Assembly (NCBI GenBank): GCA_045615365.1
Contig: JAZLEQ010000007.1
Location: forward strand, 1,029-65,028
DNA from: Alphaproteobacteria bacterium
GTDB taxonomy: Bacteria > Pseudomonadota > Alphaproteobacteria > RF32 > CAG-239
Length of the DNA: 64,000 bases
Direction of reading: 5' to 3'
Under the pieces are notes generated by a model. That model saw only the letters and a list, made by a program, of their open reading frames with translations, did no database searches and was not told where the DNA came from. This document shows positions 1-64,000 of this stretch, one piece after another (position 1 is the first letter of the stretch; each line of letters begins with the position of its first letter). The translations under genes were made by a program, and so were the position numbers.

Positions 1-114
1 TTTTTCTTGAAGTGATGTTACTTGAGAGTAATAGCATAATTTTTGAAGTTTCATGGTCGATATTTCGCCAATTTCATTCAAAATATATTTAGCAACATCA
101 AAAATGTTAGCCAT
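1..114 (-). CDS. Panacea/SocA-like (DUF4065) antitoxin-domain protein, 5' end only (runs off window)
   Basis: Not in ORF track. Manual translation from ATG at 114: MANIFDVAKYILNEIGEISTMKLQKLCYYSQ..., matching the DVAKY...MKLQKLxYY signature; AAGGAGA RBS at 121-127 (minus). Confidence 0.8.
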   Translation of the reverse strand, partial: MANIFDVAKYILNEIGEISTMKLQKLCYYSQVTSLQEK

Positions 115-346
115 AGTCCGTCTCCTTTAAAATGTAATACATTATATCATATTTTTTACTAACAATCAATTAACCAGCTGAAAAATAATGCAATATTTCT
201 TATTTAAGAGTCTTTTCAATGTATTACAATATCATATCTGTTGATAACTATTCGAAAAGTATAGCTTATTTATAATATAAAAATACAAATATCAAGTTTT
301 TTATATTTTACAAGCAATTGAAACACACAATAAACAAAATAAAAAT

Positions 347-363
347 GTCGCTTTTAAAACGAC
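347..363. promoter_or_regulatory. Imperfect palindrome GTCGCTTTTAAAACGAC, possible operator upstream of OMP gene
   Basis: GTCG...CGAC dyad in an otherwise very AT-rich intergenic region, about 60 nt before the ATG at 424. Confidence 0.35.
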
Positions 364-423
364 CAATTTAACAAAGTTTAATAGTAAGCTTTTTTCGTAA
401 CATCTTTTATAAAGGATTTTAAT

Positions 424-1020
424 ATGAAAAAAAGTTTATTATTGGCAGGTGTTGCCATTTCACTATTTGCTGTTAATGCAAATGCTATTGAATTTAAACC
501 TTATGTTGGTTTAGATTATTCTCATACAAAAGCATCCACAAACGATGTTATTGTTGAAGATGCTCTTGTACCTTCTGAGCTTTATGAAAATAAATTTAAT
601 TCTATTACATTAAATATAGGCGCTAAATTACATAAAAATTTTGGAATCGAGGCCTTCTATCAAAAATCTAGTGAGGAAAAAGGCGAAGCATCAACTTTAT
701 ATGTAGATGATGCACCTATAGCTACTGATAATATTAAAACAAGCTTTGATGCTTTTGGTCTAGATGTTCAGGGATATTTACCTGTAAATGAAAATGTTGA
801 GTTAATTGGCTCACTCGGATTAGGTAAATATGATTTTGAGATGAAAGGTTTTGGAGTAAAAGCCAATGAAGATGAAATAGGATATCGTCTTGGTGGTGGG
901 GTACAATATAATATAAATGAGCATTTTGCTTTTAGAGGAATGGCTCGTTATGTTGTACTGGATAGTGATGCTGTTGATGATGTGACAGAACTTTCTGTCG
1001 GTTTAAGATATTCATTTTAA
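424..1020 (+). CDS. Outer membrane beta-barrel protein (OmpA-like membrane domain/porin family)
   Basis: Signal peptide ending ANA, alternating beta-strand pattern, C-terminal VGLRYSF BAM signal; AAAGGA RBS. Confidence 0.85.
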   Translation: MKKSLLLAGVAISLFAVNANAIEFKPYVGLDYSHTKASTNDVIVEDALVPSELYENKFNSITLNIGAKLHKNFGIEAFYQKSSEEKGEASTLYVDDAPIATDNIKTSFDAFGLDVQGYLPVNENVELIGSLGLGKYDFEMKGFGVKANEDEIGYRLGGGVQYNINEHFAFRGMARYVVLDSDAVDDVTELSVGLRYSF

Positions 1021-1022
1021 TG

Positions 1023-1092
1023 ATTATGACAGTGGTGGCTAAATGATGTTTTATGTTTCATATACTAATATATTTAACTATCACTGTCATAA
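1023..1092. repeat. Long imperfect inverted repeat after OMP stop
   Basis: TTATGACAGTGGTGGCTAAAT ... ATTTAACTATCACTGTCATAA, 21-bp arms with 3 differences. Confidence 0.6.
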
Positions 1093-1113
1093 TAAAGAAA
1101 ATAACTGGTATTA

Positions 1114-1821
1114 TTGAGGTATAAAATGACATTTACCAACAAAATCTCTAGTTATTCTTTTCAAGAACGGGTATTAGCAGCTATTAACCATATAAGGAGA
1201 CATAATCGAATGGCGCCCAAATATCATATAGAAGTGTGTAAAAACACTTCAGGTTTCTCAATTGATTATGGAATAATAGAAGGTAATAACAATATATTAT
1301 TCATTAAAGTGGGGCAGAATGGTTCAATTTATGGATATGATAACAAATATCTTAAAATAGCAAATAATATAAATAAAAAGTATGGATATACGGTGATTTG
1401 CGCTTCAAATCCTTATGATGGCAAAACAAATTTATTAGAATTTGATATGAACTTTGTTAGTCAATATTGTAATAAATTTAAAAACTATAATGTTTATTAC
1501 ATGGGTGTTTCAAATGGAGCTACAATAGGTGCTAATTGGGGATATTTATACCCTCATATAATAAATATGTTATTAATCAATCCTCCCATATTTGTAAATT
1601 GGCACAAAATTAAATATGGTTTGGGTTTACTTAAAACAGCATCTGCAACTATAATAATAGGTGAAGCAGACCCGTCTTTTAAATTTGCAGGCATGATTAA
1701 TTTAGTAAACAATGATAAATTACAACTTGTAACATTAAAAAATATTGACCATAATTTTAGTGATAAATTATCAGAATTTATTGCTTTACCAGAGCAATAT
1801 TTATTTAAGAGCAAAAATTGA
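1114..1821 (+). CDS. Alpha/beta hydrolase fold protein (true start may be downstream)
   Basis: GVSNG nucleophile elbow, IGEAD acid, C-terminal DHNF histidine. Confidence 0.7.
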   Translation: MRYKMTFTNKISSYSFQERVLAAINHIRRHNRMAPKYHIEVCKNTSGFSIDYGIIEGNNNILFIKVGQNGSIYGYDNKYLKIANNINKKYGYTVICASNPYDGKTNLLEFDMNFVSQYCNKFKNYNVYYMGVSNGATIGANWGYLYPHIINMLLINPPIFVNWHKIKYGLGLLKTASATIIIGEADPSFKFAGMINLVNNDKLQLVTLKNIDHNFSDKLSEFIALPEQYLFKSKN

Positions 1822-1864
1822 TACAATCTAAAAAATTACAATGTTAAAATATTGAGACTGCTAT

Positions 1865-2404
1865 ATGATAAATTTGATTAGCATATTGAATAAATATAAA
1901 GAAAAAAAGAAAGCAAAACTATTAGAAACTCTGCTTGTTGATGCAAAAAATTACATGAATGCAACCTATCAATCAGCAGAACATAGATTATCATCTGAGG
2001 GTGAATATATATTTTATCAGGAAGCATACGAGCCTGATAATGATATTTTTGAAGATATGGAACCAACTTTTTCGCAAATGCTTTTCAAATTTATAAAACA
2101 ACAAGGAATGTCTGAAACAGAATGCTATAAAAATGCCAATATAGATAGAAAATTATTTTCAAAAATACGTAGTGATGATGAATACCAACCTAAAAAAACA
2201 ACGGTTTTTGCGTTAATTATAGGTTTAAGGCTTAATCTTGAAGATGCTGAAACATTGTTAGACTGCGCCGGTTATTCACTATCCCATAGTCTCAAGCAAG
2301 ATATTATAATAGAATTTGCAATAAAAAAACAAATTTATGATATGAGTATATTAAATGAAATACTCTTTTCCCTTGGATGCCAAACATTAGGAAGTAAAGA
2401 GTAG
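1865..2404 (+). CDS. XRE-like HTH protein (type usually fused to macro/Appr-1-p domains)
   Basis: TFSQML...ECYKNANIDRKLFSKIRSD..YQPKKTTVFAL...AGYSLS...DIIIEF signature. Confidence 0.75.
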   Translation: MINLISILNKYKEKKKAKLLETLLVDAKNYMNATYQSAEHRLSSEGEYIFYQEAYEPDNDIFEDMEPTFSQMLFKFIKQQGMSETECYKNANIDRKLFSKIRSDDEYQPKKTTVFALIIGLRLNLEDAETLLDCAGYSLSHSLKQDIIIEFAIKKQIYDMSILNEILFSLGCQTLGSKE

Positions 2405-2417
2405 TACTACATCTTGT

Positions 2418-4625
2418 TTATTTTATTAGTTCATATTTAAATAAATCATCAATAATTAAATCCCTATAATATCTCTCTACTTCAGATTTTAATAAATTTA
2501 ATTGAGTATTAAGAGGTGGATATTTTATTACGAATATTGGTTTATTATGTTTATCAACTCGTCCAGAATCTATTTTTATATTAATCTCTTCAGATATTTG
2601 CCATACACCATAGCTAAAACGGGGATTATATTCTTCTGTTTCTCTAATTTCGTAAAGAACATCATTATAATATTTTATGAGGTCTCGTTCCCTTTTAGTT
2701 AATTCAAAAGTGGATATGGTCTTATTTGCTAACGTATCACCATCAAAACACAATTCATTACGATAAAATCTTTTATCACTTCCATTTAAGGAACGACATT
2801 TGTTTTTATATGTTAAGCATGTATATATAAAGCATTTTTTGATAAATTCTTTGTCTTGCAAATGTCTTCCGTCTCCATCATAAGATTTTGAATACACATC
2901 TGTTGTATACCAATAATCTGAATAGGGAAAAGCCGAAGCAACAAAAAGTGGTAATTTTTCTAAGAAGTTATCCGAGCGCAAATAAAAACCATGTCCATTA
3001 TACAATGCACTACGAACTAATTTAATTGTTTTTCTATCAACAGAAAAGCTATCTGCTTGAATGTAGCCAATAATATTTTCATTATATATAGGATTGGATA
3101 CTGCAATTTTTCTACCATTTTTTATAAATTCACGTCCATCTTTTTCACATATAATACCATTTATCTCATCGTCATCAAAACTACGTTTATCATATTGAGT
3201 AGATAACATAGAATATGCTTTATTAATTGTGATATACGAATTAGCCATTAAGATATCGTTTTCGCAAATGTTATAAGGTATTAATTGTAATGATTTCGTA
3301 TCAACATCATCTACATTTTGCCACCATATGCATCCCATTGCTGAATTTAGTTCAGCATGAAACTCTTTACGATTACATAAAAAACCATCTCTAAATTGTT
3401 TACTTACGATATTTTGATTTCGCCAATATTTTGTAGGAGAAAATAGTATATATGAATCCGTAGGTTTAGTTAAATAATATTTGAACCCGCTCCAAATAAA
3501 AAGATTAGATAATTCATTTGTTGGAGCTCCTTTTATTTCATTTTCCATCCTCAATTTTACTAAACTATGCTTCCATGAGTTTTCCTTTTTACCTGTATTT
3601 TGTGCGCCACCGCTACCTGCCTCGCTAAAAGGGGGATTTTCGCAAAGAATCACAACACAATTAGGATTTGTTACTTTCTCTCTAATATAATCATTGAAAA
3701 CTTGTCCTTCTAATCTACTCTCTGCAGGAATAATATCATAAGCTAATGCGTCAGTTTCAGGAACAACAACAGCGCATTTATCTGCATATAAATACTGTAA
3801 AATTTGATATTCATTTGCTTCTAAAGTGGAAAGAACACAGTGAGCTAAAACTTCATCCGGCAAGCCTTCTTCTAAATTGCCAACACCCGCACATCTATCT
3901 ATGATTACATAATCCATACCATCTGGAACTTCAGAAACTGCTTGCAGTAACATTTTTTGCATTTGTTTAACATATGCTGGAGGTGTATAATATGCACCTC
4001 TTTCTCTTTGTAATAGTTTAGGATTTAGGCAATCCATAATTTTATCAAATTCAAGATTACTTTCTTTCGTATAAGGATGAATACGGTCTTTTAATACAAA
4101 AGGTTTTCTTATTTCACATTCGCCACCTTTTAAAAAAGCATTTTTATCTTGTCTTACCTTATAAAATTCTTGAGCTAACCCTAAAATATTATTTTTTTCT
4201 ACATGGTATTTTGTAAATTCACATGATGATGCATATTTCAATAACTCTTGTAACCCATCGATAGTGCTATAATCAATTGTAATACATTTTGCATCCGTGT
4301 GCCAATTTTCATTATTTTTACTAGCAGCACCAAAATATTCTTTTTCTATATCATCTAGCAAATCTTCTGATTTGAATATAAAGCATTTTTCAGCGTTCAA
4401 ATCATTTAATATAATATTTGATGGTAATTTTTCCCCTCTTATACGGATACGAGATGCATATTTAACAGCTTGAAACAATACTTTATTGATATCAGATATA
4501 GTCAATTTGTTTTCATATAAATTACCTCTATCAACACCATCCGTATTGTGATGCATATCTGGGTCTACACTAATTCGTTGATAAAATTCACGTTGTCCAA
4601 CAATTTCATCCAAATATTGTTTCAA
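2418..4625 (-). CDS. Fused restriction endonuclease / N6-adenine methyltransferase (Type IIG-like)
   Basis: N-terminal DG..LYENK + QAVKY PD-(D/E)xK-type motif; GAYYTP, IIDRCAGVGNL (motif I) and ENPPF (motif IV); TTG start with AAAGGG RBS. Confidence 0.7.
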   Translation of the reverse strand: MKQYLDEIVGQREFYQRISVDPDMHHNTDGVDRGNLYENKLTISDINKVLFQAVKYASRIRIRGEKLPSNIILNDLNAEKCFIFKSEDLLDDIEKEYFGAASKNNENWHTDAKCITIDYSTIDGLQELLKYASSCEFTKYHVEKNNILGLAQEFYKVRQDKNAFLKGGECEIRKPFVLKDRIHPYTKESNLEFDKIMDCLNPKLLQRERGAYYTPPAYVKQMQKMLLQAVSEVPDGMDYVIIDRCAGVGNLEEGLPDEVLAHCVLSTLEANEYQILQYLYADKCAVVVPETDALAYDIIPAESRLEGQVFNDYIREKVTNPNCVVILCENPPFSEAGSGGAQNTGKKENSWKHSLVKLRMENEIKGAPTNELSNLFIWSGFKYYLTKPTDSYILFSPTKYWRNQNIVSKQFRDGFLCNRKEFHAELNSAMGCIWWQNVDDVDTKSLQLIPYNICENDILMANSYITINKAYSMLSTQYDKRSFDDDEINGIICEKDGREFIKNGRKIAVSNPIYNENIIGYIQADSFSVDRKTIKLVRSALYNGHGFYLRSDNFLEKLPLFVASAFPYSDYWYTTDVYSKSYDGDGRHLQDKEFIKKCFIYTCLTYKNKCRSLNGSDKRFYRNELCFDGDTLANKTISTFELTKRERDLIKYYNDVLYEIRETEEYNPRFSYGVWQISEEINIKIDSGRVDKHNKPIFVIKYPPLNTQLNLLKSEVERYYRDLIIDDLFKYELIK

Positions 4626-4788
4626 AACTAAACCCTTTCACTAAAGAATTTAGCTCATTTCCTAATAATCTAATTAAAAAAGAAATGAAGGTTAATATTT
4701 ACTAATATGCTATGCGTAAATATATGAGATTTAGATTGATTCGTAGATAAAGTTTGTTAATATAGCCATATTAAAATAATATGGTTCG

Positions 4789-5388
4789 TTATAAATTATA
4801 TATTTTAATATATTTGTTTAGCGTTGGTTTGCTAATATTCAATTTCTTTGCTATTTTGTATTTTGGTGCTTTTTGTTGCAACAATTTCTGAATAATTTTT
4901 TCTTTTCCTTCCATTTTTGATTTTTTATTACAAGCACCTTTAGGGCGTCCTAAAGATTTACCTTCTTGTTTTCTTCTTGCCAGAGCTTCTTTAGTTCGTA
5001 AAGAAATTAAGTCCCTTTCCATTTCTGCAAATGCAGATAAAATAGCCAACATCATTTTTCCCATAGGGCTTTGGTCTAAACCCAGGTTTTGTTTAACAAA
5101 CCAGACGTTAACTCTTTTTTGTGCAAGAATATCACAAGTATCCAGAACATCTACTGTAGACCTTCCAAATCTTGATAATTCTGAAGTTATAATCAAATCA
5201 CCTTCTTTTGCTATTTTTATTATTTTACCAAGATTTCTGTTTCTTGCTTTTACAGTTCCTGAAACTCCTGCATCTTCTACATATTTATCAATTTTCACAC
5301 CAAGTTGGTGAGCTTTTTGTTCAATTCCTATTTTTTGATTTTCACAGTCTTGTTTGTCCGTGGATACTCTAATATAGCCAAAAATCAT
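4789..5388 (-). CDS. Small serine recombinase (resolvase/invertase family)
   Basis: MIFGYIRVST catalytic Ser motif, SELSRFGRS, FAEMERDLISLRTKEAL, GRPKG, C-terminal HTH. Confidence 0.93.
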   Translation of the reverse strand: MIFGYIRVSTDKQDCENQKIGIEQKAHQLGVKIDKYVEDAGVSGTVKARNRNLGKIIKIAKEGDLIITSELSRFGRSTVDVLDTCDILAQKRVNVWFVKQNLGLDQSPMGKMMLAILSAFAEMERDLISLRTKEALARRKQEGKSLGRPKGACNKKSKMEGKEKIIQKLLQQKAPKYKIAKKLNISKPTLNKYIKIYNL

Positions 5389-6395
5389 TAGAATACCTCC
5401 GTTGTTTTTAATATTTTTCCAACAGCGGTGGGATGCAATGCCCCATAAGAAGTAAAAGTCGTTTTTATATCAGAATGACCAAGACTTTGGCTTACTGCAT
5501 TAAAAAATTCTGGGCGTTGTTTTTCTGACCATTTTGCAATCATATGTCTAAAACTATGTACTTTGCGGTATGGAAACCCTTGTGATGTAAAAGCTTTTTT
5601 AAAAATATTACCTATTGTTGAATTAGATTTTATTTCTGTTTTTTGAGGTCTGGTTTCCAATAAATTTAACTGGTTAAATCGGCTAGGAATAATAGGAAAC
5701 AAACTATCTTTATCTGCAAAACCTAAAGACATTAGCTCTTTTTTCCAATTAATAACATTATCTTTAACATCATTATCAAATGGCAAAAAATATGCGCATC
5801 GTGTTTTAGCAAATTTAACATTCATATCTTTAGGATTAACATAAATCATCCAATTTTCAGCATCTTCATTATAAATAAGGTTTTTTAATTTTACTGTTCT
5901 TAATTCTGAAACTCGTAGCCCACATAAACATTGAAGAGATATTATAGCTCTATTTCGTCTCTCTTCTAATGTATTTATTGGCATTCCTCGAATAACCTGA
6001 TACACTTCATTAAGTTTATAACTATGCTGATATTCTGAAGCTCTAGCTTCATTTCGTTGATTTTTTGTAAGACTAAGATAGGCTAATATATTATAATTAA
6101 TTTTACTCTTATATCCTTTTTGTCTTTCTAACCATGTATAAAAATCTCGCAAAGCTTTAAGATTATGGTCAATGTAAGATAAGCTTAAATCTTTTTTTAG
6201 CAGTTTTTCAATGTACGTATGTATTATGTTTTCATTAATCGAACAAAAATCTGCAAAATTTTGTGTGACCTCAAATTCATGTAGATGTTTTATAATTGCC
6301 ATAACTGTTTTGAAGTCTCGTTGTTTAGCTTTTGCCAAATAAATTCTGTATTGATATTTGATGCGCTCATTTTTATGATTATACAAACTATTCAT
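5388..6395 (-). CDS. Tyrosine recombinase (second integrase-family gene)
   Basis: GLRVSE, VKFAK, HSFRH, LGHS and SYG catalytic residues; start moved to ATG 6395 behind AGGAGA RBS. Confidence 0.85.
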   Translation of the reverse strand: MNSLYNHKNERIKYQYRIYLAKAKQRDFKTVMAIIKHLHEFEVTQNFADFCSINENIIHTYIEKLLKKDLSLSYIDHNLKALRDFYTWLERQKGYKSKINYNILAYLSLTKNQRNEARASEYQHSYKLNEVYQVIRGMPINTLEERRNRAIISLQCLCGLRVSELRTVKLKNLIYNEDAENWMIYVNPKDMNVKFAKTRCAYFLPFDNDVKDNVINWKKELMSLGFADKDSLFPIIPSRFNQLNLLETRPQKTEIKSNSTIGNIFKKAFTSQGFPYRKVHSFRHMIAKWSEKQRPEFFNAVSQSLGHSDIKTTFTSYGALHPTAVGKILKTTEVF

Positions 6396-6912
6396 AATTA
6401 AATTCTCCTTGTTTGATTTCTGACTCATTTTTTTGATTTTTGTTATTGCAATCAATCTTAGTCTTTAAGGTAGAATTTAAAGAATCATATAATCTCGATA
6501 ATGGCTCTATAGTGAAATTTTTTTGTAGAGCTGATAAATCAGAAAGTTTAAAACTTTTATTCATGACTTTTTTATTTTTTGAGCATATGGCTTTTGCTAA
6601 GATACATTTTTGCTTGTGCTCAATATAAATAGTTCTGTTATATGGAACATGTGGCTCTTTACAACTAAAACAATAAAATTCATCGAAATTTAGCTCAAAA
6701 TGATGTTTGTCATTAATTTTACCTAAAAAATATTTAAGGTCACTTCCATGCACAAGCACCGGTTTATGATTATCAATAACTGGTAAACCATTTTTAATCC
6801 ATTTGCGGACAGTTTGAGGATGTAATTTTCTATTTACATAAAGATTACAAATATCTTCAATTGAATAGCATAAAAGATTAGATATCTGTTTTATACTATA
6901 AGTCTTACTCAT
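6388..6912 (-). CDS. HTH protein with CxxC region, coupled to tyrosine recombinase
   Basis: LHPQTVRKWIKNGLPVID..PVLVHGSDLK HTH, FYCFSCK motif; GGAGGG RBS; overlaps recombinase start. Confidence 0.7.
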   Translation of the reverse strand: MSKTYSIKQISNLLCYSIEDICNLYVNRKLHPQTVRKWIKNGLPVIDNHKPVLVHGSDLKYFLGKINDKHHFELNFDEFYCFSCKEPHVPYNRTIYIEHKQKCILAKAICSKNKKVMNKSFKLSDLSALQKNFTIEPLSRLYDSLNSTLKTKIDCNNKNQKNESEIKQGEFNYE

Positions 6913-7102
6913 ATTTCCCTCCATTTGTGCGTTCATCCAGCCACCGCTCCAAATCGGAAATACGATATTTTATTAAATGTCCAACTTTGATGTAAGGAAT
7001 ATTGTATCTTTTATTTGTTCGCCATACTGCTAAAGTTCCTTCGGTAACACCAAGGTATTCAGCAGCTTCTTTTGAATTAAGTAGTTTTTTATCTATAAGC
7101 AT
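6905..7102 (-). CDS. Excisionase/HTH_17 (AlpA-like) DNA-binding protein
   Basis: LLNSKEAAEYLGVTEGTLAVWR...PYIKVG..IKYRISDLERWL. Confidence 0.88.
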   Translation of the reverse strand: MLIDKKLLNSKEAAEYLGVTEGTLAVWRTNKRYNIPYIKVGHLIKYRISDLERWLDERTNGGKYE

Positions 7103-7198
7103 CTTAAATCCTCTCATATTATATGTTAATTTACATTAACGAGGATATGTGCTTATTATTTTATTTCATCCCTGTTGCTTAGCCTTATGTACACATTG

Positions 7199-7966
7199 CT
7201 AGCCTTGTGCATCTTTTCTCCAATTCCGAAGATATCTTTCGATGGTTCTGAAACTAATACCTGTATTGGTTATTTTATATATTAAATTTATGGATTTTTT
7301 ATTGCTGTTTTGCACTTCTTTCGGAAAAGTAAGCCATATTTCTTTTAATTTATTTTCTTCCTGTTTCCATAAACAAGCTATCGTTTCTCCACCTTTTTTA
7401 GCATGTGATTTGAGAAGGTTTAATTCTTCAGACAATTTTTCTTCTCGTTTTTCTCTTGTTAGAAATTTTAACTGTTCAAATTTATCAAATGCTCGATTAA
7501 GAGGAACTATTTGAGAAACAGCTGAAGTATAATTTTGATTATTGAATAATGCTATGATTATTTCGAATCGAGATAAAATATTTGATAAATGAATTTTATT
7601 TTGAAATTTATTAAACTCATCATCGTTTAAGGATTTTAAGTAAGCACGTTCTTTTTCAACTAAATGTTGTATGTTTTGATGTGTTTCTCTAGAGCCTTCT
7701 GTTTTATAAGCCAATTTTCTAAATAAGTCATCATATGAAGATTTTGTATATTGTTTTATCTCGCACTCATCATCTTCAATGATTGCACCATTTTTATGAA
7801 TAGTCGTCCTTAAATTATCTATTCTTTCTTGAGACCAATTTAACTCATAAGCGATGTCTAATAAAAGTCTTTCCTGATAGTACTTTAGGATATCTAATAC
7901 ATTATGAGGTAAACTTAACCAAGGTTTTTCTACATCACCTATAGATGATATATCAATGTTTATCAT
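7199..7966 (-). CDS. Hypothetical protein, possible C-terminal HTH
   Basis: 255-aa ORF overlapping the upstream gene; KKGG...SFRTIERYL C-terminus. Confidence 0.6.
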   Translation of the reverse strand: MINIDISSIGDVEKPWLSLPHNVLDILKYYQERLLLDIAYELNWSQERIDNLRTTIHKNGAIIEDDECEIKQYTKSSYDDLFRKLAYKTEGSRETHQNIQHLVEKERAYLKSLNDDEFNKFQNKIHLSNILSRFEIIIALFNNQNYTSAVSQIVPLNRAFDKFEQLKFLTREKREEKLSEELNLLKSHAKKGGETIACLWKQEENKLKEIWLTFPKEVQNSNKKSINLIYKITNTGISFRTIERYLRNWRKDAQG

Positions 7967-9266
7967 CTTTTACATCCCAGTGTCCAGTTTTATCAGAACC
8001 GATACGTGTTACTAAGCCTTTATCTTTCAATTTATTTATATACCTAGACACTGTCCTTCTATGTAATCCTACAACTTCACTTATTTTATCCATTGTAATA
8101 TCAGGGAATTTTGCTAGTAATCGTAATATTACATCCTCTTTATTTGCAGAATTTACAGTGACATTTACAGTGTCATTTACAGTGTCATTTTGAGCAAAAG
8201 GCAATTTAACAGTTATATAATTTTGTGAAAACTCAAATACATCTTTCGGATATTTTCTTAATATTCTGCCTACACCAGAGCCTAACTCTTCTACAAAATC
8301 TAAGTCCTTAAATATACGCATTATTTCTCTATTTTTAGGATTTGACCTACCTCTAAAAAATTCTTCTTCAGTACTAAAATATCCTAATCCGCCATTTGAA
8401 GTTATTTCTAATCTGTCTGGATACATTTCAAATACCGGAGGGTTTCCGTAAGAATAATCATTATGTACAAAAGCATTAATAACAGCTTCTCTCATTGCGA
8501 TTGGGTCAATCATGGGGATTTCTTCTCTTCGAGCATCTGTTATTTTGGTGTAAATTTTATTTTCAATCTTTAGTTTTGCCAGAATTGAATTGGCAGCTTC
8601 GATAATTGAAGTATATCCAAACTCAATATTTTCTACTAAATCAACCTTATCTAAACTAGAATACTTTGCAAATTTAAATGATACGGGATTTTCATCAGCA
8701 CAAAGAAGTGCTACATAGTTATATTTGCCTTCAGAAGTCAATAAATCTAAATTATACGCAAACTCTTCATTTAATTCCCATCCCTTGTTTTTATAATATA
8801 TTTCAAGTTTAGAAAATTTTAATTGCTGACGAGGGGAAATAATTTGCGCTAATGATTTTCTAACCCTAGTAGCATAAAGTTCATCAATCATCCGTACAGG
8901 CATTGGCTGAACCGCACTACCAATTCTCATGAAGCAACCATTTTCTGACATGCCTTTACTTTTTATGTAGTATGGCTTTTCAGAACCTGACGCTATAATT
9001 ATTTTAACGATGTCTTTATTATCTTCTTTTATGCACTTTATGTCATACAAACCTAAAGCAGATGGGCATATATTATCTTTGATTTTGTCTTTTATAGATA
9101 ATTGTACCGCATCACAATTTGATACTCCGGAAATAGTTCCATCGTTTTTTACACCTATATAAATTTCACCACCGCTTTTACTATTAAGAAAAGCAACTAC
9201 AGTTCTCTCAATATTTTCAATTAATGCTTCTTTATATTCTATTGTATCACTTTCAGGTGGTAACAT
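7953..9266 (-). CDS. Schlafen/AlbA_2 + HATPase_c_4 + wHTH protein
   Basis: ESDTIEYKE, VAFLNSKSGGEIYIGVKNDG, REAVINAFVHNDY, NPKN, VEELGSG, C-terminal wHTH ending RIGSDKTGHW. Confidence 0.88.
   Translation of the reverse strand: MLPPESDTIEYKEALIENIERTVVAFLNSKSGGEIYIGVKNDGTISGVSNCDAVQLSIKDKIKDNICPSALGLYDIKCIKEDNKDIVKIIIASGSEKPYYIKSKGMSENGCFMRIGSAVQPMPVRMIDELYATRVRKSLAQIISPRQQLKFSKLEIYYKNKGWELNEEFAYNLDLLTSEGKYNYVALLCADENPVSFKFAKYSSLDKVDLVENIEFGYTSIIEAANSILAKLKIENKIYTKITDARREEIPMIDPIAMREAVINAFVHNDYSYGNPPVFEMYPDRLEITSNGGLGYFSTEEEFFRGRSNPKNREIMRIFKDLDFVEELGSGVGRILRKYPKDVFEFSQNYITVKLPFAQNDTVNDTVNVTVNSANKEDVILRLLAKFPDITMDKISEVVGLHRRTVSRYINKLKDKGLVTRIGSDKTGHWDVKDDKH
8151..8190. repeat. 12-bp in-frame tandem repeat encoding an NDTV linker
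   Basis: ATTTACAGTG(A/T)C x3 plus partial copy. Confidence 0.7.
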
Positions 9267-9323
9267 TTTATAGACTCTCCTTTTTTGGAATATTTTATGC
9301 TGTTATATTTAAAAGTAAACCGG

Positions 9324-10475
9324 TTATTGAGAAAAGTTCCTATATTCAAGCATTTTATTTGTCGCATCTTCCATAGATTTACGTACAGGGTCAGTCGTTA
9401 ATCTTGCATAAATTTGTGTGGATGCTTGTGATTTATGCCCTAAAGATTTTCCAATAATATTCAAACTTGTTCCCATTATGGCTTGATAGCTACCTAACGT
9501 TCGACGTATGTCATGTATTCTTAAATCAGAAATATTTGCCTCGGTTAAAATACGGTTCCATGCTTTTTTAGGGTCTTGCAAGTGTCCGTTAGGCAGAATC
9601 GGCGAAGGAAAAACCCATTCATTTTTTCTTTCTATAGAATTTAGTAATTCAATGGCCGCAGATACTAATGGAATATTTACCGGTTCTCCGTTTTTAGTAT
9701 CTGGGATTCTCCACATTCCCAAAGCAAAATCTATCTCCTCCCATCGCATAGCTAAGACATTGGATTTTCTAGCTCCGGTAAACAGCGACATTAATATATA
9801 ATTTTTAGCAACTTCGTTTGGTTCATTTTGTAAAGCATCAAAAAAACGACGAAATTCATCCGGATGTATAAATCTATCTCTTTTTATCTCTTTATTCTTT
9901 TTTATACCATTACAAGGATTAACACCATCCCATCCCCATTCAATAGCTCTATTATACATTGATTTTAGGCGTTCTAAGGTTCTATTGGCTTGGTAAAGCC
10001 CATTTTCTTCACTTATTTGCTCATGTAGTTTTTGAATTTGCAACTTGGTAATGTCAGAAATTCGTCTGTTAAACCACATACCTAAAAATTTAGGAATTTC
10101 TCGTTCGTCATATTTCCAAGATTTTTTAACTTTTTTAGAATAACGGTTCATAAATTGATTAAATAACTCACCTAATGTAATCTCTTTACGAAGCTTAGAC
10201 TTTTCCTCGTTAGGATTTATGTTTTCTGCAATTTGTAATTTTATAGCTTGTGCTTTAGAACGAGCGTTTTCTATGCTTAACGTCGGAAAATCACCTATAA
10301 TTATGCGTTCATCTCTGCCATTCACCATTTTTCTAACAAAAAATGTTTTTGTTCCATTAGCAGTAACATATATTTTTAGCCCTTTTTCCGTTGTATCAGA
10401 ATATGTTTTATATCCCTTTTCAGGAACAGGTAGGCTTTCTAATTTCTTCTTTATAAAATTAAATTTAGTTTCCAC
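9324..10475 (-). CDS. P4-like tyrosine integrase with arm-binding domain
   Basis: N-terminal GLKIYVTANGTKTFF arm-binding domain; TGARKSN, TKNG, HDIRRT, LGH, TQIYAR; GTG start at 10475 behind GAGGTG RBS. Confidence 0.93.
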   Translation of the reverse strand: METKFNFIKKKLESLPVPEKGYKTYSDTTEKGLKIYVTANGTKTFFVRKMVNGRDERIIIGDFPTLSIENARSKAQAIKLQIAENINPNEEKSKLRKEITLGELFNQFMNRYSKKVKKSWKYDEREIPKFLGMWFNRRISDITKLQIQKLHEQISEENGLYQANRTLERLKSMYNRAIEWGWDGVNPCNGIKKNKEIKRDRFIHPDEFRRFFDALQNEPNEVAKNYILMSLFTGARKSNVLAMRWEEIDFALGMWRIPDTKNGEPVNIPLVSAAIELLNSIERKNEWVFPSPILPNGHLQDPKKAWNRILTEANISDLRIHDIRRTLGSYQAIMGTSLNIIGKSLGHKSQASTQIYARLTTDPVRKSMEDATNKMLEYRNFSQ

Positions 10476-10489
10476 CGTCAAATCACCTC

Positions 10490-10510
10490 GTTGCCGAATT
10501 GTTGCCGAAT
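10490..10510. repeat. 10-bp direct repeat GTTGCCGAAT x2, probable integrase arm-type sites
   Basis: Copies at 10490-10499 and 10501-10510, between integrase start and att core. Confidence 0.55.
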
Positions 10511-10627
10511 ACATTATTAAAGTTTATACGTTTTTATTAAACTTCATAAAAGCAATATATAACATAACTTTTTGAAAATCAATAACTATATATATTAAAT
10601 TTAATTTTATAAAACTTGAGACCCAAA

Positions 10628-10674
10628 GGCTCATAACCTGAAGGTCGTAGGTTCAAATCCTGCCCCCGCAACCA
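10628..10674 (+). repeat. att site: 3' half of initiator tRNA-Met(CAT)
   Basis: GGCTCATAACCTGAAGGTCGTAGGTTCAAATCCTGCCCCCGCAACCA = anticodon arm, T arm and CCA; no 5' acceptor strand or D arm upstream. Confidence 0.88.
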
Positions 10675-10678
10675 AAAT

Positions 10679-10712
10679 AAAAAAGCCACTCGTCAGAGCG
10701 GCTTTTTTTTTA
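10679..10712. terminator. Bidirectional intrinsic terminator
   Basis: AAAAGCC..CTC GTCA GAG..GGCTTTTTTTT with A and T tracts. Confidence 0.7.
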
Positions 10713-10725
10713 CTTGTTTCACCTT

Positions 10726-11904
10726 TTAGGCCAAAAGATTGTCCGCAAGTTTTTCCAAAGCCGGAATATCGCTTGTTTTTAAGGCTGAACGGATGGTTAC
10801 TTTTTCCTCAATAATGTTCATATTTTTCAGTGAAGACATTTCCGCAATCATTTTTTGTGCCGCAACCGGAGCCCAAGACCCGTTTTCTATGAAACCTACT
10901 TTACGATTTTGGAAGTTTTTAGATTTAAGTTTATTGATAAAAGTTTCCATATAAGGGAACATTCCACCGTCGTAAGTTGACGAAGCCAAAACAAGTGTGC
11001 TGTAGCGGAATGCATCTTCAACACATTCGGCCATATCATCGCGAGCAAGGTCTGCTATTGATACTTCTTTAGCACCTTTGGCCTCAAGAATTTCCTTCAA
11101 TTTTTCGGCTGCTTTTTTGGTATTGCCATAGATTGATGCATAGGCAATAAACACACCTTCGTCTTCCGGTTGGTAACTACTCCAAATATTATATTTATTT
11201 ATGTAGTAGCCCAGATTTTCGGTTAGCATCGGACCATGTAGGGGGTATATTTTTTGAATATCGAGCGAGGCAGCCTTTTTGAGCAATGCTTGAACGGGAG
11301 CTCCATATTTACCGACAATGTTGATGTAGTAGCGACGAGCTTCGCAATCCCATTCTTCGTCGACACCCAAGACTCCGAATTTACCGAATGCATCGGCTGA
11401 AAATAAAATCTTTTCTTTCTTTTCGTAGGCAACCATAACTTCCGGCCAATGAACCATCGGTGCCATTACAAAAGTGAGAACATGTTCACCCAAAACCAAA
11501 TCCCGCCCCTCAGCAACAACAACCTGACGTTCTGTCAAATCCAAGTTTTCAAAAAATTGAGGCATCATCTGAAATGTTTTGGCATTGGATACAACCTTGG
11601 CATTTTTATAACGGTTTAAGAACTTTTCAATACTGCCGGCATGGTCCGGTTCCATATGCAAAACGACCAAGTAGTCCGGCTCTTTTCCGGATAAAACTTT
11701 TTCTAAATTTTGACACCATTCATCGCATTTGGTTAAGTCAACGGTATCCATAACCGCAATTTTTTCATCCATAATCACATAGGAATTATATGAAATCCCG
11801 TTAGGAACAACATATTGCCCTTCAAAGAGATCTATATCGTTATCATTAACACCTATATAAAATATTTTATCACTAAGTTGATTATTCTGCATTGCTTTCT
11901 CCAT
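10726..11904 (-). CDS. fprA: FprA family flavodiiron protein
   Basis: HMEPDH, APMVHWPE, SADAFG, PLHGP and flavodoxin SIYGNT motifs. Confidence 0.92.
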   Translation of the reverse strand: MEKAMQNNQLSDKIFYIGVNDNDIDLFEGQYVVPNGISYNSYVIMDEKIAVMDTVDLTKCDEWCQNLEKVLSGKEPDYLVVLHMEPDHAGSIEKFLNRYKNAKVVSNAKTFQMMPQFFENLDLTERQVVVAEGRDLVLGEHVLTFVMAPMVHWPEVMVAYEKKEKILFSADAFGKFGVLGVDEEWDCEARRYYINIVGKYGAPVQALLKKAASLDIQKIYPLHGPMLTENLGYYINKYNIWSSYQPEDEGVFIAYASIYGNTKKAAEKLKEILEAKGAKEVSIADLARDDMAECVEDAFRYSTLVLASSTYDGGMFPYMETFINKLKSKNFQNRKVGFIENGSWAPVAAQKMIAEMSSLKNMNIIEEKVTIRSALKTSDIPALEKLADNLLA

Positions 11905-11999
11905 TTACATACACTTTTCTTATCGCAAAAATATTTTAATTTGCAATAATTTGATTGCAAGAAAATATATGCAATTTTTCAAATTTTTAAATGGAGAAT

Positions 12000-12038
12000 A
12001 AAAAAAGCACTTGAGGGTGGATCAGTCCCCCAAGTGCT
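12000..12038 (-). terminator. Intrinsic terminator downstream of small ORF
   Basis: GCACTTG..GG / CC..CAAGTGC stem followed by T-tract on minus strand. Confidence 0.6.
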
Positions 12039-12105
12039 CTCCGACAACTATACACCTATGTCAGAAGAAAGAAACACACACTGTCGGCATGCATATTTCT
12101 TTTTT

Positions 12106-12285
12106 TTATTCCCTATCTTGGAGGATTCTCTCCACCATAGTTAAGAACTGTCGTTCTCGATATGACGGATAGTCAATGAATGCCAGTTCTTTTCTCAAAT
12201 CTTGAATTTCAATAGTTGAGAAGCCTTCTAAATAATTCTCAGCATCAGCATAGGACATGCTGAGAATTTCTTTTATTTTTTTCAT
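12106..12285 (-). CDS. Small hypothetical protein (59 aa)
   Basis: ATG at 12285, protein-like helical composition, own terminator. Confidence 0.55.
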   Translation of the reverse strand: MKKIKEILSMSYADAENYLEGFSTIEIQDLRKELAFIDYPSYRERQFLTMVERILQDRE

Positions 12286-12481
12286 TTCTTTCTTTTTTGT
12301 GCCGACTGTGTCGTTTTTTTTCAATCGGCTGGTTAATAAATAGAATTACTCTGTTTATAAACCTATTGGTTTTGCCATAATAAACAAAATAATTCGTGAA
12401 TTAAATCTTTCATAACATGATTTTACGAATGATGCAACAATATTTTAGACAAAATTTATGAAAATACGAAAAATCAATCAG

Positions 12482-14059
12482 CTAGCGATTTTTCGGCGGC
12501 AATATTTTGTCAAGAAATGTAATTTGAGAAAGCGAATCGGAATCTTTTGCTTTATATTTATTGAATATGCTTTTTAGAATATGACGATTTTTTAACGGGT
12601 TTCGCGTGGCGGCAGCAATTTCTCGACCAACGACAAATGATTTTTGCGAAAATAAACTCAAGTCTTTGTTGGTGCTGCATTTCGCAACAATTTCTTTGGC
12701 CGAGGGAACTTCATCGTTGTTATTATACCAAAATTGTCCGATATTTTTAATTAAAGCGGCTTGTTTTTGACCAACTTCGGTTAATAGATCGTCATTTATG
12801 GTGGCAAAAGCATGAGTATGTTCGGCACCGCCTATTAATATTCTGTCAAAAGCCATTAAAATTTCTTGGCGATTGATATCTATGAATGCCGATTTATTAC
12901 CTTTGCCGGCGCTAAATTCTGAGCATTCATCCAAATACAGCGGATAGCCGCACGAATATTTAAGATCGTAGTCAGGGTCAAGCTGTCCATCTTTAACCGA
13001 ATAACGATGAAAAACAGTGAAATCTAAGCAATCTGTAAACTCTTGTTGGCTGTTGTTGGTTAAACATATTGCTTCTTTCATAATATCGTTTTGTTCTTTT
13101 GGAGTGTAGCCCAAGTCCATCATTTTTTTGTGCAGCAATATGCTGAAGTCTTTGAGATCACAAGAACCATAGCAATGCGGAATAATCATAAGATTACGCA
13201 AATTGGACTTTGCTTCGGAAAGAGAATAACGTTGCGGTTTTTGCCCCGATGTGTCGGCAATAAAAGGCAAAAATTTTTCAATAAATTCACGTTCAAAATC
13301 GGCTATTTTTTGCTGTCTTTGCTTTTGAATAGGTAAAATCATTGTAACCACTGAGTTAATCGGGCGATAACATGAACAAAGCTGAACATTTGCCATTTGT
13401 TCGGAAGAAAGATCCAACGACTTAACAAAAAGATTGATGTTGCCAAGAGCTTTGTTCGGAGCGGTTGTTTGGTCTCCTCCTAAGAATAAAATGGTCTTTT
13501 TCTTTGGTGATATTGCTGTTTTAAGCTGCAATTTGTCGTTTGCGTCTTTTATACCTATACGATAATAGGAATATATGTCAGGGTTAATATATACTTGTTC
13601 GCCTTCAACTTTATAATGCAATGTTTTATCCGCGCCCAAACATAGTTGAAAATCAGTTTTTCTGATACAGTGAACCTCATTATTTTCATGATAGCTTATA
13701 AATGTATCATCAGTATGGCGTTCGTAGGCAACTGTTTTGCCATCATCGCGATAAAACTTTTCGTTTCCCTCTTTGTCTTTTTCAATTCTTTTGCGCCCCG
13801 TGGTTTTATCATATTTTATTATTGAACCTTCAGACGTATATTCTTCACTTTTTAAACCGTTATCATCATATATTTCGTAAGACCCGTCTTCATATATGCG
13901 TTTTTGTGAATATATTTTTTTTCCTTCTTCTGAGGCAATATCAAAATCAGGACAAAAATAGTCATCTATCACTATTTTGCCCAAATTTTTATTATCAAAT
14001 ATTATCTCTTTTAGTCGCTTTGCCACAGAAAACCTTTTTCTAAATTTGAAATAAAACAA
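12482..14059 (-). CDS. Orphan modular protein: MORN/YwqK-like repeats + alpha/beta-hydrolase-like domain
   Basis: Repeated YxxG beta-hairpin units at N-terminus; ILFLGG and IIPHCYG elbow-like motifs; start uncertain. Confidence 0.55.
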   Translation of the reverse strand: MFYFKFRKRFSVAKRLKEIIFDNKNLGKIVIDDYFCPDFDIASEEGKKIYSQKRIYEDGSYEIYDDNGLKSEEYTSEGSIIKYDKTTGRKRIEKDKEGNEKFYRDDGKTVAYERHTDDTFISYHENNEVHCIRKTDFQLCLGADKTLHYKVEGEQVYINPDIYSYYRIGIKDANDKLQLKTAISPKKKTILFLGGDQTTAPNKALGNINLFVKSLDLSSEQMANVQLCSCYRPINSVVTMILPIQKQRQQKIADFEREFIEKFLPFIADTSGQKPQRYSLSEAKSNLRNLMIIPHCYGSCDLKDFSILLHKKMMDLGYTPKEQNDIMKEAICLTNNSQQEFTDCLDFTVFHRYSVKDGQLDPDYDLKYSCGYPLYLDECSEFSAGKGNKSAFIDINRQEILMAFDRILIGGAEHTHAFATINDDLLTEVGQKQAALIKNIGQFWYNNNDEVPSAKEIVAKCSTNKDLSLFSQKSFVVGREIAAATRNPLKNRHILKSIFNKYKAKDSDSLSQITFLDKILPPKNR

Positions 14060-14120
14060 ACAAGACTGTGAGATAATACACTAAATAGACAAAACTGTAA
14101 AGAATATTTGTCAAAAAAAA

Positions 14121-15029
14121 TTATTTTAAATCCAATAGTGATTGAGAAAAATCAGAAACGCTGAATTCAATAAGATCATCTATCCCTTCCCCAACACCGA
14201 CAAAATATATGGGCAAAGGCTGTTCCTTTGCTATGGCAACGATTATACCTCCTCGCGCAGTGCCATCGAGTTTATTTATTATCAGCCCGTTAACTCCGGC
14301 AATTTCTTTGAATATTTTAACCTGCTCCAATGCATTTTGACCGGTGGTAGCATCAATACAGAGCAATGTGTGATGAGGAGCGTTTGGAATTATTTTTTGA
14401 ATTACCCTGACTATTTTTTTCAATTCTTCGGTAAGGTTCGTTTTATTTTGCAGGCGCCCTGCCGTATCGATAAAAACTATCTCATCACCTTGTTTAATTG
14501 CTTCGTTTATTCCATCAAAACAAAGACCAGCAGCATCGCATCCTGAGGGGCCTGAAAAAACTCTTATTTGATTGCGTTCGCCCCAAACATTCAACTGTTC
14601 AACAGCTGCTGCACGAAATGTATCTCCGGCTATAAGGCTTATTTTTTTTCCCTTAAATTTGTGAGCCAGTTTGCCGATTGCGGTTGTTTTTCCGGCTCCG
14701 TTCACCCCAACCATCAAAATTATTTGCGGTTTAATAGGCGAAATTTCAAGTTTTTTTTCGGTTGGCGCCAATATTATTTTAATTTCTTCCGATAATGCTT
14801 GTTTGATTTCATCCAAAGAAGCCTCTTTATCCATTCTTTGAGATGAAAATTTATTGATTATAGAAGTTGTAGCACTAACCCCCATGTCTGATGTAAGGAG
14901 CAATTCCTCCAATTCATCTAATGTGGAAGAATCGAGTTTTTTCTTAGTGAAGATATCAGATATACCGGAACTTAATTTATCTGATGATTTTTTTAGGCCC
15001 GATTTTATGCGTTGAAAAAAACTAACCAT
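14121..15029 (-). CDS. ftsY: Signal recognition particle receptor FtsY
   Basis: GVNGAGKTT, DTFRAAA, DTAGRLQN, KLDGTARGG. Confidence 0.97.
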   Translation of the reverse strand: MVSFFQRIKSGLKKSSDKLSSGISDIFTKKKLDSSTLDELEELLLTSDMGVSATTSIINKFSSQRMDKEASLDEIKQALSEEIKIILAPTEKKLEISPIKPQIILMVGVNGAGKTTAIGKLAHKFKGKKISLIAGDTFRAAAVEQLNVWGERNQIRVFSGPSGCDAAGLCFDGINEAIKQGDEIVFIDTAGRLQNKTNLTEELKKIVRVIQKIIPNAPHHTLLCIDATTGQNALEQVKIFKEIAGVNGLIINKLDGTARGGIIVAIAKEQPLPIYFVGVGEGIDDLIEFSVSDFSQSLLDLK

Positions 15030-16065
15030 TTGCTTCTTCCCCTTCTTGACGCAAAATATTGGCTCGGCGACGGCGCTCTTCCACCGGAACTTGCGGCATT
15101 AGAGCTGCGGGGGTCCCTGAGCGTTCGGAGTATGGGAATACGTGAAGTTTAGTGATTCCGGCTTCGCGAACGAGCTTTACGGTATTTAGAAATTGGTCTT
15201 CGGTTTCGGTTGGAAAACCGCAAATAAAATCTGCTCCGAAGGTAGCTTCTGAACGTGCTTTTCGAATTTTATCACAAAGCGATATAACGTCTTCCCTTGT
15301 ATGACGGCGACGCATTCTTTTTAATACCATGTTATCGCCTGACTGAACTGAAAAATGAAAATGCGGTGCAATATTTTTATTGCTTTTCACTAAAATAACA
15401 AAGTCATCATCAATAGCAGCAGGATCAAGCGAGCCGAATTGTAAAGAGGGAAGCTCAGGTATCTCCGTTAATATGGATGCAACCAATGCACTAAAAGACG
15501 GTTCATACGAGCAAATATCCACACCGGTTAAGCATATTTCCTTAAAACCTTTGGCTAAAAGTTCTTTAATTTGAGCAATAATTTCCTCTTTGGCAACAGA
15601 ACGGTTGTTTCCTCGTGCATAGGGCACAATACAATATGTGCACCGATGATTGCAACCTTGCTGAATTTGAACGAATGCCCGTTGCCGCCCCTCAAAACCG
15701 GTAATCAAGTAATCATCGTATCCTTCATAAGAGAAGATATCCCCCACAATGGTTTTTCCTTTTAGATCTTGAGACAATATTTTATCTATCTCTTTTTTTT
15801 CTTTATTTCCTAAAACCAAGTAAACTTCCGGCATTTGCGCAAATTTAGCAGAAGAAACTTGAGCGGAACAACCGGTTACCACAATTTTGGAATCCGGATT
15901 TTCTTTGGCTAACTTGCGAATAGCCTGACGACACTGGCGTTCAGCTTCGGCTGTTACTGCGCAAGTGTTGACTATTATCAAATTTTCCATATGAGCAAGT
16001 TTTTCTTTGATAACTTCTGACTCATATGCGTTTATTCTGCATCCGAATGTTATTACTTTTGCCAT
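15022..16065 (-). CDS. mtaB: tRNA methylthiotransferase MtaB (MiaB-like), no TRAM domain
   Basis: TFGCRINAYES, NTCAVT, TGC, CNHRCTYC radical SAM motif; directly upstream of ftsY as in alphaproteobacteria. Confidence 0.85.
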   Translation of the reverse strand: MAKVITFGCRINAYESEVIKEKLAHMENLIIVNTCAVTAEAERQCRQAIRKLAKENPDSKIVVTGCSAQVSSAKFAQMPEVYLVLGNKEKKEIDKILSQDLKGKTIVGDIFSYEGYDDYLITGFEGRQRAFVQIQQGCNHRCTYCIVPYARGNNRSVAKEEIIAQIKELLAKGFKEICLTGVDICSYEPSFSALVASILTEIPELPSLQFGSLDPAAIDDDFVILVKSNKNIAPHFHFSVQSGDNMVLKRMRRRHTREDVISLCDKIRKARSEATFGADFICGFPTETEDQFLNTVKLVREAGITKLHVFPYSERSGTPAALMPQVPVEERRRRANILRQEGEEANG

Positions 16066-16220
16066 TGTCTTCTTTTTTGTAAAATCAACTGATTGTCCGT
16101 AATATAAAAGTAAAAGCTTTTTTAAGCAACCAAAAAAACGGCAAATTATAAATTTATTAATACTTTAATGTGATAATGAGCCCAAACTTATTCAGTTCTT
16201 CAAATTTAAGGAGTATCATC

Positions 16221-17033
16221 ATGAAATGTTTGAGATTATTACCGGCATTGGCTTTAAGCCTTTTTTCATTTGAAAACGCAAATGCTGCTGAAGATTTTAC
16301 AAACCCGCTTTATCTACCGAGTGAAGGCGAAGTTTTGTCGTCAACTTCAATCGGTTATGAAAGAGAAAAATTTGATAGCCTCGGCACAAAAGAAGATTTT
16401 TTAGCTCGCGAAAATTTAATGTTTGGAATCGCCGACGAAACTGCAGTTATTGCTACTATAGGGAACCGTTTTAATTTCAGCTACCTGACAAATAAAGATT
16501 ACAACAATGAGCTAAATCTTGATTATGAGTTGGGAATTGCCAAAAACTTTCGTTTTGAAAATGGTTGGTTGATGCAGGCAAATGCTTCTTATCACACCTT
16601 TGATCCCGAATCATGGTATGGGCATAACGGTGTTGCCAAAGAAAAAATAGAAGATATTTACGGCAATACACGTTGGCAAAAAGAAATTGCCGGCGAAGTT
16701 ATGGCCGGATATGAATTGGAAGACGGGCTTATGCCTTATGCAAGTTTAGGTTTAAGCAGCAATATTGATGACGCCGATCGCACTTTACAATATTCGGTTT
16801 TTGCAGGTGTTCACAAAACAGAATACCAATTTTCTTATGACGCAGGATTGCGTTATGATTTTGAAACAACCGATGACAAAAATCAGAATTGGTATATGGA
16901 AGGTGCTGCAGATTATTTCTTTAGCGACAATATGAGTGTCGGCGGGGTGCTAAAATATCGTTTCGGCGGAGAAAACGAACCTGATGTTGATTACGGATAT
17001 AGTGCAGAAGCCAGATTCAAAATATTGTTCTGA
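16221..17033 (+). CDS. Putative outer membrane beta-barrel protein
   Basis: Signal peptide (ANA), aromatic alternating strands, C-terminal Phe; AAGGAG RBS. Confidence 0.7.
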   Translation: MKCLRLLPALALSLFSFENANAAEDFTNPLYLPSEGEVLSSTSIGYEREKFDSLGTKEDFLARENLMFGIADETAVIATIGNRFNFSYLTNKDYNNELNLDYELGIAKNFRFENGWLMQANASYHTFDPESWYGHNGVAKEKIEDIYGNTRWQKEIAGEVMAGYELEDGLMPYASLGLSSNIDDADRTLQYSVFAGVHKTEYQFSYDAGLRYDFETTDDKNQNWYMEGAADYFFSDNMSVGGVLKYRFGGENEPDVDYGYSAEARFKILF

Positions 17034-17056
17034 TTAAAAAATGTTACTACTCCAAA

Positions 17057-17090
17057 AATGAAATGCCCCGTTTATTCGGGGCATTTCATT
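17057..17090. terminator. Bidirectional terminator between convergent genes
   Basis: AATGAAATGCCCCG tttatt CGGGGCATTTCATT. Confidence 0.75.
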
Positions 17091-18027
17091 ATATCATTTC
17101 AAGAGCTTGTTCTGAGAGTTCTTTGATTTTTAAAGAACTTTGTTTGAGCTTTTCATTTTCATCGTTGCTGAGTTCAGGAAATAAAACATTATGCACGCCT
17201 CTTTTGCCAATGACTGTAGGCATTGAAATACAAACATTGCTTACTCCGGCAACATTTTCATGAAAAGTTGAAACCGTTAATATGGCATATTCGTTGGAGG
17301 AAATGGCCTGACAAATGCGCGTCAGTCCTCCGGCTATACCATAGTAAGTAGCCCCCTTGCCTTCAATTATTTTATATGCGGCATTACGCACATCATCATC
17401 AATACTTTGCTTTACCGCATCAGTTAGCGGTTTGTTCAGATCTGCCGCCAATTTTGTTAAAGGAATCGTTCCTCCGTCACCTCCACTCCAACATAAAACC
17501 TCGCTATCGCCGTGCTCTCCCAGCACATTAGCGTGAAGAGATTTTGGTGAAATACCTAAATAGAATCCCAAATCCGTGCGAAAACGAGCCGTATCAAGAA
17601 TTGTGCCGCTTCCAATAACCTTATTTTTGGGAAAACCCGACAACTTTATGGTGGCTGCAGTCATCACGTCAACCGGATTTGTGGCAACAAGCAATGTTGC
17701 TTGCGGCGCATTCTCTGCAACCTGAGGAATAACATCGGCAAAAACTTTTAAGTTTCGTTCCATCAAAGAAATGCGTGTTTCGCCTTTTTTTTGATTTGCT
17801 CCTGCAGTTATAATTACCACTTCGCAACCACATAAATCGGAGTAATTACCCGCCTTTACCTTATTGGCATATGCAAAAGGAGCTGCATGGGCAATATCTC
17901 TAGCCTCAGCCCATGCCCGTTTTTCATCAATGTCAACCAAAACAATCTTCCTTGCCACTCCTCGCATTATTAATGCAAATGCAGTAGCAGCACCGACGGA
18001 ACCGGCTCCGACAATTCCAACCATCAT
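17089..18027 (-). CDS. ldh: L-lactate dehydrogenase
   Basis: GAGSVG, ITAGANQKKGETR (Gln = lactate specificity), NPVD, LDTARF, GEHGDS, KGATYYGIA. Confidence 0.92.
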   Translation of the reverse strand: MMVGIVGAGSVGAATAFALIMRGVARKIVLVDIDEKRAWAEARDIAHAAPFAYANKVKAGNYSDLCGCEVVIITAGANQKKGETRISLMERNLKVFADVIPQVAENAPQATLLVATNPVDVMTAATIKLSGFPKNKVIGSGTILDTARFRTDLGFYLGISPKSLHANVLGEHGDSEVLCWSGGDGGTIPLTKLAADLNKPLTDAVKQSIDDDVRNAAYKIIEGKGATYYGIAGGLTRICQAISSNEYAILTVSTFHENVAGVSNVCISMPTVIGKRGVHNVLFPELSNDENEKLKQSSLKIKELSEQALEMI

Positions 18028-18141
18028 TTTTTATTCTCCTTTTTTTGACATTCATCCATATGATTTAGTTGTCGTCAAATAAAAAACAACCCTCTCAAAA
18101 CAATGAGAGGGTTGCTTGAATTGTATCTTATTATAAGAAGA

Positions 18142-18432
18142 TTATTCTACGATACTTTCGCCTTCATCAGCAGTTTCAGCAGGATTTTCTTCAATAACTT
18201 CAACAACTTCAGCTTCAATAACTTCTGCTGTAGCTTCAGCAGGAGCAGCAGGCTCTGCGGCAACAGGAGCTGCAGCTTCAGCAGGAACAGCAGGCTCTGT
18301 TGTTTCAGAAACAGTAACTTCTTCAGTTACTTGAGCTGTTGCAGGGGCTTTATCAGACATATAACCTTTAAGCAAAAATGCCAAACCGGCCAAAATTGCC
18401 AGAACAACTAATATATATACAACTTTTTTCAT
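18142..18432 (-). CDS. Membrane-anchored acidic Ala/Pro/Glu-rich protein
   Basis: N-terminal TM helix, low-complexity tail, AGGAG RBS, downstream terminator near 18087-18114. Confidence 0.75.
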   Translation of the reverse strand: MKKVVYILVVLAILAGLAFLLKGYMSDKAPATAQVTEEVTVSETTEPAVPAEAAAPVAAEPAAPAEATAEVIEAEVVEVIEENPAETADEGESIVE

Positions 18433-18715
18433 ATTAAACTCCTAAATTATCTTTCTTTAATAGAATTATGCTTTTAGCGGTCAATTGTCAATATAATTTA
18501 ATACTTATTATATATTTATTAATTTTTTCAAACTTTTTTTGATTGAAAATGCAAAAAAAATAATAAGTATTTTTAAACAGTTAGACTATTTTAAATGCAT
18601 TGCTGTGCGTTTTTTTGAAATAATGCTTGCCATTTTAGAGAAAATAGTGCTAACTTTTGTTCGAACGACCTTGTAAGAGGTTTGATTAATTTTTAATTTT
18701 TTGAGGATTACATAT

Positions 18716-18949
18716 ATGACTGATACAGCAAATCGCGTTAAGAAAATCGTTGCAGAGCATCTTGGCGTTGAAGAATCTAAAGTTACCGAAGCTGCTAGCT
18801 TTATTGACGATTTGGGCGCAGATAGTTTGGATACTGTAGAATTGGTTATGGCTTTTGAAGAAGAATTCGGTTGCGAAATTCCTGATGAAGCTGCTGAAAA
18901 AATTCTTACAGTTAAAGATGCTATTGATTATCTTTCAAAAAATGCTTAA
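18716..18949 (+). CDS. acpP: Acyl carrier protein
   Basis: [20 protein letters not shown]; upstream of fabF. Confidence 0.97.
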
Positions 18950-19030
18950 GTCTGTTTGACTTCAGGAATGTGATGAAACTCGCCTGTTTTTGTTTGGCGA
19001 GTTTCATTTGTTTTTTAGGGTTTGAAAAAA

Positions 19031-20311
19031 ATGAGAAGAGTTGTTATTACAGGAATGGGCTTGGTTTCACCGTTGGGTTGCGACATTGAGACTGTTTGGC
19101 GCAAAATACTTAACGGGGAATCGGGTATTAAGTCTATCGCAAATAATCAGAACATTGATTTGAAGGATATTCCTGTTACAATTGCCGGCATGGTTGATTG
19201 GGGAGAAGAAGAAAACCTTTTTAACCCGCTAAAATATATGCAGGCGAAAGAACTTAAAAGGCACGACAACTTTTTATTATATGGAATCGCAGCCGGAACC
19301 GACGCTCTTAGTGATGCCGGATGGAATCCGGACAAAGCTTCCGAAGAAGAGAAAGAACGTGCCGGAATTTTGATGGGCTCCGGATTTGGCGGACTTAAAA
19401 CAGCTTATGAAATGACGCTATCTTTCCAAGAAAGCGGTATGAAAAGACTTTCTCCTTTTTTGATTCCCGCAAGTATTATTAATATGATATCCGGCAATTT
19501 ATCAATTAAACATCAATTAAAAGGGCCGAATTTGGCCTGCGTAACAGCTTGCTCAACCGGAAATCATGCAATAGGAGAAGCCTCTCGCCTGATTACTGAT
19601 GGAGATGCGGATATTATGGTTGCAGGAGGTGCCGAAGCAGTTGTTAACGAGTTGGGATTATCGGGCTTTGCCAAAATGCGCGCAATCACGGCTGATTTCA
19701 ACGACTGTCCGGAAAAATCGTCTCGTCCGTGGGACAAAAAGAGAAGTGGTTTTGTTATGAGCGAAGGAGCGGCAGCTCTCGTGTTGGAAGAACTTGAGCA
19801 TGCAAAAGCACGCGGAGCCAAAATTTATGCAGAAATTGCAGGTTACGGAATGTCGGGTGATGCATATCACATCACTTCGCCATCAGGAGATGGCGCCCTA
19901 CGAGCAATGAAAACCGCTTTGCGTAAAGCTTCTACAACAAACACTTCAATTGACGATATTGATTATATAAATGCCCACGGAACATCAACAACAATGGGCG
20001 ATATCAGTGAGATAGAAGCTGTAAAAAGTTTATTCGGCGATGATATTGGCAGAATTTCAATGTCGTCAACAAAATCGGCAACCGGACATATGTTGGGTGC
20101 AGCAGGGGCTATTGAAGCTATTTTCTCAACATTGGCAATTCGCGATCAGATTTGTCCTCCAACCATAAACTTAGAAGACAAAATTGATGAAGCCGATGGA
20201 GTTGATTTAGTCCCACTAAAAGCAAAAAAGCGTAACATTAAAGCAGCCATGTCAAACTCTTTCGGTTTTGGCGGAACTAACTCGTGTTTAATTATTAAAA
20301 AATATGAATAA
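19031..20311 (+). CDS. fabF: Beta-ketoacyl-ACP synthase II
   Basis: RRVVITGMG, TACSTG, NAHGTST, TGHMLGAAG, SNSFGFGGTN. Confidence 0.95.
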   Translation: MRRVVITGMGLVSPLGCDIETVWRKILNGESGIKSIANNQNIDLKDIPVTIAGMVDWGEEENLFNPLKYMQAKELKRHDNFLLYGIAAGTDALSDAGWNPDKASEEEKERAGILMGSGFGGLKTAYEMTLSFQESGMKRLSPFLIPASIINMISGNLSIKHQLKGPNLACVTACSTGNHAIGEASRLITDGDADIMVAGGAEAVVNELGLSGFAKMRAITADFNDCPEKSSRPWDKKRSGFVMSEGAAALVLEELEHAKARGAKIYAEIAGYGMSGDAYHITSPSGDGALRAMKTALRKASTTNTSIDDIDYINAHGTSTTMGDISEIEAVKSLFGDDIGRISMSSTKSATGHMLGAAGAIEAIFSTLAIRDQICPPTINLEDKIDEADGVDLVPLKAKKRNIKAAMSNSFGFGGTNSCLIIKKYE

Positions 20312-20316
20312 AAAAA

Positions 20317-21270
20317 ATGATTAAAAATTTTATTATTTTCGGTTTTATTGTAGTTTTGGTCGGTGCGTGGCTTGGTAACAAATGGGTTTTTGACGAAGGA
20401 CCGGCTACAGAGCAAGCCATTGTTTTAGTAAATAAAGGAGCCGGCAGCTCTACTGTTGCAACAAAACTTTATGAAGCAAATATTATTGACAAGCCTTGGT
20501 TATTTAAAATTGTTGCAAGGATTTCCGGTTTGGATAAACAGCTTAAAGCCGGAGAATATGAATTTGCTGCAAGAATATCCATGAACGATGTTTTGCAAAA
20601 ATTGAAAAAAGGTGAAATTATATACAGGCAAGTGACTTTACCGGAAGGTCTGACCTCAAAACAAATGTTGCAAATAATTGCAGAAAACGAATTCTTAACA
20701 GGAAATATTTCAGCCGAAGTAAAAGACGGTGACCTCTTACCCGAAACCTACACATTCACAAGAGGCGATTCTCGTGACAGCATTATTACTCAAGCCAAAA
20801 ATGCTATGGCTGAGACAATAGAAAAGGCTTGGGAAAATCGCGATGAATTTATCCCTATTAAAAATAAAAAAGAACTATTAACTTTGGCATCGATAATCGA
20901 AAAAGAAACCGCTATTGAAGAAGAAAGAAGATTGGTTGCTTCGGTTTTTGTTAATCGCTTGAAGAAAAGAATGAGATTACAAACAGATCCTACGGTAATT
21001 TATGCTCTGACACTCGGACAAAGCGATTTAGGACGCCTTCTGACAAGAAAAGACCTGCAAATTGACAGTCCGTATAATACTTATAAATATTACGGTCTTC
21101 CTCCCTCCCCGATTTGCAATCCGGGCAGAGCTTCTTTGGAAGCTGCAGCAAATCCCGAATTAAGTGATTATTTGTATTTTGTAGCAAACGGTTCGGGGGG
21201 ACATAACTTTGCAAAATCACTCAAAGAACATAATGCAAATGTTGCCTATTGGAAAAAATTAAGAAAATAA
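20317..21270 (+). CDS. mltG: Endolytic transglycosylase MltG
   Basis: LASIIEKET, LQTDPTVIY, SPYNTY, GLPPSPICNPG. Confidence 0.95.
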   Translation: MIKNFIIFGFIVVLVGAWLGNKWVFDEGPATEQAIVLVNKGAGSSTVATKLYEANIIDKPWLFKIVARISGLDKQLKAGEYEFAARISMNDVLQKLKKGEIIYRQVTLPEGLTSKQMLQIIAENEFLTGNISAEVKDGDLLPETYTFTRGDSRDSIITQAKNAMAETIEKAWENRDEFIPIKNKKELLTLASIIEKETAIEEERRLVASVFVNRLKKRMRLQTDPTVIYALTLGQSDLGRLLTRKDLQIDSPYNTYKYYGLPPSPICNPGRASLEAAANPELSDYLYFVANGSGGHNFAKSLKEHNANVAYWKKLRK

Positions 21271-21331
21271 TTGTTGCAAGCTTCATTTTTTCAAATTATA
21301 TTTTTTTCGTAAACCTTATATTTTGTTAATT

Positions 21332-21532
21332 ATGAAAGAAATAAAAGCAAAAATCTTAGAGCGGCTTAGAGCTGTTTTAAGAATGATGGGAATGTTGAAT
21401 GAAACTCAACTTCCTCAACCTGAAGTTAGAACAACGCATATTCACTATGATCCGCATAGTAAAGAGCCGAGATCTAAAAACAATTCGTCAATTGGTAGCA
21501 AAGCACCAATTAACAGAATGCAAAACAAATAA
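21332..21532 (+). CDS. Small hypothetical protein
   Basis: Short ORF filling the gap after mltG; no motif. Confidence 0.45.
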   Translation: MKEIKAKILERLRAVLRMMGMLNETQLPQPEVRTTHIHYDPHSKEPRSKNNSSIGSKAPINRMQNK

Positions 21533-21551
21533 CTAAAAAAAATTATTATTT

Positions 21552-21776
21552 ATGGACCTAAAAGAAAGACGAAGAGAAATCGTGGAGATTATCTCACACG
21601 AGCTTATGATTGAAGACCTTAGCGAAAACGACAGGTTTGATACCTTGGGTATTGCCGATGCTGATAAATATAGCATCATTGTAAAGCTTGAGAATATGGG
21701 TTTCTTCGTTTCTGAATCAGATTTTGAAGAATATCCTGAAATTTCAGATTTTTTGGATAACGTTTTAGACCTCTGA
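21552..21776 (+). CDS. Divergent ACP-like small acidic protein
   Basis: Size, acidity and LSENDRFDTLGIADAD..IIVKLE...ISDFLD pattern resemble ACP; followed by a terminator near 21781-21819. Confidence 0.5.
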   Translation: MDLKERRREIVEIISHELMIEDLSENDRFDTLGIADADKYSIIVKLENMGFFVSESDFEEYPEISDFLDNVLDL

Positions 21777-21823
21777 AAATAAAAAATGGTATTTCTAATA
21801 AAAAGAAATACCATTTTTTATTT

Positions 21824-22321
21824 TTATGCTTGCCCCATGGTTTCCATAGTCAGGGGGAAAAGCGCATCTTGCGGAGACATCCCTTTAGTTAAAACGACCT
21901 TAAACACCGGATATATTCGTTCACATTCATTAATTGCCACATCAATCATTTGGGAGATTTTGTGCTCGAAGAATTCTTCCTCGTAGTTTAAGAATAATGA
22001 ATGTTTAAATACAGGCGTATTTTGCTCACTCCAGTATATGAAATGACCGACCCACAAGTTTTCATTAATCAATGCCAAAAGCTCAAATATTTTGCTTCGG
22101 TCTTCAAGTTTGTTTTCAATATCCATAAGACAAGATATATGAAGACATTTCATTGAAGTCTCCCAAGCAAAAAATAAAAGCATATTACTCCATTTTCCTT
22201 GGACCTCCACAACAACCTCATTAATGTTGCGACGATTCACTTCATAGAGCTTGGATGAAAAAATATTCTCCACCATATCTATAGGGTTGTTGTAAGTGGC
22301 TATTTTCTGAGCCGTTTGCAT
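21824..22321 (-). CDS. YbjN domain protein
   Basis: NPIDMVE, LLALINENLWVGHF, ECERIYPVF, ETMGQA as in the alphaproteobacterial YbjN family. Confidence 0.8.
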   Translation of the reverse strand: MQTAQKIATYNNPIDMVENIFSSKLYEVNRRNINEVVVEVQGKWSNMLLFFAWETSMKCLHISCLMDIENKLEDRSKIFELLALINENLWVGHFIYWSEQNTPVFKHSLFLNYEEEFFEHKISQMIDVAINECERIYPVFKVVLTKGMSPQDALFPLTMETMGQA

Positions 22322-22399
22322 TCTTTTTTTTCTCCGAAATATTCTTTTGATAATTATTACATTAACAAGTAAAGCATTGTCTTCCGAATAAAAGCAATT

Positions 22400-22560
22400 A
22401 CCGAGTCGTTTTTTTCCACCAAATTTAGTTTTGTGGATAACTACACACAGCCAATATCATTGGAAATCAATAGATTAGGAAAAATAAAAAATTTTAACAA
22501 CATTTATGTGTGGATATATCTGTGCAAATTAATTATTCTTTAAGTAATTAAATAAATAAG
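22400..22560. promoter_or_regulatory. DnaA-box/IHF/CtrA-box cluster, candidate replication origin
   Basis: Perfect DnaA box TGTGGATAA 22432-22440; 8/9 boxes at 22412, 22509, 22521; IHF consensus AATCAA-N4-TTA 22465-22477; TTAA-N7-TTAA 22529-22543; AT-rich flank. Confidence 0.5.
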
Positions 22561-22578
22561 AGGTTTTATAAGAAAATT

Positions 22579-23373
22579 ATGATTGGTTTAGAATTTCCCG
22601 AAATATCCCCTATTGCCTTTAATTTAGGGCCTATTGTCATCAGATGGTATTCCTTGGCATATTTGTTTGGCATCATTGTTGCCTATGTGTTGATTTTGCG
22701 TAATAATAAAAAATATGCTTTAGGATTCGAGCAGAAACAAATTGAGGACTTGGCGTTTTATGTAACACTCGGTATCATAGCAGGTGGAAGACTGGGGTAT
22801 GCTGTTTTTTATGGCGGACTTGAAATGTGGATCAAACCTTGGCATCTGTTAGAATTGTGGAAAGGCGGGATGTCGTTTCACGGAGGAATCGCCGGAGTAA
22901 TTATCGCGACATGGATGTTTGCCCGCAAATATAATTTCAAATTCTTGCAACTAACGGATTTAATTGTGTTATTTGCGCCAATCGGAATTTTTTTAGGCAG
23001 AATTGCTAATTTTATAAATGATGAACTTTGGGGAAGAGTTACTGATGTTCCTTGGGCTGTGCGTTTTCCTAACGGAGGATTTATCCCCAGACACCCTTCG
23101 CAACTATACGAGGCCATAATGGAAGGAATTGTGCTTTTTGTTTTACTTAATTGCTTTTGGAAAAATAAAAACATTAGAGAAAAGCACGGCGTTATTTCCG
23201 CAATATTTGTTTTATTTTATGGGTTATTCAGAATTTTTATGGAACAATTCAGAGAACCTGATGCACAATTGGGATTCTTTTTTAAATATGTCACTATGGG
23301 ACAAATGTTGTCTTTACCTTTATTAGCTGCAGGAATTTTTATTTTGTTTAAAAAATTAAGCCACAAAGATTAA
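22579..23373 (+). CDS. lgt: Prolipoprotein diacylglyceryl transferase
   Basis: IRWY, GGRLGY, GGMSFHGG, GRIANFIN, RHPSQLYE. Confidence 0.97.
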   Translation: MIGLEFPEISPIAFNLGPIVIRWYSLAYLFGIIVAYVLILRNNKKYALGFEQKQIEDLAFYVTLGIIAGGRLGYAVFYGGLEMWIKPWHLLELWKGGMSFHGGIAGVIIATWMFARKYNFKFLQLTDLIVLFAPIGIFLGRIANFINDELWGRVTDVPWAVRFPNGGFIPRHPSQLYEAIMEGIVLFVLLNCFWKNKNIREKHGVISAIFVLFYGLFRIFMEQFREPDAQLGFFFKYVTMGQMLSLPLLAAGIFILFKKLSHKD

Positions 23374-24521
23374 GCTTTTGTTGTTACATTGTTGCTAAAC
23401 TTGGCGGTATCTCTCATGGCGTTTTCTGCACGAGCTGCAACTTCGTAAACATCTTTGTCGCTACGTTTTTTTTCGCTAACTCCGCAAGAAATCGTTATCT
23501 TTAACGGAGATTTTTTAGGGGCATACACAAAATTTAATCCGGCTATGGTTCTTCTTACTTCTTCAATATGTGAATAAGCTTCTTTGATATCAAATTTTTT
23601 ATATATAAAGATGAATTCATCGTAATAAATACGAAAGATTAAATCATTGCCTATATATTCCTGAAAAATATCGTTAATCATGGTAACAATCGTTTTCATA
23701 TTGTGCAAACCGATTTTTCGAGCAATATCATCGTAAAAATCTATTTTAATGATAGCCACGGAATATTTAAGCGGTAATTTTGATGCATAGTAACGATAGG
23801 AATTACGATTTTTCAAACCGGTATGTTTGTCAAAAAAATGTTCGTATATAATGCTATATATAATATATATAAAAACAAAAAATATGTTTAAGGCAACAAA
23901 CATTTCCATTCCTGAAATCTTGTATAAACAGAAAGTTGCGCTTGAAATGCCTATATATAAGATTGTGTAGTCCCAAAAATCACCTTCCTTAACTGATTTA
24001 ACAAAAGCATATGTTATAAGGCAGGCAAAACCGATTGCTGCCGGCACATTCACCTCATGTATAAAGAAAAGCGGCGCAATATCTGCTTTTAAAAGAGTTT
24101 CAACAACTCCATATTCCATCAAAATTCCTATGGAGAGAAATAGTGATTTTCTACTTATCAGTCTGTATGGATAATATATATAAAAAAGAAGCAAGTTATA
24201 TGGAAGAAGAGCGATAAGTGTTTGAACAACAATATCAGATGAATAAGCATTTTCCGCTCCGGTTCTTAGGCGATTTAACAGTGTATAAAATAATATAAAA
24301 GTTATAACGCAGAAAATTCCTTTGCCTTTATTAAAATACACTTGCACCAGCAACAAACAAGCTCCAATGATATATATACTCCGGTGCAACGTTTCTCCTA
24401 CTGACGGAGATATTCCTCCGGCACTCAGAAACTTGAATAAACAAAATGCAAAAACAATTGCCGGCATTAACATTCCGCTGATTAACGGCAAATATTTTTC
24501 TAAAATTGAATGGAGTTGCAA
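23370..24521 (-). CDS. Membrane protein with degenerate GGDEF domain
   Basis: Multiple TM helices; DKHTGLKNR, IKIDFY, RIYYDEF, ITISCGVSE. Confidence 0.8.
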   Translation of the reverse strand: MQLHSILEKYLPLISGMLMPAIVFAFCLFKFLSAGGISPSVGETLHRSIYIIGACLLLVQVYFNKGKGIFCVITFILFYTLLNRLRTGAENAYSSDIVVQTLIALLPYNLLLFYIYYPYRLISRKSLFLSIGILMEYGVVETLLKADIAPLFFIHEVNVPAAIGFACLITYAFVKSVKEGDFWDYTILYIGISSATFCLYKISGMEMFVALNIFFVFIYIIYSIIYEHFFDKHTGLKNRNSYRYYASKLPLKYSVAIIKIDFYDDIARKIGLHNMKTIVTMINDIFQEYIGNDLIFRIYYDEFIFIYKKFDIKEAYSHIEEVRRTIAGLNFVYAPKKSPLKITISCGVSEKKRSDKDVYEVAARAENAMRDTAKFSNNVTTKA

Positions 24522-24580
24522 GCTTATTACCTCAAAATAAAATTCAAAGAAGACTTTGTTTTATAATAAAGGCTAAAAAG

Positions 24581-25666
24581 TTAAATTTTATTTACACATT
24601 TTAAAATTGAACTATCGCCGTATGAATAAAAACGATATTTTTCTTTTATGGCATGAGCATAAACTTCTTGCATTTTTTCAATTCCCGCCACGGCACAAAC
24701 CAACATAAACAATGTCGATTTAGGTAAATGGAAATTTGTTATGAGCATGTCAATTATTTTAAACTTATAACCGGGAGTAATGAATATATCGGTTTCTTGC
24801 GCAAACGGATGAATTATTCCTTTACTGTCTGCGGCAGATTCAAGCAAACGAAGCGATGTTGTGCCGACTGCAATTACTCTTCCGCCATTTTGTTTAGTTT
24901 GGTTAATTATATCGGCAACCTCTTTACTTATTACACCATATTCAGCATGCATTTTGTGATCTTCCGTTTTATCGGTTTTAACCGGCAAAAATGTTCCGGC
25001 TCCAACATGTAAAGTGACAAAAACGCGATTAATTCCTTTTTCTTTCAGTTGCTGCATTACTTCTTCCGTAAAATGAAGTCCGGCTGTCGGAGCTGCAACA
25101 GCCCCCTCTTTTGAGGCATAAATTGTTTGATAACTCTCTGTGTCGTTATATTTATGCCATATTGAATCCACCCCCGGACGTTCTCGTTTTATGTATGGAG
25201 GAAGCGGCATATAGCCAAACTTTTTAAGCATCTCCGGAAAATGACTTTCCTCACAATTAAAGCGAAGAAGTGAGCCATCTTCAGCATCTTTTTCCATTAT
25301 GGTAGCCGTGAAACCGAACTGAGAAGAATCGCCTTCATCATTATAAAAAATTATTTCATCGTTTATTTTCAGGCGCTTGGAGTTTTTAATAAAAGCCCAC
25401 CATAATAAACCATCCAACGGGCGATATAATGTAACTTCAACTTTTGCGTCACCTCTTTTTGCATATAATCTTGCAGGAATTACTTTGGTGTTGTTGCACA
25501 CGAGCAAATCACCGTTTTTCAGAACTTCCGCAATGTCAGAAAAACTTTTATCATTTATGGTATTACCATCCGACAAATCTAAGAGACGCGATGAGTGTCT
25601 CGGATTTGCCGGAGCCGAGGCTATAAGTTCTTTGGGTAAGTTGTAATCAAAAATTTCTACTTTCAT
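24581..25666 (-). CDS. queA: S-adenosylmethionine:tRNA ribosyltransferase-isomerase
   Basis: FDYNLP, NNTKVIPARL, PLPPYI, AAPTAGLHF, TNFHLPKSTL, YRFYSYGD. Confidence 0.97.
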   Translation of the reverse strand: MKVEIFDYNLPKELIASAPANPRHSSRLLDLSDGNTINDKSFSDIAEVLKNGDLLVCNNTKVIPARLYAKRGDAKVEVTLYRPLDGLLWWAFIKNSKRLKINDEIIFYNDEGDSSQFGFTATIMEKDAEDGSLLRFNCEESHFPEMLKKFGYMPLPPYIKRERPGVDSIWHKYNDTESYQTIYASKEGAVAAPTAGLHFTEEVMQQLKEKGINRVFVTLHVGAGTFLPVKTDKTEDHKMHAEYGVISKEVADIINQTKQNGGRVIAVGTTSLRLLESAADSKGIIHPFAQETDIFITPGYKFKIIDMLITNFHLPKSTLFMLVCAVAGIEKMQEVYAHAIKEKYRFYSYGDSSILKCVNKI

Positions 25667-25826
25667 AGCAACCTGCTTCTTTTTGTTTTTTTTGTCTTAT
25701 ATTACAAAGCTTTCTGAAGCGCAACTGTTTTATAACAAAAAAATACGTGGAAGCAAAACATTTTAAACTTGATGTTTTTTTAAAATTAAACCATAAGTAG
25801 TGTGTTGCAATTATAAAGGGGCGTTC

Positions 25827-26927
25827 ATGATAAATAAACGAATATTAAAAATGTTGGAAGGAATTTTGGTTTTAATTACAATAAACACAACCAAAAGCAA
25901 ACGTCAAACCGCTTATAATTTAGGAATATCCGTGGACACCGTTTCCAGTTACATAATGTTTTTGGAAAATGAAATCGGTCATTGCTTGATTATGAATCAA
26001 CAACATCACAGCGAGGCAACTCCAAAAGGAAAATATATAATAAGTCAATTTAAAAATATCTTCTCCGCAAATATCGGAGACAAAAACATTAACTTCTCCA
26101 ATTTGAAGATATTAAAAAGCATGTTTTATCTGAAAGCGTTGTCGGAATTTAAAAATAAACGCAATACAATGCAAAATCTCTCAGCATCGATTGAAACAAT
26201 AAATTTGCATATTGACAAATTAGAAGAAGTTTTTAACACTTCCTTAGCAACAAGCAACAACAACGGATCTGTAATAACCCCTTTCGGCAATTTAATCTTG
26301 CAAGAATTTGATAAACTGCTTGATGCTTTACAATGTGTCTTGAAAAAATGCGTTATGAATACGAAAATTCGATTAGCATTAAGCAGCAGAATCAATTTTT
26401 CACCGGCAAGTATTTGGCAATTTTCTCTTCATAATGTTGTTATTTTTAACAATGATCCTTGTCTTCACCCTAATGATTGGGATATTGCAATAACTTATGC
26501 AAAACCGATAATAAAAGATATTAAAATCTTGTTTCAACGAAAAGTTAATTGTGGTTTTTTTGCCAGTTCGGAATATTTGCAACACCATGGTAAACCGAAA
26601 GATCTTAATGATATCAAACAAAATCACTTTGTTTTAACCAGCGACTATGTTCCCTTTGCCGACGAAACTTATAAAAGAATTATAAACGGGTGCAAAAACA
26701 TTCATCATTTGCATTCTGCACATGTTTTAATAAGCGATGCGGCCCGTTTCGGCGGAGGAATTTGTATTATTCCCGTAACCTCAAAGTTAGAAAATTTGGT
26801 GCATTTGGATTACCTTCAATGCGATATTGAATCGTATATTTACCTTACGGCACATAAAAACTGCTCATCAATACCTTATTATCGCGATGCGGTTGAAACA
26901 TATAAAAGACTTATTATGCAAATTTAG
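25827..26927 (+). CDS. LysR-like regulator with two tandem HTH-like regions
   Basis: Two repeats of (TA..L..S..T....I..LE...L...TP.G); C-terminal WDIAI...FASSEYL..HGKP LysR substrate domain. Confidence 0.7.
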   Translation: MINKRILKMLEGILVLITINTTKSKRQTAYNLGISVDTVSSYIMFLENEIGHCLIMNQQHHSEATPKGKYIISQFKNIFSANIGDKNINFSNLKILKSMFYLKALSEFKNKRNTMQNLSASIETINLHIDKLEEVFNTSLATSNNNGSVITPFGNLILQEFDKLLDALQCVLKKCVMNTKIRLALSSRINFSPASIWQFSLHNVVIFNNDPCLHPNDWDIAITYAKPIIKDIKILFQRKVNCGFFASSEYLQHHGKPKDLNDIKQNHFVLTSDYVPFADETYKRIINGCKNIHHLHSAHVLISDAARFGGGICIIPVTSKLENLVHLDYLQCDIESYIYLTAHKNCSSIPYYRDAVETYKRLIMQI

Positions 26928-26945
26928 CTTTTATAATTAAAATAT

Positions 26946-27671
26946 CTATGACACAACTCTTGTTATTGTAAGGCTGTCTATTGATTTAGGCTTTGCCTTC
27001 TTTATTGCTAAGGCACATTCGCGAAGTGTTGATCCCGTGGTCAACACATCATCTACCAACAACACTCTTTTATTTCTTATATCCTCACAATTTTTGACAT
27101 AAAAAGCATCTTTAATATTTTTTATTCTTTCAAAACCCGAGCATTGTGCTTGGGGCTTTGTCTTTTTTATTTTTACAACGGTTGTATAATTGACTTTTGT
27201 ATTACTTAATTTACCTAATTCTTTTGCCAAAAGCGATGCTTGATTGTAGCGACGTTTGAGCATCCTCGTATAATGCATGGGAACAGGAATAATTACATCT
27301 ACTCCTGAGGCGAATATATCCTTGGCCGCAACATACATCATTTTAGCTAAAAACGGTGCCAAATCGGTTTTGTCATGAAACTTAAAGTCCAGTATCAGTT
27401 TTTTAGAAATTTCATCATAAACACAAGACGATCGTGAAAAACGAAAAAGATGACGTTTTTTCTGAAGACACCCTCCGCACAAAAGATGTTTATTGTCACC
27501 TGACGGAACTTCGTATAGCGGCGTTCCGCAGCGATAGCAGATTATGCCATTAATAAAATTAATTTCGGAAATACACTTATTACACAAACCTTTATCAGTT
27601 TTTAAAACCCTGCCGCAAAGATAACACTGAGGCGGTAAAATTAAATTAATTATTTTGCTTAAAATATTCAT
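26946..27671 (-). CDS. comF: ComF family protein
   Basis: N-terminal double zinc ribbon, PVPMH..R...RRYNQA, LLVDDVLTTGST. Confidence 0.92.
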   Translation of the reverse strand: MNILSKIINLILPPQCYLCGRVLKTDKGLCNKCISEINFINGIICYRCGTPLYEVPSGDNKHLLCGGCLQKKRHLFRFSRSSCVYDEISKKLILDFKFHDKTDLAPFLAKMMYVAAKDIFASGVDVIIPVPMHYTRMLKRRYNQASLLAKELGKLSNTKVNYTTVVKIKKTKPQAQCSGFERIKNIKDAFYVKNCEDIRNKRVLLVDDVLTTGSTLRECALAIKKAKPKSIDSLTITRVVS

Positions 27672-28537
27672 TTAAGATTAGCCAGTTCCTTATGTATTTC
27701 GTTTACATGATTCACAACCATAATACCGGAAGAAAGCAATATATCTTTTTTATCTTGAACAGATGTGTAGCCGTTGGTTAAAACATCGCCGGCATATCCC
27801 ATTTTATGATCAAACGGAACAGCGTCGCCCGCAACATAAGCGATTACAGGTTTTGCTTTTGAGCTTTGTGCATACCACTCTGCCGCAGTTTCTTCAAAAT
27901 TGCCGTATAGGCTTCCTATCATAATAATTGCTTTGGTAGAATCATCTCGGAAAAATGCTTCAAAGGCATCTATAAAATCAATTCCTATCAAAAAATCGTC
28001 GCCCAATCCGATAACCGTTGACTGTCCCATATTTGCGCGACGCGTTTCTAAAACAGCCTCATACGTCAGAGTTGAAGAACGCGATACAACACCGATATTT
28101 CCTGCAGAATGAATATTTTCCGGAAAAATTCCAAGTCTTGCCTCATTGGGAGTGATAATTCCAGGAGTGTTGGGACCAATTAGTTTTGTTTTGCTTCCTT
28201 TTAATATGTGTTTTATTTCAAGCATATCTTTTAAGGGAACACGATCTGCAATGCAAACAACCAAATCCAGTTCTGCTTCAACCGCTTCAGCAACTGCTGA
28301 TTTAACCATTTTTGCAGGAACATACATAACACTTGCAGTTGCTCCGGTTTCTGCAACAGCTTCCTTTACATTTTCAAAAACAGGAATGTTAAGATGAAAA
28401 ATACCGCCTTTTCCCGGCGTTACACCTCCGACTACTTTTGTGCCATAATCTAACGAACGTTGAATGTGAAAAGAAGCTTGCGTTCCGGTAATGCCCTGAC
28501 AAATTACTTTGGTATGTTTATTAACAAAAACCGACAT
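27668..28537 (-). CDS. sucD: Succinyl-CoA synthetase alpha subunit-like, catalytic His replaced
   Basis: KVICQGITG, GGVTPGKGG, IGPNTPG, VSRSSTLTYE; canonical MGHAG reads MGYAG. Confidence 0.85.
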   Translation of the reverse strand: MSVFVNKHTKVICQGITGTQASFHIQRSLDYGTKVVGGVTPGKGGIFHLNIPVFENVKEAVAETGATASVMYVPAKMVKSAVAEAVEAELDLVVCIADRVPLKDMLEIKHILKGSKTKLIGPNTPGIITPNEARLGIFPENIHSAGNIGVVSRSSTLTYEAVLETRRANMGQSTVIGLGDDFLIGIDFIDAFEAFFRDDSTKAIIMIGSLYGNFEETAAEWYAQSSKAKPVIAYVAGDAVPFDHKMGYAGDVLTNGYTSVQDKKDILLSSGIMVVNHVNEIHKELANLK

Positions 28538-29739
28538 TATTGTCTTTCCTCCATTGCTTTCACCAATTTTTCTACAGAATCTTCCGTGGTTTCAGTCCAA
28601 ATTATCGGCAACTTTGAGTTTTCCAAAATTTCTTTTGCCATATCTTTGTTTGTTCCTTCAAAACGAACAACCATAGGAACATTCAACCCAACTTCCGATG
28701 CTGCGGCAACAATTCCGTCGGCAATTAAGTTACAACGCACAAAACCACCTAAAATATTGAGTAAGATACCTTCGACACGGGGGTTGGTCATAATTATTTT
28801 AATACCGGAAGCTATCTTGTCTTTATCTACACCGCCTTTTACATTTATGAAACATGCAGCCCCCATATTTTTATCTTTAAGCAAATCCATAACTGCAAGT
28901 GCCAAGCCATCGCCATTAACAATACAACCTACCGAACCGTTAAATTCGCGATATGTAAACTTATAATGCGATGCGGTTAATTCGCGTTCGGATGATTCAC
29001 TGTCATCTTTTAATTTCAGTATTTCCGGCTGACGATACAGAGAATTGTCATCAAACGATATTTTAGCATCAAGCGCTAAAAGATCGCCACCTTTCATTAC
29101 TCCGACAGGGTTAATTTCAATCATTGAACAATCTGTTTCGATAAATGCTTGATGTAAACCATTAATCAGATTTTCTAGCCGGCGCGCCGAACGATTGCTT
29201 AATTTTAAAAATTCAAGCACTTGACGAACTTGCTCAGGATTGACCTCGTCGGCAACATCAAGCTTTATTTTCAATATTTTTTCTGGTTTGTTCAAAACAA
29301 TCTTTAATATATCGCCGTCTTTCATCGGTGCAACCAAAAGAATCTTTTCGGCTTCAACGCGATTTATTGCTATAGCCATATAAAAATTACGTTCTATTTT
29401 GGCAAACGATTCAACATAAATACGATTAACTCTCTTGCCTTTCGGACCGGTTTGCATGGTAACCAAAGTTGAACCAAGCATTTGCAAAGCATTTTCATAT
29501 ATTAAACGTTTTGACTTTATAACTCTTATTCCCCCTGATTTACCGGCTTCATCTTCCAAAAAATATCCTTTATGACGAGCTCCAGATTGAATTTGAGCCT
29601 TCAAAACCCAAGGGCCTCTTTTAGAAATGTTTTCAGCAATTTCTTTTGCCTCGTTGGGAGTATATGCAACACCGCCCTTAGGAACTTTAATTCCATAACG
29701 ACTTAGTATTTTTTTTGCTTGATATTCATGTATATTCAT
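28537..29739 (-). CDS. sucC: Succinyl-CoA synthetase beta subunit, divergent
   Basis: MNIHEYQAK, KAQI, EINP, LDAKISFDDN, GCIVNG.GLA, RFEGTN. Confidence 0.88.
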   Translation of the reverse strand: MNIHEYQAKKILSRYGIKVPKGGVAYTPNEAKEIAENISKRGPWVLKAQIQSGARHKGYFLEDEAGKSGGIRVIKSKRLIYENALQMLGSTLVTMQTGPKGKRVNRIYVESFAKIERNFYMAIAINRVEAEKILLVAPMKDGDILKIVLNKPEKILKIKLDVADEVNPEQVRQVLEFLKLSNRSARRLENLINGLHQAFIETDCSMIEINPVGVMKGGDLLALDAKISFDDNSLYRQPEILKLKDDSESSERELTASHYKFTYREFNGSVGCIVNGDGLALAVMDLLKDKNMGAACFINVKGGVDKDKIASGIKIIMTNPRVEGILLNILGGFVRCNLIADGIVAAASEVGLNVPMVVRFEGTNKDMAKEILENSKLPIIWTETTEDSVEKLVKAMEERQ

Positions 29740-29756
29740 AAGACAAAGCCCTCAAA

Positions 29757-30158
29757 TCATAAAACATTCGCATAATATTTTATTTTTGCCACCATTGCCT
29801 CCAAACCATTGCGACGAGATGGGCTAAGATGTTCTTCCAAACCTATTTGCTTAAAAATATTTGCAATTTCCGTTTGTTTTATTTCTTCCGCGGTTTTGTG
29901 ATTGTATATGGTAAGAACAATAGCTATTAATCCTTTTACAATCATTGCATCGCTATCACCTTCAAAAAAAATCAAACCTTTTGATGTTTTATGAGGCACA
30001 AGCCATACCTGCGATTGGCACCCTTTAACCTTCCATTCTTCGGAGTGAAACTCTTCAGAAAGTGCCGGCAATTTTTCTCCCAAGTCAATAATATAGCGAT
30101 ATTTATCTTCCCATCCGTCAAGATATTCAAAATTATCCGCCAGTTCGTTTATATCCAT
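29757..30158 (-). CDS. sufE: SufE Fe-S assembly protein
   Basis: WEDKYRYII, VKGCQSQVW, DSDAMIVKGL, LSPSRRNG. Confidence 0.93.
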   Translation of the reverse strand: MDINELADNFEYLDGWEDKYRYIIDLGEKLPALSEEFHSEEWKVKGCQSQVWLVPHKTSKGLIFFEGDSDAMIVKGLIAIVLTIYNHKTAEEIKQTEIANIFKQIGLEEHLSPSRRNGLEAMVAKIKYYANVL

Positions 30159-30269
30159 TTTTTATCTGCCTGATGTATTCAAAATATGTATGAATGTAGC
30201 ACCTAAAAAATGACAAGGCAACAGAAAAAACCGCTATTTCAACGACGATTAAATATAAAAAAATACTTA

Positions 30270-30653
30270 TTATAAAAGTTCGAACATCTCTCTGGCTTCT
30301 TCGCTTAAATTAGCCAAGCTCCAAGCAGGTTCCCAAACAACTTTAACTTCTACCTCTCCAACATTTTCAAGCGAAGCAACAGCATCTGCTGCTTGTTGAG
30401 GTAAAACACCTGCCACGGGGCACATGGGAGATGTTACCGTCATTTCAATATATACATTACCTTGTTCTAGCTGTTCTATTTTATAGATTAATCCCATATC
30501 CCAAATATTAATCATAATTTCAGGATCTGATACGGTTTTTAATGCCTCTATTATTTCTTCACGGGATGCAGCCTTTATTCCCTCCCCCAATGAACTTCCG
30601 GACTTGGCTACATATTCTTTTTTATATTCTTCAAAATCGTTTATTTCTTCCAT
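30270..30653 (-). CDS. sufT: DUF59/SufT Fe-S assembly protein
   Basis: VSDPEIMINIWDMGLIY, MTVTSPMCP, VWEPAW; within suf operon. Confidence 0.85.
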   Translation of the reverse strand: MEEINDFEEYKKEYVAKSGSSLGEGIKAASREEIIEALKTVSDPEIMINIWDMGLIYKIEQLEQGNVYIEMTVTSPMCPVAGVLPQQAADAVASLENVGEVEVKVVWEPAWSLANLSEEAREMFELL

Positions 30654-30668
30654 TTCAGTTCTCTGTTC

Positions 30669-31883
30669 TTAAAAAAATGTTTTGGCTTTTTCTATGGCAT
30701 TACACAAAGCATCTATATCTTCCTCTGTGGTATACATTCCGAAAGATGCTCTGGCTACAGATTCATATCCCATTCGCCGAACAAGCGGTGCTGCGCAGTG
30801 ATGTCCCACACGAACAGACACACCTTCTTTATTTAGAATAAAAGCTAAATCCTGTGAATGAATACCATCAACCACAAAGGAAAAAACACCTCCTTTATTT
30901 TTAGACGTTCCCACCAAGGTAAGTCCTTTAACTGCTGACAGCTTTTCGGAAGCATATTTGGTAAGTTTCTTTTCGTGATTTGCTATTTTATCCATGCCAA
31001 TATTCATCATGTATTCCAAAGCCACCCCCAAACCTATAGCTTGAACTATAGCTGGAGTTCCCGCTTCAAAACGAGCCGGAGGAACATCAAAAGTGGTGGT
31101 TTGATATGTTACAACATCAACCATATCACCACCGAACTGATACGGAGGCATAGATAACAAAATATCATATTTTCCGTAAAGGACACCTATTCCACTCGGA
31201 CCATAGGTTTTATGCCCTGAGAAAACCAAAAAATCACAGTCTAATTCTTGAACGTCAATTTTTTGATGAACCGCATATTGGCAAGCATCAACCAAAACTT
31301 TGACTCCCATATTGTGGGCGTGTGAAATTACCTTTTGCAAAGGAAAAATACTACCCAAAACATTTGACATTCCGGTTATGGCAACTAACTTGGTTTTGCC
31401 GTTTAATTTTTTTTGAAAATCATCAAAATCTAGTGAACCGTCGTCACTAATCTTGCAAATTTTTAATTCAAACCCTATCTCGTCACGCAAATTTTGCCAA
31501 GGAACTAAATTGGCATGGTGCTCTGCCTCGCTTATGATAACTTCATCTATTTTTGTTAAAAATTTGCGTCCCCATGTTGATGCAACCAAGTTTATAGACT
31601 CTGTTGCATTTCGGGTATATACTATTTCCGAGGACGATGATGCATTTAGAAATTTTCTTACAATTTCGCGTGATTTTTCATATTCTGCGGTTATTTCTTC
31701 TGACAAAAAGTATGATCCCCTATGCACATTGGCATATTCTTTAGAATATATTTCCATCATGCGATCTATCACGCATTGCGGCTTTTGAGCAGATGCGCCG
31801 GAATCCAAAAAGACATTTGATTTGCCGTTTATTTTCAAATCAAATATCGGAAAATCTTTTCTTATCTTTTCAACATTATACAT
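30669..31883 (-). CDS. sufS: Cysteine desulfurase SufS
   Basis: LDSGASAQKP, EHHANLVPW, FSGHK, RVGHHCA. Confidence 0.95.
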   Translation of the reverse strand: MYNVEKIRKDFPIFDLKINGKSNVFLDSGASAQKPQCVIDRMMEIYSKEYANVHRGSYFLSEEITAEYEKSREIVRKFLNASSSSEIVYTRNATESINLVASTWGRKFLTKIDEVIISEAEHHANLVPWQNLRDEIGFELKICKISDDGSLDFDDFQKKLNGKTKLVAITGMSNVLGSIFPLQKVISHAHNMGVKVLVDACQYAVHQKIDVQELDCDFLVFSGHKTYGPSGIGVLYGKYDILLSMPPYQFGGDMVDVVTYQTTTFDVPPARFEAGTPAIVQAIGLGVALEYMMNIGMDKIANHEKKLTKYASEKLSAVKGLTLVGTSKNKGGVFSFVVDGIHSQDLAFILNKEGVSVRVGHHCAAPLVRRMGYESVARASFGMYTTEEDIDALCNAIEKAKTFF

Positions 31884-31911
31884 TGCTATTGCCCCTTGAT
31901 TAAACCTTATT

Positions 31912-33168
31912 CTAGTTATCCTGTATTAATAATTTAATCCAATTTGCAATATTTTCATTATCAACTTTAGCAATAACATCATTAAGATAGGCATCAATTA
32001 ACAGTTGTTTTGCTGTTTCTTCATTTATTCCACGAGAACGCATATAAAAAAGTTGCTCAGCATCAAGTTGTCCGCAGGCAGAACCATGAGAACATTTCAC
32101 ATCGTCAGCAAAAATTTCAAGTTCCGGTTTAACATCAACCTCTGCCTCATCAGTTAAAAGCATCGCCTTATGAAGTTGGTAGCCTTCTGTTTTGATTGCT
32201 TGTGGTGCTATGTGGATTTTTCCTTGAAAAACTCCCTTTGCCTGCCCTCCGACAACACCTTTTATTAATTGCGATGATTTGGTGTGTGGCTTGATATGTC
32301 TGATATCGGTAGTTGTATCAAGAGTTGCCCAACCGTTCATTATATAGGCGGCATTAACTTGGGCAAAAGCATTTTCTTCACTTAAGAATATTTGGCTTTC
32401 GTTTCGTCCCATATCGGCACCTTTTTGCAAACAAAAAGAGTTATATTCTCCGCCGGTTAATACCTCAACAGCATTTAGAGCTATATGTCCGGCCTTAAAT
32501 GCTTCATTTTGTGCTTTGTAATGATTGAGTTTCGCATTGCGCAAAATATATATTTCGTTGACAACATTGGTTAAATATACCGACTTAACATCGCCGTCAT
32601 AGCAAAAATATTCGCACAACTCAACACTCGCATTTTCGCCGACAACAATTACATTGCGCATATTGTATAAGGAATTTGGAACATCACAGGAAACATGATA
32701 AACAATGCTTATTGGTTTTGTGATATTGACATTAGAATCGATATTTATAAAAACACCTTCATTCAAATATGCCTGATTCAACGCTGCAAACGGATGTTTA
32801 TTTATATCGGCGAGCTTTCCCGTTTTTTCTCGGACGGAACTTTTCAGTATCAAAGCCTCAATCAATGGCAAGATTTCTATCCCTTGAGGCAGATTGCTGT
32901 TAAACGGGTTAAAAACGCCGTTTTCAAAACAAATACGATAATCGGTAAAAGGTAAAGACAACTCGCCATTTGGGGTATCAATTTTCCCTCTGGGATTATA
33001 TAAAAATTCTTCACCCAAGAAGCGATTGGGTTTGGTATATTTCCATGCTTCGGTTTTGGCAGTAGGAATACCTTGCGACAAAAAAGCATTTCTGCCGGCC
33101 GTTCTTTTTTCTTTAAGCCATGGGATTTCACTACCGAGGAGCTCTATTTCCTTAAAAAGATTTTCCAT
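31912..33168 (-). CDS. sufD: Fe-S cluster assembly protein SufD
   Basis: EAWKYT, KPELEIFADDVKCSHG, LFYMRSRGI. Confidence 0.93.
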   Translation of the reverse strand: MENLFKEIELLGSEIPWLKEKRTAGRNAFLSQGIPTAKTEAWKYTKPNRFLGEEFLYNPRGKIDTPNGELSLPFTDYRICFENGVFNPFNSNLPQGIEILPLIEALILKSSVREKTGKLADINKHPFAALNQAYLNEGVFINIDSNVNITKPISIVYHVSCDVPNSLYNMRNVIVVGENASVELCEYFCYDGDVKSVYLTNVVNEIYILRNAKLNHYKAQNEAFKAGHIALNAVEVLTGGEYNSFCLQKGADMGRNESQIFLSEENAFAQVNAAYIMNGWATLDTTTDIRHIKPHTKSSQLIKGVVGGQAKGVFQGKIHIAPQAIKTEGYQLHKAMLLTDEAEVDVKPELEIFADDVKCSHGSACGQLDAEQLFYMRSRGINEETAKQLLIDAYLNDVIAKVDNENIANWIKLLIQDN

Positions 33169-33926
33169 TATTTTTCTTTCACAAATTCCGCATAGCCGTT
33201 TTGTTCCAATTCTATAGCCAATTCTTTATTGCCGGTTTTAACAATTTTGCCATCGGCATAAACATGAACAAAGTCAGGAACAATATCGTTTAGCAATCTT
33301 TGATAGTGAGTAATGACCAACAAACCGTTTTCCTTAGTGCGCAACGAATTAACCATTCGAGCGACAATTCGCATGGCATCAATATCCAAACCGGAATCGG
33401 CTTCATCCAAAATGGCGAGAGCCGGTTTTAGGATTGCCATTTGCAAAGTTTCCAAACGTTTTTTCTCACCACCCGAAAAACCGACGTTTACCGGTCTTTT
33501 TATCATATCAGAATCCAGCCCTAAAAGTTTTGCTTCTCCTCGCACCATTTTGATAAATTCCATGGTGTCAAGCTCCTGCTCACCACGATATGAACGAATC
33601 GCATTAACCGAATGCTTGAGAAATGTTGTTACCGGAACACCGGGAATTTCCACCGGATGCTGCATTGATAAAAACAAACCTTCGCAAGCTCTTTCTTCTG
33701 TGCTCATTGCAAGCAAATCTTTGCCTTTAAACAACACTTTTCCTGATGTAACTTCATACCCCGGCTTGCCGCATAAAACATTTGAAAGGGTTGATTTTCC
33801 GGCTCCATTAGGTCCCATTATAGCATGAACTTCGCCGGCATTTATGGTCAGACTAAAGCCCTTTATTATCTCTTTTCCGTCAACTCCGGCATATAAATCT
33901 TCAATTTCTAAAAGAGGTGTTGTCAT
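33168..33926 (-). CDS. sufC: Fe-S cluster assembly ATPase SufC
   Basis: GPNGAGKST, GFSGGEKKR, LDEADSGLDID, ITHYQRLL. Confidence 0.96.
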   Translation of the reverse strand: MTTPLLEIEDLYAGVDGKEIIKGFSLTINAGEVHAIMGPNGAGKSTLSNVLCGKPGYEVTSGKVLFKGKDLLAMSTEERACEGLFLSMQHPVEIPGVPVTTFLKHSVNAIRSYRGEQELDTMEFIKMVRGEAKLLGLDSDMIKRPVNVGFSGGEKKRLETLQMAILKPALAILDEADSGLDIDAMRIVARMVNSLRTKENGLLVITHYQRLLNDIVPDFVHVYADGKIVKTGNKELAIELEQNGYAEFVKEK

Positions 33927-34204
33927 TTGCTTTTATCCCAATCGTTTAATCTTTGTTCTATTAACTTAATTTTTTCTTGTTTATAGGTTTCAACCTTTTC
34001 GGCAATCCGGTAATTTTCTTTCAGCTGCTCCAACATTATTTCAACATCGGCGGTTTCTTCGATGATTTGATCAATGTTGTCTTTATGACGACACACATTT
34101 TTCAAAATTTCTTTCATCAATTCCGACATTTCTTCAACAACCATCATCATTTGCGGTTGTTCGCCCCATGTTTCAAGAGCTCGTTTCAGCACCGGATTTA
34201 TCAT
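33923..34204 (-). CDS. MazG-like NTP pyrophosphohydrolase-fold protein
   Basis: EEMSEL...EETADV acidic motifs; abuts sufB stop and overlaps sufC start. Confidence 0.75.
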   Translation of the reverse strand: MINPVLKRALETWGEQPQMMMVVEEMSELMKEILKNVCRHKDNIDQIIEETADVEIMLEQLKENYRIAEKVETYKQEKIKLIEQRLNDWDKSK

Positions 34205-35656
34205 CTACCCTACACTCCCTTCAAGACTTATATTTATCAGTTTTGCGGCTTCTATGGCAAATTCCATCGGCAAGTGCTGCATAACTTCTTTGCAGAACCC
34301 GTTAACAATAAGCCCCACCGCCTCTTCTTCTTTTATTCCTCGGCTCATACAGTAGAAAAGTTGTTCGTCCGAAATTTTTGAAGTGGTTGCTTCGTGTTCA
34401 AGCTGTGCGGTTTTATTGCGATTTTCAATATACGGAACCGTGTGCGAGCCGCAGTTGGTGCCAATCAGCAAGCTGTCGCATTGGGTGTAGTTTCTGGCGC
34501 CATCGGCTTTGGGCGCGATTTTTACCAACCCGCGATATGTCTGATTTGAGAAACCGGCAGAAATTCCTTTGGATATTATTTTGGACGATGTATTTTTGCC
34601 TATATGAATCATTTTTGTTCCGGTGTCGGCCTGTTGACGATTGTTAGTTATGGCAACCGAATAAAACTCGCCCACGGAATTATCGCCTTGCAAAATGCAT
34701 GAAGGATATTTCCATGTTACCGAAGAACCTGTTTCAACCTGCGTCCACGACATTTTAGAATTAACACCACGACAAGCAGCTCTTTTAGTTACAAAATTAT
34801 AAACTCCGCCCTTGCCTTCCGAATCGCCGGGATACCAGTTTTGAACGGTTGAATATTTAACTTCGGCATTATTCAAAACAACAATCTCAACAATTGCTGC
34901 ATGGAGCTGATTTTCATCTCTTTGCGGGGCGGTGCAACCTTCCAAATACGAAACATAACTGTCGTCATCGGCAATGATAAGAGTGCGCTCAAATTGCCCT
35001 GTGTTTTTAGCATTTATCCTGAAATAGGTGGAAAGTTCCATGGGGCATTTCACCCCTTTGGGGATATACACAAACGAACCGTCGGTAAACACTGCAGAAT
35101 TCAAACAAGCAAAGAAGTTATCCGTATAGGGAACAACCGAACCCAAATATTTTTTAACCAAATCCGGATGTTCTTTGACAGCTTCCGAAATGGAGCAAAA
35201 TATCACCCCTTTTTCTGCCAATTTGGCGCGATATGTAGTTGCGACGGAAACACTGTCAAAAACAGCATCGACTGCAACAACTCCTGCCAAAACTTCTTGT
35301 TCCTTTAGGGGAATGCCCAATTTTTCATATGTTTCAAGCAGGCTCTTATTAACCTCATCCAAACTTTTGGGAGCAACTTTTTGCTTGGGAGCGGAATAGT
35401 AGGACAGGCTTTGATAGTCTATTTTATCATATTCAACCTTGGCCCAAGATGGCTCTTTCATATTTTTCCAAAACGAAAAAGCTTGCAAGCGCCACTCCAA
35501 AAGCCATTCCGGTTCGCCTTTTTTAACTGATATTTTTCGGATAATATCTTCATTTAGCCCGCAAGGAATCGTATCGGCCTCGATATCTGTTACAAAGCCG
35601 TATTTATATTTGTCGCCGGATTCATCGGCAATTATAATATCATTTTCTTCTTTCAT
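34205..35656 (-). CDS. sufB: Fe-S cluster assembly protein SufB
   Basis: [44 protein letters not shown]. Confidence 0.97.
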
Positions 35657-35796
35657 AACTCAGTAAAATTAGTGTTTTTTTTATTTAAAATCAACCCATA
35701 TTTTTAAGCATTCATATTTGGTTTAGAAAATATTAATTCTTCGCTGCTATACATAACAGTGTAAAGCTTTATACAAATTAGAAAGATTGCCGTTTT

Positions 35797-36699
35797 ATGT
35801 GTTGCCGTCGTTGGTTGGTAATATTGATTTTACTTATGCTTAATGCCTGCGCTTCAGACATTAAGATATTTGACTACACCATTTGGGGGCGCCCCTCAAA
35901 CAGCGTGCGTCCGACAAGTATCAGAGTGAAAAAAGGCGACACTCTCTATAGTATTTCCAGAAAATATGATGCTCCGATCCGTGAAATCATTGAAGAGAAT
36001 CGGTTTCGTCCGCCATATACTCTAAAAGTGGGGCAACTTGTTAAATTGCCGAAAGCAAAATATCATATCGTGGAGAAAGGCGACACATTATATAATATAT
36101 CCAAACGCTATAACGTTGATATGCCAACTTTAAGCAAAACAAACAATTTGGTTGCTCCCTTCACATTGACAATCGGGCAAAAATTGCTACTCCCCGGAAG
36201 TTTGGTAACATCCAAAACCTATGCTTCGGCAAATGCTGCGACCAAACAAAAAACAAACACAAAAACGGGCAACAAAAAACAGACTTATATAAACGACACC
36301 TACCCCAAACCCACAACCAAACGCAAAGAAAAATTTGCTTGGCCGGTTAAGGGACAAGTTGTTTCAAACTTCGGACCAATCAGCAAAGGACGCAACAACG
36401 ACGGAATTAACATCAAGGCACCCAAAGGAACTCCTATCAAGGCGGCAGACAAAGGAACTGTTGCCTATGCAGGAAACGAACTTAAGGGCTTTGGCAATCT
36501 TATTTTGATTCGCCATGACGACGGTTGGGTAACAGCTTATGCTCATGCCGATGCAATAAAAGTGAAAAAAGGACAAAAAGTTACCAAAGATACCGTCATT
36601 GCAACAGTCGGTAATACGGGAGGTGTGAGCACTCCGCAACTACACTTTGAAACACGTGCCGGCAAAAAAGCCCTTAATCCTAAAGCTTATTTAAGATAA
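35797..36699 (+). CDS. nlpD: LysM-LysM-M23 lipoprotein (NlpD-like)
   Basis: LNAC lipobox, two GDTLY LysM repeats, degenerate NDGIN M23 motif, YAH, LHFE. Confidence 0.8.
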   Translation: MCCRRWLVILILLMLNACASDIKIFDYTIWGRPSNSVRPTSIRVKKGDTLYSISRKYDAPIREIIEENRFRPPYTLKVGQLVKLPKAKYHIVEKGDTLYNISKRYNVDMPTLSKTNNLVAPFTLTIGQKLLLPGSLVTSKTYASANAATKQKTNTKTGNKKQTYINDTYPKPTTKRKEKFAWPVKGQVVSNFGPISKGRNNDGINIKAPKGTPIKAADKGTVAYAGNELKGFGNLILIRHDDGWVTAYAHADAIKVKKGQKVTKDTVIATVGNTGGVSTPQLHFETRAGKKALNPKAYLR

Positions 36700-36750
36700 A
36701 TTTATGCTACTTTTCATAGCTGCTAAAAAACGATGACAATAACTTTAAAT

Positions 36751-37047
36751 TGTCATGCCTTGAGAGAGCGTAGCGAACGAAATAAGGCATCTTCGAGTTA
36801 TTTATTTATGTTCTTTTGTGTGCACAAAAGAACCAAAAAGCACCGCTCCGATATTGTCCTTTCTCGCTTTTTTGCTCAATATGTGCCCACCATGCCTATT
36901 GCGTTGCATGGTTCATCATTCTTTTGCTTTATTTCGCAAAAAAGCTGGACAATAAGTCGCGGTTATATTGTAAATTATAAACTTTATATTTAAAAAATTC
37001 GAAGATCGCTGATCCGAAGGAAGAATGCTTCCTTCGGAGCGATGACA
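36751..37047. repeat. Nested palindromic (REP/RPE/MITE-like) element
   Basis: TGTCAT...ATGACA ends, ATCTTCGA/TCGAAGAT arms, internal hairpins incl. TCCGAAGGAAG/CTTCCTTCGGA and GCTTTTTTGC/GCAAAAAAGC. Confidence 0.6.
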
Positions 37048-37175
37048 GTTAGGGGAGCGTGTTTGAATTACGTGCCTCAAGCGATGACACTTTTGGGGAT
37101 TGCGTTTGGACTGCGTGCCTCAAGCGATGACATTTTTGGGGATTGCTTTTTAACTGCGTGCTTTTTTTATGACAC
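37039..37175. repeat. Degenerate 42-43-bp tandem repeat (about 3 copies)
   Basis: GCGATGACA at 37039, 37081, 37124; CGTGCCTCAAGCGATGACA at 37071 and 37114. Confidence 0.7.
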
Positions 37176-37352
37176 AACCCCTAATGACACCTATCCGCAT
37201 TATCTCATGATTATACATCGCAATATGTTAAATCGCGGCTAACGAAAAAGACTTTTTTATAAAAATAACTTGTGAAATAATGAATTTTTCCCTATATAAG
37301 CAGTAATAAATGTTTTATATTGTTGTTTAATATTAATATTCGGAGAAAAAAT

Positions 37353-37709
37353 ATGTTTATAAACGATGCTTTTGCTCAAACTGCAGATGTTGCCGCTCAA
37401 GGCGGTTCCGCAATGGGTATGATTGTTCAACTGGTGCTCATTTTTGCAATTTTCTACTTTCTGCTCATTCGTCCGCAACAAAAAAAACTTAAAGAACATG
37501 AGGCAAAATTAAAAGCCATTAAGCGCGGCGATATGATTGTTACCGGCGGAGGTGTGTTTGCAAAAGTTGAGAGTGTGGACGATGCAAAAGATGAATTGAT
37601 GGCAGAAATTACCAAAGATGTTGTTGTTAAAATTGCAAGATCTACCGTGCGTGAAGTTTTGACCGAAGAAGTTGCTCCGGCAAACAATAATAAAAAATCA
37701 AAAAAATAA
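37353..37709 (+). CDS. yajC: Preprotein translocase subunit YajC
   Basis: FYFLLIRPQQKK, GDMIVTGGG; upstream of secD. Confidence 0.95.
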   Translation: MFINDAFAQTADVAAQGGSAMGMIVQLVLIFAIFYFLLIRPQQKKLKEHEAKLKAIKRGDMIVTGGGVFAKVESVDDAKDELMAEITKDVVVKIARSTVREVLTEEVAPANNNKKSKK

Positions 37710-37725
37710 TTGAAGGTTATGAATA

Positions 37726-39270
37726 ATGTATAAACTATCAAGATCAAGAGTTTTAATTATAATTGCAATTTGTTTGGTGGGTGTGTTTTTTGCTATTCCA
37801 AACATTTTGAACAATCCGGAAAAATTGCCGAGTTGGTGGCAACCGGTTAATTTGGGGCTGGACCTCCAAGGCGGTTCCAACTTGTTGTTGGAAGTTAAGC
37901 TCGATGAAGTGTTGAAAGAAAGGATGGCTTCTATTGAAGATTCTGCTCGTCAGATTTTGCGCGAAGGCAGAATTCGCTATAAAACCCTCACTTCAAACGA
38001 AAACGGCGTTAATGTTTTGATTGAAAATGCCGGCTCAAAAGCAAAAGCTTCGGGATTGTTCCGCAAGATTGATGAGGGAATCGATGTTGTTGAAAACGAA
38101 GACGGTTCTTTAACAATTAAGTATAGCGATATTGCTTTGGGAAAATTGAAGGCTAAGGTTGTTGACCAGTCTATTGAAATCGTGCGCAGACGTATTGATG
38201 AATTGGGAACTAAAGAACCGGTTATTCAATCACAAGGAGTCAACAGAATCGTGGTTCAATTACCGGGGTTGCAGAATCCGGAATATGTTAAGACATTGCT
38301 CGGAAAAACAGCAAAAATGTCGTTCCATTTGGTTGACGGATCAGCAAGAGCATCTGATGCCAAAAGAGGTTTGCTCGGTGCAAAATACAAAATCGCTCAA
38401 GGTCCGATGGGCGAATCTTATGTGATTACCAGAAAACCTGTTGTCGGCGGCGAAAATCTGGTTGATGCTCAACCTTCGTTCCAAGACGGACAAGCTGTGG
38501 TTTCCTTCCGCTTCAATTCTTTGGGCGGTAAAAAATTCGGCGATGTGACCAAAGACAACATCGGTCAACAATTAGCCATTGTTTTGGACGGAGAAGTTAT
38601 CTCGGCTCCGGTTATTCAAAGCGCCATCATGGGAGGTTCGGGTGTTATTACCGGAAACTTCACGGTTAAGTCGGCTAATGATTTGGCTTTGTTGTTGCGT
38701 TCGGGTGCCCTGCCTGCTCCGTTGGAGGTTTTGGAAGAGCGCACTGTCGGTGCCGGATTGGGTGCAGACTCGATTAAAGCAGGTGTGATTGCTTCGGTTA
38801 TCGGTTTGTGCTTTGTTGTGTTGTTTATGCTTTCTGCATATGGTTTGTTCGGAGTATTTACCACCATCGCCGTGTTTACCAACCTTTTCTTGATGTTGGG
38901 TGTTTTGAGTGCCATGGGGGCTACTTTAACATTGCCGGGTATCGCCGGTATTATCCTTACAATCGGTATGGCGGTTGATGCTAATGTCTTGATTTTTGAA
39001 AGAATGAGAGAAGAAGTAAAACACGGACGTTCAACCAGAGATGCAGCCGAAGCCGGCTTCACCGAAGCATGGACAACCATTGTGGATTCAAACCTCACAA
39101 CATTGGTTGCTGCGGCCGTGCTGTTTTATTTCGGAACCGGACCGGTTAGAGGATTTGCCGTTACATTGGCTATCGGTATCGCAACTTCAATGTTTACATC
39201 GGTTACCGTTACACGTTTGATTATTACAACGTGGTTGAGCAAATATAAACCTACAAAGTTGCCTATTTAA
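37726..39270 (+). CDS. secD: Protein translocase subunit SecD
   Basis: LGLDLQGG, RRRIDELG, LRSGALP, GMAVDANVLIFER. Confidence 0.97.
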   Translation: MYKLSRSRVLIIIAICLVGVFFAIPNILNNPEKLPSWWQPVNLGLDLQGGSNLLLEVKLDEVLKERMASIEDSARQILREGRIRYKTLTSNENGVNVLIENAGSKAKASGLFRKIDEGIDVVENEDGSLTIKYSDIALGKLKAKVVDQSIEIVRRRIDELGTKEPVIQSQGVNRIVVQLPGLQNPEYVKTLLGKTAKMSFHLVDGSARASDAKRGLLGAKYKIAQGPMGESYVITRKPVVGGENLVDAQPSFQDGQAVVSFRFNSLGGKKFGDVTKDNIGQQLAIVLDGEVISAPVIQSAIMGGSGVITGNFTVKSANDLALLLRSGALPAPLEVLEERTVGAGLGADSIKAGVIASVIGLCFVVLFMLSAYGLFGVFTTIAVFTNLFLMLGVLSAMGATLTLPGIAGIILTIGMAVDANVLIFERMREEVKHGRSTRDAAEAGFTEAWTTIVDSNLTTLVAAAVLFYFGTGPVRGFAVTLAIGIATSMFTSVTVTRLIITTWLSKYKPTKLPI

Positions 39271-39292
39271 GAAAAGAATAAGGATATAAAAA

Positions 39293-40228
39293 ATGATTAA
39301 AATATTCAGTTGGGTTACAAAAGATACAAATATCAACTTTATGAAAAGCAAAAACCTTACCTATGCAATCTCAATAATCATGATGATTTTATCTGCTATT
39401 TGCATTGCCGTTAAAGGTTTTAATTTCGGGATTGATTTTTCGGGCGGTATTTTGATGGAAGTTAAATCGCCGGAAGTGATTAATGTTGACGAAATGCGCA
39501 ACACCTTAAGTAAGTTGGATATTGACGACTTAAACCTTCAGGCAATGGGCGAAGACGGAACCGAAATCGTTATCCGCGCCCAAGCAAAAGATTTGGATGA
39601 AAAAGCTCAGATGGCAATTATCAACCAAATAAAAGAAACTTTAGGTAACGGTTATGAATATCGCAGAATTGACTTGGTTGGTCCGCAAGTCGGCGGCGAA
39701 CTGAAAAAAGACGGAATTATCGCAGCAGTTGTCGCTGTTTTGGCTATTACTGTTTATGTGTGGTTTCGTTTTGAGTGGCAGTTTGCTTTGGGAACAATCA
39801 TCGGTTTGTTCCATGATATCATCGTTACACTCGGTTTGTTGTCGTTCTTTGGGCTTGATTTCAGCTTGACTACCGTTGCTGCAATCCTGACTTTGGCCGG
39901 ATATTCGGTTAATGATACGGTTGTAACATATGACAGAATCAGGGAAAATTTGAGCAAGTTCAAAAAAATGAACCAAACCGATTTGTTGAACAAAAGTATT
40001 AATGATATTTTGTCACGCACATTCTTAACCGGACTGACAACAATGTTTGCAGCCTTGGCTTTGCTTGTTTGGGGCGGTGAAACTTTGCGCAGCTTTGCGT
40101 TTACAATCTTTTGGGGAGTAATTGTGGGAACATATTCTTCAATATATGTTTCTACGACTTTCTTGTCGCTGTTTGATTTGCGTGCAAGCCAAGCAGAAGA
40201 AAAAATTAATCCTTTCGGAAACGCTTAA
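39293..40228 (+). CDS. secF: Protein translocase subunit SecF
   Basis: GIDFSGG, VGPQVG, GYSVNDTVVTYDRIREN, GTYSSIY. Confidence 0.97.
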   Translation: MIKIFSWVTKDTNINFMKSKNLTYAISIIMMILSAICIAVKGFNFGIDFSGGILMEVKSPEVINVDEMRNTLSKLDIDDLNLQAMGEDGTEIVIRAQAKDLDEKAQMAIINQIKETLGNGYEYRRIDLVGPQVGGELKKDGIIAAVVAVLAITVYVWFRFEWQFALGTIIGLFHDIIVTLGLLSFFGLDFSLTTVAAILTLAGYSVNDTVVTYDRIRENLSKFKKMNQTDLLNKSINDILSRTFLTGLTTMFAALALLVWGGETLRSFAFTIFWGVIVGTYSSIYVSTTFLSLFDLRASQAEEKINPFGNA

Positions 40229-40242
40229 ACAGAGGATAAAAA

Positions 40243-41043
40243 ATGGCAAAAATTTCTTGGAAACCGGGAACAATGCTTTTTCCAGTGCCGCCTGTAATGG
40301 TTACTTGCGGCACTATGGAAAATGCCAATGTTTTGACAATCGCTTGGACGGGAATTATAAATTCCGAACCACCAATGACTTATATATCGGTTCGTCCGAC
40401 AAGACATTCGCACAAAATAATTTCCGAAAACAAAGAATTTGTAATTAATATTGCGAATCTGCCTTTAGCAAAAGCATGTGATTTTTGCGGGGTGCGCTCA
40501 GGAAAAAATACTGACAAATTTAAGGAAATGGGATTGGAATTAGAGTCTTCGGTGAAAATTAAGACACCAATGCTTAAAAACGCCCCCGTTTCCTTGGAGT
40601 GTAAGGTAGTCGATGTTAAGAAATACGGCACCCACGATATGTTTATTGCTGAAATTGTTAATGTTAATGTTGACGATAAATATATTGAAGAAGACGGCCG
40701 ACTGGCAATTGAAAAAGCAGGTCTTTTGGCTTTTGCGCACGGAAGATATTATACTTTGGGACGGGACTTGGGTGCCTTCGGTTTTTCGGTTGATAAAACA
40801 AAAGAAAATAAAACAAAACCCAGAAAATCGAAGTTTATGGATATATTAAAAATTGAAGAAAAAATTAAGGATGGAACCCTAAAAATTAAAGAAAAGAAAC
40901 CTTCTTTAATAAAAGCTCTGAAAGAGAAAAAAGAAGCTTTTCAGAGAAAACAGAAAAAAGAAAACGCAAAAAAGTATAAAGGTAAAGGTTTTTTAGGGCA
41001 AAATAATAAGAAACAATTTAAGAAAAAAAACAAACCTCAATAA
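40243..41043 (+). CDS. Flavin reductase family protein with Lys-rich tail
   Basis: PVPPVMVTCG, TIAWTG, ISVRP.RHSH, DFCG..SG, LECKV, GTHDMFIA. Confidence 0.85.
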   Translation: MAKISWKPGTMLFPVPPVMVTCGTMENANVLTIAWTGIINSEPPMTYISVRPTRHSHKIISENKEFVINIANLPLAKACDFCGVRSGKNTDKFKEMGLELESSVKIKTPMLKNAPVSLECKVVDVKKYGTHDMFIAEIVNVNVDDKYIEEDGRLAIEKAGLLAFAHGRYYTLGRDLGAFGFSVDKTKENKTKPRKSKFMDILKIEEKIKDGTLKIKEKKPSLIKALKEKKEAFQRKQKKENAKKYKGKGFLGQNNKKQFKKKNKPQ

Positions 41044-41183
41044 ATTTGTGAAAAAGGCAGTTTATAATAAACTGTCTTTTTTTTACATGCTACATCAAAA
41101 AAAATCTTTACATGAAAAAATTTTTATAATTAAAATTATAGGGTAAATGAAGAGAAAATGGTAACTTTTTTTGAGAGGAGAAT

Positions 41184-41546
41184 ATGATGAAAAAAATTAT
41201 TACAGTTTCAGCTTTGGCTTTACTTTTAGGACTCAGCAACAATGTTTCGGCTCAAGATTTGGGCGGAGGTTTTACAGGCCCATTAGATGCAAACAAAGTG
41301 AGTGTTGAAGAAGCAAAAAATATGCGTGATGATTCTCCCGTTGTGATGGAAGGAAAAATTGAAAAAGCATTGGGTGATGAAAAATATGTGTTTTCTGACG
41401 GAAAAGATAAAGTAACCGTTGAAATTGATAACGAAGATTGGCGCGGTGTAAATGTTAACGAACAAGATACTGTAGAGATTAAAGGCGAAGTTGACAAAGA
41501 ATTTATGGATACAAAAGTTGATGTTGACAGCGTTGTAAAGAAATAG
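41184..41546 (+). CDS. YgiW/YdeI (BOF) OB-fold stress protein
   Basis: Signal peptide, GGFTGP, DD.PV..EG.I, YVFSDG, VEID, GEVDKE. Confidence 0.88.
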   Translation: MMKKIITVSALALLLGLSNNVSAQDLGGGFTGPLDANKVSVEEAKNMRDDSPVVMEGKIEKALGDEKYVFSDGKDKVTVEIDNEDWRGVNVNEQDTVEIKGEVDKEFMDTKVDVDSVVKK

Positions 41547-41679
41547 GATAAAAAATCGCACTGCCCGAGTTGATAAAAAGATTCGGGCAGTATTTTTTGC
41601 TTATAAAAAAAATTTGTTGCATAAAAAAAATATTGTGTTAAATATGTGTGGAGTTTGGATGATTGATGTTTAACATATT

Positions 41680-41756
41680 CGGGACGTAGTTCAGTCTGGT
41701 AGAGCGCTTGCATGGGGTGCAAGAAGTCGGAGGTTCGAATCCTCTCGTCCCGACCA
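41680..41756 (+). tRNA. tRNA-Pro(GGG)
   Basis: CGGGACG acceptor stem, CTTGC-ATGGGGT-GCAAG anticodon arm, GGTTCGAATCC T arm, CCA end. Confidence 0.95.
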
Positions 41757-41967
41757 TAAAACAAAGAGCCTGCCCTTGTGGTGGGCTTTTTGTTTTATTA
41801 TCATGAAGTGATGGGATTTGAAGCTCCGGAGAAGGAGGTTCGACTACAAGCGAAAGGCAGACGGAAGTATGCCGGTAAGCCAAAGGCTTATGAGCGCCAG
41901 TGCGACGAAGTCAATCCTCTCGTCCCGACCAGATACAATAAAACCCTGCCCTTGTGGTGGGGTTTTG
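41757..41967 (+). repeat. tRNA-linked repeat duplicating the tRNA-Pro 3' end and terminator
   Basis: AATCCTCTCGTCCCGACCA at 41738-41756 repeated at 41913-41931; CCTGCCCTTGTGGTGGG hairpin follows both copies. Confidence 0.8.
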
Positions 41968-42044
41968 TTGTGTTTGGATTAGAGACTGAACGAAACAAAG
42001 TGAGTAATCTTTATCAATCCGAAGTATTAAATTTTGTTTATTTA

Positions 42045-42390
42045 AAAAGCGAAACCGCCTTCAATACAAAAGAAGGCGGTTAGTTCGGTTTGCATTTCGG
42101 AGGCCATACAATTAAAAGATGTAAGAACTTATCGGTCTTGAATGCCGGTGCAACGACATTTTTTGACGGATTTATTCCTAGCGTTATTGACCTTTGTTTC
42201 AGTTGTTATTTCACACTCGTTAAAAGCCCTCTCTTTGTTTAACATAAGGTGGAAACAACAAACTAAAATCAATGAAAAACAAACAACAAAACTGCTCTTG
42301 GTGTTTGCGTGGTGATCAGTCAGACAAATACCTCAACTCTTTTAATAAAGAGATTTTATTTATAAAAAATACAAATTCTTATTAAAGTTC
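42045..42390 (-). ncRNA. Candidate structured small RNA
   Basis: No convincing ORF; long imperfect stem with G-U pairs on minus strand; terminator AACCGCCTTC/GAAGGCGGTT at 42053-42081. Confidence 0.3.
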
Positions 42391-42535
42391 GTTTTTTTTA
42401 TATCAATTATTTTTTTTGTCAATAAAAAAATTGAAGCCGAGGGTTGAGGTTAATCTTTGTAAACTTTATTCATTGACAAACAATCGAGAGTTTTCGTATA
42501 AATTTAAATGTCTAATATTATAAATTTTTAAGTAT

Positions 42536-43030
42536 ATGAAAAAGTTTTTTTTATTGCTTGCATTTGCTTGCATTCTTTTTTCTTGCAGCAAGAAGAAAGA
42601 GAACGTTGTTGAAGAAATAGTTCAGCAACCTGTGAAAGAAGTTTATCAACCTGTTCATCAGAAAATGGTGATAGATTTCCAAAAGACTATTATGTATAAC
42701 TATTTTGAAGCTCCTAAGGCTTCTGCGGCAAAATCAGTTACGGTTAATTTTGATCAAACTGCGCTTTATATCAAACCTATTGAAGTAGTGTATCTTTATG
42801 AAAACGGCGATACATTTACTTATGTTTTGGAAAAATTCGGTGTTTGGCAAAATGAGAACGGAAAATATCGTATTATAACTGATGAAAAAAACACCGTATG
42901 GGTTCAGGGGCAAACAAAATCCGGAAAATTTAAGGAATTTGTTTTTTATGGAAATCCTGAATTTAATGGGAAAATTTCGCCAAACTCTTACAGAAATTTA
43001 CCTAAGGGCGAAATTAAATATCGTAATTAA
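42536..43030 (+). CDS. Hypothetical lipoprotein
   Basis: MKK..LFSC lipobox; TTGACA-N18-TATAAA promoter at 42473-42502; terminator near 43045-43076. Confidence 0.8.
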   Translation: MKKFFLLLAFACILFSCSKKKENVVEEIVQQPVKEVYQPVHQKMVIDFQKTIMYNYFEAPKASAAKSVTVNFDQTALYIKPIEVVYLYENGDTFTYVLEKFGVWQNENGKYRIITDEKNTVWVQGQTKSGKFKEFVFYGNPEFNGKISPNSYRNLPKGEIKYRN

Positions 43031-43164
43031 CGGTATTTGTTATTAAAAACGGCACTCGTTAAAAAAGTGCCGTTTTTATTTTTAAGTTGCGGCAAAACAT
43101 ATACTTAATAATAGCGCAATATGGTAAATGGATTAAAAAAGGATAAAATTTGAAAAATTCACAA

Positions 43165-43387
43165 TCATATTATTTTCATAAACAAATTTATGAGGTGTGA
43201 TATGATGAAAGCATATTGTGACAGCTCATTTGATGAGAAAAAAGGAATTGCCGGAATTGGGATTGTGATTGAAAACGGCACAAAAAGAAGATTGGTTTCC
43301 AACTGGATTAAAGCTCGGTCAAATAATGAAGCCGAGCTTTTTGCTATTTATTTGGCTGGTATTTTAACCGAAAACAACGGAGTTATA
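43165..43387 (+). repeat. Direct repeat copy 1 (RNase H leader and 5' CDS)
   Basis: 223 bp, about 15 mismatches by eye versus 45539-45761. Confidence 0.9.
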
Positions 43388-43441
43388 ACCTTTGGTAAAC
43401 CACTCTTTGCTCCATATTTCGACGATATCCCTTACAAATAA
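43202..43441 (+). pseudogene. Truncated RNase HI paralog
   Basis: Matches the 45576 gene up to NNGVI, then unrelated sequence; lacks YTDS and later catalytic residues. Confidence 0.85.
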
Positions 43442-43574
43442 ACTACTTCCTAAAATTTGGACGTATAAAATAATTTATTTACATGTCTTAGAATTTATGA
43501 TATATTGAGACTGTGAGCTTGAAATAATATATAACGATATTTAAATTTCTAATTTATAAGAACTGATAAGCAAA

Positions 43575-44687
43575 ATGTATAATAAAGCAAATTCAAAAGT
43601 AAAAGCAAGTTCAAGGATATTTGCATTCTCTGAGCAAGTTAAAAATTGCGATTTATCTCTTTTACCTAAAACAATTGAAATTCATTTGTCTAATATTTGC
43701 AATAATAGTTGTAAATTTTGTTTTTATCAAGCAGACCGATCTCTTTTGGATAAAATTACATTTTTACCTACTGAACGTATTATTTCACTTTTATCTTCTT
43801 TTACAAAAGAAACTGACAAGTCCTTAGTTTTATCAGGAGGAGGCGAACCAACTCTACACCCTCACTTTTCTGAAATTATCGATAAAGCTGTAGATGTTGG
43901 CTTTGATGTTGGTGTAATAACTAATGGCATACATTATAATCATAAAATTGAAGAAGCCCTAAAAAAAACAAAGTGGGTTAAATTTTCTTTACATGCCGGC
44001 GATGCTAAAACTTACCAAAATTTAATGTATAATGATAATGGGGTAGAAATTTTCAATCGTGTTCAAAATCATATAAAATCATTAGTAGCATCAAAAACGC
44101 CTATGACAAAAATTTCTGTTGGGTGCGTAATTACTCAAAAAAATCAATCAGATTGTGATATATTAAATTATTTTGATAATGCTACAAATAATTTGCATGT
44201 TGATTATGTTTTGTTTAGAGGATATATGGGCTCTGATCCTGTTTTACAAATAACGCGGAAGCCAGAAGATTTTTCACACATCGAACAAATTATTGCCTTA
44301 CGCTCACAAGAAAAAGATGTTTTTTCTAATTTTTCTTCATTTATAAGAGATTATAATATAACTAGAAACTATTTAGACGGTATATGCCCTATCGTATCTT
44401 CTGGAATGATCGCAGCCATCACTACAGACGGCAACGTGCATATTTGTTTACCAACAGCACAACAAAAAAATGTCCCTTCAATAGGTTCTATTTTAAATGA
44501 ATCGTTTCATGACATATGGAATAGCGACAGGCATCATGCTGTATTAGATGAGTTATTAATAAAAAATTGCCCACCATGTAAATATGAAAGGATGTTCCCT
44601 TTAATAAAAAAAATAAAAAATAATAATTGCAATTTAGAACAAGAGATAATAAAAGCCAAACAAGATCCCCATTGGAGATTTTTGTAA
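43575..44687 (+). CDS. Radical SAM protein with SPASM/twitch domain
   Basis: CNNSCKFC, SGGGEPTLHP, ITNG, C-terminal CP...DGNVHIC...IGS...CPPCK. Confidence 0.9.
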   Translation: MYNKANSKVKASSRIFAFSEQVKNCDLSLLPKTIEIHLSNICNNSCKFCFYQADRSLLDKITFLPTERIISLLSSFTKETDKSLVLSGGGEPTLHPHFSEIIDKAVDVGFDVGVITNGIHYNHKIEEALKKTKWVKFSLHAGDAKTYQNLMYNDNGVEIFNRVQNHIKSLVASKTPMTKISVGCVITQKNQSDCDILNYFDNATNNLHVDYVLFRGYMGSDPVLQITRKPEDFSHIEQIIALRSQEKDVFSNFSSFIRDYNITRNYLDGICPIVSSGMIAAITTDGNVHICLPTAQQKNVPSIGSILNESFHDIWNSDRHHAVLDELLIKNCPPCKYERMFPLIKKIKNNNCNLEQEIIKAKQDPHWRFL

Positions 44688-45343
44688 TGAATTCAAAAGA
44701 AAAAGAAATTAGCAGAGAAATTGTTTTTCCAGACACTTTACTGCCTTTTGTGGATGATATTAATCGCCTATGTTTTCGCAAAAATGATGAGAATTTATCA
44801 GAAATAGATACCATTTTTGTATTTGGTAGCACCTCAGAATTAGAAAATATGAAAAAATCTATTTTTCATATTTTTAATAAAGCCCCAATATCAACAATTA
44901 TTATTTCCGGAGGTGTGTCAAAAAAAACATATCCATTATCAGAATCGCTTGCTATTTTTAATAGTATTAAAGATATAATTTCTTCGGATATAGATGTAGT
45001 ATTAGAAGATGAAGCATCAAATACAAAAGAAAATGTCGAATTATCGTTAAAAAAACACCCTACTCTGATTACCAGCAAACTTTGTTTTGTTTCGAAATAT
45101 TTTGCTGCAGGACGTTCTTTTTTAACATTGCAAAAATTTTTACCAAATGCTTTAATAAAACAATATGCTTTTGTTTCAAATGATTGTCGTCCGGAAGAAT
45201 GGATAAGTTCCCCTAAAGCCAGATCTTTGGTTTATGGTGAAATAATGCGTATTTTTACCTATGGAAAACGAGGTGATATTTTTTATGATGAGGTGAAGGA
45301 AAAAGTTGATTTTTTAATAAAAAAATCAACTGGGCAAATCTAA
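44687..45343 (+). CDS. DUF218 (YdcF/ElyC/SanA-like) protein
   Basis: IFVFG, IIISGG, SES, LEDEASNTKENV; ATG overlaps the radical SAM stop (TAATG). Confidence 0.8.
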   Translation: MNSKEKEISREIVFPDTLLPFVDDINRLCFRKNDENLSEIDTIFVFGSTSELENMKKSIFHIFNKAPISTIIISGGVSKKTYPLSESLAIFNSIKDIISSDIDVVLEDEASNTKENVELSLKKHPTLITSKLCFVSKYFAAGRSFLTLQKFLPNALIKQYAFVSNDCRPEEWISSPKARSLVYGEIMRIFTYGKRGDIFYDEVKEKVDFLIKKSTGQI

Positions 45344-45538
45344 CACATTATTTTATTCCCTTGGTGAAATTTGTAATATTTGGATTGGGAGCTGAACGAA
45401 ATGATGTGGGTAATAACATTTGTTATTAAAAACAACGCTTATCATAAAAAGCCGTTGTTCTTATTGTAGAACCTAGACTTAAAGTTAACACAATATGGAA
45501 AAAGGGTTATAATAATGTAAAAATTGAAAAAAATGCTC

Positions 45539-45761
45539 TCATATTATTTTCATAAACAAATTTATGAGGTGTGATATGATGAAAGCATATTGTGACAGCT
45601 CATTTGATGAGAAAAGAAAAATTGCCGGAATCGGAGTGATTATTGAAAACGGCACAAAAAGAAAATTGTTTTCTAACTGGATTAAAGCTCGGTCAAATAA
45701 TGAAGCCGAGCTTTATGCTATTTATTTGGCTTGTATTTTAACCGAAAACAACGGAATTATA
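45539..45761 (+). repeat. Direct repeat copy 2
   Basis: Offset 2374 bp from copy 1. Confidence 0.9.
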
Positions 45762-46001
45762 TATACCGACAGCCAGACCGCCATAGAATATATTACACAC
45801 GACATCAAAGAAAAACCGCGAACTAAAGAACAATATTTGCGACACAAACATTGCGAATATTGGGCGCTTAAAATCAGAAAACAAAATGTCAAAATAGAAA
45901 AAATTAAAGCGCATCAAAAAGTTTTTCAAACCCACTCTTTAGGCAACAGGTTTGCCGATTTGGCTGCAAATGAAGGCAGAGCAAAATTTTATGAAAGATA
46001 G
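45576..46001 (+). CDS. Ribonuclease HI family protein
   Basis: YCDSS, NNEAEL, YTDSQ, KIKAH, GNRFADLAA: complete DEDD set; GAGGTG RBS. Confidence 0.85.
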   Translation: MMKAYCDSSFDEKRKIAGIGVIIENGTKRKLFSNWIKARSNNEAELYAIYLACILTENNGIIYTDSQTAIEYITHDIKEKPRTKEQYLRHKHCEYWALKIRKQNVKIEKIKAHQKVFQTHSLGNRFADLAANEGRAKFYER

Positions 46002-46125
46002 AAAAACTTAATTCGTCTTGCCCCTCAAATTTCGCTTGAGGGTAATAATAAGTTGCAAAATGATAATGACAACAATATAGTGATTATGTTCAAAGCTTCT
46101 CAGTTTGAAAAATAGAGAATGAAAA

Positions 46126-47274
46126 ATGAAAAATACGGAAAAAATATTATGTGATATAATCGCTATCAGAACAGATAATACTCTTGTCGGCAATAAAAGT
46201 TGCGTTGATTATATTTGTTCGTTGTTAAATGATAACAATATTTTGTTTAAACGAATTCCTAATCTTGATGACGGAAAAGAAAATATTATTGCCGGAATTA
46301 ATATTCAAAGTTTTAAGAATATTAATTCGGGTGTTGTATTGTCGGGACATATGGATACAGTGACCGTCAACCTTAAAGATTGGGACACTAATCCGTTTAT
46401 TGCAACAAATATCAATGGTGCAATCTACGGCAGAGGAACTGTGGATATGAAATATTTTATAGCAGCCACACTTTCTCTGATTCAAGAGTTTAAAAAATTT
46501 AAGGTTCCTGTTTTTTTATTATTTTCATGTGATGAAGAAACGTCCGTTAAGGGAATTGAAAATCTTATTCAGTTTTTCAAAATGCGAAATATTCATCCTC
46601 AATTTGCATTGGTCGGTGAACCGACAAACTTTAATATCGGATTGATGAGTAAGGGATATTCCGGATACACAACCATAGTCAAAGGTGTGTCCGCTCACTC
46701 AAGCTGTCCCGAATTGGGCACAAATGCCGGATATGTAGCCGCAAAGATTGTTTCCAAAATTGAAGAATTGAATGCTGTTTATTGTAAAGAAAAAACAACC
46801 TTAAATGTCGGAGTTATCAGTGGCGGTGAAGGCCGAAATCTTATTCCCAGTGAAATGATTATAGAATGGGAAATTCGCTATGATAGCGAATTGCACAAGT
46901 CAGAAATATTGAAAAAAATAGAAGATTTTAACAATGAACTTATGAAAAAATATAAAAATTCTTATATTCAAACCAAAACAAAAGAAAATCTGTTATCATT
47001 TGAACAACAGGCTGAAAGCCCCGTGGTTTCTATTGCGCAAAATTTATTAAAAACTAAAACTTTTAATCTACCTCACGCAACGGAAGCAGGTTTTCTTAAA
47101 AATTTGGGTTATGAAAGATTTAATTATTGTTTTTTGGCGAATATTTTGGATGTTCGTCGGTGCTCCGTTTGTTTTAGCATTGCTGAATGTTTTTGTCGGG
47201 GCTTTTTTGGGCTGGTTTGTCGGTCTGTTTTTCGGAGATGCAATTCTTGGAATTTTTGCTCAAATCGGTATTAG
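46126..47274 (+). pseudogene. argE: ArgE/M20 deacetylase with replaced C-terminus
   Basis: LSGHMDTV, YGRGTVDMK, DEE, GEPT, AHSS, ATEAG present; final GPG...AH..E metal-ligand segment absent, sequence switches at about 47110. Confidence 0.65.
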
Positions 47275-47386
47275 CGGTTTTTCAATGTGGCAAATAGGTG
47301 CATTTTTAGGATTTGTTTGCGGCTTTTTCAGAAAACTGATTACCTTTAATGATTTTAGAAACAATAATAAAACAAAAATTAAATGA
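47111..47386 (+). CDS. Small Gly/Phe-rich membrane protein (phage-like)
   Basis: Two to three hydrophobic helices with glycine spacing (GAFLGWFVG...GAFLGFVCG); overlaps the next ORF by ATGA. Confidence 0.65.
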   Translation: MKDLIIVFWRIFWMFVGAPFVLALLNVFVGAFLGWFVGLFFGDAILGIFAQIGISGFSMWQIGAFLGFVCGFFRKLITFNDFRNNNKTKIK

Positions 47387-47856
47387 AAATATTAAATCAA
47401 AAATTTCAAGAACAATCAAAAGATGATTGCTTCGTAGCTCTTTTGGGAACAAAAATTCATTTTTACAATGACACTTTAGCGGATGAAGTTAATGTTTATA
47501 TGACAGCAACTCCTGTTGCAAAAGGTGTGAAATTATACGATATCGGCGAGGTTTTGTATGATTTTAGGAAAAACAATCCTCATTGTGTGTGGGTTCGCCT
47601 GGTTACAATAGAAGAAATAATAGAGTTTAATTCTTATGGCGAGGATTTCGGAATCGGCATAAGAAAAGCAAAAACATCTTCTACATATGTTGACCATCAC
47701 GGAAGAGCAGAGTTTCAATATTGCTGGGACAACGGAAAAAAACGAGACGATAACAGTGATGTTTCAGACGTATATTTAACCTTTGCGTTAAAAGCAAATG
47801 AACCACAATTTATAAGATATAAAAAAACAGAAACGCATGAAAAACAAAAAATTTGA
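47383..47856 (+). CDS. Hypothetical protein
   Basis: 157-aa ORF coupled to the upstream gene; terminator near 47925-47969. Confidence 0.6.
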   Translation: MKILNQKFQEQSKDDCFVALLGTKIHFYNDTLADEVNVYMTATPVAKGVKLYDIGEVLYDFRKNNPHCVWVRLVTIEEIIEFNSYGEDFGIGIRKAKTSSTYVDHHGRAEFQYCWDNGKKRDDNSDVSDVYLTFALKANEPQFIRYKKTETHEKQKI

Positions 47857-47980
47857 AAACTCAAAAATCGGAACTTTCTCTGGTCTGACAGAGTTTGTCA
47901 AACTGGAAATAAAAAACTAAAACAAAACGCAGATTTTCTTTTTTTACAGAAAGAAAATCTGCGTTTTTTTAATTGAGATT

Positions 47981-48382
47981 TTACTGATTTGCGTTTTGTT
48001 GACATGATATGCATAAATAAAACGTATCAACTACATCTCCGAGAGTTTTCCACTCTTCAATATTTAGATAATCACTGCTTGATATTGAGTATTTTTGCTC
48101 TAAATAGATTTCCAGCTCCATGATCTCAAAGCTGTCCATACCTAAGTCATTCTTCATTTTTGAGGCAAGAGATACATCATCTTCAGGAAAAAGGATTTTT
48201 TCCTTTTTCAACCATGTTACTACATGCTCAAAAATTTCATGTCTCAAATCTGTTGATGTGGTTTCTGAAGTTTTCTTAACCTCTGTTGCCTTTGCAATCT
48301 CCGCCGATAGCATTTCTATTGCCTCTTGCGGTGTTAAGTTTAACTCTGAGATTGCTTGAATTAGTCTTTTTACTTTTTCCAT
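47981..48382 (-). CDS. Acyl-carrier-protein-like domain with N-terminal helical extension
   Basis: NDLGMDSFEIMELEIYLE (Ser attachment motif), KTLGDVVD. Confidence 0.75.
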   Translation of the reverse strand: MEKVKRLIQAISELNLTPQEAIEMLSAEIAKATEVKKTSETTSTDLRHEIFEHVVTWLKKEKILFPEDDVSLASKMKNDLGMDSFEIMELEIYLEQKYSISSSDYLNIEEWKTLGDVVDTFYLCISCQQNANQ

Positions 48383-48555
48383 AACTTTAAAATTAATAAT
48401 TGTTTTTAGATATTCACTGTTATCACATTATTTAAATTTTGCAATATTTTTAAAAGTGAGCAGCTGCAAATTTTGATTAAAATAAAATTTTTAATTTATT
48501 TTTAGGATATTATGTGATATGCTATTAAATAGATACAAGCAATAGTTTGTATTTA

Positions 48556-48816
48556 GCACCCGAGTGGTGCGGGGGTTTCATCGCCTCTTACTACATTCGG
48601 TGTTAGGGTATAACATCGTCATATTGTTATCTGTAATTATAGGTAACAATAGATATATCCCCAATTCATAGTGATATGGTTGGGGAGCCTTTAATGTATG
48701 TTCAGGAACCATATTTCTATCTCTGAAAAAATATGGGTCTAAAGATTAAGGGAATCATTTAATGTAGTATGATTGATGAACTCTCCGACCACCTTATAAA
48801 AGGTGGTTTAGTTTTT
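48556..48816 (+). ncRNA. Candidate multi-branch structured RNA of unknown family
   Basis: At least 8 helices found by eye, including long-range closing stems; mismatches are mostly G-U on the plus strand; GNRA loop. Confidence 0.6.
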
Positions 48817-48835
48817 GATATATGTAATGGAGGGT

Positions 48836-49978
48836 ATGATGAGTAATATTTTTGATGAAATATCTACAAGAATAGAAACTGAACCTTTGCATTCTTTTTT
48901 TGCAGAGGATGTGGCACGAGCAATGGACCAACATTTCTATGATAGAGATATACATAGAGGTTTACATAATAGTGAAGAACTACGAGAACCTGAAAAAGCA
49001 TATGGTGTAATTCTTAAATTTATGGATAAATGTAATATAACAAGTCTAAAAGACCAAGATAGCTCTTGTTATGGTAAAGTTGCAATATCATCCTATTTAG
49101 CCAGAGCCTGTGCTACAATACCAGCAGAATCCCCTGAAATGGCTGCTAAATTAATTAAAACTACAAGTGAGTTATTTGAAATGAGAAGTGATGGTGCTAT
49201 TGCTCAATTTCAATTAGATACATTTGCTAAACAAGGAAAATATTTAGGTGATAAAAAAGTTGCTGAAGCTTATTTAGATGCAACATCAAAAAGTTTTTCT
49301 AAACTTGATACTCCATATGATTCTTGTGTATCTGCATTAGAAAAATATAAAAGTATCGTTGCAGACCATCCGGAAATGGCAGCAAAAGTTTTAGATACAG
49401 TATCAATGCTACAAGATAGATTTGCGGATAATCCATATTATAAAGAAGCTACCAATGATATATTAAAAGCAATTGCAGATAATCCGAGAATTGATACTAA
49501 TACAAGAAATTCAAGTAAGGATAGATTACCTAATTTAGAAACACCTCAACCAATGGCTCATAATGGTTTACAGATGGCAAGAACAGAACCTCAAAGCAAT
49601 AAAAGTGAAAATAAAACTACCACAAAACCATCTGTCAAAGATAAAGCAAAAGATTTTATTAAAACATCAAAATCTTATACCGGTGGTAAAAACTTGTTTT
49701 CAAAATTAAAAGAAAAAATGGAAACATTTGCTAAAGAAAACCCCAAATTGCTCACAGCAGGTGGTGCTGCTGCAATGTTTGCAGGAATTGGCTCTATGAA
49801 TCCTCAATTAGCTGCTGCCGGTGCTATTATAATGTCTGCAGGTGTTAAGGCTTGGTCTGACAAGTTAAAAGATATGAGAGGATTAGGAAAATCTAGTAAT
49901 AGTGCTAAAATACAACCCTCAAAACCTTTAACATTAGATTATGCTGTTCATAAAAGTTTGACATCTCGCGAGGTATGA
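48836..49978 (+). CDS. Orphan protein: helical N-terminus, Gly/Ala-rich hydrophobic hairpin
   Basis: GGAGGG RBS before ATG 48836; LLTAGGAAAMFAGIG...AAAGAIIMSAG segment. Confidence 0.75.
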   Translation: MMSNIFDEISTRIETEPLHSFFAEDVARAMDQHFYDRDIHRGLHNSEELREPEKAYGVILKFMDKCNITSLKDQDSSCYGKVAISSYLARACATIPAESPEMAAKLIKTTSELFEMRSDGAIAQFQLDTFAKQGKYLGDKKVAEAYLDATSKSFSKLDTPYDSCVSALEKYKSIVADHPEMAAKVLDTVSMLQDRFADNPYYKEATNDILKAIADNPRIDTNTRNSSKDRLPNLETPQPMAHNGLQMARTEPQSNKSENKTTTKPSVKDKAKDFIKTSKSYTGGKNLFSKLKEKMETFAKENPKLLTAGGAAAMFAGIGSMNPQLAAAGAIIMSAGVKAWSDKLKDMRGLGKSSNSAKIQPSKPLTLDYAVHKSLTSREV

Positions 49979-50328
49979 TAAGTATGATTATATTAGATAA
50001 TTTTGAATTCCATATTAAAAATAATGAATTAGCAATATCCATAGATTGTCCTGTTGCTGAAATTAACAATTTGAGATGGGATACTAAAAATACACTTATT
50101 TTAAGTATGGAAAATGGAACACAATATGCACTAATTAATATTTTACCTAATATTAGGAAAATTTTAGAAAGAATAGAAACAGTAATGATTGTATTTAAAC
50201 AAAAACAAGATATTGTGGATGCATATGATATTGAAATAATTAAAGATACCACCTTAGAGTTTGATGATTTATTTAATGAAGAGGCTATATCTTGTTATAG
50301 AAAAATTGAGGAGTTGAAGAAAGGATAA
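49975..50328 (+). CDS. Small acidic hypothetical protein
   Basis: ATGA-coupled to the upstream gene, TAATG-coupled to the HD gene. Confidence 0.7.
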   Translation: MISMIILDNFEFHIKNNELAISIDCPVAEINNLRWDTKNTLILSMENGTQYALINILPNIRKILERIETVMIVFKQKQDIVDAYDIEIIKDTTLEFDDLFNEEAISCYRKIEELKKG

Positions 50329-50975
50329 TGACACTATCAATTCAAGAAGCTGAAGATATAATCGCCGAAGTAAAATCTCGTGATACTGCTATTGGTAGAG
50401 ATATGTCTCGTTGGTGGATGTATGAAAATCATATCAGAGCAGCTGCAAACATTGCTAAAACCATAGCATCAAAAATAGATGGTATGAATGAAACTAAAGC
50501 ATATATTTGTGGTTTATTGCACGATGTCTGCCGAACTAATGAAAGGCAAGAGGCAAGGTTTCACAGCATTACAGGCTATGAAAAATTGGTTGATAAAGAT
50601 GAAGATGTAGCTCAATCTGTATTGGTTCATATGTTTCCTTGGAATGAAATTCCCCCTTACGAAGAATGTAAAGATATGTTCTTTGGTAACAAGAAAGACT
50701 ATGATTTTATTGTTGAATACACTAAAAATAATTCTCTAAATGATTATGATTTACTAACTCAAATGGCTGATAGCTTATCAAATAAAAATGGAATAGTTAC
50801 ATTGGAGCAAAGAGCAAAAGAATATTCAGAAAGACACGGAGTTGATATTTTATCATCAATGATAGAGCCAAGACATCGTCTTAAATTATATTTTGATAAA
50901 AAGGTTGGTGGAAATATTTATGATTTGATTATAAAAAATAACTCTTATAATTTTAGCATAAATCAAGGAAGATAA
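50328..50975 (+). CDS. HD-domain phosphohydrolase
   Basis: ENH, GLLHD, FHS..GY, LVH, QMADS motifs. Confidence 0.88.
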   Translation: MTLSIQEAEDIIAEVKSRDTAIGRDMSRWWMYENHIRAAANIAKTIASKIDGMNETKAYICGLLHDVCRTNERQEARFHSITGYEKLVDKDEDVAQSVLVHMFPWNEIPPYEECKDMFFGNKKDYDFIVEYTKNNSLNDYDLLTQMADSLSNKNGIVTLEQRAKEYSERHGVDILSSMIEPRHRLKLYFDKKVGGNIYDLIIKNNSYNFSINQGR

Positions 50976-51231
50976 ACACATTTCACTCCTCAATATTAAC
51001 TTTGATGTATTGATATTTTCCGCTAGGGATGTCAGGGCAAATTATACCTATAGGGGTTAATGCTTTGTGCCAACACCACAGGCAGACAAACCTTGATAAT
51101 GAATTAAATAGTTTTTCAATCTTTCTAAACTTTCACTTATAGTTGCTTTCTTTTTTATGGAAGGGAAAAATCCAGTTATTTCAATGACAAAAAACTTCAA
51201 CCTCCTATCAAAAATAGGAGATTGTCAAGAT

Positions 51232-51318
51232 TGGTGCTCCGGAAAGGACTTGAACCTTCATGAGGATTCCCTCACAAGTACCTGAAACTTGCGCGTCTAC
51301 CAATTCCGCCACCGGAGC
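51232..51318 (-). tRNA. tRNA-Leu(CAG)
   Basis: GCTCCGG acceptor, CAAGT-TTCAGGT-ACTTG anticodon arm, long variable arm, GGTTCAAGTCC, CCA. Confidence 0.95.
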
Positions 51319-51327
51319 TTTGTTATC

Positions 51328-52149
51328 TTAGATATTTATACTCATAATTCCGTAAGAATCAAGTAATAAAATTGAACCAAGTATAATTCGATATATTACA
51401 AAGGGCATAAATGTCGATTTTTTCAGCCACCACATAACTATATATATCGCTACTATTGATGAAAGATATGAATAGACAACGCCGTTAAACATCCAGCCTA
51501 TTTCTTGAAAATTGCCGGCTTGCCACACTTCATATCCGGTTAAAACTGTTGCTCCGAATATGGCCGGAATCGATAGCAACATTGAAAACTTTGCTGCTTC
51601 CCTGCGTTCAAGCCCCAAAAAACGAGCAAATGTTATGGTTGCCCCCGAACGTGATGTGCCGGGGATTAGTGCTAAGCATTGTGCACAACCGATAACTATG
51701 GCATCAACAATACCCATATGTTTTATTTGACGAATAGTCATAGAAAATTTGTCGGCAATAAACAAAAGAATTCCGTAACCCAAAATAGTCCAACCGATAA
51801 GCTTGGTATTTCTTAACCATTCCATGCCATGTTGTTTTAGGAAATATCCTGCAATTACTGCCGGAATTGTGCCTATTATTATAAGCCAAAACAACCTTGA
51901 TCCTTCGTTCTTAAAAGATGGAATAAAACGAGTTTTAAAAACTCCTTTGATTATATCCCAAATTGTTTCGGAAAAATATATCATCACAGCCAAAATAGAG
52001 CCAAAATGAACCGCAACATCCAATGCCAAACCTTGGTCGGGAAATGAGGTGAATTTCGACATCAAAATTAAATGCCCCGAAGAACTAACCGGCAAAAATT
52101 CGGTGATTCCCTGCAATAATGATAAATAAAATATTTGAATGTTTGTCAT
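51328..52149 (-). CDS. uppP: Undecaprenyl-diphosphate phosphatase
   Basis: QGITEFLPVSSSGH, PGTSRSGATI. Confidence 0.96.
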   Translation of the reverse strand: MTNIQIFYLSLLQGITEFLPVSSSGHLILMSKFTSFPDQGLALDVAVHFGSILAVMIYFSETIWDIIKGVFKTRFIPSFKNEGSRLFWLIIIGTIPAVIAGYFLKQHGMEWLRNTKLIGWTILGYGILLFIADKFSMTIRQIKHMGIVDAIVIGCAQCLALIPGTSRSGATITFARFLGLERREAAKFSMLLSIPAIFGATVLTGYEVWQAGNFQEIGWMFNGVVYSYLSSIVAIYIVMWWLKKSTFMPFVIYRIILGSILLLDSYGIMSINI

Positions 52150-52571
52150 TGTGCTCTTTCTTTAATCCTCAAAACGCCGGCTAATCTTTTTTTCAATGAT
52201 AAGGGAGATATCGGCTTAATTAAATATTCTTGAATCCCTAAAGTTTTTGCTTCCAGAACGGTTTTTTCCTTGGCATCTACAGTAATAATTATTATAGGGA
52301 CAGATTTATTATTCCCAAGCGTACCGTCTTTAATCTGTTTGGCTATTTCCATACCGGTTTGATCAGGCATTTGATGATCCAACAAAATTACGTGAACTTC
52401 GTTATTTTGCAAAACTTCAACCGTTTCTTCATATGTTGAAGCTTCTTTCGTGTTTTTTATTCCTATTTGATGCAGTGCGGTTTTTACAAATGCTCGTGAA
52501 AACTTATCATCATCAATTATGAGGCAAACAGCTGTATCCCAAGTCAATTGTTTATTTATAACTTCATTCAT
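52146..52571 (-). CDS. Single-domain response regulator (CheY-like)
   Basis: IIDDD, LLDHQMP, IIT, YLIKP. Confidence 0.9.
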   Translation of the reverse strand: MNEVINKQLTWDTAVCLIIDDDKFSRAFVKTALHQIGIKNTKEASTYEETVEVLQNNEVHVILLDHQMPDQTGMEIAKQIKDGTLGNNKSVPIIIITVDAKEKTVLEAKTLGIQEYLIKPISPLSLKKRLAGVLRIKERAQ

Positions 52572-52633
52572 AAAACACCTCTTTATTTGTATATTTTAGT
52601 AAAAATATATAACTTATTTTATTAAAAATTTGC

Positions 52634-53470
52634 TTACATTTGTGAACATTTTTGCAAATTTTCTTTAATATTAATTAGTGCTTGAGGATTGAACCTTGTG
52701 TTTTCCCAAGAAGCTCCCCAATGCAAATGTGGACCGGTTGCCCTTCCGGTTTTACCGACCGTTCCGATTATATCGCCCTGTTTAACCCTATCTCCGCGTT
52801 CAACATTCATATCTTTCAAGTGAGCATAGATGGTTTGCAATCCGCTTCCGTGGTCAACAACTATGACATTACCCGAATAAAACAAATCGGGATATGCCGT
52901 AACAACTTCTCCATCGGCAGATGCACGAACCTGTGTGCCCTCTTTGGCGGCTATATCAATTCCCTGATGAGGATTTTTAGGAATATTATTCATAATGCGT
53001 TGTCCTCCGAATTTGCCTGAAATACGCCCCTCAACCGGCATTATAAATCCTGATTTCCACCATGTTTCGTTGTTTGAAGTTTTTAAGGCCGTGCGCACGA
53101 CTTCTCGTTCAAGTTCTATGGCGGCAACATCAGAATCGGACGGCGTAACTTTGCGCGGAGGAACTCCTTTGATATTCTGCACATCCCATTTACCGGTTTT
53201 AACATCAAAACTATAGCTGCTTACATAATCATCGGTTGTTGTTATTTGCAAATTTTGTTTGTTTTTTTCGTTTCTGCCAAAAGCCATTAAGAAAAAGCCA
53301 TCAGGTGCAACCGGAATTTCCTTATTGTTAAGCAAGGCGCTCTTTATCGTTTTTTTTGCTTTGGCTACAACGACTTCACCTTGTTCAAATTTGCCGCAAA
53401 CCTCAACAGCAACCGCGGGAAAACATGTTATAACAAAACTAAAAATCAAAAAGATTTGCCTGATATTCAT
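52634..53470 (-). CDS. M23 family metallopeptidase
   Basis: PHQGID, YAH, GRATGPHLHW; signal peptide. Confidence 0.9.
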   Translation of the reverse strand: MNIRQIFLIFSFVITCFPAVAVEVCGKFEQGEVVVAKAKKTIKSALLNNKEIPVAPDGFFLMAFGRNEKNKQNLQITTTDDYVSSYSFDVKTGKWDVQNIKGVPPRKVTPSDSDVAAIELEREVVRTALKTSNNETWWKSGFIMPVEGRISGKFGGQRIMNNIPKNPHQGIDIAAKEGTQVRASADGEVVTAYPDLFYSGNVIVVDHGSGLQTIYAHLKDMNVERGDRVKQGDIIGTVGKTGRATGPHLHWGASWENTRFNPQALINIKENLQKCSQM

Positions 53471-54800
53471 TTGTTTTATTTCCTTTTTTTGAAAATTGTT
53501 TCGGAGATTGAGTTTCTGAAAAAGTTTTTATACTTCCGTCAACAAAGCAAATTTCCATTGAAGACAGACCTTGAGCTTCTGCCTTAGAATAAACAGTATG
53601 ACCTTTTTCATCTTTTATCCAAGCGAAGCCTCTTTTGAGCACAGAATCTAAAGAAACGGATGCAAGTCTGGCATCAAAAGAATCGAGCGAAACCTGTTTT
53701 TTATCGATAATGTTTTTAATATAAAATGGTCTTAATCCGCATAGCTCTATTTTATTTTTTTTGTTTTGAATGTAATTTTGGAAAGCTATATGCAGACGCT
53801 CTGTTCGATCATCAAATTTTTGAGTGGCTTCTTGCAGAATCTGCATTAAATTAGGTATTCCCCTGCTAAGTCCTGATATAATGTTTTGTTTCTCGTTAAA
53901 ATAGCGTATTACCCCGTTTTTCAAACGCATTTCCAAGTTGTTAATTTGAGCTTGCAATTCAGATTTTACGGGGACCGCAAATTCAGCGGCGCCTGTCGGA
54001 GTGGGAGCACGTTTGTCTGCCACATAGTCTATTAACATGGTGTCGGTTTCGTGTCCCACCGCCGAAATAATCGGGATTTGGCTGGCAAAAACCGCCCTGA
54101 TTACACATTCTTCATTAAAAGGCCACAAGTCTTCCAAGCTTCCGCCACCACGGGCAACAATCAAAACATCGGGCTTGTCATAATCTGATATTTCATCGAG
54201 GCGGTTAAAATCTTTGATTGCCTGAGCGATTTTTTCGGCAGCACCTTCGCCTTGAACAGGAGTTGGAATAAGCAAAATATGCGACGGGAATCTATCTCTG
54301 ACGCGATGGATAATATCGCGGATAACCGCACCGGAAGCCGAAGTTACCACGCCGATTGTCTTAGGCAAAAACGGAATGGGCTTTTTGTGAATGGCGTCAA
54401 ACAAGCCCTCTTTGGCAAAGGCTTGCTTGCGTTCTTCCAACAGCTTTAGCAAAGCGCCGGTTCCGGCAACTTCCATTGATTCGATAACCATTTGATAGGA
54501 CGATTTGCCGGCAAAAGTGGTGATTTTTCCGGTTGCGACGACCTCGAGCCCGTCTTCGGGTTTTATAGCCAAATTGGAAGCTACACCGCGCCAAACAACT
54601 GCCGAAAGCGTGGCGTTTTCGTCTTTTAGTGACAAGTACCAATGTCCCGAATCAGCTCGCTTGGCACCAAAAATCTCGCCTTTTACCCTAACACGAGCAA
54701 AAGTTGTTTCGACAAATCGTTTTATTTCAAACGAAATCTCACTGACACTAAATTCGGGTATGTCTTGCGCCTTTGGGCTTTGGGTAAATAAATCTTCCAT
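53439..54800 (-). CDS. xseA: Exodeoxyribonuclease VII large subunit
   Basis: SGHWYLSLKD, ARGGGSLEDLWPFN, SAVGHETD, RAPTPTGAAE. Confidence 0.96.
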   Translation of the reverse strand: MEDLFTQSPKAQDIPEFSVSEISFEIKRFVETTFARVRVKGEIFGAKRADSGHWYLSLKDENATLSAVVWRGVASNLAIKPEDGLEVVATGKITTFAGKSSYQMVIESMEVAGTGALLKLLEERKQAFAKEGLFDAIHKKPIPFLPKTIGVVTSASGAVIRDIIHRVRDRFPSHILLIPTPVQGEGAAEKIAQAIKDFNRLDEISDYDKPDVLIVARGGGSLEDLWPFNEECVIRAVFASQIPIISAVGHETDTMLIDYVADKRAPTPTGAAEFAVPVKSELQAQINNLEMRLKNGVIRYFNEKQNIISGLSRGIPNLMQILQEATQKFDDRTERLHIAFQNYIQNKKNKIELCGLRPFYIKNIIDKKQVSLDSFDARLASVSLDSVLKRGFAWIKDEKGHTVYSKAEAQGLSSMEICFVDGSIKTFSETQSPKQFSKKGNKTNEYQANLFDF

Positions 54801-54897
54801 TTTGTCGCTTATTCTTAAATTTTATTTCTTCTATAATTTTAGGCAAAGCAAAGACAAAAGTTAAGCAAAAAATCTAATCTATACAAAGCTAATTGAT

Positions 54898-54960
54898 GGT
54901 ATGCAAGGTTGTAGCAGAGCAATAAAAAGCCTTGCATACCGCCTTAATTTATGATACAAT
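54898..54960 (+). promoter_or_regulatory. Sigma70-type promoter whose -35 lies in an inverted repeat
   Basis: GGTATGCAAGG/CCTTGCATACC arms; TTGCAT (54932-37)-N17-TACAAT (54955-60). Confidence 0.5.
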
Positions 54961-55002
54961 CAGGTTAAAATAAAAAAACAGAGATTAACAGGGGAAAATG
55001 AG

Positions 55003-56751
55003 ATGAGTGTTATCGGAAAAGATGTGGTCAAAGTGGAGATTGGTGGTAAATACAGATATGAATATCTTGAGGATGGATCTAAAAAATGGAAACATATAGT
55101 AGATGATGAGGATCGCGTTATTGATCCTAATGAAGTAAAAACATATTTTACTGATGATATGGCATTAAAAATAAAAAAAGATGAGCAAGGTAATGAAGTA
55201 TCTTCTGAATATACATTATATAATAGTTGCGTAACAATTGATAAAAACTCAGGTATGTTATGTTTAAGAGTATCTGATGACATTATTTTTGATGATAAAA
55301 ATTTGGAACCAATTAAAGATGGATATACTGCGCCTGTGGATTTAAACGAACAAATGATGGTGGCAGAATATATCAATAATAAATTTCAGGGGTGGTTTGT
55401 TAGAGACAAAGATACGCCTGAAATTACAGGGAGACGTGATGTTAAATATTATTCTAATGGTAAAAAACATTATGACACTATTTATCATAACTTAGGTGCT
55501 GAACGTGGGAAAAATATTTATAAGCAAGATATTTATTATCACGAAAATGGAAATCTTGCAGGAATGGCTATATCATTTTTAAATAAATTGGGTGGTAATA
55601 AAGCAGATCATTTATTTTGGGAAGAAAGATATAATTCCGAAGGTGTTTTAACATATAGAGTAATGGGATGTTACCGTAGAGGAAAGAAAGAGATTCGTTG
55701 TATGGAAGAATATGATGAAACAGGTACAAGATTAATTCGCTCCGCTGAATTTGGCGAAGGAGATCATGTCAGCGCCTGTAAACATATTGATTATGATGAA
55801 GAAGGCAATCCTACTATAATAAGATATAAAAGTATAGATGTAGTGGGCAACGAAAAAATCTTAAGAATTATTGATAATAATGAAAAGACGTATCCGAGCG
55901 GTCAGAAAAAATTTGAGCTGAATGCAGACGGAAGTAAAACAAAATTTTATGAGACAGGAGAAGTATTATCCCAAACAGATAAAGACGGAAAAGAAACGTT
56001 TTATTATAAAGACGGCAAACAACGTATGGTGATTGAAGCCGACGGAACTAAGAATGTAAATTATGACGGCGGACAGTTTTTGCTTATTTCCGGACGACAT
56101 TGTGAAAAAGATGGTAGGGGAAATTTGTCTGAGGAAGGAAAAAAACAAGCAGAAAATATCGGAAAAATTATCGCGTATGCTTCGCAAGGCAAAATATCCG
56201 GATTACCACATGTTATTTTGCCGGAAACATCCAGTTCATCAGGACCGGACCGTGTCATAGAAACCAATAAAATTATCTTAGAAACAATTAACACGACTTT
56301 ACAAGTAGATAATAAATGTGAAAAAGTGAATGATAGATACGCAATTGAAGAATGCAACCATGAAGCAAATGCCGAATTATCTATTCATAGCATGTGTGAA
56401 GGTTATGATACTGCAGATGATAGAATGGGATCAATTGCTTTTTCGGTTGTCGGACGTGACGGTTTTGTGATTGATCGTGTAGTGTTTACGGCTGAGCAAA
56501 TAGCTGAACAGCTTGCAAGGGTTGAGGAGCAAGAAAAACTTAAGCAAGAAACCAAAAGCAAAATTGAAGCATTTAAGGAAGAGACCTTGGCTCAACAAAG
56601 TGAAGATAAGGCCAAATCACGGATCGCTTGGTTGCATAAACTAATAAAGGGTAATGCAACAGAAGAAACTGAGGCCACGCCTCATTCATCTAACAATAGT
56701 AGTGTGATAAACTCTACTATCAGAAATGCTCAGGGAAATGAAGGAAAGTAG
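55003..56751 (+). CDS. Orphan modular protein: MORN/YwqK-like repeats + histidine-phosphatase-like domain
   Basis: Many YYxNG/YDEEG repeats; GRHCE..LSEEGKKQA...SSS..RVIET...NH pattern. Confidence 0.65.
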   Translation: MSVIGKDVVKVEIGGKYRYEYLEDGSKKWKHIVDDEDRVIDPNEVKTYFTDDMALKIKKDEQGNEVSSEYTLYNSCVTIDKNSGMLCLRVSDDIIFDDKNLEPIKDGYTAPVDLNEQMMVAEYINNKFQGWFVRDKDTPEITGRRDVKYYSNGKKHYDTIYHNLGAERGKNIYKQDIYYHENGNLAGMAISFLNKLGGNKADHLFWEERYNSEGVLTYRVMGCYRRGKKEIRCMEEYDETGTRLIRSAEFGEGDHVSACKHIDYDEEGNPTIIRYKSIDVVGNEKILRIIDNNEKTYPSGQKKFELNADGSKTKFYETGEVLSQTDKDGKETFYYKDGKQRMVIEADGTKNVNYDGGQFLLISGRHCEKDGRGNLSEEGKKQAENIGKIIAYASQGKISGLPHVILPETSSSSGPDRVIETNKIILETINTTLQVDNKCEKVNDRYAIEECNHEANAELSIHSMCEGYDTADDRMGSIAFSVVGRDGFVIDRVVFTAEQIAEQLARVEEQEKLKQETKSKIEAFKEETLAQQSEDKAKSRIAWLHKLIKGNATEETEATPHSSNNSSVINSTIRNAQGNEGK

Positions 56752-56772
56752 TTTTTTTATAGATTATAACTT

Positions 56773-56807
56773 AAAAGCCCTCGATTTTTATCGAGGGCTT
56801 TTTTTTA
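56773..56807. terminator. Bidirectional terminator
   Basis: AAAAGCCCTCGAT tttt ATCGAGGGCTTTT. Confidence 0.8.
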
Positions 56808-59423
56808 TTAAAGTGAGTTCTTAATCTCGGCAATTGCTTCGTCAAAGCGAGAACAGTCAGTTCCGCCGGTTTGAGCCATATCAGGACGACCGCCACCGCC
56901 TTGAGCTCCGACATATGAAGCAACTTTTTTGACCAAGTCAACAGCCGAAACTTTGCCTTTGATATCATCGCTGACACCGATTACCACCGAAGACTTTTCA
57001 CCGTTTACAGCAAACATTGCAGCTACTAAATGTTGATGTTTATCTTTGAGTTCATCAATGATTGCCTTCAATTCTTTCGGCTGAATATCTTTTAGAATCT
57101 TGGCAATGAATTTGATTCCGTTTACTTCTTCAACATCATTTTCAGCATTTTGAGAACCGCTTACCAGTTGTTTTTTCAGCTCAAAAATCTTGGCTTCCAT
57201 TTCTTTGCGTTCCGCCAATATATTGGCAAGACGTTCCTCAATATCATTAACTCCGACTTTCAAGAGGGCACTGATAGCTTTAACTTTAGCTTCTAAATCA
57301 CGGGTATGAGCTTCCGCGCCATTTCCGCTTACGCATTCCAGACGACGAACACCTGCAGCAATCGCCGAATCGGACAATATCTTGAATGCACCAATATCTC
57401 CGGTTTGGCCAACGTGAGTTCCTCCGCAAAGCTCACTGGAAACCCCGTCGCCCACACAAACGACACGAACTTCATCGCCATATTTTTCGCCAAACAGAGC
57501 CATTGCACCACTATTAACAGCTTCTTCTTGCGACATCAGTTTTGTGTTAACAGGATAGTTTGCACGGATCATATCATTTACTCTGTCTTCCAATTCGTGC
57601 AACTCTTCGGAAGAAATTTGCTTGTTATATGCAATATCAAAACGCATACGTTCCGGTGCCACAAAAGACCCTTTTTGGGTTACGAAAGAACCAAATTTTT
57701 CTTGCAAAGCTTTATGCAACAAGTGGGTTACAGTATGGTTTCCTTGAATTGCCATGCGATTTTTAACATTCACTTCAAATGTTGCATTATCACCTTTTTT
57801 TACAGCACCGCTTACAAGACGGCAAACATGAACATGCAATCCGTCGCATTTCTTCTTAGTGTCAACGACCTCAGCCTCAAAAGTTGATGAAGATATTTTA
57901 CCAACATCCCCCACTTGTCCTCCCATTTCGGCATAAAACGGAGTTTGATTAGCAAGCAATGAAAATTCGCCGTCTTTTACTTCATCAACTAATTGGCCGT
58001 CTTTTACCAAGGCAATAACTTGACCATCGGCTGATAAAGTTGAATAACCTAAAAATTCGCTTGAACCGTGTTTTTCTTGCATCTCAAACCAAACTTTTTC
58101 GGTGCCGGCATCGCCAGAACCGGCCCAGTTTTTACGAGCTTCGGCCTTTTGAGCAGACATTGCCTCATTGAATCCTTTTTCGTCAACATCAATATTGCGA
58201 AGCTTTAGTGCGTCTTGAGTTAAGTCTAACGGAAAACCATAAGTGTCATATAATCTGAATGCCACTTTACCATTTAGGCAATCCCCTTCTTTCATGGATT
58301 TAGTTTCTTCATCAAGAAGCTTCAACCCCTTGTCTAATGTTTTGATAAAACGTTCTTCTTCGCAACGAATCGTTTCACTGATTAAAGTTTCAGCCTTATA
58401 AAGTTCGGGGTAAGCATCGCCCATTTCTTTTTGCAAAGAAGGAAGAAGTTTATATATCATAGGTTCATTAACGCCCAAAATATGAACATGACGCATAGCT
58501 CGGCGCATAATACGGCGCAAAACATATCCGCGTCCTTCATTTGAGGGAAGAACACCATCTGCAATCAAGAAAGCCATTGAGCGAAGATGATCAGCAATAA
58601 CATTGTGAGAAGTGAGCAACCTTCCCTTAGGATCTGTTCCGGCTAAATTAGCAATAGCTTCTTTAAGGTTGGCAAAGATATCAATATCGTAGTTAGAATG
58701 CACACCTTGCAAAATTGCTGAAATTCGTTCAAGTCCCATTCCGGTATCAATGCACGGTTCTTTTAATTTAACACGAGAACCATCCGGCAAATCTTCAAAT
58801 TCATCAAACACCAAGTTCCAAATTTCAATCCAGCGATCACCGTCTTCTTCAGGAGTTCCGGGCAAACCACCCCAAACATGTTCACCATGATCATAAAAAA
58901 TCTCAGAACAATATCCGCAAGGACCTGTATCTCCCATTTGCCAAAAATTATCTTTTGTTCCGATAGGAATTATTCTGTCTTCCGGCAAAGATGAAACTTT
59001 TTTCCATATATCGCGCGAAACTTCATCTGTTTTGAAATATGTTACCGCCAGACGATTTTTATCAATGGCAAAATCTTTGGTAACCAATTCCCAAGCAAAT
59101 GCTATGGCATCTTCTTTGAAATAATCATTGAAAGCAAAGTTACCCAACATCTCGAAGAATGTGTGATGGCGAACATCATATCCTACCGAATCCAAGTCAT
59201 TGTGTTTTCCGCCGGCGCGAACAGATTTTTGGGAAGTCGCCACTCTTTTATGGGCCGCAGTTTCATTGCCGGTAAAAATGTTTTTAAATTGAACCATCCC
59301 CGAGTTTGTAAACATCAGCGAGGGGTCGTTATTGGGAACAAGAGAAGAAGAAGGCAAAATTTTGTGCCCATTCTTTTCAAAATATTTCAAAAAAGTATTT
59401 CTGATTTCGCTTACAGTTGTCAT
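56808..59423 (-). CDS. alaS: Alanine--tRNA ligase
   Basis: FTNSGMVQFK, HHTFFEMLGNF, IDTGMGLER, NHTVTHLLH, ELCGGTH, GGGGRPDMAQ. Confidence 0.98.
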   Translation of the reverse strand: MTTVSEIRNTFLKYFEKNGHKILPSSSLVPNNDPSLMFTNSGMVQFKNIFTGNETAAHKRVATSQKSVRAGGKHNDLDSVGYDVRHHTFFEMLGNFAFNDYFKEDAIAFAWELVTKDFAIDKNRLAVTYFKTDEVSRDIWKKVSSLPEDRIIPIGTKDNFWQMGDTGPCGYCSEIFYDHGEHVWGGLPGTPEEDGDRWIEIWNLVFDEFEDLPDGSRVKLKEPCIDTGMGLERISAILQGVHSNYDIDIFANLKEAIANLAGTDPKGRLLTSHNVIADHLRSMAFLIADGVLPSNEGRGYVLRRIMRRAMRHVHILGVNEPMIYKLLPSLQKEMGDAYPELYKAETLISETIRCEEERFIKTLDKGLKLLDEETKSMKEGDCLNGKVAFRLYDTYGFPLDLTQDALKLRNIDVDEKGFNEAMSAQKAEARKNWAGSGDAGTEKVWFEMQEKHGSSEFLGYSTLSADGQVIALVKDGQLVDEVKDGEFSLLANQTPFYAEMGGQVGDVGKISSSTFEAEVVDTKKKCDGLHVHVCRLVSGAVKKGDNATFEVNVKNRMAIQGNHTVTHLLHKALQEKFGSFVTQKGSFVAPERMRFDIAYNKQISSEELHELEDRVNDMIRANYPVNTKLMSQEEAVNSGAMALFGEKYGDEVRVVCVGDGVSSELCGGTHVGQTGDIGAFKILSDSAIAAGVRRLECVSGNGAEAHTRDLEAKVKAISALLKVGVNDIEERLANILAERKEMEAKIFELKKQLVSGSQNAENDVEEVNGIKFIAKILKDIQPKELKAIIDELKDKHQHLVAAMFAVNGEKSSVVIGVSDDIKGKVSAVDLVKKVASYVGAQGGGGRPDMAQTGGTDCSRFDEAIAEIKNSL

Positions 59424-59507
59424 GTTTTTATTTCCAAATATCTAATCTTTCTCTAACTTTTTACTTATAAAGCAAACTATTTTCAGAGGCAAGTATTTTT
59501 TCTTGTA

Positions 59508-59996
59508 TCAGAATACAACCGCAAAACCGAGATTATATACAAAATTGAAATTAAGAAATGTGGCAAACAACAACCACCAATAATACGGATATAACAACAG
59601 ACCTGCTGCTTTTTTAATTTGCAGATATACGGTTATCATTTTAAAAACAGTCAAATCAAGTAAAAGCAAAACAATAAAGCCAAGCCCCAACAATCCTTGA
59701 GCAAAAAAAGCATAACACCACAAAATTTGCAAAAAAAGCTGCAACAAGAACAAATTATTAGCTTTATTTTTCTTGGATTTATCGCCACATCTCAAAGCAA
59801 TTGTTACAGCCGCTATAATCAACACATATATCACGCTCCAAAAAATCGGAAAAATATATTTTGGCGGAGTTAAAGGAATGTCGGCAACAACATTATCATA
59901 CCAATTTTTTATTCCGTATTGTGTAAAAACCGAACAAATATATGCCGTTAAAAAAACAGATACCGATATGTATATTAAATTCATTGTCTGTTTCAT
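59508..59996 (-). CDS. tspO: TspO/MBR family protein
   Basis: WY, PP..IFPIFW..IY, LLYPY.WWL.FA..LN. Confidence 0.85.
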   Translation of the reverse strand: MKQTMNLIYISVSVFLTAYICSVFTQYGIKNWYDNVVADIPLTPPKYIFPIFWSVIYVLIIAAVTIALRCGDKSKKNKANNLFLLQLFLQILWCYAFFAQGLLGLGFIVLLLLDLTVFKMITVYLQIKKAAGLLLYPYYWWLLFATFLNFNFVYNLGFAVVF

Positions 59997-60042
59997 GAGT
60001 TTAATCCTTGCAAGAATTAATATTTTGTATATTATCTAATGA

Positions 60043-60774
60043 TTGATTACATTTTTTAAAGTGGGATATTTCAACAAAGTGGAATATAATTACGACTTAA
60101 CAGCAGCAGAAGTTGTCGGGGTTTGCAACAAGCTTATTGTTGATGCGAAGCTGCAAAATTCGGAAATTGTCAGCGCTTTTTGTGGCGCGATGGAAGTTGT
60201 TGCACTATGCACAAAAGGAACAAAAGTTCTGCTTAAGAGGACTTCTTTGCCACACAGGATTGTAAAGTATAACGTTGCTTTTATAGAAACTGCAAACGGA
60301 ATGGTTTTTGCAAACCCGAAATATAATCGTCAACTTTTTTCCGAAGCTTTTGATAATAAGGTGTTGTCCGATTTTAGCGATTATTCTTTCTGCACCCCCC
60401 TTGATGCTTTCGCCAATGCCAAGGGCTTAGATTTTGAACTCAAAAAAACAAACGGCGAATCGTGTTTTGTATTTGTAACGGCAATATATAACAAAATTGA
60501 AGACAGTGCGATTTTCCCTTATGATGTTAACTTTTTTGAGATAAAAATTTTTGAAGAACTTAAGAAAAAACATGATGAGGGGGCAAGAGTTTGTGTTGTT
60601 ATAATTGTTCCTCGTCAAGATTGTTTATCCTCAAGATTTTTATGGAACCTAAATCCTGTTGCTGCCGCCGCAATTTTTGATGCCGCACAAAAAGGTATTG
60701 AATTTTTCTGTTATGGTTGCAGAATCGAAAAAAATAGAATAGAAATAGATAAGAAAATAGAAATTAAATACTAA
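60043..60774 (+). CDS. sfsA: SfsA-like protein with degenerate nuclease motifs
   Basis: Colinear with SfsA (LDF.L, AIFP, EEL, G.R, A.QKGIEF.CY) but EVK and FPDA motifs lost. Confidence 0.65.
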   Translation: MITFFKVGYFNKVEYNYDLTAAEVVGVCNKLIVDAKLQNSEIVSAFCGAMEVVALCTKGTKVLLKRTSLPHRIVKYNVAFIETANGMVFANPKYNRQLFSEAFDNKVLSDFSDYSFCTPLDAFANAKGLDFELKKTNGESCFVFVTAIYNKIEDSAIFPYDVNFFEIKIFEELKKKHDEGARVCVVIIVPRQDCLSSRFLWNLNPVAAAAIFDAAQKGIEFFCYGCRIEKNRIEIDKKIEIKY

Positions 60775-60788
60775 AAAAGAGAGATATC

Positions 60789-61595
60789 GTGGTAAAAAAA
60801 ACAAAAGACAATATAGTAATTCACACCGACAAAAATGATTTTGAAGGAATGCGCAAAGCGGGAAAATTGGCTGCCGAATGCTTGGATTATATAACCGACT
60901 TTGTTGATGTCGGAGTTACAACCGAATATTTGGATGATTTGTGCCGCAAATTTATTTTGGAAAGAGGTGCCATTCCCGCTTGCTTGGGATATAGAGGCTA
61001 CCCGAAAAGTTCGTGTATTTCCATCAATCACGAGATCTGCCATGGTATCCCTTCGCCTGAAAGAAAGCTGTTAAACGGTGATATGCTGAATATTGATGTT
61101 ACGGTTATTGTTGACGGTTGGTATGGCGACACTTCCAGAATGTATTATGCGGGGAAACCATCGGTCAAAGCCAAAAGGCTTTGCGATGTCACCTATGAAT
61201 GTTTAATGCGCGGAATTGACGAGGTTAAACCGGGTGCATATTTCGGTGATATAGGAGCTGTAATTGAGGAGACCGCTCACCGCTATGGCTATTCGGTGGT
61301 CGATATGTTTTGCGGACACGGATTGGGCAAAGTTTTTCATGACGAACCTAACGTTATGCATTGCGGCAAAAAAGGAACCGGCCCGATGATTGAGGAAGGG
61401 ATGTTTTTCACAATTGAACCAATGATAAACTTCGGCAAAAAAGAAGCTGCTATTTTGGCAAACGAATGGACTGCAGTTACCAAAGATCGTTCTTTGTCGG
61501 CACAATTTGAACATTCTCTCGGAGTAACAAAAGACGGTTATGAAGTCTTTACATATTCTCCCAAAGGTTTAGACAGACCGCCTTACATAAAATAA
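60789..61595 (+). CDS. map: Methionine aminopeptidase type I
   Basis: CHGIP, NIDVT, GDTSR, GHG, FTIEPM, AQFEH. Confidence 0.96.
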   Translation: MVKKTKDNIVIHTDKNDFEGMRKAGKLAAECLDYITDFVDVGVTTEYLDDLCRKFILERGAIPACLGYRGYPKSSCISINHEICHGIPSPERKLLNGDMLNIDVTVIVDGWYGDTSRMYYAGKPSVKAKRLCDVTYECLMRGIDEVKPGAYFGDIGAVIEETAHRYGYSVVDMFCGHGLGKVFHDEPNVMHCGKKGTGPMIEEGMFFTIEPMINFGKKEAAILANEWTAVTKDRSLSAQFEHSLGVTKDGYEVFTYSPKGLDRPPYIK

Positions 61596-61614
61596 CCAAG
61601 AAAAAGAGACTATC

Positions 61615-62325
61615 ATGACTGAGCAAATTCCCGACTATATCGGTCACCGAAAAAGACTAAGAGAACGCTTCTTACGAAATAAGGGTGCAGATATGGCTGA
61701 CTACGAAGCCTTAGAATTGCTTTTAAGCTATGTTTTTTCTCGCAAAGATGTTAAACCTTTGGCAAAAAAACTGGTTGCCAAATTCGGATCGTTTGCTGAT
61801 GTAATTTCGGCTCCGCCTCATCTGTTATCCGAAGTTGACGGAATTAAGGACAGTTCTGTTACTTTGATAAAATTTATTGAATTTGCAATACAAAAATTCA
61901 CTTGGCAAAAACTTATGTCCGACGATTTGCCGATTATTTCATCAACCGAAAATTTACTTGATTATTGCTATTGTTCAATGGCTTACTTAGATGTTGAAAC
62001 AATCCGTCTGATATATCTTAATTCAAAACTCAAAGTTTTAGGAAGTGAGGTAATACAAAGCGGAAGTATTTCATCGGTTAACATTCATCAACGAGAAGTT
62101 ATTGCAAAATCACTTGCATATAATGCTGCGGGAATAATCATGGTTCACAATCATCCGTCGGGTGAGATTAAACCGTCGATTGGCGATATTGAGGTTACTC
62201 GCCGAATTGAGCAGGCTTGTGAAGCTGCGGAAATTGTTTTGCACGAACATCTGATTATCGGCAAAACCGGATACTACTCATTTTTGGAAAACGGTCTGTT
62301 GAAAAGCGCAACCAAAAGGCGCTGA
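61615..62325 (+). CDS. radC: RadC family JAB-domain protein
   Basis: GHRKRLRERF, DYEALELLL, HNHPSG..PS..D. Confidence 0.93.
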   Translation: MTEQIPDYIGHRKRLRERFLRNKGADMADYEALELLLSYVFSRKDVKPLAKKLVAKFGSFADVISAPPHLLSEVDGIKDSSVTLIKFIEFAIQKFTWQKLMSDDLPIISSTENLLDYCYCSMAYLDVETIRLIYLNSKLKVLGSEVIQSGSISSVNIHQREVIAKSLAYNAAGIIMVHNHPSGEIKPSIGDIEVTRRIEQACEAAEIVLHEHLIIGKTGYYSFLENGLLKSATKRR

Positions 62326-62351
62326 CTTTTAATATATACGGGGGTTTACTT

Positions 62352-63824
62352 ATGATTTCTTTGATTATATTTTTTGTTGGTTTCATGATGTTTTCTTCAT
62401 CCAATTGGGTAGTAAGAAAATTTGGCGAAGTTACATATGAACAAATTATGTTTCATCTTAACATGCCTTTTTCATCTGAGATACGAATTATGATGAGTTT
62501 TTTCAAAAACACCGTAATGACAGGCCTGATTATTGCCGTTGCTTTGGCTATACTGTTTTCTCACAAATACAAATTTCATATTAAAGCAATTGATATTTTC
62601 CGCAATTTTGTTTATAAAAAACGCAATATTCTAAGTATAGGTTGGTTGGCCTTTTGTTTGATTTTTGTGTTTTTTAAGATGAATGTTTGGAATATGATTA
62701 CATTTTACAAATACAAAAGTGAAACATCAAACTTCTATGAAGAAAATTATGTAATTCCCCAAGAAGCAAAAGTTATTTTCCCAAAAAACAAACCGAATTT
62801 AATTTTAATATTTGCCGAATCGATGGAAGCCACATATGCCAAAACACCTAATCACAACTATTTTGGTGAAGATCTGATACCGGAACTGCATAATCTGGCA
62901 CAAAACAATATTTCTTTCAGCGACAACGAATTTTTAGGAGGTTCGCATCAAATAGACGGGACTCAGTGGACGCAAGCAGGGTTGTTTGCTCAAACTTGCG
63001 GTGCACCAATTCAGTTGCCGATAAACGACCCCAATTGGTTTCATCCCAAAGGCGGATTTTTTCCTAAAGCTCATTGTCTATACGATATTTTAGCCGACGA
63101 AGGCTACGAAACAAGTTTTTTAATCGGATCGAACGGCGAGTTTGCCGGAATGAACAAATTTGTTGAGACGCATGGCAATCAAAAACTTTTGGATATTATG
63201 TATTATTCAAAACGCGACGGGATTAAGGTTTCGCTTGAAAAAACTACCAAATTACCCGATGAACAACTTTTTGTTTATGCCAAAGAAGAATTGGAAAACT
63301 TAAAAAAACTTTCCACTCCCTTTGTTTTTACCCTCATGACTCTTGACACACACTATGGAACCGCAAAATTCTCAGACAACAAGTGCGAACGCAAATTTGG
63401 TCCTCACAACAATATTGAAAACGTTGTATCTTGTGCCGACAAACAAATTGCAGAATTTGTTTCGTGGCTTAAAGAACAAGATTTTTACAACGACAGTGTC
63501 GTTGTTATCATAGGCGATCACCTTACTATGAACAACCGTTTCACCAAAGACATGAACAGAAAACCCATTAACGTTTTCATGAATACTCCGGTAGCTGCGG
63601 TAAAAACCAAGAATCGCACTTTTACACCTTTTGATATCTACCCGACAATTATTGAGAGTTTGGGTGCAAAGATTGAAGGACACCGCTTAGGGCTAGGAAC
63701 ATCCTTGTTTTCAGACACGCCAACTCTGACTGAAGAAAAAATGAGTGTTGAAGAAATGGATGTTAATGTTCGTAAAAAATCAAAAATATATGACTGGATG
63801 CTCTACGGCAAGGATGTTTATTAA
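62352..63824 (+). CDS. LTA synthase/OpgB-like sulfatase family membrane protein
   Basis: N-terminal TM helices, NLILIFAESME, TQWT catalytic Thr, DTH, IGDHL. Confidence 0.85.
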   Translation: MISLIIFFVGFMMFSSSNWVVRKFGEVTYEQIMFHLNMPFSSEIRIMMSFFKNTVMTGLIIAVALAILFSHKYKFHIKAIDIFRNFVYKKRNILSIGWLAFCLIFVFFKMNVWNMITFYKYKSETSNFYEENYVIPQEAKVIFPKNKPNLILIFAESMEATYAKTPNHNYFGEDLIPELHNLAQNNISFSDNEFLGGSHQIDGTQWTQAGLFAQTCGAPIQLPINDPNWFHPKGGFFPKAHCLYDILADEGYETSFLIGSNGEFAGMNKFVETHGNQKLLDIMYYSKRDGIKVSLEKTTKLPDEQLFVYAKEELENLKKLSTPFVFTLMTLDTHYGTAKFSDNKCERKFGPHNNIENVVSCADKQIAEFVSWLKEQDFYNDSVVVIIGDHLTMNNRFTKDMNRKPINVFMNTPVAAVKTKNRTFTPFDIYPTIIESLGAKIEGHRLGLGTSLFSDTPTLTEEKMSVEEMDVNVRKKSKIYDWMLYGKDVY

Positions 63825-63899
63825 GCCGATATCTTAATTTTGTTCTGCTTTACGCTTTTGCTTTCGCATTTTATGCTCTCTTTTGCTTGCTGCAAAATC

Positions 63900-63959
63900 A
63901 TAATCTTCAATTTTAAAAAAATTGAAGATTATTTCTTCGTGAGCATTTGCTCACGAAGA
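63900..63959. repeat. Two adjacent perfect palindromes
   Basis: ATAATCTTCAATTTT aaa AAAATTGAAGATTAT and TCTTCGTGAGCA tt TGCTCACGAAGA. Confidence 0.75.
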
Positions 63960-64000
63960 TGCATAGCACATCAGTTTCCATAAGTTGTCCTTTTGCTGTT

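Follow-up and report, generated by a model that had tools for sequence, protein, structure and literature searches.

Results

A structured RNA lies ahead of three coupled genes

The stretch of DNA analysed here (the window, 64,000 nt) carries on its plus strand three genes whose reading frames overlap by 4 and 1 nt, a translationally coupled trio at the place where an earlier note, made from the letters alone, had described three coupled genes. The first gene encodes a 379-aa protein with 22 relatives at E ≤ 0.001 among 5.8 billion proteins, none of them named; all three genes are listed in Table 1, together with the parts of the large structured RNA element found upstream of them. The housekeeping genes of the window fit a Gram-negative, anaerobe-like alphaproteobacterium, at 35% G+C, which looks like a member of GTDB order RF32.

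Every helix that the earlier note had listed for this RNA is present in the sequence where that note had placed it, and the fold that it had drawn is essentially the minimum free energy (MFE) structure given by ViennaRNA. When 48533-48816 is folded on the plus strand, a multi-branch RNA of -93.2 kcal/mol is obtained, compared with a mean of -60.7 kcal/mol for shuffled sequences (z -6.90, with 0/200 dinucleotide shuffles as good), while the minus strand reaches only -71.9 kcal/mol (z -5.77). Because the plus-strand fold is the better of the two, the G-U pairs favour the plus strand, which is the strand on which the note had taken them to point to selection on RNA. At the same time, the RNA does not begin at 48556, as had been proposed: a covarying hairpin, P0, lies earlier, and the leader RNA is about 285 nt long. 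The note had also described a final hairpin with a T-rich tail just before the next ribosome binding site (RBS). A terminator scan called exactly this hairpin and tail as an intrinsic terminator, with the RBS GGAGGG following it, and called 2 terminator-like sites where 0.1 would be expected. A consensus promoter scan called no plus-strand promoter for the window copy.

The RNA matches no Rfam family. Searching the whole window against Rfam 15 at gathering thresholds returned two tRNAs and nothing else, and a search of 48350-48900 at E ≤ 10 gave only chance snoRNA and miRNA matches below threshold. Seven other loci with members of the family likewise yielded tRNAs only, and no known c-di-GMP riboswitch family was detected by Rfam in the window.

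Table 1. Parts of the leader and the genes that follow it, in window coordinates. Pair and cell counts refer to the alignment of 63 distinct copies described in the text.
Feature	Position	Strand	Basis or remark
Presumed promoter region, window copy	48500..48532	+	weak match, TG-n-TATTAA near 48520-48528; placed from other copies
P0 hairpin, 5' end of RNA	48533..48552	+	7/7 pairs changed on both sides, 63 copies
P0b hairpin, GCACC/GGUGC	48556..48570	+	MFE; 3/5 pairs double-changed, 86% of cells paired
P1 closing stem, 5' strand	48571..48587	+	P1a 48571-75, P1b 48577-83, P1c 48586-87
Closing stem partners	48571-48583 with 48774-48786	+	seen in sequence, MFE
Alt1 hairpin, GAGC/GCUC	48572-75 with 48584-87	+	98.8% paired, 2 pairs with double changes
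P2, 5' strand	48589..48597, pairs with 48761-48769	+	9/9 pairs double-changed, 98.6% of cells paired
P3 hairpin, sequence nearly invariant	48598..48618	+	99.2% paired
P4 hairpin, variable sequence	48622..48651	+	9/9 counted pairs double-changed
P5 hairpin, GNRA loop (GUGA here), proposed anti-antiterminator	48658..48686	+	99.8% of cells paired
Antiterminator 5' strand, UGGUUGGGGAG	48677..48687	+	pairs with 48781-48791, 693/693 cells, 63 copies
P6 arm, conserved internal loop and variable inner hairpin	48688..48752	+	7/8 outer pairs double-changed
Alt2 hairpin, AAUCAU/AUGAUU	48753..48774 (48753-58 with 48769-74)	+	predicted in antiterminated fold only
3' strands of P2, P1c, P1b and P1a	48761..48786	+	63-copy pair count
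Antiterminator 3' strand, CUCUCCGACCA	48781..48791	+	overlaps P1a 3' strand and terminator 5' half
Intrinsic terminator hairpin and U-rich tail	48787..48816 (hairpin 48787-48808)	+	terminator scan; 92.4% of cells paired, 63 copies
RBS GGAGGG and start codons of first downstream gene	48829..48841 (RBS 48829-48834; ATG 48836 / 48839)	+	
Cargo gene 1, 379 aa, no family	48839..49978	+	no Pfam, PADLOC, NCBIfam or PHROG match
Cargo gene 2, 117 aa, no family	49975..50328	+	no Pfam, PADLOC, NCBIfam or PHROG match
Cargo gene 3, HD-domain protein	50328..50975	+	PF01966, E 1.9e-10

The leader is a multicopy family of two orders

BLAST against the 1.6-Mb genome from which the window comes found two further matches. 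One is a full copy on contig 3, at 73% identity, and the other was shown by a profile search to be a degenerate near-full copy, giving two full copies and one degenerate copy in total. Relatives from the same genus have 1-5 matches each. For wider counts a covariance model of 96 positions (R1) was used, which covers arms P3-P5, so that the distribution counts rest on the P3-P5 core. With this model, matches were found in 47/56 genomes of the genus and in 113/151 sampled genomes of the order (the first order), representing 15 of its 20 genera, and a one-per-family sample of the class gave matches in 4/151 genomes, two of the four lying outside the order. One of these two outsiders, genome G190, belongs to a second alphaproteobacterial order; there, 26/28 genomes gave matches, and a single genome had as many as 11.

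An exact-pattern scan of the genomes of 185,579 species recovered at least 118 stretches. Among the 80 pattern matches listed, four are in bins titled Bacteroidaceae or Eubacteriales, and the other 76 come from uncultured Alphaproteobacteria, proteobacteria or unclassified bins obtained from human, rabbit, goat, deer and chicken guts; bins such as 'Proteobacteria bacterium CAG:495' and 'Candidatus Scatocola faecigallinarum' are included. Many copies are found at contig ends, and some form tandem arrays, of 4 units at locus L049 and 2.5 units at locus L052, with no ORF between the units.

A literature search found no description of this leader RNA, and a prior listing as an unnamed cluster is possible: one survey (PMC8040213) gives 3161 unnamed candidate RNAs from human microbiomes in its supplements, and its main text has 0 mentions of Alphaproteobacteria, Proteobacteria, autotransporter, outer membrane or CAG. 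The element is a previously uncatalogued leader RNA family from two orders of gut Alphaproteobacteria, a new class that follows a known principle. The account given in the earlier note contained neither the 5' hairpin P0, nor the promoter present in most copies, nor the multicopy nature of the RNA, nor the switch described below.

The structure is under selection as RNA

Compensatory changes among homologues, which the earlier note had named as a check on its fold, are abundant. RNAalifold predicted 74 pairs from 17 full copies, 32 of them compensatory. We then scored all nested helices, from P0 and P0b through P1a-c and P2-P6 to the terminator, in A5, an alignment of 63 distinct copies, where 93.6% of 4769 cells were paired and double changes were seen in 46/77 pairs and 521 cells. 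None of 500 shuffles reached any of the five measures used, and sliding the partners by 1-3 columns left 39-44% of cells paired, with at most 112 double-change cells. Most of the covariation is carried by P0, P2, P4, P6 and the middle of P1 (the P1b pairs between A5 columns 193-195 and 434-436 show 19, 28 and 27 double changes), while P3 and P5 are nearly invariant. The leader structure is under selection as RNA, and its conserved, covarying core is of the kind that a riboswitch would have.

In 62/63 copies the P3 loop, GGRUAU, could pair with AUAUCC at the base of P5 (48655-48660), with wobble-type variation only. This complementarity may reflect a tertiary contact, or it may belong to the ON fold described below.

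The leader lies directly upstream of a gene on the same strand

Among 67 profile matches in the fetched loci, 60 have an ORF downstream on the same strand, and in 58 of these the ORF starts within 35 nt of the match end (the other two start at 67 and 145 nt). The usual spacing between the leader end and the gene is about 12-30 nt, and the orientation relative to the gene is identical in 60/60 gene-linked copies, with none flipped. The seven matches without an ORF comprise five inner units of tandem arrays, one match at a contig end and one with an insertion in its terminator loop. The terminator is thus directly upstream of the gene, as in an attenuator, and, considering that the spacing fits an RBS but no promoter, expression of the gene would depend on read-through of the terminator.

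Just 5' of P0, a promoter-like TTGnnn-N16-18-TAnnnT is found in 46/63 copies, with at least 9 of 12 consensus positions matched in 15/63, and in the tandem arrays each spacer contains TTGACT-N17-TAAAAT. Together with the terminator, present in 63/63 copies, such promoter-like matches are what a stand-alone sRNA gene would also have; the position is tightly coupled to a downstream gene in 58/60 copies, while tandem units without genes occur as well. One metatranscriptome contained two 151-nt contigs that correspond to 49103-49248 and 49298-49448 (with 11 and 4 differences), inside the 379-aa gene only.

On the upstream side no conserved partner gene was found among 58 neighbours scanned. These are heterogeneous, with tRNA synthetases, ribosomal protein S9, Obg, HipA, Fic and GmrSD among them, as well as one integrase and two resolvases (Pfam Resolvase). 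A serine recombinase adjoins the degenerate copy in locus L003.

The genes headed by the leader are diverse and rich in surface proteins

When 54 downstream proteins from the first order were searched against Pfam, 17 matched the autotransporter beta-domain, 4 matched OMP_b-brl (beta-barrel/Opacity-type) and 3 matched PDDEXK_4, with single matches to a DNA methylase, Acyl_transf_3, GT2 and HTH_3; the remaining 23 are without family, many of them with a lipobox. Several more first-order proteins, cut by the ends of their loci, carry an autotransporter signal peptide. Signal-peptide and lipobox heuristics applied to 59 proteins gave 24 autotransporter-type signals, 12 lipoproteins and 4 outer membrane proteins (OMPs). 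Another 26 downstream proteins were scanned, of which 2 belong to the first order and 24 to the second order and genome G210. They include four DNA methylases (two EcoRI-type, one N6/N4 and one C5), one GmrSD nuclease, two glycosyltransferases (GT8 and GT61), one Acyl_transf_3, two nucleotidyltransferase-kinase fusions, three PEGA lipoproteins, one PMP-repeat protein and one TRL lipoprotein, along with 11 proteins without family. No metabolite or pathway is shared by this cargo of autotransporters, OMPs, lipoproteins, transferases, DNA methylases, nucleases and proteins without family.

The functional tie to the three local genes, proposed in the earlier note together with a check of their co-occurrence with the RNA, does not hold in that form: this RNA stands ahead of many unrelated genes, both in the source genome and in over 100 others, and the operon of the 379-aa, 117-aa and HD-domain proteins is one cargo among many. 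What does go together is the subtype of the leader and the class of the gene that it heads. The nearest-neighbour leader heads a gene of the same class in 47/59 copies, compared with 16.3 on average, and never more than 30, over 1000 shuffles, figures that are descriptive because the copies are related to each other. In other host-associated bacteria, sets of genes similar to this cargo are subject to phase variation.

A conserved putative antiterminator would compete with P5, the closing stem and the terminator

The two most conserved stretches of the leader are the 3' strand of P5 and a segment that runs from the closing stem into the 5' half of the terminator. The first of these, with two further bases, reads UGGUYGGGGAG and is fully complementary, over 11 pairs, to CUCUCCGACCA in the second. 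In A5 this antiterminator pairing is intact in 693/693 cells, compared with 37-55% for slid partners, which is what would be looked for in an attenuator. Since the antiterminator helix excludes P5, P1a and the terminator, this three-way complementarity amounts to an arrangement of anti-antiterminator, antiterminator and terminator.

Within the first order the antiterminator shows one double change (G-C to A-U) in 693 cells and otherwise wobble-compatible variation, and one of its pairs (A5 columns 338/443) is G-U in 59/63 copies. In several copies of the second order the two strands have changed together, GGAUC being found with GAUCC, and GGUUC with GAGCC or GAACC. Moreover, the P5 3' strand is one base longer in 11/91 parsed copies, and the partner strand has likewise gained a base in 10 of these 11 compared with 0/80 of the others. 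Both lines of support, from covariation and from indels, derive from a single second order, whose copies are related rather than independent and may reflect few events.

When the antiterminator was enforced, in single-sequence and in alignment folds, P6 was kept and two further hairpins, Alt1 and Alt2, formed. Both consist of invariant segments for which the terminator (OFF) fold has no partner; for Alt2, 97.6% of cells in the 63 copies are paired, with zero double changes. By predicted nearest-neighbour energies, the terminator fold is more stable than the antiterminator fold in 62/62 copies, with a median gap of 20.5 kcal/mol at full length and 14.9 kcal/mol before the 3' strand of the terminator is made, and the unconstrained MFE of the truncated RNA contains the antiterminator in 0/62 copies. 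That the OFF fold is energetically favoured in every copy suggests that termination is the default, and that a factor would be needed for the ON state.

Other pairings and modes of control were considered for the same region. Pairing of the P0b 3' strand with the 5' strand of the terminator, as an alternative antiterminator, appeared in one truncated fold, that of the window copy, but was rejected because the P0b loop sequences vary between copies. Attenuation by a leader peptide of the trp type was also set aside: in some copies a short frame starts at an AUG within the P5 3' strand, but other copies lack it, it has no RBS, and the length of the arm downstream of it varies by non-multiples of three.

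Candidate factors in the source genome

Searches for factors were made in the source genome, which is 99.9% complete. There was no match to CsrA (PF02599), although the control matched in three reference genomes, and control by CsrA through the GGA-containing loop of P3 was rejected because the source genome has no CsrA gene. No CAT_RBD protein and no ProQ were found there, and NusG gave one match only, so that the paralogue expected for an RfaH- or LoaP-dependent leader is missing from this genome; factors of the BglG, NusG-paralogue and ProQ types were rejected on these grounds. Hfq is present, with no link to the leader, and there are four GGDEF proteins. In the ANTAR search the control itself had no match anywhere.

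Discussion

Our analysis suggests, with a probability that we put at roughly 60%, that the leader is a default-off cis transcription attenuator that is opened by a factor or ligand. It probably serves as a shared on/off gate for the surface, envelope and methylase genes downstream of it. The earlier note had proposed a new ncRNA or attenuator, and the view that this is a new structured RNA, probably an attenuator, is strengthened by the lack of an Rfam match, the strong covariation, the terminator before the RBS and the conserved alternative pairing. Transcription of the leader, regulated read-through and the existence and nature of a factor are what we infer from these features.

The unit would work as a cassette, consisting in most copies of a sigma-70-type promoter, followed by the structured RNA, the intrinsic terminator, an RBS and a gene some 12-30 nt on. 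In the proposed OFF fold, P1 and P2 would close around arms P3-P6, and the terminator hairpin would form after them. In the proposed ON fold, the 3' strand of P5 would pair with CUCUCCGACCA, a segment made up of the P1a 3' strand and the terminator's 5' half, and the terminator would be blocked, while P6 would be retained and the released conserved strands would be taken up by Alt1 and Alt2. P5 would thus act as the anti-antiterminator, and a trans factor, perhaps a small-molecule ligand, a protein or an RNA, would shift the RNA from OFF to ON. With one type of leader heading as many as 11 genes in a genome, the outcome would be a regulon of surface, envelope-decoration and restriction-modification genes.

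The narrowest form of this attenuator reading, a sub-case of it, is that the leader is a strict small-molecule riboswitch, in which the four-arm core is the aptamer and the ligand selects the fold. The large conserved multi-helix junction, the invariant unpaired nucleotides and a terminator platform that shares strands with the core are all consistent with this, as is a cargo dominated by adhesin-type and envelope proteins, for the control of which a second messenger such as c-di-GMP would fit; GGDEF proteins are encoded in the genome, and the window gave no match to a known c-di-GMP riboswitch family. At the same time, methylases, nucleases, lipoproteins and transferases together point to no single metabolite, unlike the cargo of most riboswitches, Rfam riboswitch similarity is lacking and the energy gap between the folds is large, and we therefore consider a strict riboswitch possible, if on the unlikely side. 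A further step down in our estimation, and unlikely, is that each copy is a stand-alone sRNA gene, acting in trans or as a protein decoy, with its neighbours expressed by incidental read-through. A promoter of its own in most copies and a terminator of its own would suit such a gene, and the gene-less tandem units, whose spacers each hold a consensus promoter, are as compatible with a free RNA as with a leader; terminated leaders of other systems are known to act in trans (PMC6614838). However, the same-strand start within 35 nt in 58/60 gene-linked copies leaves no room for another promoter, the leader subtypes, in copies that are related to each other, track the class of the gene headed beyond the shuffled expectation, and a pure sRNA would have no use for the conserved antiterminator. 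The RNA may also serve both as leader and as free RNA.

It is very improbable, in our view, that the element acts as DNA with no RNA function of its own, be it as a miniature mobile repeat, as an invertible promoter switch or as a cassette through which recombination or gene conversion varies surface genes. Such a role would account for the multicopy nature of the element, the many copies at contig ends, the recombinases beside some copies and the palindrome that flanks some copies on both sides, and the cargo is like gene sets that vary by DNA rearrangement elsewhere. Nevertheless, compensatory changes are spread over six separate internal helices, and conserved, strand-specific G-U positions would be mismatches in DNA repeats. 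The single orientation of all 60 gene-linked copies is not that of an invertible switch, the upstream flanks include ordinary housekeeping genes, and an unsystematic look noticed no terminal inverted repeats or target duplications.

As a cis-acting attenuator, the leader can be compared with several known systems. PyrR, TRAP, the L20 infC leader, the T-box and BglG/LicT are protein- or tRNA-dependent terminator/antiterminator leaders. Like these, the new RNA is a 5' leader with a terminator just before the gene and a mutually exclusive antiterminator, and its terminator fold is the more stable one, so that a factor would decide the outcome; the anti-antiterminator hairpin is a feature shared with PyrR. 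Unlike them, it has no match to an Rfam leader, and the source genome lacks CAT_RBD. It is also much larger than most protein-binding leaders and precedes many unrelated genes rather than those of one pathway, and its lineage is one of uncultured gut Alphaproteobacteria rather than Firmicutes. The terminator/antiterminator principle itself is treated in PMC3064811, PMC1865079 and PMC3369936.

Terminator-type riboswitches, including the c-di-GMP classes that control adhesins, likewise have a multi-helix core that shares strands with the terminator or antiterminator, and the occurrence of several copies per genome upstream of surface-protein genes is another common trait. The new leader differs from riboswitches in matching no Rfam family, in the absence of a common metabolite and in switching through an internal arm, P5, together with the closing stem. 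With RfaH ops/JUMPstart, LoaP leaders and EAR it shares its place as a common leader before horizontally variable surface or envelope genes. Those systems act through NusG paralogues or modification of RNA polymerase and do not depend, as the new leader would, on one terminator close by and an antiterminator complementary to it; the source genome has one NusG. Finally, like raiA, ROOL, GOLLD and HEARO, the RNA is metagenomic, was found by its structure, covaries strongly, is common in uncultured bacteria and has a function that is so far a proposed one. It has no Rfam match to any of these four and, unlike them, lies clearly in cis to a gene and carries an expression platform.

A more far-reaching version, which we offer as speculation and regard as rather doubtful, is that the leaders form an RNA-based contingency-gene regulon, in which one signal or factor flips a bistable leader that precedes as many as 11 genes in a genome and the gene-less tandem copies act as decoys that set the threshold. 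The genes of such a regulon would be autotransporter adhesins, Opa-like porins, lipoproteins, LPS/choline-type decoration enzymes and restriction-modification methylases. If this were true, gut Alphaproteobacteria could switch their entire surface and their methylome coordinately at transcription termination, a functional alternative to phase variation by repeat slippage or DNA inversion.

As an attenuator, the leader would add a large, well-supported class of structured RNA with a readable switch to the short list of orphan regulatory RNAs, and as a compact, portable cassette of promoter, leader and terminator it is suited to reporter fusions. The gut bacteria that carry it belong to a lineage for which metagenome bins are almost the only source of knowledge, and the leader's cargo of adhesins, porins, lipoproteins, sugar modifiers and methylases shapes how the bacterium appears to its host, to phages and to its neighbours. 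The factor that opens the switch would reveal how uncultured commensals control their surface.

Tandem, palindrome-bearing, interrupted and decayed leader copies

When examined at different loci, the leader was found both as a single copy and in head-to-tail arrays of complete promoter-RNA-terminator units, with a repeat period of ~327 nt at both array loci, L049 and L052. In both arrays a gene, encoding a 191-aa lipoprotein, is present only after the last unit; the same lipoprotein is headed by a single-copy leader at loci L044 and L058. The leaders of this lipoprotein-linked subfamily (L044, L049, L052 and L058) carry a poly-T run in the junction after the closing stem P1 (columns ~201-208 of A5, the alignment of 63 distinct leader copies), and its length varies among them from 6 to 8 T; the run is possibly a slippage-prone tract.

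A perfect 14-bp palindrome, TTAATTGCAATTAA (or the same with one extra A), occurs in the copy at L037 and in about 15 other A5 copies, where it overlaps the -35 region. Where the downstream gene encodes an autotransporter, or in some cases a lipoprotein, the palindrome occurs a second time, between the terminator and the RBS. The palindrome is absent from the leader copy of the window. It might serve as an operator to which a dimeric DNA-binding protein binds, as an additional promoter, or as a site for recombination.

Some copies are interrupted or decayed. At L053 (~1800-1887; G181:C35, genome and contig), unrelated sequence carrying its own hairpin breaks the terminator immediately 3' of its 5' strand, at a site near a contig end; the break is either the product of an insertion or a junction left by recombination. 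Two decayed copies (L202 and L224) belong to the second alphaproteobacterial order: one has lost its 3' half through divergence, while in the other a deletion joins the core directly to the RBS region of a lipoprotein gene.

Features of the leader copies and of the window
Feature	Location	Strand	Remark
14-bp palindrome sites	A5 columns ~70-90 and ~480-500
Array, 4 complete units	L049 1553-2780	RNA's orientation	G144:C9
Array, about 2.5 complete units	L052 1348-2125		G120:C14
Recombinase genes	window 4789-6455 and 9324-10514	-	serine invertase, tyrosine recombinase, integrase-like gene
tRNA-Pro(GGG)	41680-41756	+
Radical-SAM protein	43575-44687		viperin-like match, sub-threshold
RNase H	45564-46001
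M20 peptidase	within 41680-51318
157-aa protein	47383-47856		faint deaminase-type match, E 0.0086
ACP-like protein	47981-48382	-
Leader and its three genes	after ACP-like protein, before tRNA-Leu(CAG)
tRNA-Leu(CAG)	51232-51318	-

Genomic setting in the window

P0001, the 379-aa cargo protein of the window leader (48839-49978), is without a signal peptide and carries a Gly/Ala-rich hydrophobic stretch in its C-terminal part. A search of 5.8 billion proteins returned only 22 relatives at E<=0.001, none of them named; the P0001 orthologue in genome G017 (locus L004) is likewise headed by a leader.

Accessory-looking genes lie in the stretch between the two tRNA genes (41680-51318), which may be an island. 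Elsewhere in the window, a tyrosine recombinase directly adjoins a serine invertase matching the Mpi family (NF009949, E 1.9e-57, under the family cut-off), with a second integrase-like gene 3 kb from this pair. Together, these three genes point to possible site-specific recombination or a mobile region in the window.
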